Positions 1 to 64,000 of a DNA stretch of 64,000 nucleotides are shown in pieces; positions within the stretch are counted from its first letter, which is position 1, and each line of letters opens with the position of its first letter. The stretch comes from Podospora anserina (Eukaryota). The notes below the pieces were generated by a model. It searched no databases, had not been told where the DNA came from, and saw only the letters and a program-made list of their open reading frames with translations. The stretch lies in assembly GCA_017654855.1 (NCBI GenBank), contig JAFMPO010000001.1, positions 62,001-126,000 on the forward strand. Reading direction: 5' to 3'. The position numbers and the translations under genes were made by a program.

Positions 1-61
1 CAATCCATTCTACTACTTTCTGTCACCTAGCAATTACTATGCTGCTCAATATCTCAACGCA

Positions 62-817
62 ATGATCAATACGATGTCAAGTGGCGGCTACAAGTTACCT
101 GCAGTATCTTTGCGCAGATCAGTTCTGCCAAAGCGAGTCAAGGCTCTCTTTCCCAGAAACGTGGCCCGCTCAAAACCAGCAGAAGTAGTCAAAAGGGAAT
201 TCAAGGAAGCGATCACCAAAGCGGCCAGCAAGGTGACAGACAACAGGCTTCAACCAAAGGATACAAATCTAGACGCCCAAGAGTCGATAAAGCAACATAT
301 CGAGGCGGCAGATCAGCATTCTGACTCGAATGGGAACTCCCAACGGCTCGTAGGCCAGTCAACATATCAGCAGCCTGGGCTCAGTGCCGAGACTCGATTT
401 TCCGTCAATAAAGAAAACAAGAACTTTGCGGAGGATTTCAAGCCGACTATTCCTGTCCCGTCTGAGATGGCCGAGCTCTTGAGTCGCGGGAAGCCACCAA
501 AGTCCAATCCAGCAGGCACGGCAGGGGCAGAGGATCATGACTCGTTGCGTGACGAAACGGAAGAAAGTTGGACAGTTGTTACGTCAAGGCGAAAGCATTC
601 TGGACCAGCAAAGAGGCGACCAGCACCCCCGTCTCCATCGACTCATGCTAGAGCCTTGCCGGCTCGCAAGAGCACACCGACTCCAAATTCTGATGTACTA
701 ACAACTCAAGTCTTGCCAGTTATGGCACGTCGACCGGCCCCGCGACTACCACAAGCAATCATTGGCAGACAATCTTGGGCCGAGGTAGTTGCTACAGAGG
801 GCGGGGAGCCTGAGTGA
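62..817 (+). CDS. Hypothetical low-complexity, probably disordered protein (251 aa ORF, may be partial)
   Basis: Long ATG-initiated ORF rich in S/P/R/K; no recognisable domain. Confidence 0.4.
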   Translation: MINTMSSGGYKLPAVSLRRSVLPKRVKALFPRNVARSKPAEVVKREFKEAITKAASKVTDNRLQPKDTNLDAQESIKQHIEAADQHSDSNGNSQRLVGQSTYQQPGLSAETRFSVNKENKNFAEDFKPTIPVPSEMAELLSRGKPPKSNPAGTAGAEDHDSLRDETEESWTVVTSRRKHSGPAKRRPAPPSPSTHARALPARKSTPTPNSDVLTTQVLPVMARRPAPRLPQAIIGRQSWAEVVATEGGEPE

Positions 818-1352
818 CAGAGTGTTCAGAAAACCTGTCTTTCTAGCAAGAAGTCGCGATCTGGTAGGCACCCGGTTCGAGGGGCAAAAGACGATTATTT
901 TATGATATCGAATCGGATTGCCGGATCGACAACTATCCACGATCCGCACCATGGTTGGTGCAGGGCTCAAAAGCTTAGCATCCGTGACGTGCCAAGGCCC
1001 CCCTGAAGAAACCTCCCTCGGCTCAACTTGCCGACAACACGCTACGAAACCTCTTTCCCCACACACTGCAACCAAAGGTTCCGAGCTCGCGTGGCTCCGC
1101 CAACGAGCCTTGTAATAAAAGTATGGTGCGGCTGTGCTACTGTTGCGATGCTGCTGGGTTCTGAAGCCCCTGTTGCCGTTTCATGGAAACTTTTGGCAAG
1201 TCAATGCGAATTTCAGGGTCCTTTCCAAGGGGTGAGGACGATGCACGGCGCAACACCAAGATGGACAATAAGAGGGCACACGATGCCACTCGACTCTCGG
1301 TCGAGAGTCACAAAGTGCGAACCCTCAGTCTGTCTTTTCCGCAAACACAACA

Positions 1353-3374
1353 ATGTGGCCTGCCGAAGCCGTGATAGGGGCTATCAGCACCCTGCTCTCT
1401 TTACAAGCCGACCATGTCGCCCCTGGTTTTATTTCAAGTAACAGTACACCATCATGGCACACCTCTCTAGCCAAAAGAGCAGCACAGGACTTTTTCCTAC
1501 GAGTGATGCCCCTTGGAGCATCCATAACGGAAGGAATTGGTTCGAGAAACGGGGCAGGGTATCGCGATCTACTTCGTGCGCAGTTGCGTACACGGGGATG
1601 GAACGTTAACATGGTGGGATCAAAACAAAACGGGCGTTTTGAAGACAGTGACAATGAAGGGCACCCAGGCCTGACCATCAACCAAGTCCGCGGGGAGTTC
1701 AATAAGACTGGCAAGGCGCTGATGCCAAATCTGGTGCTTCTCAACGCTGGGACGTAGGTCTTCGCAGCCTCCCAATCTCTTACGGAGAGAATAACCGTGT
1801 GTGCTAACATGTCGATTTAGGAACGACTGCATCCGCCAAATCGACACCAACAACGCGGGAGCCCGCCTCAAAGCTCTCATCGATGATGTCTTCACAACCG
1901 TTCCAGGGGTAACAGTGGTCGTTTCGACCCTGGCACCATCACGCAAAAACGACAGTTGTTCCGCAGATCTCAGTCAACAATATCGCGACTTGGTGACCAA
2001 TACCTACAGAGGCAACCCACGTATTGGCATGGCCGACTTGCATGCGGCCATCAACATAAACGACCACCTCCATCCCGACGGGGTACATCCCAACGATGCA
2101 GGCTACGCCATCTTTGCTTCCCTCTGGATGGAAGCAATCCGAAAACTCGAAGACCAGATCCAGCCTCCCGCAGCAGTGATCGACGATGGGCCTGCCGATG
2201 TCCAGCGGCCATCTCCGCCAAACGATAAGGAATGCATCCGAACCCCAGGGACAGTGGTAGATGGCACGTATCTGCACGAGCAAGTGGAAAGGGGCGTCTT
2301 GAGCTCGGCGAAAATCCCAAAGCGTTTGGATGGAAGAGAGGCAACTCCCTCACAGATCTTCTTTGCCAATGTTGTCGTCATGAACAACCTCTTCAAGAGG
2401 GGCGAGGAGTTGGATGATCGAATTGCGGTCTATCGTGGCGGCGATGGTGGCAACAGATATGTGTTATCTCAAAACAGGGCTGGTGGGAATTTCGAGACAA
2501 ACACGATGGAGTTCAGTGTGGGAATCGACTGCGATGTATCAAAGGGGGCAAGGGTCATTTTTGCTGATTTTGTGAGTACCTATCTAGTCTTTGCGCTTTG
2601 GCTTGGGGGGTGGTGCTGACCGAATGACCATAACAGAACAATGATGGTTTGGATGACTTCTTCTGTGTCAATGCCAAGGCGGGCGTTTCGGTCTCCTTGA
2701 ACCGCGGGGGGAGGCCTCCCAGATTCGAGAGCATCGGGCAGGTGGTGCCAGACAGGGAGGGTTTCACAGCTGATGATGTTCGAGTTGCCCGTAAGTGTTG
2801 ACATCAAACCCAGCCAAGCTACTTGGTGCTGACGGCCATTCTCAGAGATCGACGGTGACGGAAGAGCCGATTACTGCCTCATCAAAGCTGACAGCAGCAT
2901 TGACTGCATCCGCCAAAATGGACAAGGAGAATTCAACGGAGCCCTGCAGTTGACCTTTGATAAACTGTCCGGCATTGACAAGGGGCGTGTTGTGCTGGGA
3001 GACATCAATGGAGAGTAAGTCTCGGCATTCCGCCCTAATATGTCTGTCATCTTGACAAATTCCCTGCTGACATTTCACATTTTTGTAGTTTCCGCAGTGA
3101 TTATCTGAGAATTGGAGAAAACGGCAACATCCTAGCATTCATCAACTCCGGCATGGGCAGCAACAATGCCCCAGAATGGCGAGACGCTGGTATCATAACC
3201 CAGGGTGGACTTGGCATCATGCCACCAGAGCTTATCAAATTTGGACGGGTCTTCGGTTCATCAAAACTGGATTACATTTACCTGGATGAGAATGGCGGCA
3301 ACTTTGAGGTCCATGCCTGGCAAAACACTGGGAAAGGAGGTAAAGTGCGTGTCACAGAGGACTGTCCTCCATGA
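1353..3374 (+). CDS. Secreted SGNH/GDSL hydrolase (CE3-like) with C-terminal FG-GAP/VCBS-like repeats; 4 introns
   Basis: MPLGASIT (block I), DNEGHPG, NAGT|NDC across a GTAGGT..TAG intron, DGVHPND catalytic motif. Later exons carry D-x-N/D-x-D-G repeats (DFNNDGLDDF, IDGDGRADYC, GDING) joined by GT..AG introns. Confidence 0.85.
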
Positions 3375-4075
3375 CATGGGGAAAGGGTGGTTGTGGGCGA
3401 GGCTTGAAGCTTGTAAATTACTTGTAACATGTTGTGTCTTTTTGAATAGCGCTTTTGATAGGGCCCAACAGCAGAGAAACTGTTGGCTCGGGGAAGAAAT
3501 TATGCTTCATTCTCCAATACTGAAAACCTTGCTACTTGTGGCAAAAGAAAAAAAGAAAAAGCCTATCACTCCTCGCCGCGCTGCCGATCCCTTACACACA
3601 CGAGTCTTTTCCATATACCGTGCACCCATGCGTTCGGCCTCCAATGCTCCTTCCTTGCGAGATACCGGCCCCTAATTATCACCCTCGGTGGTCTCAATCT
3701 TCTTCGCCTCTGAATCCTTAGATTTGATATGCTCTAGATTAGCCAAACGTCCAGTTTGTTCGGAATGTCCATGGCCGGAACGACCAACCTCCTGGGTCGA
3801 GCTATGGCTCCGTACTTTCTTCGCCGCCGGGATTTTGTCAAATGTCTCTGCGGCAGTTCTCCCCCTTCTGGTGGAACGCCTGACAAGCTGCTCTACCCCA
3901 TTTCGGCCTCGGCGTTGGCTTTATACATCGTTGTCGCTGTTGTTGTTGGCGATGTTGACAGCGTTGTCCTTGCTGGCAGAAGCCATGGTTGTCTGTCTTG
4001 GTGGTTGATAGTGTGTAGTCTGCAGAACTGCCTCTGTATATGCTCGTGTTATTCTGGGTGAGATACCCAGCAGCG

Positions 4076-4343
4076 CCCGGCACCCTTGCCACATAGATAA
4101 CTGAGATACTAAAGTAGGTAATATGCCTCAAAGGATAGTCCATATACCTTTCAAGATAATTTATAGGCCCTTAAGGATAGTTTGTGGGCCTCTAAACACA
4201 GTTTGTAGGCCTTCAAAAATAAGTAACAGGCCTTAAAAGATTGTTCAGAGGCCTGTTAACTTACTTTTAAGGTACATTTTATAGTAAAATATGGGTCAAC
4301 TTACTTTAGTGTCTTATTTATTTTGTGGGCTGGGGTCCCCGGG
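4076..4343. mobile_element. MITE-like element, CCACA-type TIR, with ~6 internal 21-bp repeats
   Basis: Left end ccacatagataactgagatactaaagtag is the inverted match of right end ttactttagtgtcttatttattttgtgg. Internal 21-bp units such as ttaaggatagtttgtgggcct. Related copies at ~36371 and ~38306. Confidence 0.75.
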
Positions 4344-4724
4344 TGAAGTTTCTGGGCCATGGAATACGCCTCTTTATCATGGGTCGAGAGGCGAACAAGA
4401 GTGCTGGCGTTTGCACATTGATGGCTTCTTTGCCTGAATTGAAAGCCGACGTCGGCTCTGAAGCCTCTGCAAACGAGTATTGGGGTCTCACAAAAACAGG
4501 GTCATGCCAGATTGCTTGATTATCAGATTGCTCAGTGTATTGGGAAAAGGGGCGTTCTCATCCGATCACAGATCAACTATGTTGCCCCCACAACTTGGTC
4601 AGCGAGTCGCGAGGTTGTGATTGTGTTTCAATCCAGTTACCAAGAGTCAAGGTTGTGAAGGGACTTCATTTCTCATCTCAAACTAGAGTCTAGCTCTCCT
4701 TGTACTGCTCAAAGACTGTTCAAC

Positions 4725-6392
4725 TTAATAACCCTGATTATTTGGGTATCCATACGACTGTCCTTGGTTGGACTGATACTGCTGAGGATTGTACTGTGGG
4801 GGAGGTGGGTATTGGTTCTGTTGACCATGCCCATACTCCTGTGTGGGCGGAGGCGGAAACTGGTTTTGCTGGCCATGCTGATACTCTTGTGTGGGCGGAG
4901 GCGGGAACTGGTTCTGTTGGTATTGCTGTGTTGGCGGAGGGGCATATTGCTGACTGCCCGAGTAGTTGTGTCCCTGCTGGGGAGGTGGGGGAGGATACAC
5001 CCCAGTGATGGGCTGGTTGCCGCCACCGAGCTGAATGTTGTTGGTCACTGCACCCACTTCTACCCCATCATCGTTACTTATATCGTCCGGCACAGTAACC
5101 TTCACCTTGGGCAGGTACCGCTGCACCTTTTGCTCCACAATGCCCTGGACGAAGACCCAGCTTTGCTTCTCGAACTTGCGGTGGCCACCGTTGACGACAC
5201 CAAGGATGCTCTGGCGGAGGGTCTCTTGCACCTTGCGGACGAGGCTACGAATCTTGATGAGCAGCTTGGCCTTGATGTCATCACCAAATCCACGGTCCCC
5301 ACCCGATCTCGAGGCCGAGACAGTATTGTCGAGTTGCGAGTCAAACGGATTGCCGCCCAGAATCTTCTCGAGAGGGCGCTGGAACTGGTCTGGCAACAGC
5401 TCAAACAGCTGCTTCTCAATCTGTCCCAGAATCTTGCGGAATTCGAGGCGAACCTCCCTGTGGACCTTGGCCAAACCGTGACTGAGCTTCTCGCTGATGA
5501 GTTTGGAAAAGCCGCCCTTGCTCTCGCCACCATCATCCTCAGCCCTATCCCCAACGCCCCTGGACGCGCCCTCGCCATGTGACTTCTTGCTTCCGAACAA
5601 GCTCCCAAACCCCTTAACCAAATCCTTCACCTGATCCTCAAACTCCCCCTTCACACCATCACCAAGATCCCTCGTGGTAGTGTTCCCCCGCAACCACTTC
5701 TTAATATGATCCAACGCAATCTTGGTAAACTGCTCCGCAATAGACGTATGTTGATCTCTCAGCTTGGCTCCAACCAACTCCTTGATCTCAGGGGTAATCA
5801 TCCTCGCCTTCTCCTCCGGGTTCCCAGCCACATCCTTGACAGTATTGCTCAAAACCCCCAAGAGCCCATCCAACTGGAACCCCTGACCACCACCAGGGCC
5901 ATCATTCCGCTTATCCAGATGATCCTGAACCACGTCAAACGCCGCAGAAAAGAACTTCTTCATCCCATCCCCCTCCCCCCCACCTCTCGACCTCGTCTCC
6001 CCCTCACCACCAAAGCCCCTCGCTTGCCCACCACCACCACCACCACCAGAAGTCAAGTTAAAAATCTCCGCCAAATCATCACCCACCCCTCCCGGGCCCG
6101 CAACCGCGCCAAAGCTCTTGGTCAACTTGGCAATCTCATTCGCAAAAGACAGGCTCTGTCCACCGTACGAATCAGGAACGTCCTCGTTCAGCCCTCTAGC
6201 ACCAGAGCTAGAGCTGTTGTTGTCTTTGTCGAACAAAGTCCGGAACGCCTCAATGACCTGCTGCTCGAGGCTATCGATGGTCTTGGTCTGGAAGGTCTCG
6301 AGCTCCTCGGTGATGCGGGGCTGGATCTGGGGGGCGAGCGAGTCGACATAATCGTCAACCTTCTTCATCAGGATGTCGGGAAGGGCGGCCAT
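4725..6392 (-). CDS. Hypothetical helical protein (555 aa) with Gly-rich linkers and a C-terminal P/Q/N/Y repeat tail
   Basis: Intronless 555-aa ORF with good start context (caaaATG); C-terminal repeats of FPPPPTQEYxHGQQNQ. Confidence 0.85.
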   Translation of the reverse strand: MAALPDILMKKVDDYVDSLAPQIQPRITEELETFQTKTIDSLEQQVIEAFRTLFDKDNNSSSSGARGLNEDVPDSYGGQSLSFANEIAKLTKSFGAVAGPGGVGDDLAEIFNLTSGGGGGGGQARGFGGEGETRSRGGGEGDGMKKFFSAAFDVVQDHLDKRNDGPGGGQGFQLDGLLGVLSNTVKDVAGNPEEKARMITPEIKELVGAKLRDQHTSIAEQFTKIALDHIKKWLRGNTTTRDLGDGVKGEFEDQVKDLVKGFGSLFGSKKSHGEGASRGVGDRAEDDGGESKGGFSKLISEKLSHGLAKVHREVRLEFRKILGQIEKQLFELLPDQFQRPLEKILGGNPFDSQLDNTVSASRSGGDRGFGDDIKAKLLIKIRSLVRKVQETLRQSILGVVNGGHRKFEKQSWVFVQGIVEQKVQRYLPKVKVTVPDDISNDDGVEVGAVTNNIQLGGGNQPITGVYPPPPPQQGHNYSGSQQYAPPPTQQYQQNQFPPPPTQEYQHGQQNQFPPPPTQEYGHGQQNQYPPPPQYNPQQYQSNQGQSYGYPNNQGY

Positions 6393-6871
6393 TTTGACGG
6401 ATGATAGGGGTGATGCAAGGCGCTAAAGATAGGGTAATAAGGGAATAAGCACCGGGTTGGGTTCGATGTTGGGAAAAACAACTTGAATCGCGTTGCGTTT
6501 CTCTCTGCTGGGGGAAGCTGAGCTGATCGGAGCGGGGTGGAGGGGTTGTTGGGCGCGGCCGATAAGCTGATAAAGCTCCCACTTGACGTCAGCTTTTGGG
6601 GGGTACGGGGGTATTCGTTAGCCATTGTCTCAGATGCTCTTTTTGCCCCGCAAAAAGTGAGCTTATTAGGTGGAGCAGCGCTGAGCTGCTACGGTAACTA
6701 TATACCTATTAAATAGCAACTTGAAATTTTATTTCTCTACTTTTTAATATACTACTAACTTGTGATCTTAGTAACTGACTAATAAACCTGCCTTTTACTT
6801 TCACTACTAACTGATTTAATTTTTATAAAAACTCTACCTTATTAATTCTAATTATGTAATTATATGCGTAC

Positions 6872-7256
6872 TGTCACGGCTTGACACTTGGTGGAGCGCG
6901 GAGCGCACCACGGACCAATCATTAGTACAGGAATAAGGACCAATCAGAACAGAATCAATGTGATCGAGGATCGATCCAGAGGAGTCAACCCCAAAAGAGA
7001 CAATATCGATAGGATCGATGGTCGAGTCTATCGATCCAGGACAGTGCCGGGCTTAGCATTGGGTCTATATATACGGAGGAACTGGCTGGTGTAGATAGAC
7101 AGTTCCGCAGTATGCAATCACAGCTTGTATTCACGGTATCTTGTGTTTACATTGAGACATCTTGTTGTGCACTGTCTAGCTGCACCGAACTAGGATTATT
7201 CAGAAGTGCCTTCGACTAGTATCCCTTTCAGAGGTTCTGGATAGGGGTTCGTCACA
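6872..7256 (+). mobile_element. Solo LTR, crapaud-like family
   Basis: TGTCAC..GTCACA termini, CCAAT boxes and TATATA. Its 3' half (tatatacggaggaactggct..cagaggttctggataggggttcgtcaca) recurs inverted at 30975, 54543 and 54690. Flanks cgtac/cgaaa are not a perfect TSD. Confidence 0.85.
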
Positions 7257-7773
7257 CGAAATCACCTATAAAGGCACCTAGGCCAGGTTAGCAGGAAAAA
7301 GAACCCACTTAAATAACCTACAGTTTTAGAACATAGCGCCGTAAATCCGACGGACATAGTTTTAGAGATACATTTTGTAGTCCAGCAGCATCACGTAAAC
7401 TCGGCATTGGAGCCTGTCATCCTCCTGGAGGTTTGCTAGGTGCAGTCGCTTAAAGTATTTCGTGAAGTTACCGGACGTATAGAGCAAGTAAATAAGTTTA
7501 TCGATACAGGAATTATCCAGCTTTAGACAAAACGCTTTATTAACGTAAAAGAAATATTTTCTCAGCCTATCTTCGTTGACTTAACTGTGACACTGAGAGG
7601 GGGGCCATTTTCGACTGCTGTCCTAAATCTGGGAACCCGTAAGTAAAATTAAAGGCCGCGATTATAGTTTAAGAATTTCTAGTGGTAAGGGGCAAGTACA
7701 AGGTACCTGGAAGTGCGTTATAATAACCGTATTCCGGGGCGCAGCCGGGCGCTTAGCGTCAGCCTCCTAGCTA

Positions 7774-10237
7774 ATGCGACGTCCAAACCAGCGGCTATTG
7801 GGAAAGGCCTTGGTGCCTTCCGCGCCTTGTTCAGCGCCATCTGCGAAGGCGCAAGCATATCCCGCACTCCAGACGCGGTCGAGCGACTTGGCCACGAGGG
7901 TAAGAAAGATAATCAGCTTCGTCCAGACATGACCCTCTGACCCTGACATGGTGTTGACCTCCAGAATCTTACCCTTATCCTTCTTTCAAATCTACGAATC
8001 CTTCCTGCATCTCGCTTGCTCCGTTGCAGCGGCCGTAGCGAGAGCCTCTTCAGCGATCTCTCGAGACTCGACTTCGTCGTCAGCTCCGACTACTTTGATT
8101 TCGACCGTATGATACCTCTCCTCAAGTCAGCAATTACCGACGATAACGATGCCCTCATCTGGAAAGAAGTCTACAAAGTGGTAAGCGAACCTACCCCGCC
8201 TCCCTAGCCCACAGCGTCCTCCCTACAGCAGACTCCGTGGCTTCACAATACAGGAAACTTTGCGAACTCCTCCGAGTACCGTAAAGATGTGGATAGAGTC
8301 CTTAATGATGAATTAGGCGTTATGTACGTCGGGCTCCCTCGATTCTACGAGATATTCTTCGGACGAGTAGCAGATCTCGGAATAATATCCGAGGCTGTCT
8401 TTGAGAAATGCAAGGAAGGTAGCGAACCACTTTGTAGTGATGGGTGGAACGGATGGCCAGAAGACGCGAATCAGGACCATGTCTTGAGCTGGTTTTCGGA
8501 ATTAAGCGAGAAGCCAGCGACGTTTGCAGAAGACTACAGGTCTATCCCAACACATCGACGGCCACTAGCACAGCCCAATAAACCGATCCAGGGCTCAACC
8601 GCCGAACGCAAGCTCGATGTTGGCTTCGTGGACGACCCTAAGGCTGGAAAAGACTCGAGATGCCACTGGTCACGCATCCTCGTACCAGGCGAGCTAAAGA
8701 GCAACCCTGCGGCGGATACAGCGGCCAAGGCCTGGCTAGATATTGGTACATACGCGAGGGAAGTCCTCGCCGCTCAAGAAACTCGCCGATTTGTCTTGGG
8801 CTTTACTCTATGCGGATCTCTTATGAGAGTGTGGGAGTTTGATCGGCTCGGGGGTCTCGCATCTGAGCGGTTTGATATTAACGAGGATGGGTCCCGGTTC
8901 GTATTTACGGTCCTCGGATTTCTCTGGATGAGCGAAGAGGAACTTGGCTTCGACCCGACATTTACAGTAGCCAACGGCCAGCGGTTCATCGAGATTGAGC
9001 GGAACGGTTCGAAGGAACGCCTTATTATCGACAAGGTAATACAGCGAGCACGTTGCGTCGCTGGTCGGGCCACAACATGCTGGAAAGCTCATCGCGAAGG
9101 CCTGCCGCAGATACCGCTCGTTATTAAGACTCGTGGCAGTACCCGGAGCGCGATGAGGAAGGTGAGCTCTTATACGAGGTGACTCGCAAGGGCGTCATCA
9201 AAATGGCTAGATACTATCACCACGAGACGGTTCAGATATATGGAGCGAATGACGACGTCCGAAATAATGTGCGCCGAGGATTAGACATTACCCGTGCTAC
9301 GAACTATCGGCCGGAACGGTCGGCCCTCCAACCGGCCATGGCAGCGTCGGAGGTTTCGCGAAGAGGTTGCGGAAGCAGTACCATGGCTGGCGAGAAACGA
9401 TCGTCTAGCCAAACCGGCGCCTCTCTACCACACAGCAAGCGGACTTGCTCAGCATCTCCAGTAAAAGCCGGCGGCGATCTATCCAATCGGGTGCATCGGC
9501 GTGCGATTCTTCGCGACTATGGACAGCCAATTTACAAGGCCAGCTCCCGAACGTCTCTACTTGCTGCGCTCAGCGGCTGTATTGAAGGGCATGAGTCCCT
9601 GCGCAAGGCTGGCGTCCTTCACAGAGACATCTCCATCAACAACCTCGTGATCAACGAGCATACGAATAATCTCTCCAGGCCTTCGTTTCTGACTGACCTG
9701 GATCTCGCCACTAAAGAGGATCGAGAAGGTGCGTCGGGAGCCAAAGGGAAGACCGGTACAAGAGCGTTTATGGTAATCGGGGCGCTTTTGGGCGAACAAC
9801 ACTCTTTCAAGCACGATCTCGAGTCATTCTTCTGGGTACTGTTTTGGATATGTATTCATTGCAAAGGGCCATTTGAGACCAGAATCGTCGCGCAGTTCGA
9901 CAAGTGGAATTACCTAGACAAAGAGGCGTTGGCGGAGCTGAAGAAAGGAAAAGTAGTTCATGAGGGGGACTTCATCAGGACCGCCGCGCAGAGTTTCACT
10001 CCCTATTATTAACCATTGATACCTTGGGTTAACCGGCTACGGAAAGCTGTGTTTCCAAATGGTGGGAGGTGGGAGAGGGAGGTCAATAGACTACGGAGAA
10101 AGGTATTCCCAAACGGCGGAAGATGGAAGACCCTAGAGCCGAAGCTCTATTCCTCGATGATGGAGATCCTTCGCGAAGCCCAGAAGGGCCCAAACGTGGT
10201 GGCGGATGGCCGAGAGATAGGAAAGAGGTATCCTTAG
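7774..10237 (+). pseudogene. Fungal-specific protein kinase (FunK1/Pkinase_fungal) pseudogene; start approximate
   Basis: Motifs ILVPGELKSN, RRFVLGFTLCG, FDRLGG, GRATTCW, LHRDISINN, DLDLA, TGTRAFM, HDLESFFWVL. Disrupted by TAG at 8205-8207, a frameshift near 9130 and TAA at 10010-10012. Confidence 0.85.
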
Positions 10238-11076
10238 TGGAACAGTAATCGTAGTAGCTACCTTTACGACGTAATACAATGCAAATATCAGCCACATAAC
10301 GACGGCTCATTTCGTCACCCCGGTGCATGATATTTTTGGTTGCTCTTAGAAAATTCTCATCAGTTCTGTCTCGCTTGGGGCGGAGATTCATCGGCTCAGT
10401 CATCTTTGCGTGATGAGAATGGAGTACTGTTAGGAGGATAGGTTGGGTGTACCTTTTATACTATTAGCGGCATCAAAGACTCACAAATCCTTGGTGTTCT
10501 ATTTTTAGATACTGGCACAGCGGGATAGGTGGGTTAGGGTTAAGTGTGTTTATGAAGCCCCTGCATCCGGGCATGTAGGCATGTGATAGTGGTGTGTTGT
10601 ATGCTTGGTAATATTCTATATCAATTGTTCACTGGTCGTGTCAGTTCTGCACCGAAAGATCTCGCCAAGCTCCTTTCTGCTACCCAAAAGTGATTGTCAG
10701 GGGCGCATGGATCGACCAAACTTGGCTTTTCATATAAAATCATTGCATAGGTACTTTTCTCTTGGGTAGCATCAAGCCAATCTCGATGTCCGTCGTCAGC
10801 TCAGAAAATGGTTCTTGACAGTAATTTCGGCCACGGGCGGTTCTTGAAGTAAGGACTTGTGATTTTTTCTTCAACTACCCGTCTTTGAGGGGTATGATGA
10901 CGCAGAACAAATACACATGTCCAGACAATCCATGCAATCTATATGCTCAGTCCACAGACCTCAGTGCTTCGCTTCCAATAACCCTCTTGGTGCGATCCAA
11001 CGGCCGCCTCTGGCTTTCCAAGTCATGTATGTACAACTCCCGCCGAAATATTCTCTCCCATGCCTTTTGGACTGGC

Positions 11077-11844
11077 TTAGACACCGCTCGCAAGTCTCTC
11101 GACAATGGCGTCAAAGTCCTGGTTGGCAGCCCCCGAGAAGTCGTGTTGCCAGTATCCATGGACGTCATGGATTGGGATGGTCGAGGTGGGGCTGTTGGGG
11201 GAAGAAGGACGGTTGGGGGAGTAGGCAAAAGCCATGCGGTTTCCTCCCCTGGGGCTCAGGAAGCGGGAGGCGCCGGTGTCGGTCGTCCACGAAGTGCATC
11301 CCTTGCAGAGAGCGGTGTACTGCCAGTGGGTGCCGTTGGACTTGGTGCCGGTCCTGAAAAGGGTGTACTGGGCGTTGTTGTAGGCCTGGGGGGTGATATG
11401 GCCACTGAAAAGGTTGTCAGCGCATGATCATCCACTTCACAAGTTTCCAGCACTTACCCAGCCCAGCGAGAGGAGAGCACCGGCTGGTTCTGGCTGTTTC
11501 TCCAGGCAACAGTCAACGGGTTCCTGGGCATAGAGCCAGCCCAGGCAATACCGGCCCAACCGACATCGTTAGGAATGACGGCCTGGATAACGGCATCGTA
11601 GGAGGTGTAGGTCTGGACGTTGGCCGGAATGGCTACGCGGTAAGTGATGCCCTGGTTTACCCTGTACAGCACGTAGTTGGAAGAAAACACGAGGCCGGTG
11701 TCGGGGTCGCGGTAGATGGCATTAGCCTGCGCCGTCACTTCAACCAGGTCAGCACTCTGACCCCCATGATTTAAACAACCTCCACCACTCACCGGTTCTG
11801 CTGAGCAGGGCCGCGAGGAGCCCAAACCACAAAGTCCAGAGCAT
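11077..11844 (-). CDS. Secreted stand-alone cellobiose-dehydrogenase cytochrome domain protein (AA8/DOMON-like); 2 introns
   Basis: Signal peptide MLWTLWFGLLAALL, then GWAGIAWAGSMPRNPLTVAW (Met haem ligand), LCKGCTSW and IPIHD (His ligand), reconstructed across GT..AG introns; TAA at 11077-11079. Confidence 0.85.
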
Positions 11845-13987
11845 ATCGAACCACGAGGTTGGCGAAGGGTCTGTCGAAGAAGAAGAGAACCTTGGCGGCT
11901 AGGTGATGTGCGCGACAAGACGTGGAGGCGGCAGAGGGCTCTTTTTTAGTCTGGGTGGGACGGAAGAAGCCAAGTTGACCAAGACGGCGAGAGTACGGGG
12001 AAAGGATGCACTTTTGCCATGATTAAGTACAGCGGGAGGGCTGCTGTCGGCATCTCGACTGGATCGCGGGCGTGGGCAACCAAGCATCCCAGAAATACCA
12101 GGGCGGAGGAGGTTCGGAGGCAAAATTGCTGGCAAATTCTGAAAGCCAAGACTCTGAATGTACGCCTGTTGGACGGGTTTAATCGCGTGACGCCATGTTC
12201 TGGGGTACTGTTAATTTATTTCGAGTCGGAGAAGGTTGCTCCTCGAAGGGAGGAACGTCGTCGTGGTTTCTGCTGGGCGGTTGCAGGCGGTTGCGGGTTG
12301 TAAGTGTCGCTCCACGGGGGAAGGGCGGGGCGGCGCATGGGAGAGCAGCGGTCTTCCTTCCAAGATGAGCGTCGACTTTAGCCGCGCATATTGAGGGCGG
12401 TGGGAATCTGGGCAAACAACAAATGCCAGAGGCCAGCCTCCGAGGGATAAATGGCGTCGGTATATTAAAAGATCGTGCACTATAGCCCAGGGAGCCGCAA
12501 CCCCGAACTTGGAACGGGAATTTCTCTCTACAAGAGCTTCATCAAAAAGGGGGGGGTTGCTTCCAATTCGTTTCATTACCACGCTGCTATTTCCAGGTTC
12601 ACACGTTGTCTTCTCCAGACACGTGGTGACGACGCAAGGGCGATGCGTGCGAATCATCTCGATTGTCAGCATCAACAACAATCGCCTCGAATCCGACTGG
12701 CTCGCCCTCGTGGCGACGACCCCCATCCAACCACCGTCACAGTGGCATCGGCCCCGAGTCTTGAACAAGAGGTCCCGGAGGCTGGATCCAAAAGGATACT
12801 ACAAAGCGTCTCATCTTCTTACATTGCCTTGCTTCGTTGTTCCCTTCTGCTTTTATCCATGCCTGCGACGTCAGCCACCACCCGGGCTCCCGCCATGGCG
12901 CAAGACAGACGATATCCTTCGAGAAGGCTTCTTCTGGAACCCATATCCCGGGTTCACACCTCTTGGCGGGATAATATCGACAAGCCGCTGCCATGTGGTG
13001 GCGACGTAGGTCCTTTGTGCTGCCCCATGGAGTAACGTGATGACCGCTGTGTTCTGGCCAACCGACTACGACTTTCCCTTTTCTCCTGGCGAGACTTCAA
13101 ACCTTGACGCTTGCTAACTGGATGGATACATGGTCGGTATATCTGCTTCCGAGAACTGGACATCCAAGTCACGCCTTGATGGATACATGCTACGTTGTTT
13201 GAGACTCCCTATCCGCGTCCTTTGCTAGTAGCTTGCTTACCCAAGCCCGTGGTACTTGGCTCATTGGAGACCAAAGGGCACTTGTTCAGGGGGGACAAAC
13301 GCACGTGTATTTGCGGACACCACGGATGATAAGAGAGCTGAGATTGGCAAGTCTGATGAGGTTGAGGTGCTACAGATCAGCAAATAACTCCTCCTGCTTG
13401 CTGGTTGATGCATTTTGGTAGAAAGTAAACCCATTTTGTCAAGGCGCCCAAGTTGCGAGTTGATGCGTCCTCTAGACAAGGCCTATGACCACTCTTTTTC
13501 CACCCGTTAATGCTCTCCCACTAGACCCTGTTCAACCCTTTCCCAGTCAGTCGAACATAATGTCTGGTGTGATAGATTGTGAGATATGTGGTAAGACTTG
13601 CCCTCTATCGTCCGCAGAAACACTTCTCGCTTGGAGAGCTGAGACTATCAGGAAGTTCCTCTCTTTCCTTAAACTTCAGCCTCAACGATTTCGTTCTCGA
13701 GAGCAATCTCTTGTTGTTGGGCGAAGTATTCGTGAATTGGCGTGAAGTGAAGCCATGCAACCAAGCCAGCATGACATCTCCGTGACATTACCTACACCTC
13801 GTGCAAGTCCCGCAAGTGGCCGTAATCAGGAGCAACCAAAGTGTGGGCCTGATGAAAAGGTGGCACCAGGAGGCCTGGGAGCGACCACAAAATGGGACTG
13901 AAGAAAGACGCGAAGGATGGTACGGCAACCGATACAACATATTTCTCTCTTCATTTCACATACAAATTGGAACTCTCTTCATAACAA

Positions 13988-14310
13988 GAGAGAACCTATA
14001 CGGAGCCCCCTATTTATCTTGTCAACACCCCGTTAATATAGAATTTAACTATATTACGAAGCATAATTATTGTGGGTTGAAAGGTATTTGATGAGATCTA
14101 AAGGATAATTCAAAGACGTTAAAAATAGTTAAAAGGGCTTAAAAGATAGTTCAAGGGCTTTAAAAGATAGTTTAAAGACCTTTACAATATAATTTGAACG
14201 CTTATTATTTTTCTTCTAAAGCCTTCTACTATATGATAAGAAAGGCAAGTAAACAGGTAGGCAGCGGGGCAGTAATAAGATAAATAAGGGGGCTCCGTAA
14301 AAGTTCTCTC
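13988..14310. mobile_element. MITE-like element with GAGAGAAC TIR (possibly Mutator-like) and ~5 internal 21-bp repeats
   Basis: gagagaacctatacggagccccctatttatctt is the inverted match of aagataaataagggggctccgtaaaagttctctc. Internal units such as ttaaaagatagttcaagggct. No clear TSD. Confidence 0.75.
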
Positions 14311-14975
14311 AAAATAAAAGAGCACCTCCAACCCGGCATATCTCACAGCACTTGGTTTTTTGATGTTGGGAAAAGCTTTTTTGAAGGACGATGACGAGGG
14401 GGGGTTTTATACTCCGAAGATACTTCAAGACATTGCTGCTGGAAAGCCACAGAATCCACCATATCTTACCATTTCAACCCGTCAGTATTGGAACCTTCTG
14501 GACTGACTCTGCGGTGTTACACCTAGGAGGGCCGATTGGGTAGTGGTGGGCGAGGAGGGTGAGGAGGCTACAGGTAGCACGCAGTTAGACAGCACTTTTG
14601 GAATCAAATCTTTCAACTGAACTCGACCGTCGTTAATCACGCTGAAGTGACCCCACACATGATTACATTATATCACAATTTGTCAGTGGCTCGGTGTATG
14701 AAACCCCGACTCGGCACGCGGAAGCCAACATAAATATGTTCAGACAAGAGAATCAAAGCTCTCTGGGCCCCAGCACACAGTGGCCTTGAGATCTATAAAG
14801 CTGCTCAATTTCCCAACCATTTGGGTCAAGAATTGGTTGCAGACTTGTACACCTTTCTACCTTGTCACACTGGAAAAGTCTCTTGAAAAGCATCGACTAC
14901 CTTCAAGTTCAATATTTGAAGTTCTCTAGACACATACAAGCACAACACCGACAATAACGACATTATTTTCTCACT

Positions 14976-15798
14976 TTGTACGTCAAAAAGTCTCACGAAA
15001 TGTGCCAAAAGCGCAGCATCAAGAAAGCGAGCAATTCGAGCAAAGGCTTGCTGTCCTCTCTCCTCACGACAGCCACGCCTGTCTCGTCAGCGTTCATCAA
15101 ACAGCCCCAGGCAGCATCATACAAGCTGGGACATTCGAGGTCCCTTTCACAGAAAGGCGGAAGCATGACCTCCATCAGCACAAGCCCCGAGACCGAGATA
15201 CCCGTCGTTCGGCCGTCTAGACCTCCCACCGAACAAAAGCGAATAAGGCCAGTAATCGCATTGTCTTCAAGCCCCGAATCGTCCCGCCGCTCCCCTGGCC
15301 GGCTGGTAAGCACCGGTTTTATGACCACCGACTCCCAACGGACCGCCAGCCGCTCCCCGCCACCAGCCAAGCTTGAACAGTGGGACAATGCCGATGTTGA
15401 AAGGCTTTCGCACTCGATATCATCACCAACAGTGCGGCAGCGCAGAATCCCTAACTCCGGCTGGTCACCCAACACCCTGCGTCGGTGCGACAGCCGATAG
15501 CTTGAGCGAGTTTTCTCCCTCCCGATCTTCCCTCTACGGCGCGGCAGCTTCGGAGCGGGCAGAGCTGCACAACGGGTCGCAGGAACAGAACGGCGGGGGA
15601 CCGGAGACTGAATCCAGGGTGGGTGACGAGAGAGGTCGAAGGGGGTGGCTAACAGAAGCTCAACAGCAAGAGTACATCAAGCGATCACGAATCCCGCTAA
15701 GACCAGACTTTCAGGTTCGGTTTGAGGGAGTGGCGTACCAGCAGATCATGTCAGGCTTTTCCAAGCAAAAGTCATTTAACAGAGAGGAGACTTGCTAG
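14976..15798 (+). CDS. Hypothetical S/R/P-rich protein; gene structure uncertain
   Basis: Overlapping ORFs with a possible GTAAGC..CAG intron at about 15306-15380; tataaa upstream at about 14794; no domain recognised. Confidence 0.3.
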
Positions 15799-16561
15799 AT
15801 TTTAGGTTTGGGCAAGCTCAGGAGCGGGCATTCCGAGGGCGGCGGCAGTGATGGCGAAGGCGGCAGGACCGGGGTAGAAGATCCCGTAAAACAAGGCATC
15901 GTTGGTGATGAATATGGCATGTGAAGAGAGTTTGTGAATGAGTACAAAAGTGCAGAAAGGAGAAAGACAGAATGGACTACAGTTCTGTGTCGGTGCCAAC
16001 AGCCCGCACATGTGTTTTGTCAGATGCGTCATGACAGGGCTGGCGTAAACTCAAGTTCAAAAGGTACCTCGGGTAGCGTGGCAATGGACTGGAAATACGA
16101 CGTCAGTCGCGGAAATAGGCCCTTGCACTTTCCTCGCACCAACACACCGATCCAAATAATCGCTGCTCTGGTCCAGGGTGCTCGCCCGAGCTAACAGCAC
16201 CTCGAGGTAGCTTCCGGTCGGGTTGCTAAAAAGCTGGCTGCCACACGGCTTCAGATCTCCTGTCTCCCACAGGGGCCCCAATGGGCCCCGTCATTCACAC
16301 TTCCAAGAGGGAGGGTCGGGTACCTAGTCAGTTTCCCGACTGACGAAGCTGGCTGTCGGACGGTTACAAAGAACGACTCGTCGACAAAGACACACGCCTT
16401 TTTTTTTTCTTTTTTTTTTTAAAAAAAAATTGTCGACAATCTTATTGTCAGCCATGGCATATTCCTGCAAATCCTACAATGCTATTGTCCCCCAAATCCT
16501 CCCTCACCCAACGGAGAAAGTATTTAACCATCATATTGGACCCCTTTCCAGGCAATATTTC

Positions 16562-16633
<72 letters not shown>
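16562..16633. repeat. (TCA)24 microsatellite
   Basis: Perfect trinucleotide repeat read directly from the sequence. Confidence 0.95.
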
Positions 16634-16635
<2 letters not shown>

Positions 16636-16731
16636 GCCAACTCTTCACTACCAACAACACAAACACACATCCACAAAACCAGTCGATCTTTTCCTACTCA
16701 ACCCACAAAACCACAACCAGTCAGGACAAAG

Positions 16732-17025
16732 ATGCCTTCCAACAACAACCACAACAACAACCCCTACTCCTCCTCCTTCTACAACCCAAACAACTCCTAC
16801 TCCACCCCCCAAAGGACCCGGCGCAATGCCGTCGTAGGAGTTGACTTCCTCCCTTTACCCTCCTCCACCCGCCGGAATGCATTTTCCGGACCATCCACCT
16901 CCACCACTAAAGCTACTGAATACAAGAGTAGCAGTGGCGCTTACTACCCATCTTCTTACACTTCTTACACTTCTTACTCTTCTTACTCTTCTTACTCTTC
17001 TTCTTCTTCTTCAAAGAAGTATTAA
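16732..17025 (+). CDS. Small N/S/Y-rich protein (97 aa) with two TRRNA motifs
   Basis: ATG in caaagATG context after a CA-rich 5' UTR-like stretch; C-ending codon bias. Confidence 0.5.
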   Translation: MPSNNNHNNNPYSSSFYNPNNSYSTPQRTRRNAVVGVDFLPLPSSTRRNAFSGPSTSTTKATEYKSSSGAYYPSSYTSYTSYSSYSSYSSSSSSKKY

Positions 17026-17120
17026 ACGACCTCGGTAGTTAGTTTACTCCTGCTTTGAACAGCAGGGGAGGTCTCAAAGGGGTAATACCAGGCCTGGGTT
17101 TTGTGGAGAGGTAACTAAAC

Positions 17121-17145
17121 AGAGAGAGAGGGGGGGAGAGAGAGG

Positions 17146-17195
<50 letters not shown>
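17121..17195. repeat. Imperfect (GA)n microsatellite
   Basis: Read directly from the sequence. Confidence 0.9.
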
Positions 17196-17197
<2 letters not shown>

Positions 17198-17934
17198 AGA
17201 TAGGTAATTAGAAAAGACACAGAAGCAAAGTGGGTTTGACCGTGGTGGTCATACTTTGGCGAGCCTCAGTAGCAGATTACTCCTGACCTTTTCTTTTCAG
17301 GGGAGGCTTCGTGTTCGTTGCCGATGGTGATCGATAATCACACCCTGTAAACCTAAAAATATGAAACCATTTTCTTTCTTTTCTTGTTGAAGTTTACCTA
17401 GTTCAATGATGCACATTTGACAATGCTATGGTTCCAGAGTCAAAGACTGATTCACGAAGTTCAAAAGCACAACAAGTAAGAGAGGTGATAATATTTTGAA
17501 TTTATTCATCATCCGCAGTCTCTTTTTGAGATCTGCTTCCGTTTCCAAAAACTATGAATCCAAGCCCTTCGTTGAGCTGATAAATAAGAAGTAATATATA
17601 TACCACAAAAGAAAAAAAAGTATCCAAGATCCACACCTTTTTTTGATGATCCCAACTGTTCAAAAATGATGATACAAACAACAAGTGAATGGGTATAATG
17701 TTGGGCGCAGGGAAGTCAAATCGCTGGAAGTTGCCAAACCAAGAAAAAAAACTCCAAAAACTCCCCGCTTAAATCCCAAAGACCCAAAACAATGCTGTGG
17801 TATCATGTCCCAAGAAATATATCCTCACAACGCCGGAGAATGCAATGCAAGAAAGCCAGCCACAAACAAGCCAATGATAAGCCTCCACTCCTTCTTCACA
17901 GTCCAACCAACCCCCCCTCTTCTCTCAGACAGCT

Positions 17935-19114
17935 CTAGTTCCAAACAGGAAGCTGCTGTGGCTGAGGGCCGCCTCTGCTCATCAAAAGCATCTCCAACCC
18001 CTCCATTCTCCCCCTCAGCGCATTGTTCTCCGTCTCCAGTCCGAGGTTTCTCCGCTCCAGTTGCATGATGTACTCGGTGGCTTTGGCCAAGATGGTGGCC
18101 TTGTTGAGCTTGGCCGCTGGGGAGAGACCGCCGAGGATCTCGTCCGCCATCATGTCGTCGGCGCCATTCTCCTCGTAGGCGCCGGGGTTCTCCATTCTCT
18201 GCGCCACGATGCGGAGTGCTGGGACGGCGTCGCGGAGCTGCGAAATCTTGTCGTTAAGGTTGGTGCGGTACCGCTTCTCGATCATGTTGTGGGCCGTCTT
18301 CTTGGGTCCGGCGGCGGAGTTGTCCTTGGAAGACCGGCGAGGGGCGGCTGCTGGTGGGGGGGAGGACCGCTTGGACGCGGGGAGGGGCTCGTCGTCCTCG
18401 GACGGGATTGAGGTCTTGCGCTTAAGGTTGCGGGATGGGTACCTCTTGGAGGCATCGTCCATGGAGGCAGCCATCTGGCGTTGTTGGGAGGGGAGAGGGG
18501 CAACCATGATGGGCGCCGTTTGGAAGAGGGGCGCTTGGCTGTCGATGCCTTCGGTGCCAATGACGGTGGCCATGGGGTTGACCGCGGGGCTTAGTGACGG
18601 GTTGCGGAGGTAGTTGTTGCTGGTGGCGTTGCTAGTCAAGATGGACCCGTCAAAGGGGTTGGTCTTGAACAGAGCTTCGGGCTCTGGGGAGTGCTCGATC
18701 CTGTCCCAGTCAACCCACTGGTCGGCAGTGGGGTAGCTGAAGGAGCTTGAGGAGAGAACAGGAGAGATGGGGGAGATGGGGGAGGCTGCCGAGTCCGAGT
18801 TGAAGTCGGTGCCAAAGTCCTCAAAGTTGTCAAAGATGGGTGAGAAGTCAGAGTATGATTGCTGTCGATGATGTTAGCTCTCCTGACCGAGACATGTATG
18901 TTATAGTTACACATGGGTATTTATGCAGAGAGTCCAGGTGCGTATTGAACAGGGGTAGGTAGGCAGCTACACCATACCCCGCACTGTTCACTGCTGGGAG
19001 AGAAGATGGTGAAAGACACAAGGAAAAAAGGTCACTAACAAGCTGGGCAGCATCAAAGGAGGTGGTGGCATATGGGTCGAATGATGTCGACGAGTTGATA
19101 GTTAGTCCAGACAT
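17935..19114 (-). CDS. SREBP-type bHLH transcription factor lacking transmembrane and regulatory domains; 1 intron
   Basis: [41 protein letters not shown], with the SREBP-diagnostic Tyr. Exon 1 MSGLT..AAQL joins in phase 0 through a GTTAGT..ctaac..CAG intron. Confidence 0.9.
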
Positions 19115-21615
19115 TGTTGGTGGTGTGGTGGTGGTCTGCTGTTGAGATAATGCTAGCACAGACGAAAGTGGCAAGTGTCAGTTGGGGTTGTCTGTTCGGG
19201 TGGTGTTGTCAATGACGTTGATGTCGATGGTGCTGGTGCTGGTGATGGTGATGGTCCGATTTCCAGCCTCAGGGACGGGACCTCGAGCTCTATTAAAGAC
19301 TGAAAATGCCCTCGCTTCGTCCCAGCAGCTCGCCGCGCGCTCGGCACTCTTCGGGCGCGCATTGCTGGGCGACACTGGGGAACATGGCCGTCCACGGTAG
19401 TGGATGGTGGCACAAATCGGACCCTTGGGGCCAAACTGACCATTTCCAGGTTGACGGTCGTACGAGAGCAAAGTGGGCAGATTCCCGAAGTGGTCCAGAC
19501 TCTGAGCCACTGAGGTGGCAGCTGCCAAAGGAAAACCCCGCAGCCGCAAAACGTGCAATGTCTCGGCACCACACTGCCAGCTGCCGTATGATTGGTGCGG
19601 AGCTCACCGGTGGGTGGCCTTGGCGCTCTTCTTGGCACCACCCCTTCAAGACCCATGCTCCCGCAGCTTGAACAAAGCCACAATTCGATGAATGCCCTTT
19701 TCACGTCCCGACTCTACCATCCAGGAATCCAGAATTCCATGGCAGCTCTAGAGGCGTGGTGGCATTTGACAGTTGATCCCGATACTTCACGACACCCCAC
19801 CCTTTTTTACCCGCTGAAGGCTCTTCCCAGCTGTTCCATCAACGGGAATTGCCTGTAGCGTCGACCGGCGCCTTGCCTGGCCGCCGTCATTCCAAGGCGC
19901 CCGTTGGGAAAAGGCATCCGGTGCAACGCGAGAAGGTTCCCCGTCCAATCTCCTCCCCGGGGCCACGCCTTGCTGTGAGGCATGAAGGCTCGTTGTCGAC
20001 TGTCATGGTGAGATGTTGATATGAGGCATCGACGATTCACAAGCCTGAAGTCCTTGGCTGGCGCAACAAGCACACCGGATCGCCTAGTGACGCTGGCCGC
20101 GGGGGAACATTTTACTAGGTAGGGGGCTATGGGTGGAAGAGCTGCGGGAGAACTACCAGCTTGAGGCGCCGTCCGGCAGTGAACGCGATACGCTATAGAG
20201 AATGTGGATTCTGGGTCGACTCTGGTTCGTGTTGAAGAAAATGGGTCGACTTTGCAAACTGACCCACTCACGTGGCCCGCAAAACATGTGACCGGACATT
20301 ACCGTTGGAGAAATTGTTAGTCAACATGTTCCCATGCACCCAATTTTGGTGCGATGGCGACCCCAATACTATCTCGAGAAATTATCGTGCATAGCACGAC
20401 TTTGCAAACTCCTCCGCGCAAGCTCCTTATAAGGGACGGCTTGGCTCTAAGAACCGCACGACAATAAGAGATGACTCTTCCCTTTTGCACCAGGCAATGC
20501 CACGCCGAGGCAATATCCTGCAAAGGATCGAGATCTGAGTTGATTTCAAAATTGTCTGCATTCTGGGGTATCGGTGTCCCTTTCGGAGGTCGATGCCAAG
20601 AAAACCGGTGCCCCCTTCCGGAGACGGGACTGGCAATTGAGAGCCGGAGGGTATCGGCGGCCAGGTTCCACCGAGCTGTCCCGACTGCCGGGCTTTCACA
20701 TGAAAAGCAGAGCTAAGGATTTTATCATTGGCCGCTCGCGAGATTTCAGCTCTCCTCCCTCGCCGGTTGGTGGGGGAATTACGATGTGGACATGCAGCTC
20801 TTCAGAAGCATCAAGTGCCGGCTCGGTAATAACCCCCGTTCCTGATCGACATCCTGTGCATGAACTTTGGGCTTGATGAAGCAGACCTTTTTCCTGGGCT
20901 TGCTGGGAACGCATTGACGACAATAGTATCCATCACAAGGGCCTGGCTGTCTGTCAAAGATGTTGCTTGGATCAACTTTAGTCCCGTACTGCTGGGTCCG
21001 GCTGGCGGAAGATCACCCAGGGTGGAGCTCTTAATGGTGATCGTCAGATCGGGTGGATCTTGAATGAACCGGCCCCCGTTTCTCGTTAGATGGTGGGGCC
21101 TGTCTTCTGGGGTTCAGATGGAGTCAAACAAGGCTGGATCGCCGGTTTGATGAATGGTTTTGCCGAAAGCCGCAACGTGGGTGGCCTCGAACTGTTGCAG
21201 GATGTGTTTGGAGTTTCGGTGGTTGTCTGGTGAAGTGCCTCGTGGTGGTGGAAGGGAGGTGACTGGTCAGGATCCTGGTGGTGGAGATCTGAGCCTCTGA
21301 GGTCGAGCAGGCACTTCATTACATCACTTCGGCACATCAAGCACGTGGTTGTTGGCAAAGACAACGTTCATCGATGGCTGATGCTACTACCCTGGGAAAC
21401 CAGCCCTATCGCTCTCAACGCCCGGTTTTCCCATGCCCTAGGAACCAGGATGCGCCGACTGAAAGCGATCAATTCGTTGAGCTAGAAACGGTGGAATCCC
21501 GATGCGCTCGTTGTGATGCAATCCAGGCTCTACCCTTTCCCCACGCCACCATCACTTCCCTATTCTACCAGGGAACCAGAGCAGTCCCAGGTAACAAAGC
21601 GATGGTTATCTCTGC

Positions 21616-22254
21616 CTAATAGCGACGGGTGAACAGGCTTCTATCGGTGGAGCGGCCAGGGCTCCTGGTTGTCGACGGGTACGAGTCATATCGACGAGAC
21701 GAGCTATAGATCTCCGAAGAAGACCTGATATCGACAAGACGCGGCGATGTGATACGCCGACTGGGGCTGCCAATCGAGCCACGAGGAGGAGTGCGAGGTC
21801 TGGAGATAGGAGTGCGGTACGTCGTGCGAGTCTCGGTGTAGCGGCTCACCGGGCTCGTAGGGTGGTACGTGGTAGTGCGACGAGCCTCGGTGATACGGGT
21901 CTCCTTGAAATAGGGAGAGGGGAAGGGAGCACGGCGGGAGGTGGAGCTAGGGAGTCGGATAGGGGAGCGATGTCTAAGAGGACTAGGGCTGATCCTGCGG
22001 GGGCGGGGAGCGCTAGTGATCCTGGTAGGGGAACGATATCTGGGAGGGCTGCGAGCGATTGTGGCGGCAGAACGATATCGAGTCGGGCTGGGGCTCAGCC
22101 TGCGGCTTCTGGTCGGGGTGGAGGTAAATCTCCGAGGCGAGGAGTTGCGCCGGTTGAAGTCCTCGACCTGCTCGTGGGCTCTCTCAGAGCGGCGAGATCT
22201 CGGAAACGGAGTTGAGCTCCGGTCCAGGTCGATGGTGATATCGGAGGCGGGCAT
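21616..22254 (-). CDS. Highly basic Arg/Ser/Pro-rich protein (212 aa)
   Basis: ATG in cacaATG context; many SPxR/RSP motifs; no known domain. Confidence 0.6.
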   Translation of the reverse strand: MPASDITIDLDRSSTPFPRSRRSERAHEQVEDFNRRNSSPRRFTSTPTRSRRLSPSPTRYRSAATIARSPPRYRSPTRITSAPRPRRISPSPLRHRSPIRLPSSTSRRAPFPSPYFKETRITEARRTTTYHPTSPVSRYTETRTTYRTPISRPRTPPRGSIGSPSRRITSPRLVDIRSSSEIYSSSRRYDSYPSTTRSPGRSTDRSLFTRRY

Positions 22255-23974
22255 TGTGGAGGTTGTTTGGTGCGTTGTGCGCTTCTTACTGAATTGTTTG
22301 GTGGTTCGAGGAAGTTGTTGGTAGAGAAGACTCCTGATGAATATATACTAGAAGTGTAACCCTCCACGACAGAATACAGCGGACTGAAGAGCAACAGAAG
22401 GTCACCCACTTATCAAGTGGAACCTCATGACGCAGGTCCATGGTGATACTGGAGGTGTGAACACAACAGATTGTGAAGCAGCTTCTAGATGCTCTATCCT
22501 GCGCCATGACGCAAGCTCCCCAACGCGTAAGTGGATACAACATATCCCAGAGAACCGGTGAGGAGGCCTTGCCTATTACAGGATCGGATTCTGGCCTCGT
22601 GGGATCTCGAGACCCGGCGGGACTCGGAGATTGCCCTATCTTGCAAGATAAGACTTCAGACTATTCACTTGAGAGCCTCATCATCATCCAAAAGAGCGTT
22701 TCGAATCTAGCTCCAATGACCGGTGCCCGGACACATCTGATATGTTGGTAACGCACCCGACAACTTTGATACCGCGCTCAAAGAAGCGTGGACAATGACC
22801 ACCGCGGCCAACCAAATCTCTCACTCGTGGCCCAAACCGCGACCAACCTCTTTATAAGCGCAATTTCCCCTGCAATATTACATTTCCTTTAACAAACCAC
22901 TTCTATTGTTTTTTACACCTCAATACAGCATCACATATGGAGCTCTGCCTTTACCAAAGCAGCCGCCGGGCTTGCCCCTCCCCCAATCGTCACCGTCGCA
23001 GTCTCATTCCCAAAGACGCTTTACTGGTGAACGCCTGCCCCGTCAACGCGTTCGAGAAGAACGCCTCCATAAGGAGTATCTAGACAGTAGAGAGAATATC
23101 ACCGACGCGGTAGATACCTGCATCGCCACACCTCACGAGGGCTCCTCCCCGCCGTCGCAGAGGAAGATCCATGTCGTCAAGTGATAGGAACCGGGAAACA
23201 GAAACTTGGATTGACCGAAGACGTCAGTACTACACTGATATGGAAGGCAACCCGGCGTTTGTGGTTGATGCCATTGCTGTTAGCAGTGGTGATAGCGCTG
23301 AACAGAGGGGCGAGAGACAGAAGACGGGCGGAAAGGGAAGCGGCTTGAAGAGAGCGAGCGGGAGGCGGCGTCGGGGTCGTCTGTGCCGAGAGGGGTGCAG
23401 GAGTATTCGCATGATGGCTTGGATATGCTTGATCGGCGGTCGTTGAGGAGGATAAGGGGGTGGGTTGGTTGATGAGTTTTGATCCGCTTAGGGGCTGAGA
23501 GAGCCTCGAAGGCGGTAGGTTCTCTGGGTGATGGTCAAGTATGGTGGTGGTTGAGCATGTGTTTTTAGAGTAGAGTAGGGAGAGTTGAGCTGGACTTGAC
23601 GATTGGTGAGCAATGAATGACTGTCAAGAGCAGATTAATAAGAGAAAGATTGTGATGTGGCTATTACAAAAGAAGATTGTGATGGTGTGACAGTTCATCG
23701 CCCAAACACAGCCGTGTAAACCATGTTTACACCACATCCATTCTCAAAAAAGGGTTAGTTCACCAAGCAACAACCCCCTCTTACTAGGGTCATGTTAGAA
23801 AGTGGAGCCCGGCCCCTGAAACAATGTCATAAAGGTTCCGGCGCAGACAAAACATGGCAAGCAGACGAAAACATTGGAAGAAAGAAATAGGTGTTATGTT
23901 GAAATGTTGTATTATTGATTATAATAGGAAGCAAACCTGCGCAGAAGAAAAGATTAGCACACGATATACGACAC

Positions 23975-24523
23975 TTATACCACCCACTCCTGAGACTCCT
24001 CCCCCTTTTTATACTGACGTGCAAGATTGTCAACCGCCTGCACCCTTCTCAAAGCCGGAGTGCAACGAGAATGATCAGGTTGGGGAGCACGCTGAGGCTG
24101 CCAAGTAGTGATGGGAGCGGCAGCTGGAGTTGGATGTGGGATATTGACAATGCCAGGTTGTTCACCCCTCGCAATGCGTGAGACAAAGGAAAGAGGGTGA
24201 TGAAGAGAGGAACCGGCAGCCTGTCCCTGGGAAGGTTCAGGAGATGTGCGGTCAACTATCTGTGGTTGTCTCTCAACAGTTTGGAAAGGGGGGATATGGG
24301 ACCGTCTGATCCGCTCGTCATCTTTACTGCCAGTGAGCAAATCCAGATAAAGGGCACTCATATCATGGAGATTTTCAGGAAGATCTCCCGGGAATGGTTC
24401 CTTGCCCTTTGGTTCCGTAGGCCGAGGCTTGATCTGCTCCCAATCACCAGAAAAGGGGCCAAGAATTGGCTGCTCGCTGGGAGCGCTGCTGCCAGCTTGG
24501 CTTGATCTGCTGGATTGGGACAT
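23975..24523 (-). CDS. Hypothetical protein
   Basis: 182-aa ATG-initiated ORF; no domain recognised. Confidence 0.35.
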   Translation of the reverse strand: MSQSSRSSQAGSSAPSEQPILGPFSGDWEQIKPRPTEPKGKEPFPGDLPENLHDMSALYLDLLTGSKDDERIRRSHIPPFQTVERQPQIVDRTSPEPSQGQAAGSSLHHPLSFVSRIARGEQPGIVNIPHPTPAAAPITTWQPQRAPQPDHSRCTPALRRVQAVDNLARQYKKGEESQEWVV

Positions 24524-25376
24524 AATGGTAGAGTAGGTAGTGAGTCTAAAGACTGAAAAGGCACTTGAACGATGTGATGTAGATCGTCACCGAAGGATAA
24601 CTAGGTAGTATCTTGAAGGTGTGGTCTTTACAGTTATTCTAGACAGGTTGCTTGCAGAGTAACCGATAATATCAGGCCTCTCCGTCTTCTTTAATAGCAT
24701 GTTAAGACGCTGGTTGGCTTCCAGAGTGTTCGGTGTTCTCTGTCAGTATACACAGTCTCTTTGTTCTTGTTCACCAGGAGTGAAGCCATTGTCATGCCTG
24801 ACAACACAGTGAACAAAGCGATTGTATGGTGTCTGAACGCTCAACCTGAACAAAGCGAAAAAAAAAACGGATCTGCGGCCCGGGCGAGCCAAGAAGTGCA
24901 CCAGAACATCCCGAAAGCTCCAGCCATATCCCAGAGAATCCACCATCATGATTTCCAGTTTGTGAGCTACGGCGTGATTCTTGGATAAGAACGATCGGAT
25001 TTCCGTGTCGGTCCGAGTATTTCCACAGTTCAGCGGTCTACTGGGCTCTATCCCCCGAACCGCCTTTAGCCGTAAATTGAGGTCAGCAACACCCTTCCGT
25101 CATGTTGGTGAGCCAGATTGACGGACTTCCCCAGAAGCTTGCACAAGCGACCTAAAAATGTGCGGTTGGTTATTACAGGAAGTCGCCGATCTGAGATTGC
25201 GTGCCATCGCTCATTTCAGATTTCCCGGATTGCGGGAGCAAATCCTGGTAGAGAGACAATTGAGGACCGGGAACCAGTATGTGTAATGAGTTGGGCCCAG
25301 GGTCAACAAGGTATAAAGACCTCGGCTGAGACAGATGTTATTTGTCATTTGTTCTCTTCTCCAGGATAGTGCCAAA

Positions 25377-26545
25377 ATGGGTCTGAAGCAAACCGCAATC
25401 TTTGCCCTTGGGGTGGCCCAGGCCTGGACTGCATCTGCCACCAACAACAAGAGGCAAGCTACAACCAAGTATTGCCCAGGAAACACGCAAATATGCTTTT
25501 CCGAGTTCAAGGTGCCAACCCACGACGTCATCTACCGGATCGCTATCCCTGACGTTGCCGCCGCGCCGTTCGACGTCTTGTTGCAGATAGTGGCTCCAGT
25601 CTCAAAGGCTGGCTGGGCTGGCATCGCATGGGGCGGGAAAATGGCCACGAATCCCTTGACGGTAGCATGGCCGAATGGCAACACTGCGGTGGTCTCATCT
25701 CGTTGGAGCACGTAAGTGGATTTCGAGATACTAGCCGGCACTCGGGCCTTCAGCTAATACCCATGGCTAGGGGGAGAAACGTACCTGGCGCGTATGCAGG
25801 CGCGACGTACACAGTCCTTCCAACCACCAACACCAACGAAACACACTGGCAGTTGGATGTGCTGTGCCGAGGGTGTAGTGAGTGGGCAGGCGGCTCCTTG
25901 GACCCCAACGGTGTCAACACGCTAGCCTGGGCCAAGAATGCCCGTGTGGTCAATACAGCCACCAGCAACACGAGCTCTTTTGGAATCCACGATGGGCGAG
26001 GCGCCTGGTCTCATGACTTTAGCCAAGCCAGAATTCCAAAGGGTGTCTTTGATGCGGTCGCTTACGACCTGGAGAACCCACCGGTGTCCAGTTCCAGCGC
26101 AGCTTCGAGCGCGAGTTTCAGCACGAGCCTGACTTCGAGCTCAAGCGCTGCGGTCGTGTCAACATCGGTTGTGGTCCTTCCGCGGCCATCAACCACATCC
26201 ACAACGGTCACAGTCGCTCCTAGCACCATTTCCTCATCAACAAGCAAGGCGGCACTGACCTCGAGCTCATCCACCACCCCAGCCGGCCCACAGACAACAT
26301 ATGTTTTCATCACGACTAGAATTTCTCAGCTTCCACCAAGACCAACAACGCCGTCTCCAAGTATCGTGACAGTGACGGTAACTGTCCGGCCGACGCCAAC
26401 CACCACACAGGTCACCCCTCCGTGGGGAGGTGGCGGAGGTGGAGGAGGGCCCCCATGGGGCAAGGGTAAAGGCGGCGGCGGTGGTTGGGGGAAGGGCTGG
26501 GGGCGACGTCGGTTGGCTGCGAGACCGGTGGAAGAGGAGGAGTAA
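25377..26545 (+). CDS. Secreted CDH-cytochrome domain protein (AA8) with S/T-rich linker and Gly/Trp/Lys tail; 1 intron
   Basis: Signal peptide and KR site, GWAGIAWGGKMATNPLTVAW (Met ligand), LCRGCSEW, FGIHD (His ligand); GTAAGT..TAG intron at about 25712-25770. Confidence 0.9.
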
Positions 26546-26656
26546 ATTTTGTCGCGGAAAGGGAGTAGGAAGGAGGCATCGAGAGAAATATATACTAGCG
26601 GCGTATAAATGGCCATCATCTCGAGGTTATGCTCCAATCCCACACAGCTATCACCC

Positions 26657-27655
26657 AAAGTTTACAGTTCGGACTCGAAACCGAACTCGTCGTTATCGTA
26701 TTCATCGTCGTAATCGCTATACCCCTCAAAGTCAGACTGCATTTCAGCGATATTTGTATCAACCTGTTCCCGCCGTAAAAGAGACAGTGGTCTCCCCCAT
26801 ATCCATGCACAACATACAAACGGCGGCGTGCCGCAGTGATAGAATCCCCAGATGACGCATGCCTTTCGTCAATGTCGAACGGTTGGTTGCGCAGATCAAG
26901 GAGCCCCAGATTCACCGCCAAGCTCTTGTCCTGCTGCAGCTCATCTAGCGAAGCACCTGAGATGGCGCCTTGAAACATCCATCGAGTATCATTCTTCACA
27001 TTAATTTGAACATTCTCGGGAGTGGCATCGGGGCCACCGATGACGACGGAGCGAATAAACAGGCAGCCGCGAAATATGGCGGAGAGTGCTTTATCTGAGA
27101 GCATCGGTGCGTTTTCAAAATGTATGTGCTCGAGTTTGGGGCACAGGGTGACGAGTTGTTCCACGCCAGCATTGGTGATTTTGATGAGGTTGTTGTTTTT
27201 GTACCTGACGAATCGAAGTCTTCTGCAGATTTTGGAGGAGACGTTCATGATAGCGTTGAGGTGCTCACTATGTAGAGGTACGACATTAGGCTCTGTGGAT
27301 GCATGCTGCCAGTTTGGGGGCCAGTGGGCTACCTACTCCTTCAAGTCAAAAGTCGGACGTATCATCAAACTCGATGCTCCGAATAGCGCGGGTAAACTTC
27401 CCAGGCTCCCAATCCTCCTCAGCTTTCACTAGCAGTACCTCTTTCGCCGGGAACAGCAGAGGTTTGTAGATTTCGTGTTTGAAGAACCCTCGACGGAAGT
27501 CGACCGTACCCGGCGGTCTGCGGGTCAGCTTCTCGTTCTTGCTGACATTGTCGACTTTGTCGAATTTGAACCTGTCTCTTGCTTCGACGCGTGGTCTCTT
27601 TCGGCTTCTTTGGGAGAAGTGGTCTGTGCAGCAGCAAAGTTGCACGCGTGGCCAC
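26657..27655 (-). pseudogene. RNI-like leucine-rich-repeat protein, apparently frameshifted; 5' end uncertain
   Basis: ITNAGVEQLVTLCPKLEHIHF and LSDKALSAIFRGC are AMN1/FBXL-type LRRs. A TGA arises from an apparent extra T at about 27349, and the acidic tail DFEGYSDYDDEYDNDEF lies in a different frame from the LRR ORF. Confidence 0.5.
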
Positions 27656-28198
27656 GTGATCCTTCTTGGTGGTGAAATGCTCACTCTTGTGTCAACCTCA
27701 CTCCCCACCTGCACAGCAAACTCGTGTGTTGTTGAGGAATACGAGATGTTTTTTTCTTTCCAAATGGAAATTTGGAAGCCATGAATACAGTGCAGTATGT
27801 TTCTCAAGTCACACCGCAACCCCAGGGGCCAGCAGGTCAACTCACCGATGCTGGTTCTGTGGCGCCTGTCCCCACCTATCAACATCCATGACACAGAGCA
27901 GGCCAGCCCTGAAGCGGCACAACAAGACCGCGTGAAGGTCCCTTAAGCCACGCCGTCGAAGGATTCTCTAATCCTACATCGCATGGGCATGGACCTTCAA
28001 ATCCCAGCAGCATACAGTGCTTGAAACGTTGGGGGAAGCCACCGAGCTTGGGAACACACCCCGTTTGATGATTGGATATCCTCCTGCACGCCCGCCTCTT
28101 CCAATGCCTGGATCTATCTCTTGGAAAGGCTGGTTTTAAAGCATGGTGGTCTCCCTCACCGCACTTTCCCCCACGCGTCGCTTTTCCCACCGTTGTCG

Positions 28199-29585
28199 AT
28201 GGAGTCCACAACAACACCAGCTCCACCAGGGCCTGATGTGTCCAAGGCTTCGTTAGTGGTAGGCACGATATCATTCCTGCACCTCATATCATGGACGTTG
28301 TATGCCGCTCGCGTCTGGACTCGTATGCGACCGATATCACGCCTATTCGTCGATGATTATCTGATCACTCTTGCTGTGGTATGAGAATCCGCATCATTTG
28401 ACCACCTAACTCCAAGTACTAATCATCTACTTAGCTCTTTGACCTGGCGTCGTATATTTTCTTGATGATAGCGGTTCATTACGGCATTGGTCGACATAAT
28501 TACTACGTCCCGACAGATCAGGAAGTCCTTGCGGAAAAATGGCTGTTCCTCAGCCAGCCAGTCTTCCCCTGGAGTCTCGCCTTCTCCAAGATGAGCATTG
28601 CGTGTATGCTTATTCGGATTCGTCGGGATCAGCGCGTTTGGGCTTGGGGAATGTACTTCATCATGGCGTTTGTGGTGCTCATCGCCATCAACACAAACGT
28701 CTTCCAACTCTCACTGTGCCGACCGCTCTGGGCTGTGTGGGACCACAGTAATTCTGAGGCCCAATGCATGGATATGACTGTGGCGCAAACATCAATCTAT
28801 GTCAACTCTGCACTCAACGTTGTGACAGATTTTGCTTTAAGTTTGGCCGTATGGAGTTTCTGTCATAAAAACGCGGAATCATTGCCAATACTGACGATTG
28901 CTAGCCCATCACGTTTATTGTTCACTTACAGCGACCACTCAGGGAGAAGATTGCGGTCGCCTTCATGATGGGTTTGGGCATATTTGCGAGTAGTGCCTGC
29001 ATTGCGAAAACCTTCCATGTCAAAGACTACGGAAAAACAGGTGACAGTCTCATGGATTGTGTACCTATAACGATTTGGAGCATGGTAGAAATGCAGCTTG
29101 CGTGAGTTTCCGTATCGCTGAGCCGCGTCATTATGCCCGACTAATCTTTCGTTGTCAGGATAATTGCAAGCTGCATTCCCTGTCTCAAACAACTCTTCGA
29201 ACGAGGCTTACGACGATTCGGTCTCTTGAGCACCCAGCACGCTGGCGACTCCTTCACTGGCAGCCGGAACTACCAGACCTATCCTGGGCCGAACTTCAGG
29301 ACTCGCCAAGAGACAAGCGATGATTACGGCCACCACCTTACTTCGATACAACAGTCCCCACGCAGTCCTCGGTGCAACAAAGCAGCGAGGAACTCCGGGG
29401 TGGAGACAGAAAGCATAGAGAGCAGCGAGATACCCATCATGAGACCAGACTCCACAGGCACTGATTACATACAGACGCTGTCAGCACCACCCGGACGAGG
29501 ATCATTTTACTTCAACTTTGCGGTGAATCCCGGTCTTAACCCAAACCGAAGGGATGATAGAGGACCAAGGCCGGAAAGGTGGTGA
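28199..29585 (+). CDS. PTH11-like (fungal rhodopsin-domain) integral membrane protein without CFEM; 3 introns
   Basis: R.WTR..DDYLI, YGIGRH, KMSIA..L.RI, CRPL.A.WD, NVVTDF.L...P, EKI..MGLG.FA, WS.VE...IIASCIP.LK, reconstructed across GT..AG introns. Confidence 0.9.
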
Positions 29586-30568
29586 GAGGAGGTGGCGTCA
29601 GCACATCTCTGTCAAATACCAAAGCCATCGTGAACAGAGCAAATATCATGAAATGTGCATCTCATTGGATCCATAGGCTGATCTGACTACACCCATCATG
29701 ACAGTCTATCCCGGTATTCAACCTTGCAGCGAGCTAATTCTTTCCCGTCGGGGAAAATCACAAAGAAGAAGAGATTGGCACTGCCCTTCTCAACCGCCAA
29801 GGTGAACTTGACATCTGTCGAATGTTCCTTGTTACCCCATTGATAGAGAGGCCCTTTCTTGATCTCATGCGACAACTCACCATACCACCTACAGGCTAGT
29901 TCGCTATTAGCCATAGAATGCCACATAAATATGCACCGGACAGGAAATTTACTTCGCCTGTTGAAATAATAGGGCGGGATCTCCTCTGTGCAGAGCCAAA
30001 GCTTGTGCGTAAGCCTGAGAGACGTAAGATGTGTCATCAACGTATGTCTGGAATCAATAGTTCTCGTAGGGGTAGCGTCCGTGTGTCGACCGAAGGTCCA
30101 ACATCCACCTCGCTATCGCCATCTTCCCCGGTCGACCGGGCCCAAAATGTTTCGTGGGAAGTATCTAAGCGTCCCATGACTACAAAGAATCTTGAAAATG
30201 CGATCTGCTCGAGGATCGGTAGTGCGAGGTACAGGGGTGTACCTATGGAAGCCGAATTCGAGGGATGCAACGCACGTGGCTACGGACCGGCCCAGATGCG
30301 CACGTCTGGACGTCTCAACTCGTGCATTGGGGTCCTACTATCTGTTGGGATAGCCAATGATTGACTGCTACGGAAATGTTTCATTTCAGATCTCTGAATT
30401 AGTGTTTTCTACCCTGAGGGTGGGTTGGGATGCATATTCCCATGTCACCTTGGCGTCCTTGGGGTCGCCTCACCCGAGTCTACCTGGGGAACAGCGGCTC
30501 CAAAACCACACGGGCGACCTTCCTTGTACCACCAAGATCACATTCATAGCATTCAAACAGTTTGAGAT

Positions 30569-30974
30569 ATGGAGAAACAACTCGCGCCAGCCGGCTTGAA
30601 TCTGGACAGCAATACTTCAGTCCGCATGATTATCGTGATGGGTGTTACTGGGGCTGGGAAAAGCCACTTCATCAACAAACTCGCCGGCAAAAAAAGTCAC
30701 AGATGAAGGAAACTCATTTCGTTCCTGTACGTACAACTTTGCACACCCACTTGTCTTCACCATTACTTATTCCTTGCAATAACAGGTACGTATTGCTGTC
30801 GGCCGTTGTTGATCGAGATTGGCTCGTAGCCAGTTGTGGTGCTTGACACGCCTGGCTTTGATGACTCTGGCAGGACAGACAGACAGATTTTGACCGAGAT
30901 TGCCCGTGCACTTACCGCGCAATACAAGCTCAACCCCCAAGCTCAAGGCCACACACAGCACTAGCTTGGGTCTC
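30569..30974 (+). pseudogene. Truncated fungal G-domain (P-loop GTPase-like) gene fragment
   Basis: IIVMGVTGAGKSHFIN (Walker A) and VVLDTPGFDDS motifs; frame broken in an A-run at about 30690 and sequence ends at an LTR. Confidence 0.7.
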
Positions 30975-31340
30975 TGTGACGATCCCCTGTCCAGAACCTC
31001 TGAAAGGGATACCGGTTGAAGGCGAACTTCTAGATAATGGATCGGTGCAGTTAACAGTGCACAAAAAGATGTCTCAATGTAAACATTTAGGATACCGTGA
31101 ATACAAGCTGAGATTGCATACTGCGGAACTATGTACAAGCTATCTAGTTCCTCCGTATACATAGACCGTGCCAAGTCCCTGATCATTATGATCGTTGTGA
31201 TTATAGCCTTTGATTATAATGCTCGCCATACTCCTAATGATCTTCTCTTGATGGGTCTGTTTCCTTGCTCTTCTGATTGGTTGTTTCCTTCTCTTATCAT
31301 ATTGGTTAGCACTGTCGGGAGTCCGTAGTCAAAAAGGTGA
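30975..31340 (-). mobile_element. Solo LTR, crapaud-like, with 5-bp TSD GTCTC
   Basis: Begins TGTGAC and matches the inverted 3' half of the 6872 LTR. GTCTC is present at 30970-30974 and 31341-31345; the far terminus lacks the final CA. Confidence 0.85.
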
Positions 31341-31866
31341 GTCTCCCAAACACCACACAACCCTCGAGAAGCAAGCTCCCAGTCAGAGCTTATCAAAACT
31401 CAAATCTCTAACCACCAAGGTAGCTCTCCAACCTATCTGTTAACTGCTGTGGACCGGTTAGCTAACGATACAATGGCTGTGATGCACGAGGTGGCTCTTC
31501 TCCGTGCAGCGTGATCCCTTCGCTTCAGAGATATCTTCAAGATTATTCCAATTTATCAAATGGACGGGGCCGATTATGGTGGTGACTCTCGATTGATCGG
31601 CGGGCTTATCGCTGTGGGCGACCTCTCTTCCGAGCCAGTCAAGCCGGCAGGCAAGTGAGTAAATCCAAGAAGTGATACGGACATGGCTTGCAATGCCGGG
31701 CACAGGATCAAAAGTATTGAAAATAGAGTGTATAATCAGACTACACAGGTTCATTACACATTTTACTTCTTGAAATACCATCCACACCCCTCCCAGCTTT
31801 CCCTCTTTTGCCCTAGAACTCCCCGATCACCCCCTTCGCCAAATATCCGCATCAAGTCCCACGCCG

Positions 31867-32829
31867 TCACTCACCACACGGATCTCTCCCATACCGCGCG
31901 CCTATCCCAAAAGCCCTCAACTTCCTTTTCACCAACATCATAACTTGAGCTGCCTGTCCACGGTAAGAACCAAAGCGAAGCTCTACAGTGGCCCATCCCT
32001 CAACTTTATGGCGGTGGGCAACCACCTCTTCCATCTGAAACTCAATCCCGTGAGACACCAAAACTCTCTCCAGGTTTCCATACTCCAAAAAGTGCGCCGG
32101 CCCACTGATAACAATAACCCTTGTATTCTCTCTCGGTGTCTCTTTCTGTGCCACTCTGATCCGGTTAGGCCTCACGCGCGCCATTCTCCCCTTGACCAGC
32201 CAGCCCCCAGCTTGACTCTCATCGCCATATGAGGCCAAAAATCGCTGGGCTGATTGAACATCGAAGAAAGTAATTTTCGCTGCGGCAGAAGTGTGACATC
32301 GAGTAGAGTCTGGGTAGTTAATGACCGTGGCCCAGATACGACCCATTCTGCGGATGCATCCTAGGAGACCCTTGGTATCGATGTCGGATGGCAGCCCGGT
32401 CACCTAGACCGAGGTGTTCAGGTATTCATCTATATCTGCTGACCAGTTCGCCTCGCAAGCGGGATTTCCTTCGTAATTCACCGACATTCCTGGCGGGCGA
32501 GGTACAGGAGACAGGGCGGGTTGAATGCCCATCGAGAGGTGGGGATGACTGGCAGGTGGCATGAGATGTTGATGATGGAGGGTCGGTTCTTGGTGGTACT
32601 GTCTCACGAGGGATTCGTTATCATGACCATGAACAATGATGGGTTGGAAAGTGGCTGCACTGCTTGGTTCTCCGTGTGTACCTGTAGAGTAGGTGTTGTT
32701 GCGCTCATAATACTGACTCGGAAGGCAAATGGGGTTGGTGCTATCGCAGCTAGGATCGGTTGAGTACTGCGTAGAAAACAAAAGGTCAGCCAAGTGATCC
32801 CCGAGATTAGTAGGGAAGATGGTTGCCAT
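31867..32829 (-). CDS. RRM-like RNA-binding protein with one in-frame TAG (32404-32406); possible extra 5' exon(s) up to ~32980
   Basis: Two ORFs abut in the same frame: NYEGNP..NWSADI..NTSV*VTGLP..LLGCIR..GRIWATVIN..AAAKITFF..RVIVISGP..FGSYRGQA..YGRDPC. Paralog at 33834. Confidence 0.7.
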
Positions 32830-33833
32830 AAGCTCACATGAAGCGCATAGAATGATGACAAGTCTGTCGAGGGAGTCCTCAAGGCCCAGTTATCAGCCTC
32901 GTATCTCCAGACCGCTACCCACGGACTGGAGACCATGCTGTGGCTTACTTCAGAGAGGTGATAAAGATGGGGGTTCATCTTGGTCGTGTCGGTCGATAGC
33001 GGGAGTGGAAATTGGGAGATCTGGCAACCAACGGTCAAAGGCACACGGTAGCTGTTTGGATCGTAGAAATCAGAGACCCTCATCTGATGGATATGCGATT
33101 GATGACGCTGGTTGAGCCCTTTGGTTTGATCGATATTTGAAGGAAGATAGTGGGTCGGTCAGATTGAAGGGTTTCAAGTAGGTATTCTGGCTTGTGGACG
33201 ATTGGGACCCGTATTGAGACTTGTAGTTGAAAGTAGTGAATGCCTTGGGCCGATTGTGAACGAGAAAATGGTGAAGGAAAGGTCTGGGCTGCGAAGAAAA
33301 GCGCAGAGATTGCGGAACAGTCGCTTGGTAATAAAAGCAGTGACGACGGACAGATCCAAACAATAGTTTCAAGACAAGTGAATAAGAGCTTGGGCCCAAA
33401 ACGCCGAGAACCCCACCCAAGCTCCCGCTGTCGAGGTGGGGAGTAGATGAATTATGATGACGTTGAATCCATGGCTCATCCTTTTATCGATAAGGGTGCA
33501 GAAAGAGTGTCTTAGCACGGTGTTCACAAAGCTTGAGAATGGTCAAGGCACACATGGTGCACAAAGCAAAGAAAGAGTCACTATAATAAAGCAGAAATTC
33601 AGGGTATCCACGCTAGTACAGAAAAGAAGCTGGAAAAGCAACGCCAACCCGGAGCAAATCCAGCGCTCATATCCAGACCATAGGGTTACCCTTTCCCCCA
33701 AACCTCTAAACTCCTGAAGCCCAGAGACAAATGATCCCGACCCAGCTAATCCCTTCCCGGGCTCCAACACATGCGTTAACCCCACCTAAAACCTAATGCT
33801 TGTCGTAGGGCCAAAGACATCCCGGGACTCCTG

Positions 33834-35667
33834 CTACTCTTCCTGGGAGCCAACCACGGATGGCTCGGCGCATGGGTCAATCCCATAAGTCGCATTTGTC
33901 CCCTTCTTGCGAAAGTATGGGTCGGTCGCGATCATTTCCTTCACCTTCGCAGCCTGCGAGTGAGAGGCGAAATGAAACTCAAGGGTAGACATATCGCCTG
34001 ACGACACCCTCGCTATCTTGTCGAGTTCATACCGGATGTTCTTCATCTCGAAGCACTCCTTCAAGAACGCAACACTCAAACCACCCGTGAGGCCTGTGAT
34101 AACGAGAACCCTTGAAAACTCGCTCGGTAATGTGCTCTGTGCAATTCGACATTTCGCTAATCGAATGTTGCCCTGCACCCCGCCAACCATGAGGTGGCCC
34201 TCTTGGGCAAGCCTCTGCGCAGCTTCCCGCTCAAAAAAGACAACCAGAGCCCCAGAACTGCAGTTCTTTGAGTAGCGAACACGACCATAGCCTCTAATGC
34301 TTCCAAGTAATTTGGAGAGGGTGACATCCTTCGGAAGGTCGAAAATGAAGACAGAGCAGCTGTCATCGGGTGGAACATCCTCAGCCATATCTTCGACAGA
34401 CCAAGCGCTTTGCTGACTGTTATTCGTTGAACTGCAGGGACTGTCTGTTGGTTCCACTGTTCTTTTTGCGTCTTGGGCACGCTTGAATGCGTCGCGAACT
34501 TGTTCAGATGAATTACCATCGAGAGGTTGGACCAATCGGTTGAAAGGACGAGGAGACTCTGTGATCTGGTTCTGACGGCAAGTATTAGATTGGGCGCCGG
34601 AAGGGATGGCATGATGTTGGGAGGATGACAGATGCTGGCGACGAATACTCGGTGTCGAAGACCGGGAAATTGAGCCACTATCGTTGGAAATACCGCGGGG
34701 GGAAAACCGTGATGCTGAGGACTGCTGGTCTGAGGGAGCGAGGGTCGTAGACCTCGAGAGTGCGCCACTCGGACTCTCCACATAATCACTCAGGTCCCCA
34801 AAACCTGACAGCTCCCCACCCCTCAGGCCCACGAGACGAAGGTCTTCCCAGAGCGTATGACCACTTCCCATGGAAGAAGTGGTGTCCGTCCAATTGATGC
34901 TTGCTGCTGCTTGGCATGCATCTCTCTTCCTGGCCATTCTCTCCAACCATCCCGTCTGCATGATTGAGGCACCTTCTCCACCTTCGCGCAAAAACTCGAG
35001 AGAGGAGTCTTTCTCATTGCCCTTACGCTCTAGCCATCCGGGAAGATAAGGGTCGGCAAACGGGCAATCGTCGTCACAATCCTCTAGGCACAAGGCTCCG
35101 CCAGTGAATGTCTAAAGAGTGGCAAGGTGGTTAGTTCTGACTCTTGTGAAGGTTTTTGCACACATTGAAGGGGCTTACCGAAAAGGCTGAATTGGAAGGC
35201 GATGGCGCCGATGACAGATCCACAAATGGCGACGACGGGTCAAAAGGAATCGCGTTAGGGCGTAGCCCGTATTGTCCAGAAAGCCCCAGCGGAGATGGCG
35301 CGTGAGGTGTAGCAGACCGACTTTGGAGATTGAACTGGGGGTAGTAACCTCCATGGGCATGAGGATGTCCAACAATACCGGCATCGGAATGTCCAACGAG
35401 ACCATCGTCGGAATGACCAACGAAACCAGCGTGGGGATGTCCAATGAGACTGTTGTGATCCGGGGCCGAGTAGCTGCGGTGGAAAGCCTGGGACTCGATC
35501 GGGTGAGGAGGGTAGAAGCCGCTGAGGTCATTTGCGACATAGAGACCCACGTTCGTACTGAATTGTACTGGCAGTCCAGGGTGGCCATATCCGGCGCCAG
35601 AGTTGCCCTCGCGAATCTCGTGATACCTTCTGACGCGAGTATTGTTGATCCTGATTGTCGGTCGCAT
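33834..35667 (-). CDS. RRM-like protein paralog with long disordered N-terminus; 1 intron (35112-35178)
   Basis: SVFIFDLP..LLGSIRGYGRV..VVFF..SRVLVITG..FHFAS..YGIDPC aligns by eye with the neighbouring gene; phase-0 GTAAGC..ctaac..TAG intron. Confidence 0.75.
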
Positions 35668-36370
35668 CGTGAGTCTCCTAACCAGGTCGAAGCAGAGCGA
35701 TGATAGTGAAAGGTGGGTGGGTGGATAGATGGGAGAAGGCAAAATAAAATATGCCTGGGTGTAGATGTGGTGGAAGAAACCAAAAAAAAAACAAAATGGT
35801 CGCCGGGAGGTCGAAGGAGAAATAGTCGAGCCAGGCCAGGCCAGGCGGGGCGGTTGCGCGAACTGCCTATTCACGGCGGAATATGAGTGAGGAAGAATGG
35901 GAGTTGCTCCCAGCGTACCTGCCCGCCCACCTTTTCAACACCACGTTCGGCCTTCGAGCACTGCGCTGAACGGAACGCACAGTTAGCGTGCCTGCTTCCA
36001 TTGTCCCAGGCTGTTGTCTTGCTTGAATAACCCATTGGCACGAGCATTGACCCATTCAGCAGTTTTTGTATTCATCATGCCGACTGGTCATTCACCAAGG
36101 TCTCCAATCGGCTGAAGATAACTTCTGCTATTGAACCGCACCTTTTGGGTTGTTGACACTGGTTCTCCCTCCCTGTACACGGCATCATGAGGAGTTGAAG
36201 GCGCCACCATGTCAGCTTGTGCGCAACTGCTGTTGTCTTTTGACTTCATGTGCCTTTAAGTGGAGAGCTTCAGGGCCTACGCTCATCTAGTCTCATCCAA
36301 TCCATTTAAACATACAAAAAACACCATCTACTATCACCGATTTGTGACTTGAGTCCCTTGGTGACACCTC

Positions 36371-36626
36371 CATGACCCAGGCACCCTGACCACAGGTTAA
36401 TGGTCCAACACAAGTAAGTTAACCCATATAACATTGTAAACCATACCTCGAAAGTGAATCAATAGGCCTTTTAAATATCAGTAAAGGCCTTTTAATCATC
36501 TTGAAAGGCTTATCAACTATCTTTGGAAGCTTGGTGATCATCCTTCAAGGTACAGTTCGCAATATAATATGGGTTGACCTATTTGCGTGTGTCAATCATT
36601 TTTGTGGGCAAGGTGCCAGGGTCACG
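36371..36626. mobile_element. MITE-like element, CCACA-type, ~80-bp imperfect TIRs, 21-bp array in reverse orientation
   Basis: tgacccaggcaccctgaccaca..gttaacccatata is the inverted match of atatgggttgacc..tgtgggcaaggtgccagggtca; internal aggcct/aactatctt units. Confidence 0.8.
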
Positions 36627-36924
36627 ATCCAAGAAAAATTAGCAAGAAGAGAAGGCGCAATGTAGACCAGTCAAAGATCTGATGACTTGTTAAATATTGT
36701 GTAGACGCAGTCATATCTTTCGGGGCCAATATGGGCCATTGCAGAGATAGCGTCATTCATGCAATCATTTGGAAAGCTCAGGTCGTTTGCATTCCCGCAA
36801 GCTAAACCCAGAGGTGGCTATGTACAAGTGAAGGTGATGTCCAAGCATAGATTTGACCGCCTTTATAACAAACAGTATGACCAAGCACGATTCGGAGGGC
36901 TGTGAGATGCTTTCTACGGCAGAC

Positions 36925-37877
36925 TCATAGAAGCTCGGTCCAAATCATCAAGGTGCCCGCCATCGACAGTATCATTATCCAAGAGGGGTTGAACGATCCA
37001 GCGCCGGAGCCTGGGGTACTGGTTGTTGTCGTGTCTGTAGTTGTCTCAGTTGTCGTCCCATCAGTTGTCTCGGTTCCCGACTGAGTTGGTGTGGTGGTAG
37101 GAGGAGCAGTAGTTGTAGGGACGTCAACGACGGTGTCAGAGCTGTTGAACCTCTCTGCAATGAACTCGGCTGCATCGAGGGTGTAATTGGCAAAGTATGA
37201 TCCATGCACCGACCGGTCTGATCCCAGGTCGCAATAAATATCACCTTCATCACACCAGCTGCGCATTCTAGCTGCGTATGGCTCACAAGCGGTGATGTTT
37301 TTACGAGCGAACAAGCCCGCACCGGTGCTTGTGCCAGCGCTCCAGGGGTGAGTTTTATTGAAGTCAGGGGAGCCGAATGCAACGATTGCAATAACTTGGA
37401 ATATAGATTAGCCATCCCATGCTTGTGGATACGATAATGCCAGAGGTTCTGCCTACCTTGCGAGCCAAGTGCCTTCTGGAATTCGGGGGACACAAAGAAC
37501 CCATCATCACTGTTTCCGCAGACAGCGTCCATCATGGCGTGAGCTCCCTGCGAATAGCCCAGCAGAGCGACCTTGCTATCAGGACAGGCGTCCACATATT
37601 GAAGAACAAGCTTCTCAAACTCGGAGGCTCCCGTTGCATAGGAGGTAAAGTAATTTTCGAATGTTGCTGGATAGACGATGGTGGCAATTGAAGAGTTGGG
37701 TATCAGCAAGGAAGCATTCTGGGCCACAACTCCAATCCGGCCATACCCGTCAGGTTCAGTAGATCCACGGGCAACGATCATGTGTATGCCCGTTGAGCAT
37801 GTGCCATCCCAGACAAGAGCCTGTCGCTGGAAGAGCGCAGTTGCCAGCGTCAGGGCGCGTGATAAAAGGCCCTTCAT
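36925..37877 (-). CDS. CE5 acetylxylan esterase/cutinase-like protein, probably GPI-anchored; 1 intron
   Basis: Signal peptide, IVARGSTE, CPDSKVALLGYSQGA, WCDEGDIYC..H, T-rich linker and hydrophobic C-terminus. Confidence 0.9.
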
Positions 37878-38305
37878 GTTGTCGATGGTGATCCGAAATT
37901 TTGGAACGGAAGAAATGTCAAAATGAACCGCAAGCAACAAGCTTGAAGTAGGTGGAAATCTCGAATGGGGGGGTCGGAATCCGAAGACCTGGGACAAATC
38001 CGGAGACAACGCATTCTTATCCCCACAGCCCCACCGTGTTGGACCTCGGCGGCGTCGGCGCTAGCTTCAGAACGTTTGAGACAGGGCATCCTGCCGTAAA
38101 AAGTAACCGAATCTGGAACTTGGACCGATTCTTGTGCAGAAAATGGAAATCACCATCGACCACAGTTACGGTGGTATCAACAGCCAGTCGGGGAGAATGC
38201 ATTGCACTAACGGACGGTGTGCTGCGCTTATCAATAGGGAACAGGTGAACCCGACAATGACGCATACCTAGATCAGGTAAGCATGCGTTACGACACCATC
38301 CTTGA

Positions 38306-38516
38306 TTACAAAATAATTGGCACTCAAAGGTAGGTTAAACCGACACCACACCTCAAAGGATGATTGTTAGGCCTTTGAAGATAGTTGATAGGTTTGTAAA
38401 GATAGTTAACAGGCTTTGAAAGATAGTTTAAAGGCCTATCATTTTACTTTTGAGGTATAGTTCACAGTATAAAAGGTATGTGGTGAACTTACCTGTTGTG
38501 CCAATTATTCTTGTGG
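38306..38516. mobile_element. MITE-like element, CCACA-type, with ~4 internal 21-bp repeats
   Basis: acaaaataattggcactcaaaggtaggtt is the inverted match of aacttacctgttgtgccaattattcttgtgg; units such as aggcctttgaagatagttgat. Confidence 0.75.
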
Positions 38517-39084
38517 ATGGCGAGTTGTTGGTGGGCTTAGTAAAAAAAAAGTGGAGAGTGGAGACCGCAGTCGGGGACCAGCCCATCTGAAAACCCCCCC
38601 TCAACTATCTTCAAAAGGCCTGCTAATGACGGGAGTGTAGAAAACCGAGTCTCCCTTATTTGTGAAGACCACTTGACTACTTTTTGGGCTGTTCACCTGA
38701 GAAGCAATTTTCATCATTCTGACGACACCAGCGGCCATGCACGTTTGAACCAACCCAAATCGCCAACATCGTTGGACGTCCCTGCTCACATGTTGATTAG
38801 CGCTTACACTTGATAGCAACTGATGAATATGGACCAACGACTTGTCATGATTGGCAAGCTTAGACATCCCCCGGTAGCAGTCCTGTGTGGAACTGCAACC
38901 ATCCGCCGCAGTGCTGAAGTCAGCATCTGCACGATGGACCGCCAACGATGGCGGGTGCGGTTGCTTACTACTATTCGTACTATATCAAAGGACTCGCGAC
39001 CGCTTGCATGATCGCTCCTTGTTCTCATGTTTTCCTCCCTGGTAAAACCCTTGACCTGACGCCGATCACTATAACGAAGTCAAC

Positions 39085-40831
39085 ATGTTCGAGGCTAGCA
39101 ACGGGGCATGCATTGCCCTGTTTGCATCGCTCCTTGCCTTGATAGTGATTTTTGGGAGAAAAAAGCTCTATCCAAAGCCGTATCCTCAAATCCCGTACAA
39201 TGCCCATTCAGCAAAGCGAATCATGGGCGATTTGCCAGATCTGATTCCCGCCATCAAGGCCACCAAAGCAAACTCCGAGTCCATCTACCGCATCACCACG
39301 CAAAAGCTCGGCAGTCCGATCGCCCAGCTCCTCCTACCAGGAAATCCGATGATCATCCTGTCCGATCCTTACGAGATCGAACGTATTCTGCGCAGTAACC
39401 AATTTGACAAGTCGGCCTGGTCCCTTTCTGTGGTTGGCCCGCTCTTCTCCAAAGCTACACTATCGCAACTCACCACTCCGGAGCTTAAGGCGCAGAAAAG
39501 GCTCTGGGGAGATGTCACAGGCCTGGACTTTTTGAAGCGAACAGCGGCTCCGAAGTCCTACAGCTCAACAGTCGAGCTGGTCGAACTTTGGCGCCTGAAA
39601 GCAACCACCGCCCACAAGGGCCAACCATTCAACGTTTTAGAAGACTTGAAAAACGCGGCCCTGGACGCCGTATGGGTGTCCATTATCGGTGAGGAGCCTG
39701 GGACTCTGAGGTATGAGAAGAGGAAGCTGGAACACGAACTGAAGGGTCAACAATTCGACGATCCCGCGCCGCCAGGATCTTTCATGAAGGAACAAGTGGA
39801 ATACATAGTTGATACCATCATGGACGCCAGCGCAACACCGTTTCCAGCCTGGGCGGTCAAGCTGGAGGTCTTGAAGCCACGTTTCCGCAGGTTCAGGAAG
39901 GTTGTGACACGGGAAATGAGCCGTGCGATGAAGAAGGCTTTGACGAGATATGAAGGCCTGGACCTGGACAGTCTTGGGAAGGATTCCATTGATACATGTG
40001 CCATGGATCTCGTTCTCCGCAAACAAGCTCTACAAGCCAAGAAGGCGGGCGTGGAACCTTCAGATCCGGCAAAGGACGTTGCTATGCTCGACGAGCTGTT
40101 TGTTTTGCTCATTGGTGTAGGTAGCCCGATGTTCTCCCACTCTGCCAACGCTTTACTAACTATGCCAGGGCCACGACTCCACCGCCAACACTCTGGCATG
40201 GTTCATCAAGTTCATGGAGGCCTTTCCACAAGCCCAGACTGAACTGCGCGCTGCTCTATCATCTGCTTTCGGCCCAGGTATACCTACGCTGAGTCAGATT
40301 CTCGAGGCTGACATTCCTTACCTTGATGCCGCCTGTGAGGAGGCCCTCCGTCTGTCGGGAACTTCCAACGGCGTTCTTCGCTCCCCTCTGCAGGACACCA
40401 CCATCCTGGGATATCCCGTTCCAAAGGGCTCGATCATCTACATGAATATCCATGTGAATCACTCATCGGTTCTAGCGGATGAGTCCCAGCGCACCGAGAC
40501 CGGCAAAGCTGCTCGTCAGAAGAAGGACGACGGCTTCAAGACACCTGCCGGAAGGGATCTTGGAACCTATGAGCCCAGGAGATGGTTGGTCAGGGATGAG
40601 ACGGGGAAGGAAAAGTTCAATCCAAATGCTCTTCCACAGCTGGCCTTTGGCGCAGGTGTTCGAATGTGCTTCGGGAGGAGACTAGCCGTAATGCAATTCC
40701 GCATTGCTGTTACACTTCTCATACTCAGCTTCGAGTTTCAAGAAGTACCAAAAGGAATGCAGTCCATGGCATGCATCGAGAGATTGTTTCGAACCCCACA
40801 ACAGCCTTACGCCAAACTGAGAGTACTCTGA
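39085..40831 (+). CDS. Cytochrome P450 monooxygenase; 1 intron
   Basis: N-terminal membrane anchor plus PKP, I-helix IG|GHDST across the intron, EEALRL (ExxR), EPRRW, FGAGVRMCFG haem motif. Confidence 0.95.
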
Positions 40832-41603
40832 ACTGGCTTTTGTTATTTTGTGTAAGGTACTTTCCGAGGTTGTTTGTTTACAAGAGGCAACAGTTGGTGA
40901 TGGAAAATAGATGACGCGAAGCTTGGACTGAAGACAGTTCCCCGCTCCTACCCACACCACCGCATCAACGCCAGCCTATGGCGCAATGTCATAAGCCGCA
41001 GAAAAGAAAGAACAACCAACACACACCAAGCCTGATGGACAAGTAAACACGATGGTAGCTGTCACGAATCGTCATAATTTGTGCTCAGGTTGTGGATATT
41101 GTAAAAGTTCTGTATCTGTAGATTTGGAGGTGTTATGGTGTCTCAGGCAAGGTCACTGAGTGGTCAGTTGGACCCGTTTGGCAATGTTTCAGTCAGGATG
41201 AACCAGCCCGATGCAGCCTTGCTTTCATACTGTAAGTACCTTTTCCGTTCTAGCCCTCATGGCTGCCGTCAGGTCCGGCATTTCACCGATCTGGAGTTGA
41301 TCCTCAACTTCAAAAAAATCGGGATTGAAACATACATGGGTGGGATTTGTGCTGCTTATAGCTAACAATCAAAACCCAAAGAGTAAAGAGTTTTCTTCAA
41401 GTATATAGTGCAAACGCTGGTTGATAGGGGGGTGAGGGGGTATGAAGGGTTCAGGGAGTCGATGGTGGAACGGGGGGTTCTATACGCCGCGTCAAGTGGT
41501 CAGTTGGATCGGCAGCCTCTCACATCCGAAGTCGTATCTGTTGGTTGTTCCTTTGAACCTGCTTCGAGTTTCGGGTCCGGCACACTGGCGTCTAGCTCAT
41601 GTC

Positions 41604-42871
41604 TTATTGCGGAGTGATCGCCAGACGTAAACTCAGCTCGATTCTCAGCCGTAGCTCTGGTTTGATCATGGGGCCTTGACCCCTAACGGGGGTGGCTGCG
41701 TCAAGCCCGGGCTTGTCTTCGTGGCCACCTGTCTTTGAGTCTCCTGGTTGGTTTTCTGCATTTGCTGGACTTTCGCTCGCGGTCGCGTCGGCCGATACTT
41801 GGTCTTGGATTTGCCGGAGCCTTTTGCGCTTTTTGGTGTATATCCAGAAACCCGCACCGACTGCTAGGATACCTGGCACTCTAACAACGATCCCCACTAC
41901 TCATCCCACTGGAAGCGTTGCCTGTTTCGTAATGTAATGAGGCGAAAACGTTGATTGATTTAGGAAAGAAATCAACTACGGAGCAGAACTGCGGAAGAAG
42001 CTAAACCAGCCCAGTTTGGCCCGAGCTCCCTGGCGGAGCGGCCTGGTGGTGACGCACACAACATAATGCCATCTATATCTTCAGGGCGCCAAACAAACTG
42101 AATGACAGGCGCAGCTGTAATTATACTGTACGTCGGCGCATCTTTTCGCCCCGCTGGCCCTCCTGGAGGTAACTCGACTCTTCGATGGGCAACCATAAAC
42201 AACACGGATTCGATGGTAGTTATTGGAGGAGCTTGTATCACTGTTAAGATATCGGACTCCATATTCGTGCCACAACTTATAAAGCTTTGAGGTCCCGGCG
42301 AGGCGCTAGAGGAGCAGTGTAGAAAGTTATGAATTTGTGTAGAAACGCTTAAGGGGCCGCTGACGGCAACGGAGACAAAGCTGTACGGCCTGAGTCGAGG
42401 AGAAGGATAAAGTATGTAAGTAGCTAGGTAGGTATTGTGCCCATGAATGGAGTTATTGAATCCGACCTTATAACAAACATGGAAAAATAAAAATGTGATG
42501 ACTCACGATGGACAGCATATTGCAGTGCTTTCATTCAGTGAAATGTGGCTCGACACGTCGGCTGCGACGGCTGCTGTATACCAACCCACTGGGCAGTAGA
42601 TTCCCGGACAATATACCGCCCACTTCTACACAACTCCACCAGGAAGACATGGCGAGTGTTAGCCTATACAGTCCGACGAGTAGATGACCGGGTTGTAACT
42701 GGAAGTGCCAAAGCCTCATGGCAGAAAAGCCTCGTTGCAGTGAGATGGGGGCGTGAAGACGATGGTAAGGGGCCCAACCGTCTCGTAGCTGTAAGGATCT
42801 GAGCTTGCACTGTCTACCGGCCAGGTAATTGTCGGTGTTGTCATAGAGGCCTGGTCTTCGAGGAGAGCCAT
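41604..42871 (-). pseudogene. Degenerate cysteine-rich membrane-anchored protein
   Basis: GPLTIVFTPPSHC..YCPGIYCPVGWYTA..TAICCPS and a later TM segment followed by KKRKR; three in-frame stops in the first exon. Confidence 0.6.
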
Positions 42872-44301
42872 CGTAGGGTATTCTACTTGGTTGATGAGAA
42901 GGATTAAAAGGATCAGGTAAAAGTAGTAGGGTTAAAAGCCTAGACTTCAAAGAAAATGGATGAAGTTGGACAGTGAGTACGGTGCCCGACTATTTTAAAG
43001 CACACCTGACGCAAGTTCACCGTCACGTCTGACACAAGAGATGTAACAACGATTTTCATCGAGGATGTTGTGCCGTAAGTGAGTGGTACTAGCGCAGGTA
43101 CATACCTCAGTCACCGAGTGCTGCAGTATTGTGAGACGCGGGTCTCAACGGTCTCGACTTAGACCGAGGAGTTGACTGTCGAATTATCAGCGGTAAATCG
43201 GTAACAAGCAGACACCACATCTTCGTATAGATTACCACAGAGAGGGACAAAAGCACATCGTGGATCACTCATACGCTCTTATCTAGGTATACAACGATGA
43301 CCAACATGTACCCCCCCACTTGCCCTACCATTGATATTCGATCACTGATTACGGAGGTCAAAGGAGTCATGTTATTTCTTTAATAACGGATTATATTAAA
43401 TTGCTGCCTCTTGTTGCCTTCATCTCGTTCCGACCCTCGATCATGGTCAAGGTCTGAACAATCTCGGGTTGTGCGGTCGGCTGTGTCTTGTTTGTGAATT
43501 ACATGGCACTTGCTGTCATATTGCACAGGGAAGGCTAGCATTTCAAAGGTAAACTTGTATAAAACTTGGTATCATTTACTCCCTGCTATGCCTTCGCTTT
43601 CAATAACTACGAAGATTCCAAATCCATCATGAACTTCCACAATCTCCACAGTGACCGGACTGTCCTGTTCTCACCATCGCCTACTTCATCTTGTAGGTAA
43701 CTCTACCATAGTCTCTTTCGCGTTTCAAATCAACGACAGAAAGATACATAGACGTCCTGGTTGTCAATAGGCACCTAGGTACTCTCGAAAGGTGATGCTG
43801 GGAACCTCCCATACAGTAATAGGTAGAAGTAGATGAGAAACGCCTACCTTTTCACACGTTGACATCTCCTCGGAAGTACCCTTGCAGCTTCAGAATTTTG
43901 GGGCGGTGAACTTGAATGCAATTTTATCTCGGTGTCAAAGTCACCATCGAATTGTAAACCTGGGGCTTTTGAGCAGCATCCCAAAGACCAAAGACAGAAA
44001 TACCCCGGAGAGATGTAGAAGATGACGCGGCAGATTGGGGCTAGGTAGATTTCTAACTTTAGAACCAGGTAGGTAGGTTAGATGCGCCTGCATCCGGCCA
44101 TTGCACATTCAGGGCTGGGATGAAGTTGCTCCCATTGACAGCATAGAAGGTGATTAGTACCTAGGTTTTCAGCCGGGATGGGGACTCCAGATCACTCAAT
44201 GCTGCAACACGTCAATCAACAATATACCTCATGCAAGATCACCGAGTAGAAGAAATCCCGTCCAGCACCCCGAAACTGCTCCTTCTCAGCTCGACTTGCT
44301 A

Positions 44302-45142
44302 CTACCCCTCCACTCCCAAACCCCAGCCCTTCATATCCTCCACTCCCCAATCCACCGTCCCCAACTGACCAATCTGAGCGTTCGACACCGAGTCCGGCGC
44401 CCGCTCGGCACACTGGGCGAGATACACGTCAACGCTGTCAATGATCGCCGGTGGGATCAGGGCCTGCCGCTTTTCCTCGTGCCCAAGCACCACCGAGAAG
44501 AGCACCGTATTCTCGGGTGTTGAGGTGGGATCAAGATACTTGAGGAAGCGCTTGCGGTTTGCAACTAAGATGGCGGGCGTTAGTATGCGTTGGCTCATCT
44601 TGGATTGAGATGAGCAGAGAGAATGGGCGAGGAGTGATGGAATATGGGGAGAGACGGTTGGCAGCACGCACCCCATCGCGGTGTCCACAGTGCCAGTGGC
44701 TTGCACTTATCCGGGTTCTTCTCCTTGTCCTCAGGGAACTCAAACATCTTGGGGATCCAGGCCTTCCTGAGGCCTGCCCACGCGGTGGCGTCAACAGTCA
44801 CGGCGCAGTCCCAGGGATAACCTTTGGATGGGTCGTAGTCAGGGAAGTCGTGGAAAGCGGGCGAGATATAGGTCCCTGTCCCAAGCTGACGGCCCATGGT
44901 GCCGCGAGATTGCACGGCTTTGCCACCATTTGCGTTGATGGCGTCGGCTTCTTCCTGGGCGGGCGGGGGCCGTGTTAGTTGGTTGGGTTGGTATGTGTGG
45001 GTTAGTGTGTAGACAGACGGACCTTTGAGACGATGCGATATCCGATGTGAATTCTCCCACCGGCGCGTTTGTGTATCGTACCGCCCTCGAAGGGGATGGC
45101 GGCAACGGAGGCGGCAAGCGCCACGAGGGCCCAGAACTTCAT
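44302..45142 (-). CDS. Small secreted protein (221 aa; 2 introns), possible ADP-ribosyltransferase-like fold
   Basis: Signal peptide MKFWALVALAASVAA and a Kex2 KR site. Exons 45142-45023, 44954-44672 and 44564-44302 sum to 666 nt in frame. Motifs IGYR and QLGTGTYIS. Confidence 0.8.
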
Positions 45143-46705
45143 TGTCTGGTTCGCGTTCGAGGCGCAATGAACGACTGTGGGTGAGATAGGAAGGGTTAAA
45201 GTGGTGACTACCACCACGGCGGAGAAGGGTTGAAGTGGGAGAGAGGCGGAGGGAGGGGAAGGTAGAAGAACATTTGAGATACCTATTTGATGAGCGGCCA
45301 AGTAATAAGGGAATTGGCGAGAACAAGGGAGGCGGATTCGAAGGAGCGTGGTAGCCAAGACGGGGATTACTTACAGTGCCAAGTCCTAAGACTAAATTAC
45401 ATCCCACATACATTAGTGCTGCCGGATTACCTATATCACGAACCGCTGAATCAAGGGCCCTAATCGCATACTCCCAGATGAATACCTACCTACTGGGGTC
45501 TTAAACACCGCTTCAGAAGAATGGTTCGGTACAGCAAAAAGGCACGCAGCAATGATTGCCACTCTGTATCATGAACACCACCTCGTGAGCTTACCTTCTG
45601 ACATCTTTTGCTATATAACCAGTCGGGATCCTTCTTGTATGTGCCATGAAGAGAAACACCATGACCCCCCTGGATCAAAACTCCAAAGAATCGGTTTTCC
45701 GAACTCCGATCTAATTTCCTTTCTGTTTTCTTGGTTCTTCTTCATAATTTTCAAATTCTGCAAAGCCCCAACCCCAACAAAATAAAGGGGTCAGCACTAA
45801 TAACGGGCCAGCGGGTAGGTGGACTCCTCGTCATCACATTATATTGTCACTGGTGTGACAATTGAGTGGAGACACCAACCTGGTGTTTCCACAAACAGAG
45901 ATATCACCGCGAAGCTCATGGTAAGGCAGTTTACCAGTTCTCCTAGTGTCACTAATATTGCAAATAAGTATCGTATGGTACGCCGCACCATAACATATAT
46001 CAATCACATGCATTATTGATGTCATGCCACATGCTCATCCGTGTCTAGGTATGATGGAGGTGTCAGGTGGATTCCGATCTATTAATGTCTGAACAAGGGG
46101 CCAAAACGACGGATTGGAATTTTTGTACAGAGATTATACTCCATAGTTTGCCCGTCATTATGGGGATGTGGAAATTGCAACTGCGGAAAACCTCGACGGC
46201 CAAGACTGACTACGGTCACAGGGTTGAGAACTTCGAATGTCCGAGCCTCCGACCACATCGCCGGACTCTATCATCCTCAGTTTTCCTCATTGTCGCTCAC
46301 TCTGCTTCTCTGCTATGTGTTTGAGCAAAGAGCAGATTGAAGCACCGTGGGCAGGCAAGTCATTACCATCACCTGCAAAGACCTTTTTGGCCCTGTTTTG
46401 ATTGCATGGGAATCCAATTAGCCGTCCATCAACCGCCCACCCAGAAATGTGTCGTTCCAATAAGGCTGGCTTGGTGATTGCCATACCTACCCAGGTACCT
46501 AGGTACCCTATTGGTTGCGGGGTCACTAACTGCAGGACGTCCCTGGCCACGAAAAGTGGATTGTCTGCCACCGGAAGCCCATAACTATTCTCTCTACCCT
46601 CTTCAATTTCTCCCTCTTTTGATCTTACAGCTTCTTTATCCTCACATTCCCTTGCTGCTTGTGTCAAATTATTGTTCCCACGTTCCTTACCTGTGGCTGA
46701 CGACG

Positions 46706-49700
46706 ATGTGGTTCTCACCGTCACCAGTCTCGGCCGGAGCGTTGGCCTTCCTCCTGCTGTCTCAGGCAACGGCGTTACAAGTAAACGGCGGCTCTGACAG
46801 GTTGAACTCATACCTGGCGGCACACCCAGTCGCAACAAAGCCTGCCGCCGCTGCCGCCCCGGCATCCGCCAACCCCAACACACTTGCTCCAGAGCTGGTG
46901 AACTTGGCGCTCAGTCACTGCCCAGCAGGATGCGATGAGTCCGGCTTGCGTCCGGGAAACTGGACCCTGTACCCCCGACTGGGTCGGTTGTTGATGTGCA
47001 ACCAGACGATGCTGCTCGACTTCTCCCTATTCACGTCTCTGCGCAAGGATGAGACTATTCGAGCTTGCACTGCCAGTTCTGCAATCACGTTGGGCGCAAG
47101 CAACATCGGAAACACCACTCATGAGGCATCTTGCCTGCCCGGCGGCAGCTTGACCCAGGTCCAAGAGTCACTGCAATTGGCTTTCAACGAAACCGACACC
47201 CCAGCCACGCTAGAGGACTTCGACGCCGCCGCACAACAACTCATCGCCATGCTGTCCCAACGAGAAGACTTGAACTGCAACGACACAACCTCCTTCGCCT
47301 ATTCCAACTCCGTGGCTGTCGGTCTTTTCGCCGGATCAGGAGTCCGTGGCATCCCGGCAACTGTGCTCCAGCAGCTCACCTCGAAGATAAAGAGCACCGG
47401 TTTCTCGGGAAGCTTTGTTGTGCAGCTGTGTTCCAAGGGCGGCCGGAGCTCGAAATACAGCTTCGGCATTGTCGCGAGCGGAGATCGCGATGTAAGCCTT
47501 GTCCAAGATGCTGTCGCCACATGGGCGTCGGGCAAATGCATCACTTCCTTTGACGACGCAGAAGATTGGCTTGACATCACACTGTCCGTACCGAGTCTTG
47601 TCAGCAGCAGCACCGCTGGACTCGGAAACAGCACTGCCGGCTTCGGAAACAGCACTGCCCGTGCCACCCGGTCAAGAGATGGCAGTTCGGCTATGTTGAA
47701 TCGACGAGCTGAGTGTTCGACGATCCAGGTTTCCTCTGGTGATACTTGTGAGTACTCCCGATAACAAAATCCTCCGATGGACAGTCGGGCGACAGTGAAC
47801 GGGAAGAGACTCAACCTCCGTTTAGGCGAATCTTTGGCAGCCGAGTGCGGCATCTCCCCTTACGACTTCACCGTCTATAACCCCAGTAGCACACTCTGCT
47901 CGACTCTGGTAGCAGGCCAGCACGTCTGCTGCTCCGCCGGCACGATGCCCGATTTCCGCCCGCAGCCGAACCCTGACGGAACCTGCGCCGCGCACTACGT
48001 CGTGCCAGGCGAGAGCTGCTCGGTTCTTGGCGCAGCGAACAGCCTCACGAATGCTGAGATCGAGAGCTTCAACACTAATACTTGGGGTTGGCAGGGCTGC
48101 GGAAATGTACAGGCGTACCAGTTCATCTGCCTGAGCACGGGCGCGCCGCCCATGCCCGCGCCGATTGCGAATGCTGTCTGCGGACCACAAAAGCCGGGAA
48201 CGGTACAGCCAGGGCCGGGTACCAGTCTTGCGAGCTTGAATCCTTGTCCGCTTAACGCGTGCTGTGTATGTCCCTTTGCCCGCATCCTCGAAGTGCCCCT
48301 GTTGGTGTTCTGCCACAGTTAACCCGTGTCTAGAACAAACACGGCCAATGCGGCATCAACAATGACTTTTGCACCGAATCCGAGTCGGAAACAGGCGCAC
48401 CCGGAACTTCAGCTCCGGGCGAGAATGGTTGCATTTCGAACTGTGGAACTGACATCGTCATCGGTTCTGCCCCAGCCCAGTACATGAACATTGGCTACTT
48501 TGAAGGCTACAACCTAAACCGTCCCTGCCTAAACATGAAGATCACTGCCATGGACTTGACGCCCTACACGCACATCCATCTAGCATTTGGCCACGTCTCC
48601 TCGACCTACGCCGTCGATGTTAGCCCAATCCAAGAGCAGTGGGAGCTGTTCACGCAGTTGTCTGGCTTCAAAAAGATCCTGTCTCTCGGCGGTTGGAGCT
48701 TCTCCGCCGAACCGCCCACGTATCACATTTTCCGCGACGCGGTCAAGCCGGCCAATCAGGACACGTTTGTCGCAAACATCGTCTCGTTTGTGACAGAGCA
48801 TGAGCTGGATGGCATTGATATTGACTGGGAATGTAAGTTGGCTAGGGGTCTCTTTAACCAGCAAAGGAATAGTGCTAACCTGAGACGTAGACCCTGCTGC
48901 ACCAGACATACCTGGCATTCCACCAGGTGCGTGATATGCCTCTTCAGAAGTTCTTGGATCAAACTGACTTGAGAATAGGAACCGCCGAGGATGCGGACAA
49001 TTACCTCACTTTCTTTACAAAGCTGAGGGCAGCCATGCCTTCTAGCAAGTCGGTCTCTTTCTGTGCGCCCGCTTCATTCTGGTACCTGAAAGGGTACCAC
49101 ATCGACGAGATGGCATCCCTGGCTGATTACATCGTCTACATGACTTATGATCTCCATGGCCAGTGGGACTACGCGAACCAGCACGCAATCGACGGCTGCC
49201 CAGCCGGCAACTGTCTGCGTTCGCAGACCAACATCACCGAGACCCTTCTCGCCCTGGCTATGATCACCAAAGCCGGCGTACCATCAAGCAAGCTTGCTGT
49301 TGGTGTCACGAGCTACGGCCGCTCGTTCCAGATGACAACCCCCGGGTGTACCGGGCCCATGTGCACCTACACTGGCGGAGAGTCCGGAGCCTATCCGGGG
49401 CCGTGCACAGGAACCGCAGGTTATATCGCGAATGCAGAGATCAGCGCCATCCTGGATGGGACCGGATTTTGGAAAACACCATCCGGAGCATTGCAGCCGA
49501 TTACATCCTACTCGTCTTATTTCGACACCGACAGCCACTCCAATGTCGCCGTATATGAGTCGACACAGTGGGTCGGCTACATGGACAACACTGTGAAGGC
49601 AGATCGGACAGCCCTCTACAAACTCCTCAACATGGGTGGAGTTGTTGACTGGGCGATTGATCTGGATGGCTTCGGTGGCGATTCCATTGGTGACTCTGAC

Positions 49701-52153
49701 CCCTCTGCCGATATCGTGTATCCCCCCCCGAGCATCTGGGACTCCAGCGATCGGTGGACGGGCTGTAGTCCTCCCTGCGTAATTGTCTTCCCGCCATATC
49801 CACTGAGTGCTCCTCACACTGTGACCAGCTGGCCGGCTTTGACAACAACGCTCCTGTCGTCGGCAGAAGGCGGCGGCGGCGTCTTCATCAAGACGACGAC
49901 AATCCCCGTTCCGAGCTTTATCATCTCAGACGTCAGTCTTCACCCCGTGACACTGCAGTCTACCGACACGGCAACCTACAAAATCAACCCTGTCCAAAGC
50001 ATCACCCCGACATCTTTTGTATGGACTCTTCCTCCGAACCACGCGACTTTCCCCGTAGCTTCTCCAACACCAACGACGTCCACAGACACCGATATACCAC
50101 TAGTCATCATCCCCCCCGTCACCTTCCACCCGACTCCTGTCCCCGTCACCATCCAACCCCAGCCAACATATTCGATCGACTACCCTGATCCCCCAATCCC
50201 AGTGAGACCTGTCACGATCAAGCCCAATCCCACCCCTACTCCTCCCGGCTGCACTTCCGGCTGCGGAAAGCGAGACTGTGGCATATTTGGTTGCGGCAAC
50301 GACGGTTGCGGCCTGTTCGGTTGCGGCGGTGGGTGCGGCATCTTCGGCTGCGGTGGTGGTTGTGGCCCCTTCGGCTGCGGTGGCGGATGTAGCCCCCTCG
50401 GATGCACACCCAGCTGCCCCCTTGGACTATGCGGTGGCCCTGGGTGCCTCATTCCAGGTGGCTGCGGAAATACACAAGGTACCAATGGCGGCGACAGCAG
50501 CAATGACTGTGAAGCCACCGTCACTGCTTCGGCGTGCACGCATCTAGTGACGAGCTACAGCGCTTGGTACATGGCTTCGTCCACGACGACGACCGAGGTA
50601 AGTCAATGAAACGCTGAATCCAGGTTACAGGGGGCAGACAGCTAACTTGAGGCAGACCACATGCGTGACGAGCACAGGTTGCAACGGACAGGATACTGTG
50701 GTTAAAACGACGCCTGGCAGCCCGGAGTGCTCGCTGGATTCCGATATCGCGGCAGCCTACTCTGCTGAACGGGCAGCTGACCAGACAATTATTGGCGGGA
50801 AGCAGGTCCCGTTAGCATTCGCACCGACAAATGGGCCGGGCTACGATGGATCGACGTTCACCGCTAAACAATTCGGTTTGACGGAGACTATCACGGTTAT
50901 CAAAACATCGACTGTGACAAACACAGCGACGAAGACAACGACGGTGGTGGTGCCGCCAACCGCAACGGCTGATTGTGGTTACTGGTAAGTCCGTAAAATC
51001 CTTTATCCCCCTAACCGCCTCCAGGCGCAAGAAGCGGGATAGCAGACGGCAAAAGCTGACAACAGCCAGGGTCTCCGATTTCTTTTACATATTCAATGTG
51101 TACAACATTGATGGCTGGAGCACAGATGGCGGCTCGAGGCTGAAATCCGAAGAAAAGGGCTGCGGCGCGCTCACGGGCTGGCAATGGCATGAGCGCACCT
51201 CTACACGGCGCGCAAGGGCCTACTTCCAGCTTCCTTTCTTTATGAAGTCTGGCTGTGTCGAGCGTGCCATCGTGTCCGCTGGCGGCCCCAAGTTGTCCTG
51301 TACCTTCGAAGGCTACGACTTCATCCTGAAGAAACGATCCGAGGAGATGAGTAAAGCATCACTGCCGATGCGCAGACGCCAACTCATCAGCGATACGGCC
51401 AGTCTCCCGAGCCGCACGGAAACCGGCACGCGCACAGAGACCAGCATGCGCACAGAGACTGCTGGCCTATACACGCCCGAGCCGTGGGGCCCAGGCTTAA
51501 CAGAGACGTTCATGACTACCATGGACGAGATCTCGAAGTCAACGTATACCACGGAGATCGTGTTGGCTTCAAATGAAGTGACGATGACGGGCACCACGTC
51601 TGGCACCGTGTCTGACACCACGACGTCAACCACCAGCTCCACCGTCCCAACTAGCACATCGAATCTCTCCACTGATGGCCTCTGTGGTGCTGCTAATGGC
51701 GGAACAATCTGCCTCGGCACGGCCTTCGGCGACTGCTGCTCCGAGTACGGATACTGTGGTGATACGAGCGGGCACTGCGGTTCGGGATGCCAAAGCGACT
51801 TCGGCATCTGTGATGCTATTACCGGCCCACCTGTATCGACGGACGGCACGTGCAGCTCCCTCAGCACCCCCGGAGGCGCGACATGCGCTGGTTCGGCGTT
51901 CGGCGACTGCTGCTCTGCGAGCGGCTACTGCGGAGCCACGGCTGCGTATTGCGGGACAGGGTGTCAGGCGGATTTCGGGATGTGTTCCTCGAGCGGCCCG
52001 CCAGTGTCAACGGATGGGCTCTGTGGTCAACCCAGCGGCACGACGTGCGAGGGCTCGGCATTTGGCGACTGTTGCTCTGAGTATGGGTTTTGCGGGGCCA
52101 CGAATGCGTATTGTGGGACGGGATGCCAGGCAGCATTTGGGACCTGTGCCTAA
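46706..52153 (+). CDS. Killer-toxin-alpha-like (subgroup C) GH18 chitinase: 2 LysM + CBM18 + GH18 + Gly/Cys repeats + unnamed domain + 3 CBM18; 6 introns, ~1,700 aa
   Basis: LysM (VSSGDTC, VVPGESC), CPLNACC|NKHGQCG, LSLGGW, DGIDIDWE|YP, MTYDLHG, WAID, and three terminal CCSxxGxCG hevein repeats; all junctions are in-frame GT..AG. Confidence 0.92.
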
Positions 52154-52289
52154 GAAGCGTGTGAGTCGTGCTGGTGAGATGGATTTATATGGTTAGCATA
52201 TTATGCATCTATTTGAATGCAATCTTAAACAAGTCATTCCATCGCCCGTGCTCGCAGTCGATCTGAACTTACGTATAAACCCATGTATG

Positions 52290-53684
52290 CTACTCCCTGG
52301 GACCCAGCTCAAAATCAAACTCCTTCAAAAGCGGCGACACTTTCCATCTCGCAAAGAGCTGCCCATTCTCCACCAAGATCCGCCGTAGGACTTGCCCCCT
52401 TGCCTCCACACCAGGCCACACACCCTGCCATACCTTCACATACGGCTCTACGACCAGTAAAACCTCTGTCAGCCATTTTCCTGCTCTATCCTCGCCAATC
52501 CTTCCCGTCTCCACCATCCTCCTTTCCATTTCCTTCAGTAAAACCTCCCTCTCCACCTCGTCCACAACCGCTGCCCGCATCACCCCCAAAACCGCATGTG
52601 ACCGTGTCGCAAAATCCAACCCCTCCGTCTCCAATCCAGCCGTCTCCTCCACAGCAACAGCAGCCAAAAACTCTACCTCCTCCTCACTCCCTACCTCCCC
52701 ATCCCACCCCCTCCACCACGCCTGCATCCCCACCCCTCCATCCGGCTCTCCACACCACTCCACACCGCTCTCCCATGCCCCATCCAAATCCAAATCCGGC
52801 TTTGCAACCTCCCCCAGAACTGCACTCGCCTCCCACAGCCGCGCCGAGTACCGTGCCTCCCACGCTAAGACATCAACCCCGCCCTGTGCGATCAGCACGC
52901 CGAAATTGTTCGGCCTCCACGCCTCCTTGGCGGTGCCCGCACCAGATGATTCGGATGAACCGAGCTTCATGTGCTCGAGCCAAAAGCGCGCCTGCGTTTC
53001 CGAATAGGGCTTCACACTGGGGTAGGTCGCACGCAGGCGCGAAGTTGTTGCTTCGAGTGTGCGGAGGGCCAAGCGAGTAATCGTTTCTAGGGGGAGGGAA
53101 GGCTGTCTGCGGCTTGTACGTGTGACGTTGTGGGCCCAGCGGGGGAGTTTTGTGGCGTGTGTGCCGGCAGCGGAAGGGAGATTCTGGCGCGGTTGCGCGA
53201 GCGGTGAGGAAGAATCGGGCAGGTCTTGGAGGTTGGGCAAGCGGTAGAAACGTGCTGTTGTAGGGTGCGTGAGGAACGCGGGGGAGTAGTAGGCGCGCCA
53301 TGCTTCCGGGTTCAGGAGGGCGGCGTGCGCGGCGTAGAAGCTGGGGAAGTCGGAGGGAGAAGGGAAGTCGCCAGTGAGTTGGTCAGAGGAGCGGTAAATG
53401 GCTGCGGCGAGCTGTGCAAGGTAGAACACATCCAAGGTGCTTCGTGACTTTTGTCAGTTCGTTTATTCTGCTTCTTCTTGCTTGTAAACTTACCGATTGA
53501 ACCTTAACTCCCCCTTGCCAAAAGACCATCCGCGTGCGTGCAGCTTCTCCACGACATCGAACACACCATTGCCGTCCCACAGTCCCTCGTCCAAGTACAT
53601 AAACGCTATTTGCAACACCTGATCGTGGCAGTCAACAGCCACCGCGCCGCTCTCGGCGTCCGCGAGGAATTCTTCGGCGCTCAT
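52290..53684 (-). CDS. Hypothetical intracellular protein (~440 aa); 1 intron
   Basis: Exon 1 MSAEEF..RFNR joins TLDVFYLAQL..YYSP..LPNLQDLP through a GTAAGT..AAG intron; long ORF. Confidence 0.8.
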
Positions 53685-53985
53685 GGCTAAAACCCTAAGA
53701 ACCCTTGATTACCTAAACAATGCGGTAAGATAATCGGATATGACTTCGCGTTACTTGGGTACCGGAGAGAGAGCGTGAGCGTGTGTGGGAGTTTGCTGGT
53801 TTCTCTTTTGCATGTGGTGTCACAGTGCTGACTGGCGACTTGAGTGGTTATAGTTCTTGTTGTCATTGCGCGAAGTGGAGATGGGGAATTGAGCGAAGTT
53901 CCAAATGTGCTGAGTGGGATGGTCAAAGCGCTAGCGCTATGCTTATCGTAACGGAGGCCAATGTACGATAAAGAGATAAGAGATA

Positions 53986-54542
53986 ACGTGCGTGATAAGC
54001 GAGTGACACAGATAAGCGAGTGACACACTTCCCCCCACAACACAACACCTCCACCTTCAACATCACTTTCTTCTACAACACAATATGACCTCACCATCAA
54101 AAGAAGGCAGGCTTATTATGGCCCTTCAAGCTCGCGAAAAAAAAAAGATCTAAGTTTACAAGCTGCAGCTAACGTCTATAATGTTGCTTTCAAAACCTTT
54201 GCGCGCCGACGCGCCAGTACACCTGCACGACGCGATATTCCAGCCAATTCGCGCAAGCTTACGGATCTACAGGAAAAAACGATTGTTCAATATATAATTG
54301 AGCTATGCGCACGCGCATTTCATCCCCGGCTTTCGTATGTGGAAGATATGGCCAGTCGATTACTACGCGAACGCGACGCGTTTCCTGTTGGCGTATGATG
54401 GGCTCACAACTTCGTCAAACGCCAGCCAGAACTTCGGACGTGTTTTACGCGTAAATATAACTACCAGAGAGCCAAATGCGAGGATCCAAAGGTTATTGGC
54501 GAGTGGTTTACCCTCGTACGGAACACCAAGGCTAAGTACGGT
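53986..54542 (+). mobile_element. Truncated Fot1/pogo-like DNA transposon (left TIR plus degenerate transposase N-terminus)
   Basis: TA followed by ACGTGCGTGATAAGCGAGTGACACA with an internal direct repeat. From 54085: AANVYNV..ANSRKLT..VEDMA..VGV*WAHNFVKR..RAKCEDP..WF (HTH-psq/CENP-B), with a frameshift and a stop. Confidence 0.9.
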
Positions 54543-54689
54543 TATGACGAACCCCTGTACAGAACCTCTGAAAGGGACACCAGTTGAAGGCAACTTCTGA
54601 CAATTGGTTCGGTGCAGCTAAAGAGTGCACCACAAAATGTCTCAATGTAATCAAAAGATACCGTAAATACAACTATTGAATTGCATACT
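54543..54689 (-). mobile_element. Partial crapaud-like LTR
   Basis: TATGAC start (RIP-type variant of TGTGAC) plus the shared LTR 3' half; interrupted by the next LTR. Confidence 0.8.
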
Positions 54690-55030
54690 TGTGACGCACC
54701 CCTATCCAGAACCTCTGAAAGGGATACTGGTTGAAGGCACTTCTGAACAATCCTGGTTCGGTACAGCTAAACGGTGTACAACAAATGGCTTGTCTCAATC
54801 ACAACAGTCTAGATACAAACGATTGTGACTTGAATTGCATACTGCGAAACTATCTATTTACAGTAGCCAGTTCCTCCGTATATATAGACCTTGGGACCGT
54901 GGACCGTTGCCTTACAGACGGTCCTCGGTTCACCTATGATTGGCCGATACTGGACCGTGAGCCCCGCTCAACCGCCCGGTCCAGTCCTGATTGGTTCCCT
55001 GTGGCCCCACTGTCTTCCAGAATCGTGACA
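54690..55030 (-). mobile_element. Solo crapaud-like LTR
   Basis: TGTGAC..GTGACA termini and the shared 3' half; flanks atact/ttgca do not match. Confidence 0.85.
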
Positions 55031-55341
55031 TTGCATTGATTTTCTACCTTTGGTAGCGGTGTACAAGTATCTTTTCGGCTCGGTATGCGAGCATGTAATA
55101 ACAAAAGCGTGATGATCATCTACTCTCGATGGATTTCGTTGACCAATGGTATGGTTAGCGGCGCAGTTGTGATCTCTCGTGGTCTGGGCCTTGGGCATTA
55201 TGATTGATTGGTTCACGTTTCAGCTGCTCTCCTGTCACTCAGCCTCACCCGCACCCCTCGAAGTCCGATGGATTCGACACTCCACATTCCTCAGTCATGA
55301 GTACACTAACTGCTTAAATTCTTCAACAACGGTATGCCGCT

Positions 55342-57519
55342 ATGGCTTCGGAAAATGCTGACGAGACGACAATAGGCATTGCAGCTCTGGTAGCTGCCGT
55401 TGCCGCCCTTCTCTTCGCTGTCGTCCAGACCTTCGCTGCGCTGGCGCAATATGTTTCGGTCAGCAGTCGATGTAGCAGGCGCGTAACGGGCGTCTTCGAT
55501 CTCACAGCGGGCTTCTGGTTCCATCTATCGTCACTGTCATGGAACCCCCAATACCGAATGCCGGTCTTCACCTTGCCGGGGTTGCGCGGTGAGTCCGTGG
55601 TTACCATGGAACGATACCCCCTACAAACAGGATTTAGACCCGGAAAGAACTACGATAGAGGCCGAAATGGATACGTCGACTATGGAGTTCTCAGGGTGGT
55701 ATCTGGAACCAATGACTCGAAAGTCCATAAAGAAATCAGTATTTTACCTACGGTGCTCCGCAGCATCTTTGCCATGGCATGGACTCCGATCGGCCTTGCT
55801 CTCTCCTCTCTCACCACCATCTTCTGTTTCCCACCGGCTTGGGTATGCAGTTGTGCGTGTACAGGCGCGGGCTGTTGCGGCTTGCGTGATCAGGAGGATG
55901 ATGATGTCAAACACAGAAGAAATCAAAAAACGTCCAGAGACATTTGCCTAGACATGCTCAAACCACTCACCTTTGCATGGGAATGGGCCATCAGATACAA
56001 GTCAGACACAACAGTTTCCAACCACGGGAGCTCGCCCGGGCTCGAAGCCGCCGCATGGTCCCAGTTCCTTGTCAACTACCAGGCTGCTTGGTGGGGGTAC
56101 GCCAACATCCGCTGGGAGTGGCGACTGGCGACCATGATCCCCTCGGACATCTACGGTGCGACCATTGAGACGACTATGGCCGATGTAAGATTGTTGGCAG
56201 CACTCGCAGGAATGTCATGCTCAAGCTCCCCAGGGGTGGTAGCAAGAACCAAATGCGGGGAGATGCTCACGCGATCTCAGCACATGACGCTCGGGACGGT
56301 GGTGTACTATCGATCAGGAAGGGAGAATATCGCGCCAAAGATTACGAGGGGAGTTCCGGTCAGAAGTTCGAGGTGGCTACACTGCCAACTTGAGGTCCAG
56401 GCGCATCTCAAAAAGTCCCGCTTGTTGTTGTCCAGTTCCGGGGAAGACAAGCAACACAGAATTACTACTTTGCTGTCTCGGCCACGAACAGAATATGACG
56501 CCCAACTGGATCTTTCCTTGGGTAACAACCTCGGCTTCATCTTTGAAACCGAGACGTTCCGAGCTCTCTCCAGCGGTCTCCATGCCACAGATGATTCAGG
56601 GTGGAAAACCGAAACGATCCGCATCTTCCTCGGCCCCCTGGGTCAAGGCTTGGCGTCTTGCTCTTGCCTAACCTGCTGTACTGACTGGGTGCTCTCGCAC
56701 CCTGCCTACGACGTCGAGTCCACTGCTTCCGACGGTCACATCACCACGCTGTTTAGCTATCCCTGGGTGTACGAGTACGACACTGGTCCACCGCCAGCTC
56801 TGTCACTGCAGGCAGAGTTCAAAACATACCGCCCTGTCGTATCTGGATTCCGGCCGGCTCATGAGATACTCACCTCGACTCACTGGAGCCGTAAGCCGGG
56901 AGCGAAGTTAATTAAAGAGAGTAGGATTGTTGGCCCTGTCGGGTGTTACACTACAGTGACGAATGCTGCCCAGGGACGGGCTAAGATTCGGGGGAAGTTG
57001 AAGCCAGAATTGGAGATCCAGGCGCGGAGGGTGTGTGTGGACTTTACGCTGTATCCTGGCGCGTCGCCGAAAAGGATGTGTACGGCTGATGTCTGTAAAT
57101 GTATGGGGGGGCCAGCGAGGATTGCTAGGCCTGTGCGGGTGACGGGGACGGAGAAGCATTCGTTTGAGGAGGCGATGGCTGTTGCGGCGATTAATAATGA
57201 TTTTCTTTCTAGGATTGATCAAGCGGTGCTGAGGAGGGCGGCGGAGGAGGTGGCGGGGTGGATATGTCAGGAGGACCAGCAGAGTCAGAAGTTGAGGAGG
57301 GAGGTGACGGTTTGCTTGGGGCGGGCGTGGGAGGATGTGGTTGGACAGGGGGAGGTTAGTGAGGGGAGTTTGGAGCTGGTGAAGGTCGTGATGGCGGCTA
57401 CGGAGATGATGTTGAGAGTGGTGAGGAGGGGGATTGGGATGGAGGATATGTGGGCGGGGAGTGAGGAGGGAGGGCAGATCTGGGAGGATGATTTTGGGGG
57501 TGTTGTTTTGGGTTCTTGA
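55342..57519 (+). CDS. Hypothetical membrane protein (725 aa), possibly a distant modin/MOD-A-like family member
   Basis: Intronless ORF; N-terminal TM (IAALVAAVAALLFAVVQ..QY) followed by C..V.G..PVF, and later P.DI...TT...L..LA..AG. Confidence 0.75.
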   Translation: MASENADETTIGIAALVAAVAALLFAVVQTFAALAQYVSVSSRCSRRVTGVFDLTAGFWFHLSSLSWNPQYRMPVFTLPGLRGESVVTMERYPLQTGFRPGKNYDRGRNGYVDYGVLRVVSGTNDSKVHKEISILPTVLRSIFAMAWTPIGLALSSLTTIFCFPPAWVCSCACTGAGCCGLRDQEDDDVKHRRNQKTSRDICLDMLKPLTFAWEWAIRYKSDTTVSNHGSSPGLEAAAWSQFLVNYQAAWWGYANIRWEWRLATMIPSDIYGATIETTMADVRLLAALAGMSCSSSPGVVARTKCGEMLTRSQHMTLGTVVYYRSGRENIAPKITRGVPVRSSRWLHCQLEVQAHLKKSRLLLSSSGEDKQHRITTLLSRPRTEYDAQLDLSLGNNLGFIFETETFRALSSGLHATDDSGWKTETIRIFLGPLGQGLASCSCLTCCTDWVLSHPAYDVESTASDGHITTLFSYPWVYEYDTGPPPALSLQAEFKTYRPVVSGFRPAHEILTSTHWSRKPGAKLIKESRIVGPVGCYTTVTNAAQGRAKIRGKLKPELEIQARRVCVDFTLYPGASPKRMCTADVCKCMGGPARIARPVRVTGTEKHSFEEAMAVAAINNDFLSRIDQAVLRRAAEEVAGWICQEDQQSQKLRREVTVCLGRAWEDVVGQGEVSEGSLELVKVVMAATEMMLRVVRRGIGMEDMWAGSEEGGQIWEDDFGGVVLGS

Positions 57520-58585
57520 TCTTCATGTGCCAGTTTCGATAGTTGTATGGTTATGGGGCATATAGCCAGGTGAATGGAGAACTGAAGCGCTTGCTTGTTG
57601 TGCTATATGTCCTGTGGCCCAACAAAGTGACAACATCACTGCGCCGTGTACGTTTTGTTGGCGTCGACGCGACGAGGAGCATCCACTACTCTCATTTGAC
57701 CCACGCCCCGGACAACACCACCCCCACAACCCAGCAACCGTCCCTTTATAAGTGGGCATTTCCAGGAGCCCATTTTCCCTGGTTAGGAGAGCATGGTTAA
57801 CCGGTTAGTGTGTCACTTCCACTTTAAATGTGATCCTCTTGACGAGGGTATCATATAACATATGTTGCCCTCCTCAATCCCCCTTATTTGTCCGGCTTCA
57901 TTGCGAGTTGTCCATTGACTCCCGATCCGCCTGACGAATAAGTGAGATTAGGGAAGGTAATGAACGCGAAATGATGCCTTCCATGGGGGTGCCCAGCCTG
58001 TACCATTGATGCCAGGACGATCTTTTTGTTTTGCTAACTTTTTGATACAAAGTTTTGGTGCAGGCAAGAATTGAACACTGGGAGTGTCCACTAAACCGAA
58101 GACCCAGGAGGGCTCGTGATGTACCTACCATAAAAATCGACAAAACAGTGTTCTCGATCGTCGAGCATTCACCACGTCCAGTTGAGCCACGTTCTCCGAG
58201 GTATGTATGGCTCCGTCTGATAATCGATCATTGATTAAGACCAATACTGCGAGAATGTAGCGGGAAGGGAATCATACCTCGCAGGTAGGCGCCTAGCTAT
58301 ATTCCCTTTCGAGAATCCTTGATTCCATTGGGATTCTAACAGGAACCAGCCACTTACCGATTTCTATTACTATAAAGTATCGTTTTGTGACGGCTCCTGC
58401 AGTCCTTGGTCTGCAGCCATCATCTTCCACCTGTCAGGCGTGGGTCACATGACCTACCATTCACTTGTCCCACTTGCCCCACCTTCCAGTGGTAGTATTT
58501 AGTCTAGCTTGCAGGACCACACCTCTTGGTTCCTGCAACCTACCTTTGTAACAAAAAGGTCTTCCTAAACTTGCTACGTGCCAGT

Positions 58586-59093
58586 TGTTACAACCTGCAC
58601 CGAGAGTGGATACAGACTGCAAGGCAGTACGCCAGAGGTGAATGTGACAGGATGATCGAAGGTTGTGGCAAGCGTCTCAGACAAGGGGTTCACTGTCAAC
58701 AACAGGTCGTTCTAACAAAGAGCTACGGAGAGAAGATTGTAGACAAATGAACTTGATTGCTTGCGTGAGAAATCAGATTCCTCGACACGGGGAGCGCCCA
58801 GCGCTCCCCCCTATTTATGTGAAGCTATCTACATATGTTTCTGAAGTATCTTTGTACCTTGCTCAGTGTGCTCAGTGGTCTTGGCCCCTGATCAGACTGA
58901 GCAACCTTTCGTGATCGATGTGCTCAGTGTGCTCAGTGGTCTTGGCCCCTGATCAGACTGAGCACCTCCTGATTGGTCACATGGGGACTTGTGGGTCTTT
59001 CCATCTCTGGCCCAATGATTGGCTGAGGTGTCCCAGCACCTCGGGAACCATCCATTTGTTCCTACACAGGGTTATTACGCTTGGGGCGTAACA
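58586..59093. mobile_element. Solo LTR of a second family (508 bp)
   Basis: TGTTAC..GTAACA perfect inverted termini, CCAAT/ATTGG boxes, internal 44-bp duplication; no TSD match. Confidence 0.7.
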
Positions 59094-59708
59094 GTACAAG
59101 AATGATACCATCCAGACTGGGTTTCAGACGACGTAATTTGGGGGAGCGAAGTCACCTCCACACAGCTTGTGCGACAGGACGTCAACACGGTCATTAAGCC
59201 TATATGTTATCATTATGCAGAGGAGCGGAACCCGTGCACGAGACGGTCGTGCGTCATCGCAGGATTCCACGATGATGTCGAAACATATCGTTGGGCCGCC
59301 GAAGTTGGCAGATCTGTTAGATTCATTCAGGGATGGTGTACCGATACTGGGTATGTTGTTGACTACTGTACGAACTGTATTTCAACGCCTTGACCGCTAA
59401 TTCTGTAACAGAAAGGAGTTTATGGAGCATTGGGCGCGAGCTTCTCGGGTGGCAGTGGCACCTCAAGCAACCTCAGAGCCTCGCGTTAAAGGTCTAGCGA
59501 TAGATTCAGGACGAAATCTTGAGATAAGATTGGAACTTTCTGAAAGCGAAAGAAATTGTCTCTCAAACAAAGTCCTGATGCTACTATCTGGACAAAAAGA
59601 GTGGAAGAGAAAAATATGGAATGTAACTAGCTGCAACCTCTCCAACGCACCTCGTAGCTAACAACAGACGTCTCAACAAAAAAGTCTTCCTAACTGTACC
59701 TCGTTAAT

Positions 59709-60134
59709 CTAAACATCCTGCTTCCCAGTATCGGCTTCACCACCCTCCCCAGCAGTATCAAACAACATGTCCTCAGACTGATCCCAGGGCTTTCCTGCAA
59801 TAATCACCTTGCCTTCCTCAATGTTCGAGGTGTCCTCACATCTAAGTGTAGGCTGCACGTCATCCACGGCATCCTTTCCGTCTCCCTCAGTGTCAAAAAG
59901 AGTGGTCTCAGTCTTGCGCCACGGCCTGCCGGCAATGATCACCTCTCCCTCCTTAGCAGGAGGTTCCGGGCAGATGAGTTCAGCTCCCTCCGATGTAGAG
60001 GAATCCTGTTGACCACCCTCGGTGTCGAAAAGGGTAGTCTCAGTCTTGCGCCACGGCCTGCCAGCAATGATGACCTCTCCCTCCTTTGCAGGGGGCTCAG
60101 GGCAGATGAGAGTAGGCTCGTTGGTGTCAGACAT
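59709..60134 (-). CDS. Acidic 141-aa protein with three 44-aa repeats
   Basis: caccATG start; repeats 1 and 2 are identical over 32 aa with only synonymous DNA differences. Confidence 0.85.
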   Translation of the reverse strand: MSDTNEPTLICPEPPAKEGEVIIAGRPWRKTETTLFDTEGGQQDSSTSEGAELICPEPPAKEGEVIIAGRPWRKTETTLFDTEGDGKDAVDDVQPTLRCEDTSNIEEGKVIIAGKPWDQSEDMLFDTAGEGGEADTGKQDV

Positions 60135-61189
60135 GGTGCTTGAGGAAGAAGTCTTTCAAACAAGCGAGGTTAGCTGGTTGGCTGGTCAAGTTTCCGAGAC
60201 GAGAAACTCTCACCTTGAGTTGGGAGGTAGACGAATAGGAATGGGTTTTTGTGATAGGATGCTTTCAATCCTGGGATGTTGAATGAGAGGAGAGGTGAAG
60301 ATTGACCTGACGCCCATCGACCCTGTGCTGGTATTTATGCTCAAATTCTCACCATATCCAGAGTTTTCCAACTGCCGCTGTACCGCTTGCCATGATTCCT
60401 CACAGATACATCTGACAGTTTGGGATATTCCGAAGTTGTAAGTGAGATCGTGTGGCTGGCTGGCATCGCCGTTCAATCCTTCACGCTAGAGCTGCAAAGC
60501 AACCTTGACTAGCCCACTACACACCAATCATGCGTTAACCTCAGCCCCTTTACCTCGATGCCCGCTAGTGACGGTAGTTCAGCTCCCAATATTTGATATA
60601 GCTAACCTTCTTCAGCGAAAAGAACTCAGAGCATAACCGAGATGCGAGAGCTACAGTTTGTTCCATCACACACATTCGTGCGTGTGGTATCTTGCGCTAC
60701 GCTATCTCCGGCGCTCCACCCACAGCTTGCGCTACCATGCAGTATCATTACCGTCGCTTTGCCCGAGTTCTATTCTTTTTCTGGATGTGCGCGTACGTAA
60801 AAGGTAGTGAGTGATAAGGCTGCTCAAGACAGCTGAAGAATGCATGTGACGGGAATCTTCAGGCGCTTAATGGGCCCATATGACGAAACAATAGACCACC
60901 GGTTTCAGCATCATGGAACTTGGAGGTGGAAATTGGGCACTGTCGCTGGTAGAGGCTTCGATCCATCCGATACGCCTGGCAATGAAACTGGCAGCTTGAC
61001 AATCAGGTACCTACTTTGGCAGCATGGGACGCTGTGTGATGTCAATCTTTGAGTACTGGTATCTAAGCGAGACACCGAATACACACATTTGACAAGCCAT
61101 GTTCAAAAATTCCAATCCAAGGATGTCAAAAAAAAAATTCAATTGTTGCCAAACTATTAGATCAAAGAACATCTATCTCGCGCCATGAT

Positions 61190-62247
61190 TCAACCAGACT
61201 CTGGCCCTTGACCATCCTCGTAAAACACTAACATTCTCACTTCAATACTCTCCCTCAAATGATCCTCTTCAGTGGCATCCGGGTGTGGAAATGAAGAGTG
61301 CGGTACACCTTGCCATATACTCGTCAGTGCTCTGTGTTGTCAATCATTTAGGATGCACCTACCTGATCTGCCGTTCGAGTCAGACTGCATAAACACCCAG
61401 ATCTCATTAGGCATCTGGTTCTTGACATAGCACCATCGTTGGTTAGGGGAGTGATGAACCGAGGCAGTCTCAGATGTACCATCAGGCGCTACGAGATCGC
61501 AGATCTTCAAGTCCATCTCTGGGTCAACGGATCGATTGTCGCACAGGGCAAGTGGCCAATCCCGAGTTGGGCCCCTGAGAGGCTTCCAGGCGCTATCAAA
61601 AACGTTGGTAGATATTCTCCATTAGAGATCCGCGAAAAAAAAGACGTATACATACTTGACAAACTGACAGCGCACGTTGTCCACACGTTCAAAGCTGCCC
61701 TTGTTGAGACCATGTCTGAGCCGCTCGATATCACCGGGAGTAGCGTCTACGTGACTATATCAGTTTCACACCACGGCTGGTTGGGGGAGTGGGAGGGGGA
61801 AGGGGGAGGGGACGCACCAACATGAGCAAGACAGGAAGGCTGTCTATACTCATACACCTCTCCATTGCTGATCGGGAAGTCTCGGTTCCGCTTTCGAAGC
61901 TGGTAGTCAAAGATCTGCACCCTACTGGCATTGAGCCTGTCCTTGACTTCAGCTGCCAACTGAGGAAGGAAGCACTTTATCACCTTCTCGCGATGATCAA
62001 AGTCTTCTGCAACCAATCCTGTGTCCATATCCAGGAGGAAGAATCCAGTAGTGCCGAAAGAGCACTGTTCGAGTCGAGGACGGACATCATGAATGGCGAT
62101 GTTGTCCACCTTTTCGAGCAGCATGTTGGTCTGGGGGATCTTCTTTGTAGGCTTCTGCCGTCTAAGTTCGTAGACGCGTTCAGTCTCAAATTTGGGATCC
62201 CGTTGCAGGAAATACATCCATGAGTGAATAGGATCGGTGGCAGCCAT
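61190..62247 (-). CDS. AsaB/CmcJ-like (GA-desaturase family) putative Fe/2-oxoglutarate oxygenase; 3 introns
   Basis: IHDVR..GF, IFDYQLRKR, AHV|D, N|AWKPLRGP..DWPLALCD, RWCY..Q, VPHSSF, RESIEVR, reconstructed across GT..AG introns. Confidence 0.85.
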
Positions 62248-63585
62248 GTTGTTTCGAGGGCGGTATTGTGTCAATTGAGAAAGTGAAGTGTGATGGTGCT
62301 ACTACGGGTTTGGGGAAGGTTTTGTCAAAATAAGTCCTGGCAATTTTATGGATGCAGATTGGTTTCGGGTAAGCGTGGTGGCGTTTATTGCTCTGGTACA
62401 TGAGAGAGGGGAGCTGACCTGTGCTAGTGGCCAGCTGAGTCTACATGTGATGCTACGACGCTAGTCGCTCAGTGCTTATCAAATAAGTCCCAATGCTGCT
62501 ACGTTTACTGTTTCCGGAGACTGGTAGGTTGCTGAAGAGGTGTGATAGGAAAAAATAGGCTTAAAGGTTGCTTGTTGTGGTCATGCAAAAGCCACCTCAA
62601 TGTAGCCAGTGAGCGAGTGGAGTGGTCGGATTCTTCTGTCCTGCCACTCGGGTAGCAAGAGGCCTGCTGCTCCTTTCTTCCCCCTACCCCTAAGATACTT
62701 CAGATGGGGAGACACGTAAATCGCTGGGCCCACATACTCACCCACAGGGCTCGTGTTGTTGGACTTGGAAAATTCAGCCTTTGTTACGTTCCCTCCACAC
62801 CACGCGACTTTCTCTTGGACCCGCACCACCATTGATATCAAAAAAGAAGTTATCCCAAGTGTCGTACCAAAAGGACGTCCTTGGTCATGGGGCCAAGGGA
62901 AGGGGTATATCATCACCCCAAGTAAATTGCTTTACTCCGCATGGCTTCGGGACTAATCCAGCAGATTTAATTGCATTTATCATGGAACATACTCTCATGC
63001 TTGTTCAGTGTCACAGCCTAGTTTCGTCAGCGAGATGAAGGTTCTTGAGGCTTTTGATGCAGATGAAGCAACATTGGGTAATTACCTAATTGATTGGAGC
63101 CCGTGACCATCCTCGGAGCTGTCAAAGTCGCCATTCAACGGTTCAAATTAAGACTCGTTCAAACCCTGGAAGGGGAGAGATGTTCCTGTTTTTGACAGGT
63201 AACCAGAACCCTCATTATTGGAAAGGGGCTTTCAGATGGTTGAAGAGTGTCGAAGAGTGTTGGATTGTGTTGTGGGTGTTAATGCGGTGGACCGTGGTGT
63301 GATAATGTGTTATGGATTATAGAATAGTGGAAATTGCTTGATTGTAGTCAGATAGTGTTTGAGACAACAACGTTGTTCTGCTTTAATAGTTCTTGTCATT
63401 TTGTTGTGTTTGTGTTGGTGATGAAGTGGGGCAAGAAGTGTCTGGTTTGATCAACAGCTCATTGGCCGAAGTGACCCCGCCTCCAGGTAGGCAGTCACCC
63501 TATAAAAGGGAATTTGTCCTTTCCAGGAACCAAAGATGATGCAACCATTTTCATCTCGACATCACTGCTCACCTTACTTATTATA

Positions 63586-64000
63586 ATGTTCGAACGTCTC
63601 CCGGAGGAGCTGCTCCGAGAAGTGGCCAAAGGGTTTAACATTCAAGATGTCAAAACCCTCTCGCTCGTCTCCAAGACCTTCCATGCCATATGGGGACCGA
63701 GGTTTTGGAGCACATTATGTGTTAATACTGCTGGTCCAGGAGACCGCCCATCATCTGTCAGCATCAAACGGATCGAACAATGCGCCCATGCGCTTCAGAA
63801 TGCTACCTCCTCCATACAGAATGTCGCCGACATGGTGTTTCGACGGGACACTCGATGGAAGCTATGGGGCTATGAGAAGGAAGAAGACTGGCCCAACGTC
63901 GCCTGTTTCCACCGGCAGCCACCACCGGAGGACCTTGGGGTGTGGAGAGCTCTGCAACGAGCAGCGCCAGTCGCTGGATGGTCAAAAGATGAATGGTCCT
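63586..64000 (+). CDS. F-box protein, 5' part (runs off the window)
   Basis: MFERLPEELLREVAKGFNIQDVKTLSLVSKTFH F-box pattern; frame open to the window end; tataaaa at about 63501. Confidence 0.75.
   Translation, partial: MFERLPEELLREVAKGFNIQDVKTLSLVSKTFHAIWGPRFWSTLCVNTAGPGDRPSSVSIKRIEQCAHALQNATSSIQNVADMVFRRDTRWKLWGYEKEEDWPNVACFHRQPPPEDLGVWRALQRAAPVAGWSKDEWS

Follow-up and report, generated by a model that had tools for sequence, protein, structure and literature searches.

A conserved-tryptophan UAG in a tandem RRM-fold gene of Podospora anserina: a candidate target of stop-correcting A-to-I editing

Within a 64,000-nucleotide stretch of Podospora anserina DNA (the window), the gene Pa_1_21424 carries a single in-frame TAG, and we propose that it is nevertheless a live gene whose full-length product would need codon 203 (UAG) to be recoded to UGG (tryptophan) by A-to-I editing of the mRNA. 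The editing would be of the premature-stop-correction (PSC) type, carried out by ADAT (Tad2/Tad3), as in the sexual development of Sordariomycetes. The unedited mRNA would give a 202-residue N-terminal protein that ends upstream of the modelled conserved domain. The edited mRNA would give a 381-residue protein with two RRM-fold domains, and the restored tryptophan would be the aromatic residue in the RNP2 strand of the first domain. We consider it plausible that Pa_1_21424 is a PSC editing target, and this is the best single explanation that we have, with about an even chance of being right; we infer the editing itself from indirect evidence.

Editing had been suggested in an earlier note on this DNA. 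As far as can be judged from sequences, every indirect prediction that could be tested had the outcome that editing calls for: the stop lies at a conserved tryptophan position, the TAG is not private to one strain, the site is not spliced out, the sequence context is favorable, and the part behind the stop is better conserved than the part in front of it. On the other hand, the RNA contigs that cross the site are unedited.

If the editing is real, Pa_1_21424 would be a clean PSC gene in a genetic model, Podospora anserina, where staged perithecial RNA and swaps between TAG, TGG, and TAA alleles are readily made, and six public gene models, in which the stop is hidden behind 3- or 6-letter gaps, would be corrected. 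Developmental control would also be attached to a fungal tandem-RRM family (787 representatives at E ≤ 0.001). The conceptual gain would be small, with no new mechanism, as good descriptions of this one exist from Fusarium and Neurospora. If the site is not edited, the gene would be an ordinary shared pseudogene that is kept alive by annotation pipelines.

Gene structure and RNA across the stop

Pa_1_21424 lies on the minus strand and consists of two exons with 381 codons; its ATG is at 33083. The first coding exon (32838..33083; 82 codons, MRVSDFYDP...FYALH) is an open frame that corresponds to the first 82 residues of the Podospora comata protein P0004, and its end is set by a joint in the RNA contigs. 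It is followed by a 71-nt GT..AG intron (32767..32837) and by the second coding exon (31867..32766), which has 299 codons plus the terminal stop, includes the one internal TAG, and has a translation that is 97% identical to P0004. The earlier note had placed the gene at 31867..32829. The upper coordinate falls inside the intron, and the gene is longer.

The transcript spans 31822..33405 on the minus strand, according to the RNA contigs. Table S1 of PMC9801653 lists Pa_1_21424 as a minus-strand transcript with UTRs of 324 nt (5') and 59 nt (3'). The spacing in that table between Pa_1_21424 and its neighbors Pa_1_21420 and Pa_1_21430 fits the genes of the window at 27.7-29.9 kb and 36.8-37.9 kb. 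In the accessible part of PMC9801653, the best coverage of Pa_1_21424 is from a data set labelled “Sexual developement” / “entire life cycle”; we did not count this label as evidence for expression in the sexual stage. A full-text literature search for Pa_1_21424 returned no paper about it and a single occurrence, in this same Table S1. The supplements of PMC6709928 gave no match to the four gene ids that we tried.

The in-frame TAG is at 32404..32406 (codon 203 of 381), so that the candidate edited A is at position 32405 of the plus strand. The minus strand at 32418..32389 reads AAC ACC TCG GTC TAG GTG ACC GGG CTG CCA, just as had been noticed at the outset. The long frames on either side of the stop are in the same frame and abut: 32404..32889 ends in ...EYLNTSV, and 31867..32403 begins with VTGLPSDID. 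There is indeed no other lesion. If the TAG is read as tryptophan, exon 2 translates to 299 residues in which W121 is the sole recoded position, and the gene has 0 frameshifts and 0 other internal stops.

We examined contigs from four sequencing runs (X1, X2, X5, and X6). These runs are not recorded as RNA, and we took them to be RNA because introns are removed and intergenic stretches are empty: six canonical introns are spliced out, and there is no cover over intergenic stretches such as 31401-31800 and 35401-36600. Two contigs cross the TAG. One, from X1 (record 3; 1502 nt, depth 25.1), covers 31822-32766 and 32838-33394, and the other, from X2 (record 7; 1488 nt, depth 30.5), covers 31847-32766 and 32838-33405. 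The 71-nt intron is absent (joint 32766>32838) from the contigs of three of the four runs (X1, X2, and X5), and X6 has no contig there. The contig from X5, at a depth of 3, ends at 32398, which is 7 letters short of the site.

Both of these bridging contigs have an unedited A in the TAG. At least in the X1 and X2 samples, then, most molecules are unedited there; as contigs drop minority variants, and as the samples may be from any tissue, editing may still occur. Across the 12 kb of the window that was compared with the contigs, we found no A>G-type differences. There are six differences of other types (at 32241, 33211, 27967, 29819, 37264, and 37294), which are shared across runs of two studies and are probably strain differences. 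Within Pa_1_21424, the X1 and X2 contigs depart from the window only at 33211 and 32241. The former is G>A and is seen in X6 too. The latter (A>C in X1, X2, and X5) lies in the first RRM-fold domain, within its second half, and replaces phenylalanine with valine where all of the sister species keep phenylalanine. The RNA contigs, which are from a strain with six other differences, carry the TAG as well, so it is not private to the strain of the window.

An alternative is that the TAG is removed by splicing, either as an acceptor or within a tiny intron as in the gene models of sister species, or that it is an assembly error. The annotated sister models do omit 3 or 6 letters at the site, and a 78-nt in-frame interval, GTGAAT...TAG, can be drawn by eye. 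However, the X1 and X2 contigs bridge the site with neither a joint nor a changed letter, whereas the real 71-nt intron, which lies 360 nt upstream, has been spliced out of them. The TAG does not act as a splice acceptor in them, as had been argued from the sequence. Because these contigs are unspliced and unchanged at the TAG, splicing over the stop as the major form is refuted, and so is an assembly error; we give this explanation next to no chance. Furthermore, such splicing would take out the N-[CT]-S motif, which is conserved in the family (with N in 136 of 152 aligned rows), and introns of 3-6 nt are not known to be spliceable.

The main rival explanation is that Pa_1_21424 is a shared, still-transcribed pseudogene. 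A change from TGG to TAG would have been fixed before the P. anserina complex split, either the 202-residue fragment or nothing useful would be made, and the downstream part would be decaying slowly. We lean against this explanation but regard it as a serious possibility. It is favored by the unedited TAG in the RNA contigs and by the non-synonymous strain difference at 32241, which lies in the downstream domain. It also needs no rare mutation. The coding sequence contains 7 TGG, 7 CAG, 8 CAA, and 2 CGA codons, and by simple arithmetic, with the present TAG counted as a former TGG, 8 of the 33 transition routes to a stop give TAG at a tryptophan codon. Such a TAG is about a 1 in 4 outcome for a random nonsense transition; it is suggestive, then, without being rare.

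The earlier note had added that a simple nonsense mutation would be compatible with repeat-induced point mutation (RIP). The composition of the coding sequence lends this no support, although a single G>A is beyond the reach of such indices: TpA/ApT is 0.63 and (CpA+TpG)/(ApC+GpT) is 1.26, which is the same as in the neighboring genes and compares to 0.68 and 1.23 for the whole window. Elsewhere in the window, the bins at 6001-8000 and 42001-44000 are RIP-like (TpA/ApT of 1.06 and 0.96, and (CpA+TpG)/(ApC+GpT) of 1.04 in both) and have a lower GC content (about 0.47-0.48). These bins may be RIP-mutated repeats.

One point against a pseudogene is that the stop is on an editable codon and in a favorable context. 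The accessible text of PMC9600606 reports that editing in Fusarium prefers C or U at position -2, U at -1, A or G at +1, G at +2, and A or G at +3 and +4. In the TAG, the A has the U at -1 that was pointed out earlier, and with C at -2, G at +1, G at +2, U at +3, and G at +4, it matches at five of the six positions, as scored with the preference from Fusarium for a site in Podospora. The one mismatch, U at +3, is a depleted base. We tested 353 A's of the spliced transcript (1513 nt): 55 of them follow a U, and just four, including the one in the TAG, combine this with a match at five or more of the six positions. Any UAG already meets two of the six, though, and by arithmetic about a quarter of random UAGs would reach five.

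We also considered RNA structure. In short contexts only, a local hairpin is predicted at 32395..32413 (minus strand), with a 7-bp stem and a loop, UAGGU, that holds the A. This is the best fold of the 31- and 41-nt pieces (-12.3 kcal/mol), and the A is likewise in a loop in one longer context. In the minimum-energy folds with 25 or 30 nt on each side, the A is paired (in the stem-closing pair with 30 nt on each side, which is the protocol in the accessible part of PMC9600606). Depending on which of eight flank sizes is used, the A has an ensemble pairing probability anywhere between 0.00 and 0.61. Because the z-score is just -1.28 (23 of 200 shuffled sequences fold as well) and the fold changes with the flank size, we rejected the hairpin as decisive evidence, and we consider the predicted RNA structure to be neutral as to editing.

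Two other loci near Pa_1_21424 are worth describing. On the plus strand, 30566-30964 contains pieces of open reading frames in differing frames, with P-loop GTPase-like motifs (GVTGAGKSHFINKLAGK, then VVVLDTPGFDDSG). These pieces belong either to an intron-containing gene or to one that is broken. There is very little RNA cover here, and X2 contigs have loose ends (at 30975 and 31341-31342) where they continue into unrelated sequence. The gene at 36796-37936 on the minus strand has very deep RNA contigs (depth 800-1400), one 62-nt intron, and a GYSQGA motif in its open reading frame, which we take to be typical of serine esterases of the cutinase or acetylxylan-esterase type. By position, this gene corresponds to Pa_1_21430.

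The protein family and the position of the stop

An exhaustive, profile-free search with Pa_1_21424 returned 787 relatives with E ≤ 0.001, of which 495 have E ≤ 1e-10. The relatives that we looked up are from Sordariomycetes (Cercophora, Triangularia, Apiosordaria, Podospora, Xylaria, and Astrocystis). The conserved part of the protein extends from near residue 92 of exon 2 to the C-terminus.

To count the residues opposite the stop, we used 152 aligned sequences: the query, the paralog in the window, the Apiosordaria backusii protein P0005, and 149 of the 150 best matches. The site is skipped in P. comata P0004 and in four other models from the Podospora complex, which were therefore left out. 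In the 151 aligned sequences besides the query, the residue opposite the stop is tryptophan in 102, phenylalanine in 43, tyrosine in 4, and serine in 1, with a gap in 1. The tryptophan that had been expected here is thus the majority residue, and 149 of the 151 aligned relatives have W, F, or Y. The motif around this column is N-[CT]-S-[LVF]-[WF]-[ILV]-x-[NG]-L-P, which is RNP2-like. A change of UAG to UGG would restore the majority residue of the family.

The tyrosines at this column bear on another explanation, which is translational readthrough. A near-cognate tRNA would insert Tyr, Gln, or Lys at the UAG, and a little full-length protein would be made with no editing. Tyrosine is in fact found at the stop column in 4 of 151 relatives, and the UAG is kept in the mRNA. 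However, the stop and the bases after it (UAG followed by GGUGAC) are unlike the readthrough contexts UGA-CUA and UAG-CARYYA. We consider readthrough to be a minor rival and quite improbable.

Pfam places neither protein in a family. For Pa_1_21424, no Pfam family scored above its threshold (RRM_7 reached 12.2 bits against a cut-off of 27), and for the paralog, RRM_1 reached 11.6 bits against 20.7. A profile search of the sequences in the PDB found RRM proteins at E values of 0.026-0.65 only. The relationship is clearer from structure prediction. AlphaFold2, with an alignment of 88 rows, gave a model of the 208 C-terminal residues with a pLDDT of 96.5 and a pTM of 0.90, and the model has two beta-alpha-beta-beta-alpha-beta units. 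According to the model and to Foldseek, the first RRM-fold domain comprises model residues 28-109 (32167..32412, minus strand) and the second comprises residues 126-201 (31891..32118, minus strand). The stop corresponds to model residue 30, which is inside the first strand (E28-34) of the first domain, at the RNP2 position. This agrees with its placement in an RNP2-like strand from the sequence alone.

The top Foldseek matches to the model are all tandem-RRM proteins (Prp24 of the U6 snRNP, HuR, Sxl, HuD, and hnRNP A1), with E values of 1e-8 to 1e-5 and a probability of 1.00. The TM-score for the whole model is only about 0.3, which would follow from a different packing of the two domains. The description of the gene as RRM-like therefore holds for the fold, as modelled by AlphaFold2 and matched by Foldseek, but not for membership in a Pfam RRM family, as the scores are below the gathering score. 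We consider the protein to be RRM-like at the level of the predicted fold and a putative RNA-binding protein.

Compared with canonical tandem RRM proteins (Prp24, HuR/HuD, Sxl, and the UP1 fragment of hnRNP A1), this family is alike in having two beta-alpha-beta-beta-alpha-beta domains and an RNP2-like motif, L/V-[WFY]-I/V-x-[NG]-L. It differs in that sequence identity is just 10-17%, with sub-threshold Pfam RRM scores (11.6-12.2 bits), and in that tryptophan dominates the RNP2 position instead of phenylalanine or tyrosine.

The adjacent paralog is on the minus strand at 33837..35111, and possibly extends to about 35934. It belongs to the same family, as judged from its open reading frame and the alignment (29% identity to Pa_1_21424 over 217 residues, E = 2e-21), and its frame is uninterrupted. 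As the earlier note had read it, the paralog has phenylalanine at the homologous position (SVFIFDLP as compared to SV*VTGLP, where the asterisk is the stop). An Atlas search with the paralog found unnamed Ascomycota clusters at 0.91-0.92 and one RRM_1 cluster at 0.77. RNA contigs from the four runs barely cover the paralog. Table S1 of PMC9801653 lists no transcript for it either, as the entry that comes directly after Pa_1_21424 is Pa_1_21430. Judging by consecutive accession numbers, adjacent members of the family are also found in A. backusii and Cercophora samala.

The stop and the downstream domain among relatives

The best protein match to Pa_1_21424 is P. comata P0004, with 97% identity over the whole query. 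The cluster that contains P0004 includes orthologs from four further species of the P. anserina complex, and all of their gene ids end in _121424. None of these models contains the stop. The P. comata model reads NTSV-VTGLP, which is the P. anserina sequence without exactly the stop codon. The models from P. pseudoanserina, P. pseudopauciseta, P. bellae-mahoneyi, and P. pseudocomata read NTS--VTGLP, with two codons absent; these codons correspond to the letters GTCTAG in the window, which form a GT..AG pair. All four of these models carry the name LOW QUALITY PROTEIN. The accessible part of PMC10936905 states that these four annotations were made with MAKER and Exonerate, with proteins from P. 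anserina and P. comata as evidence. In the accessible part of PMC11169179, small false introns over a conserved PSC site are described as an annotation artefact of CHE1 in Fusarium.

These protein models, which skip the site, suggest that the TAG is very probably common to the P. anserina complex. P. comata might instead have a true 3-nt deletion in place of the stop. In addition, P0014, a 178-residue open reading frame on a genomic contig from another strain, begins with the GTG that immediately follows the stop. Among all 10 members of the Pa_1_21424 protein cluster, we found no open reading frame with tryptophan at the site. The members of this cluster that are from Logan appear to be genomic, as they are on contigs of about 22-34 kb, so they are not evidence against editing. 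A 23-letter pattern that spans the site matched one metagenome locus (L001, 1959 bases), in which the variable letter is C. We rejected it as a chance match, as it is in an unrelated GC-rich contig with no homology outside of the pattern.

Outside of the complex, the ortholog from Cercophora samala (P0015, KAK0665771.1; 48% identity by BLASTP or 55% by phmmer) is the sole sequence with a gap at the stop column among the 151 aligned relatives. Its model lacks 18 residues (SVWVTGLPSDIDTKGLLG) exactly over the site of the Podospora stop, and these residues are the first strand of the first RRM-fold domain. The gene model for KAK0665771.1 is probably wrong, and the C. samala locus may hide the same stop. 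If so, a lesion at the same place in a more distant species would be an odd coincidence for independent decay, which argues against a pseudogene. The curators also retained a protein-coding model in all six Podospora species. Conversely, the closest full-length ortholog from outside the complex, from A. backusii (64% identity), has serine at the site. This suggests that the aromatic residue is not indispensable there, and it counts in favor of a pseudogene.

If the C. samala locus does contain the stop, then the UAG might be an old developmental switch that has been kept by selection. The UAG would predate the split between the P. anserina complex and C. samala, so that at least 7 species would have the TAG, and A. 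backusii would have a serine codon that is one step from TAG. Vegetative cells would make only the 202-residue protein, and cells that are competent for editing would make the tandem-RRM form. One gene would then encode two proteins with different functions, in a family with hundreds of members across the Ascomycota. We think that this extended scenario is unlikely.

Returning to the proposal that the stop is corrected by editing, the part behind the stop should be constrained. Across the window and the five sister species, 13 of 178 amino-acid columns are variable downstream of the stop, as compared to 18 of 118 in the part of exon 2 that is upstream (Fisher p = 0.034). In exon 1, 14 of 82 columns vary, as counted in the five sister species only. 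Translation beyond the stop would predict such lower variability downstream, and the comparison points to it weakly, as the species are very close and only protein columns were compared. The only indels among the Podospora models are a 1-residue insertion and a 2-residue insertion, both of which are in frame. We infer from these comparisons that the domain after the stop is under constraint.

Both of these patterns count against a pseudogene: variability in the domain behind the stop is about half of that in the part in front of it, and indels that disrupt the frame are not seen. On the other hand, because the species differ by just a few percent (13 of 178 columns), the absence of further lesions is weak evidence. 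Pseudogenes are not unusual in this group either, as the genome papers for P. anserina and P. comata reportedly describe hundreds of them.

Comparison with known editing systems

According to the accessible text of a review (PMC11156358), PSC A-to-I editing is performed by Tad2/Tad3 with stage-specific cofactors, and the PSC genes known from Fusarium graminearum are PUK1 and 70 others, including AMD1, FgRID, FgAMA1, and FgBUD14; Neurospora crassa has PSC genes as well. Pa_1_21424 resembles the PSC genes described there in several ways. One in-frame UAG interrupts its otherwise intact coding sequence, the A is preceded by U, UAG>UGG would restore a tryptophan, and the putative functional domain lies downstream of the stop. 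Also, P. anserina is a sordariomycete with sexual development. It differs from them in that its RNA contigs are unedited at the site, and a fungal tandem RRM-fold family is not among the examples named in that text. Our literature search did not find a catalogue of edited sites for P. anserina, and the accessible text of one preprint (10.1101/2024.12.09.627484) mentions editing in general terms only.

Another parallel is CHE1 from F. graminearum, as described in the accessible part of PMC11169179. Its stop is conserved in close relatives, as is very probably the case in Podospora, judging by the gene models. Both genes show annotation artefacts, which are truncation, a downstream start, or a small false intron over the stop, and in both, conservation is lower in the N-terminal part than in the domain that follows the stop. 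CHE1 is a C2H2 zinc-finger factor that is edited in hyphae, with stimulation by oxidative stress, and its allele swaps have phenotypes.

Within P. anserina itself, the accessible part of PMC8092012 reports RNA-seq evidence for the editing of a conserved apparent stop in Uhera, a gene in the Enterprise/Spok block. Uhera and Pa_1_21424 are from the same genus, and each has an apparent stop that is conserved in homologs, very probably so for Pa_1_21424. In contrast to Pa_1_21424, Uhera is a putative DEAD-like helicase, and its stop is near the start of the gene.
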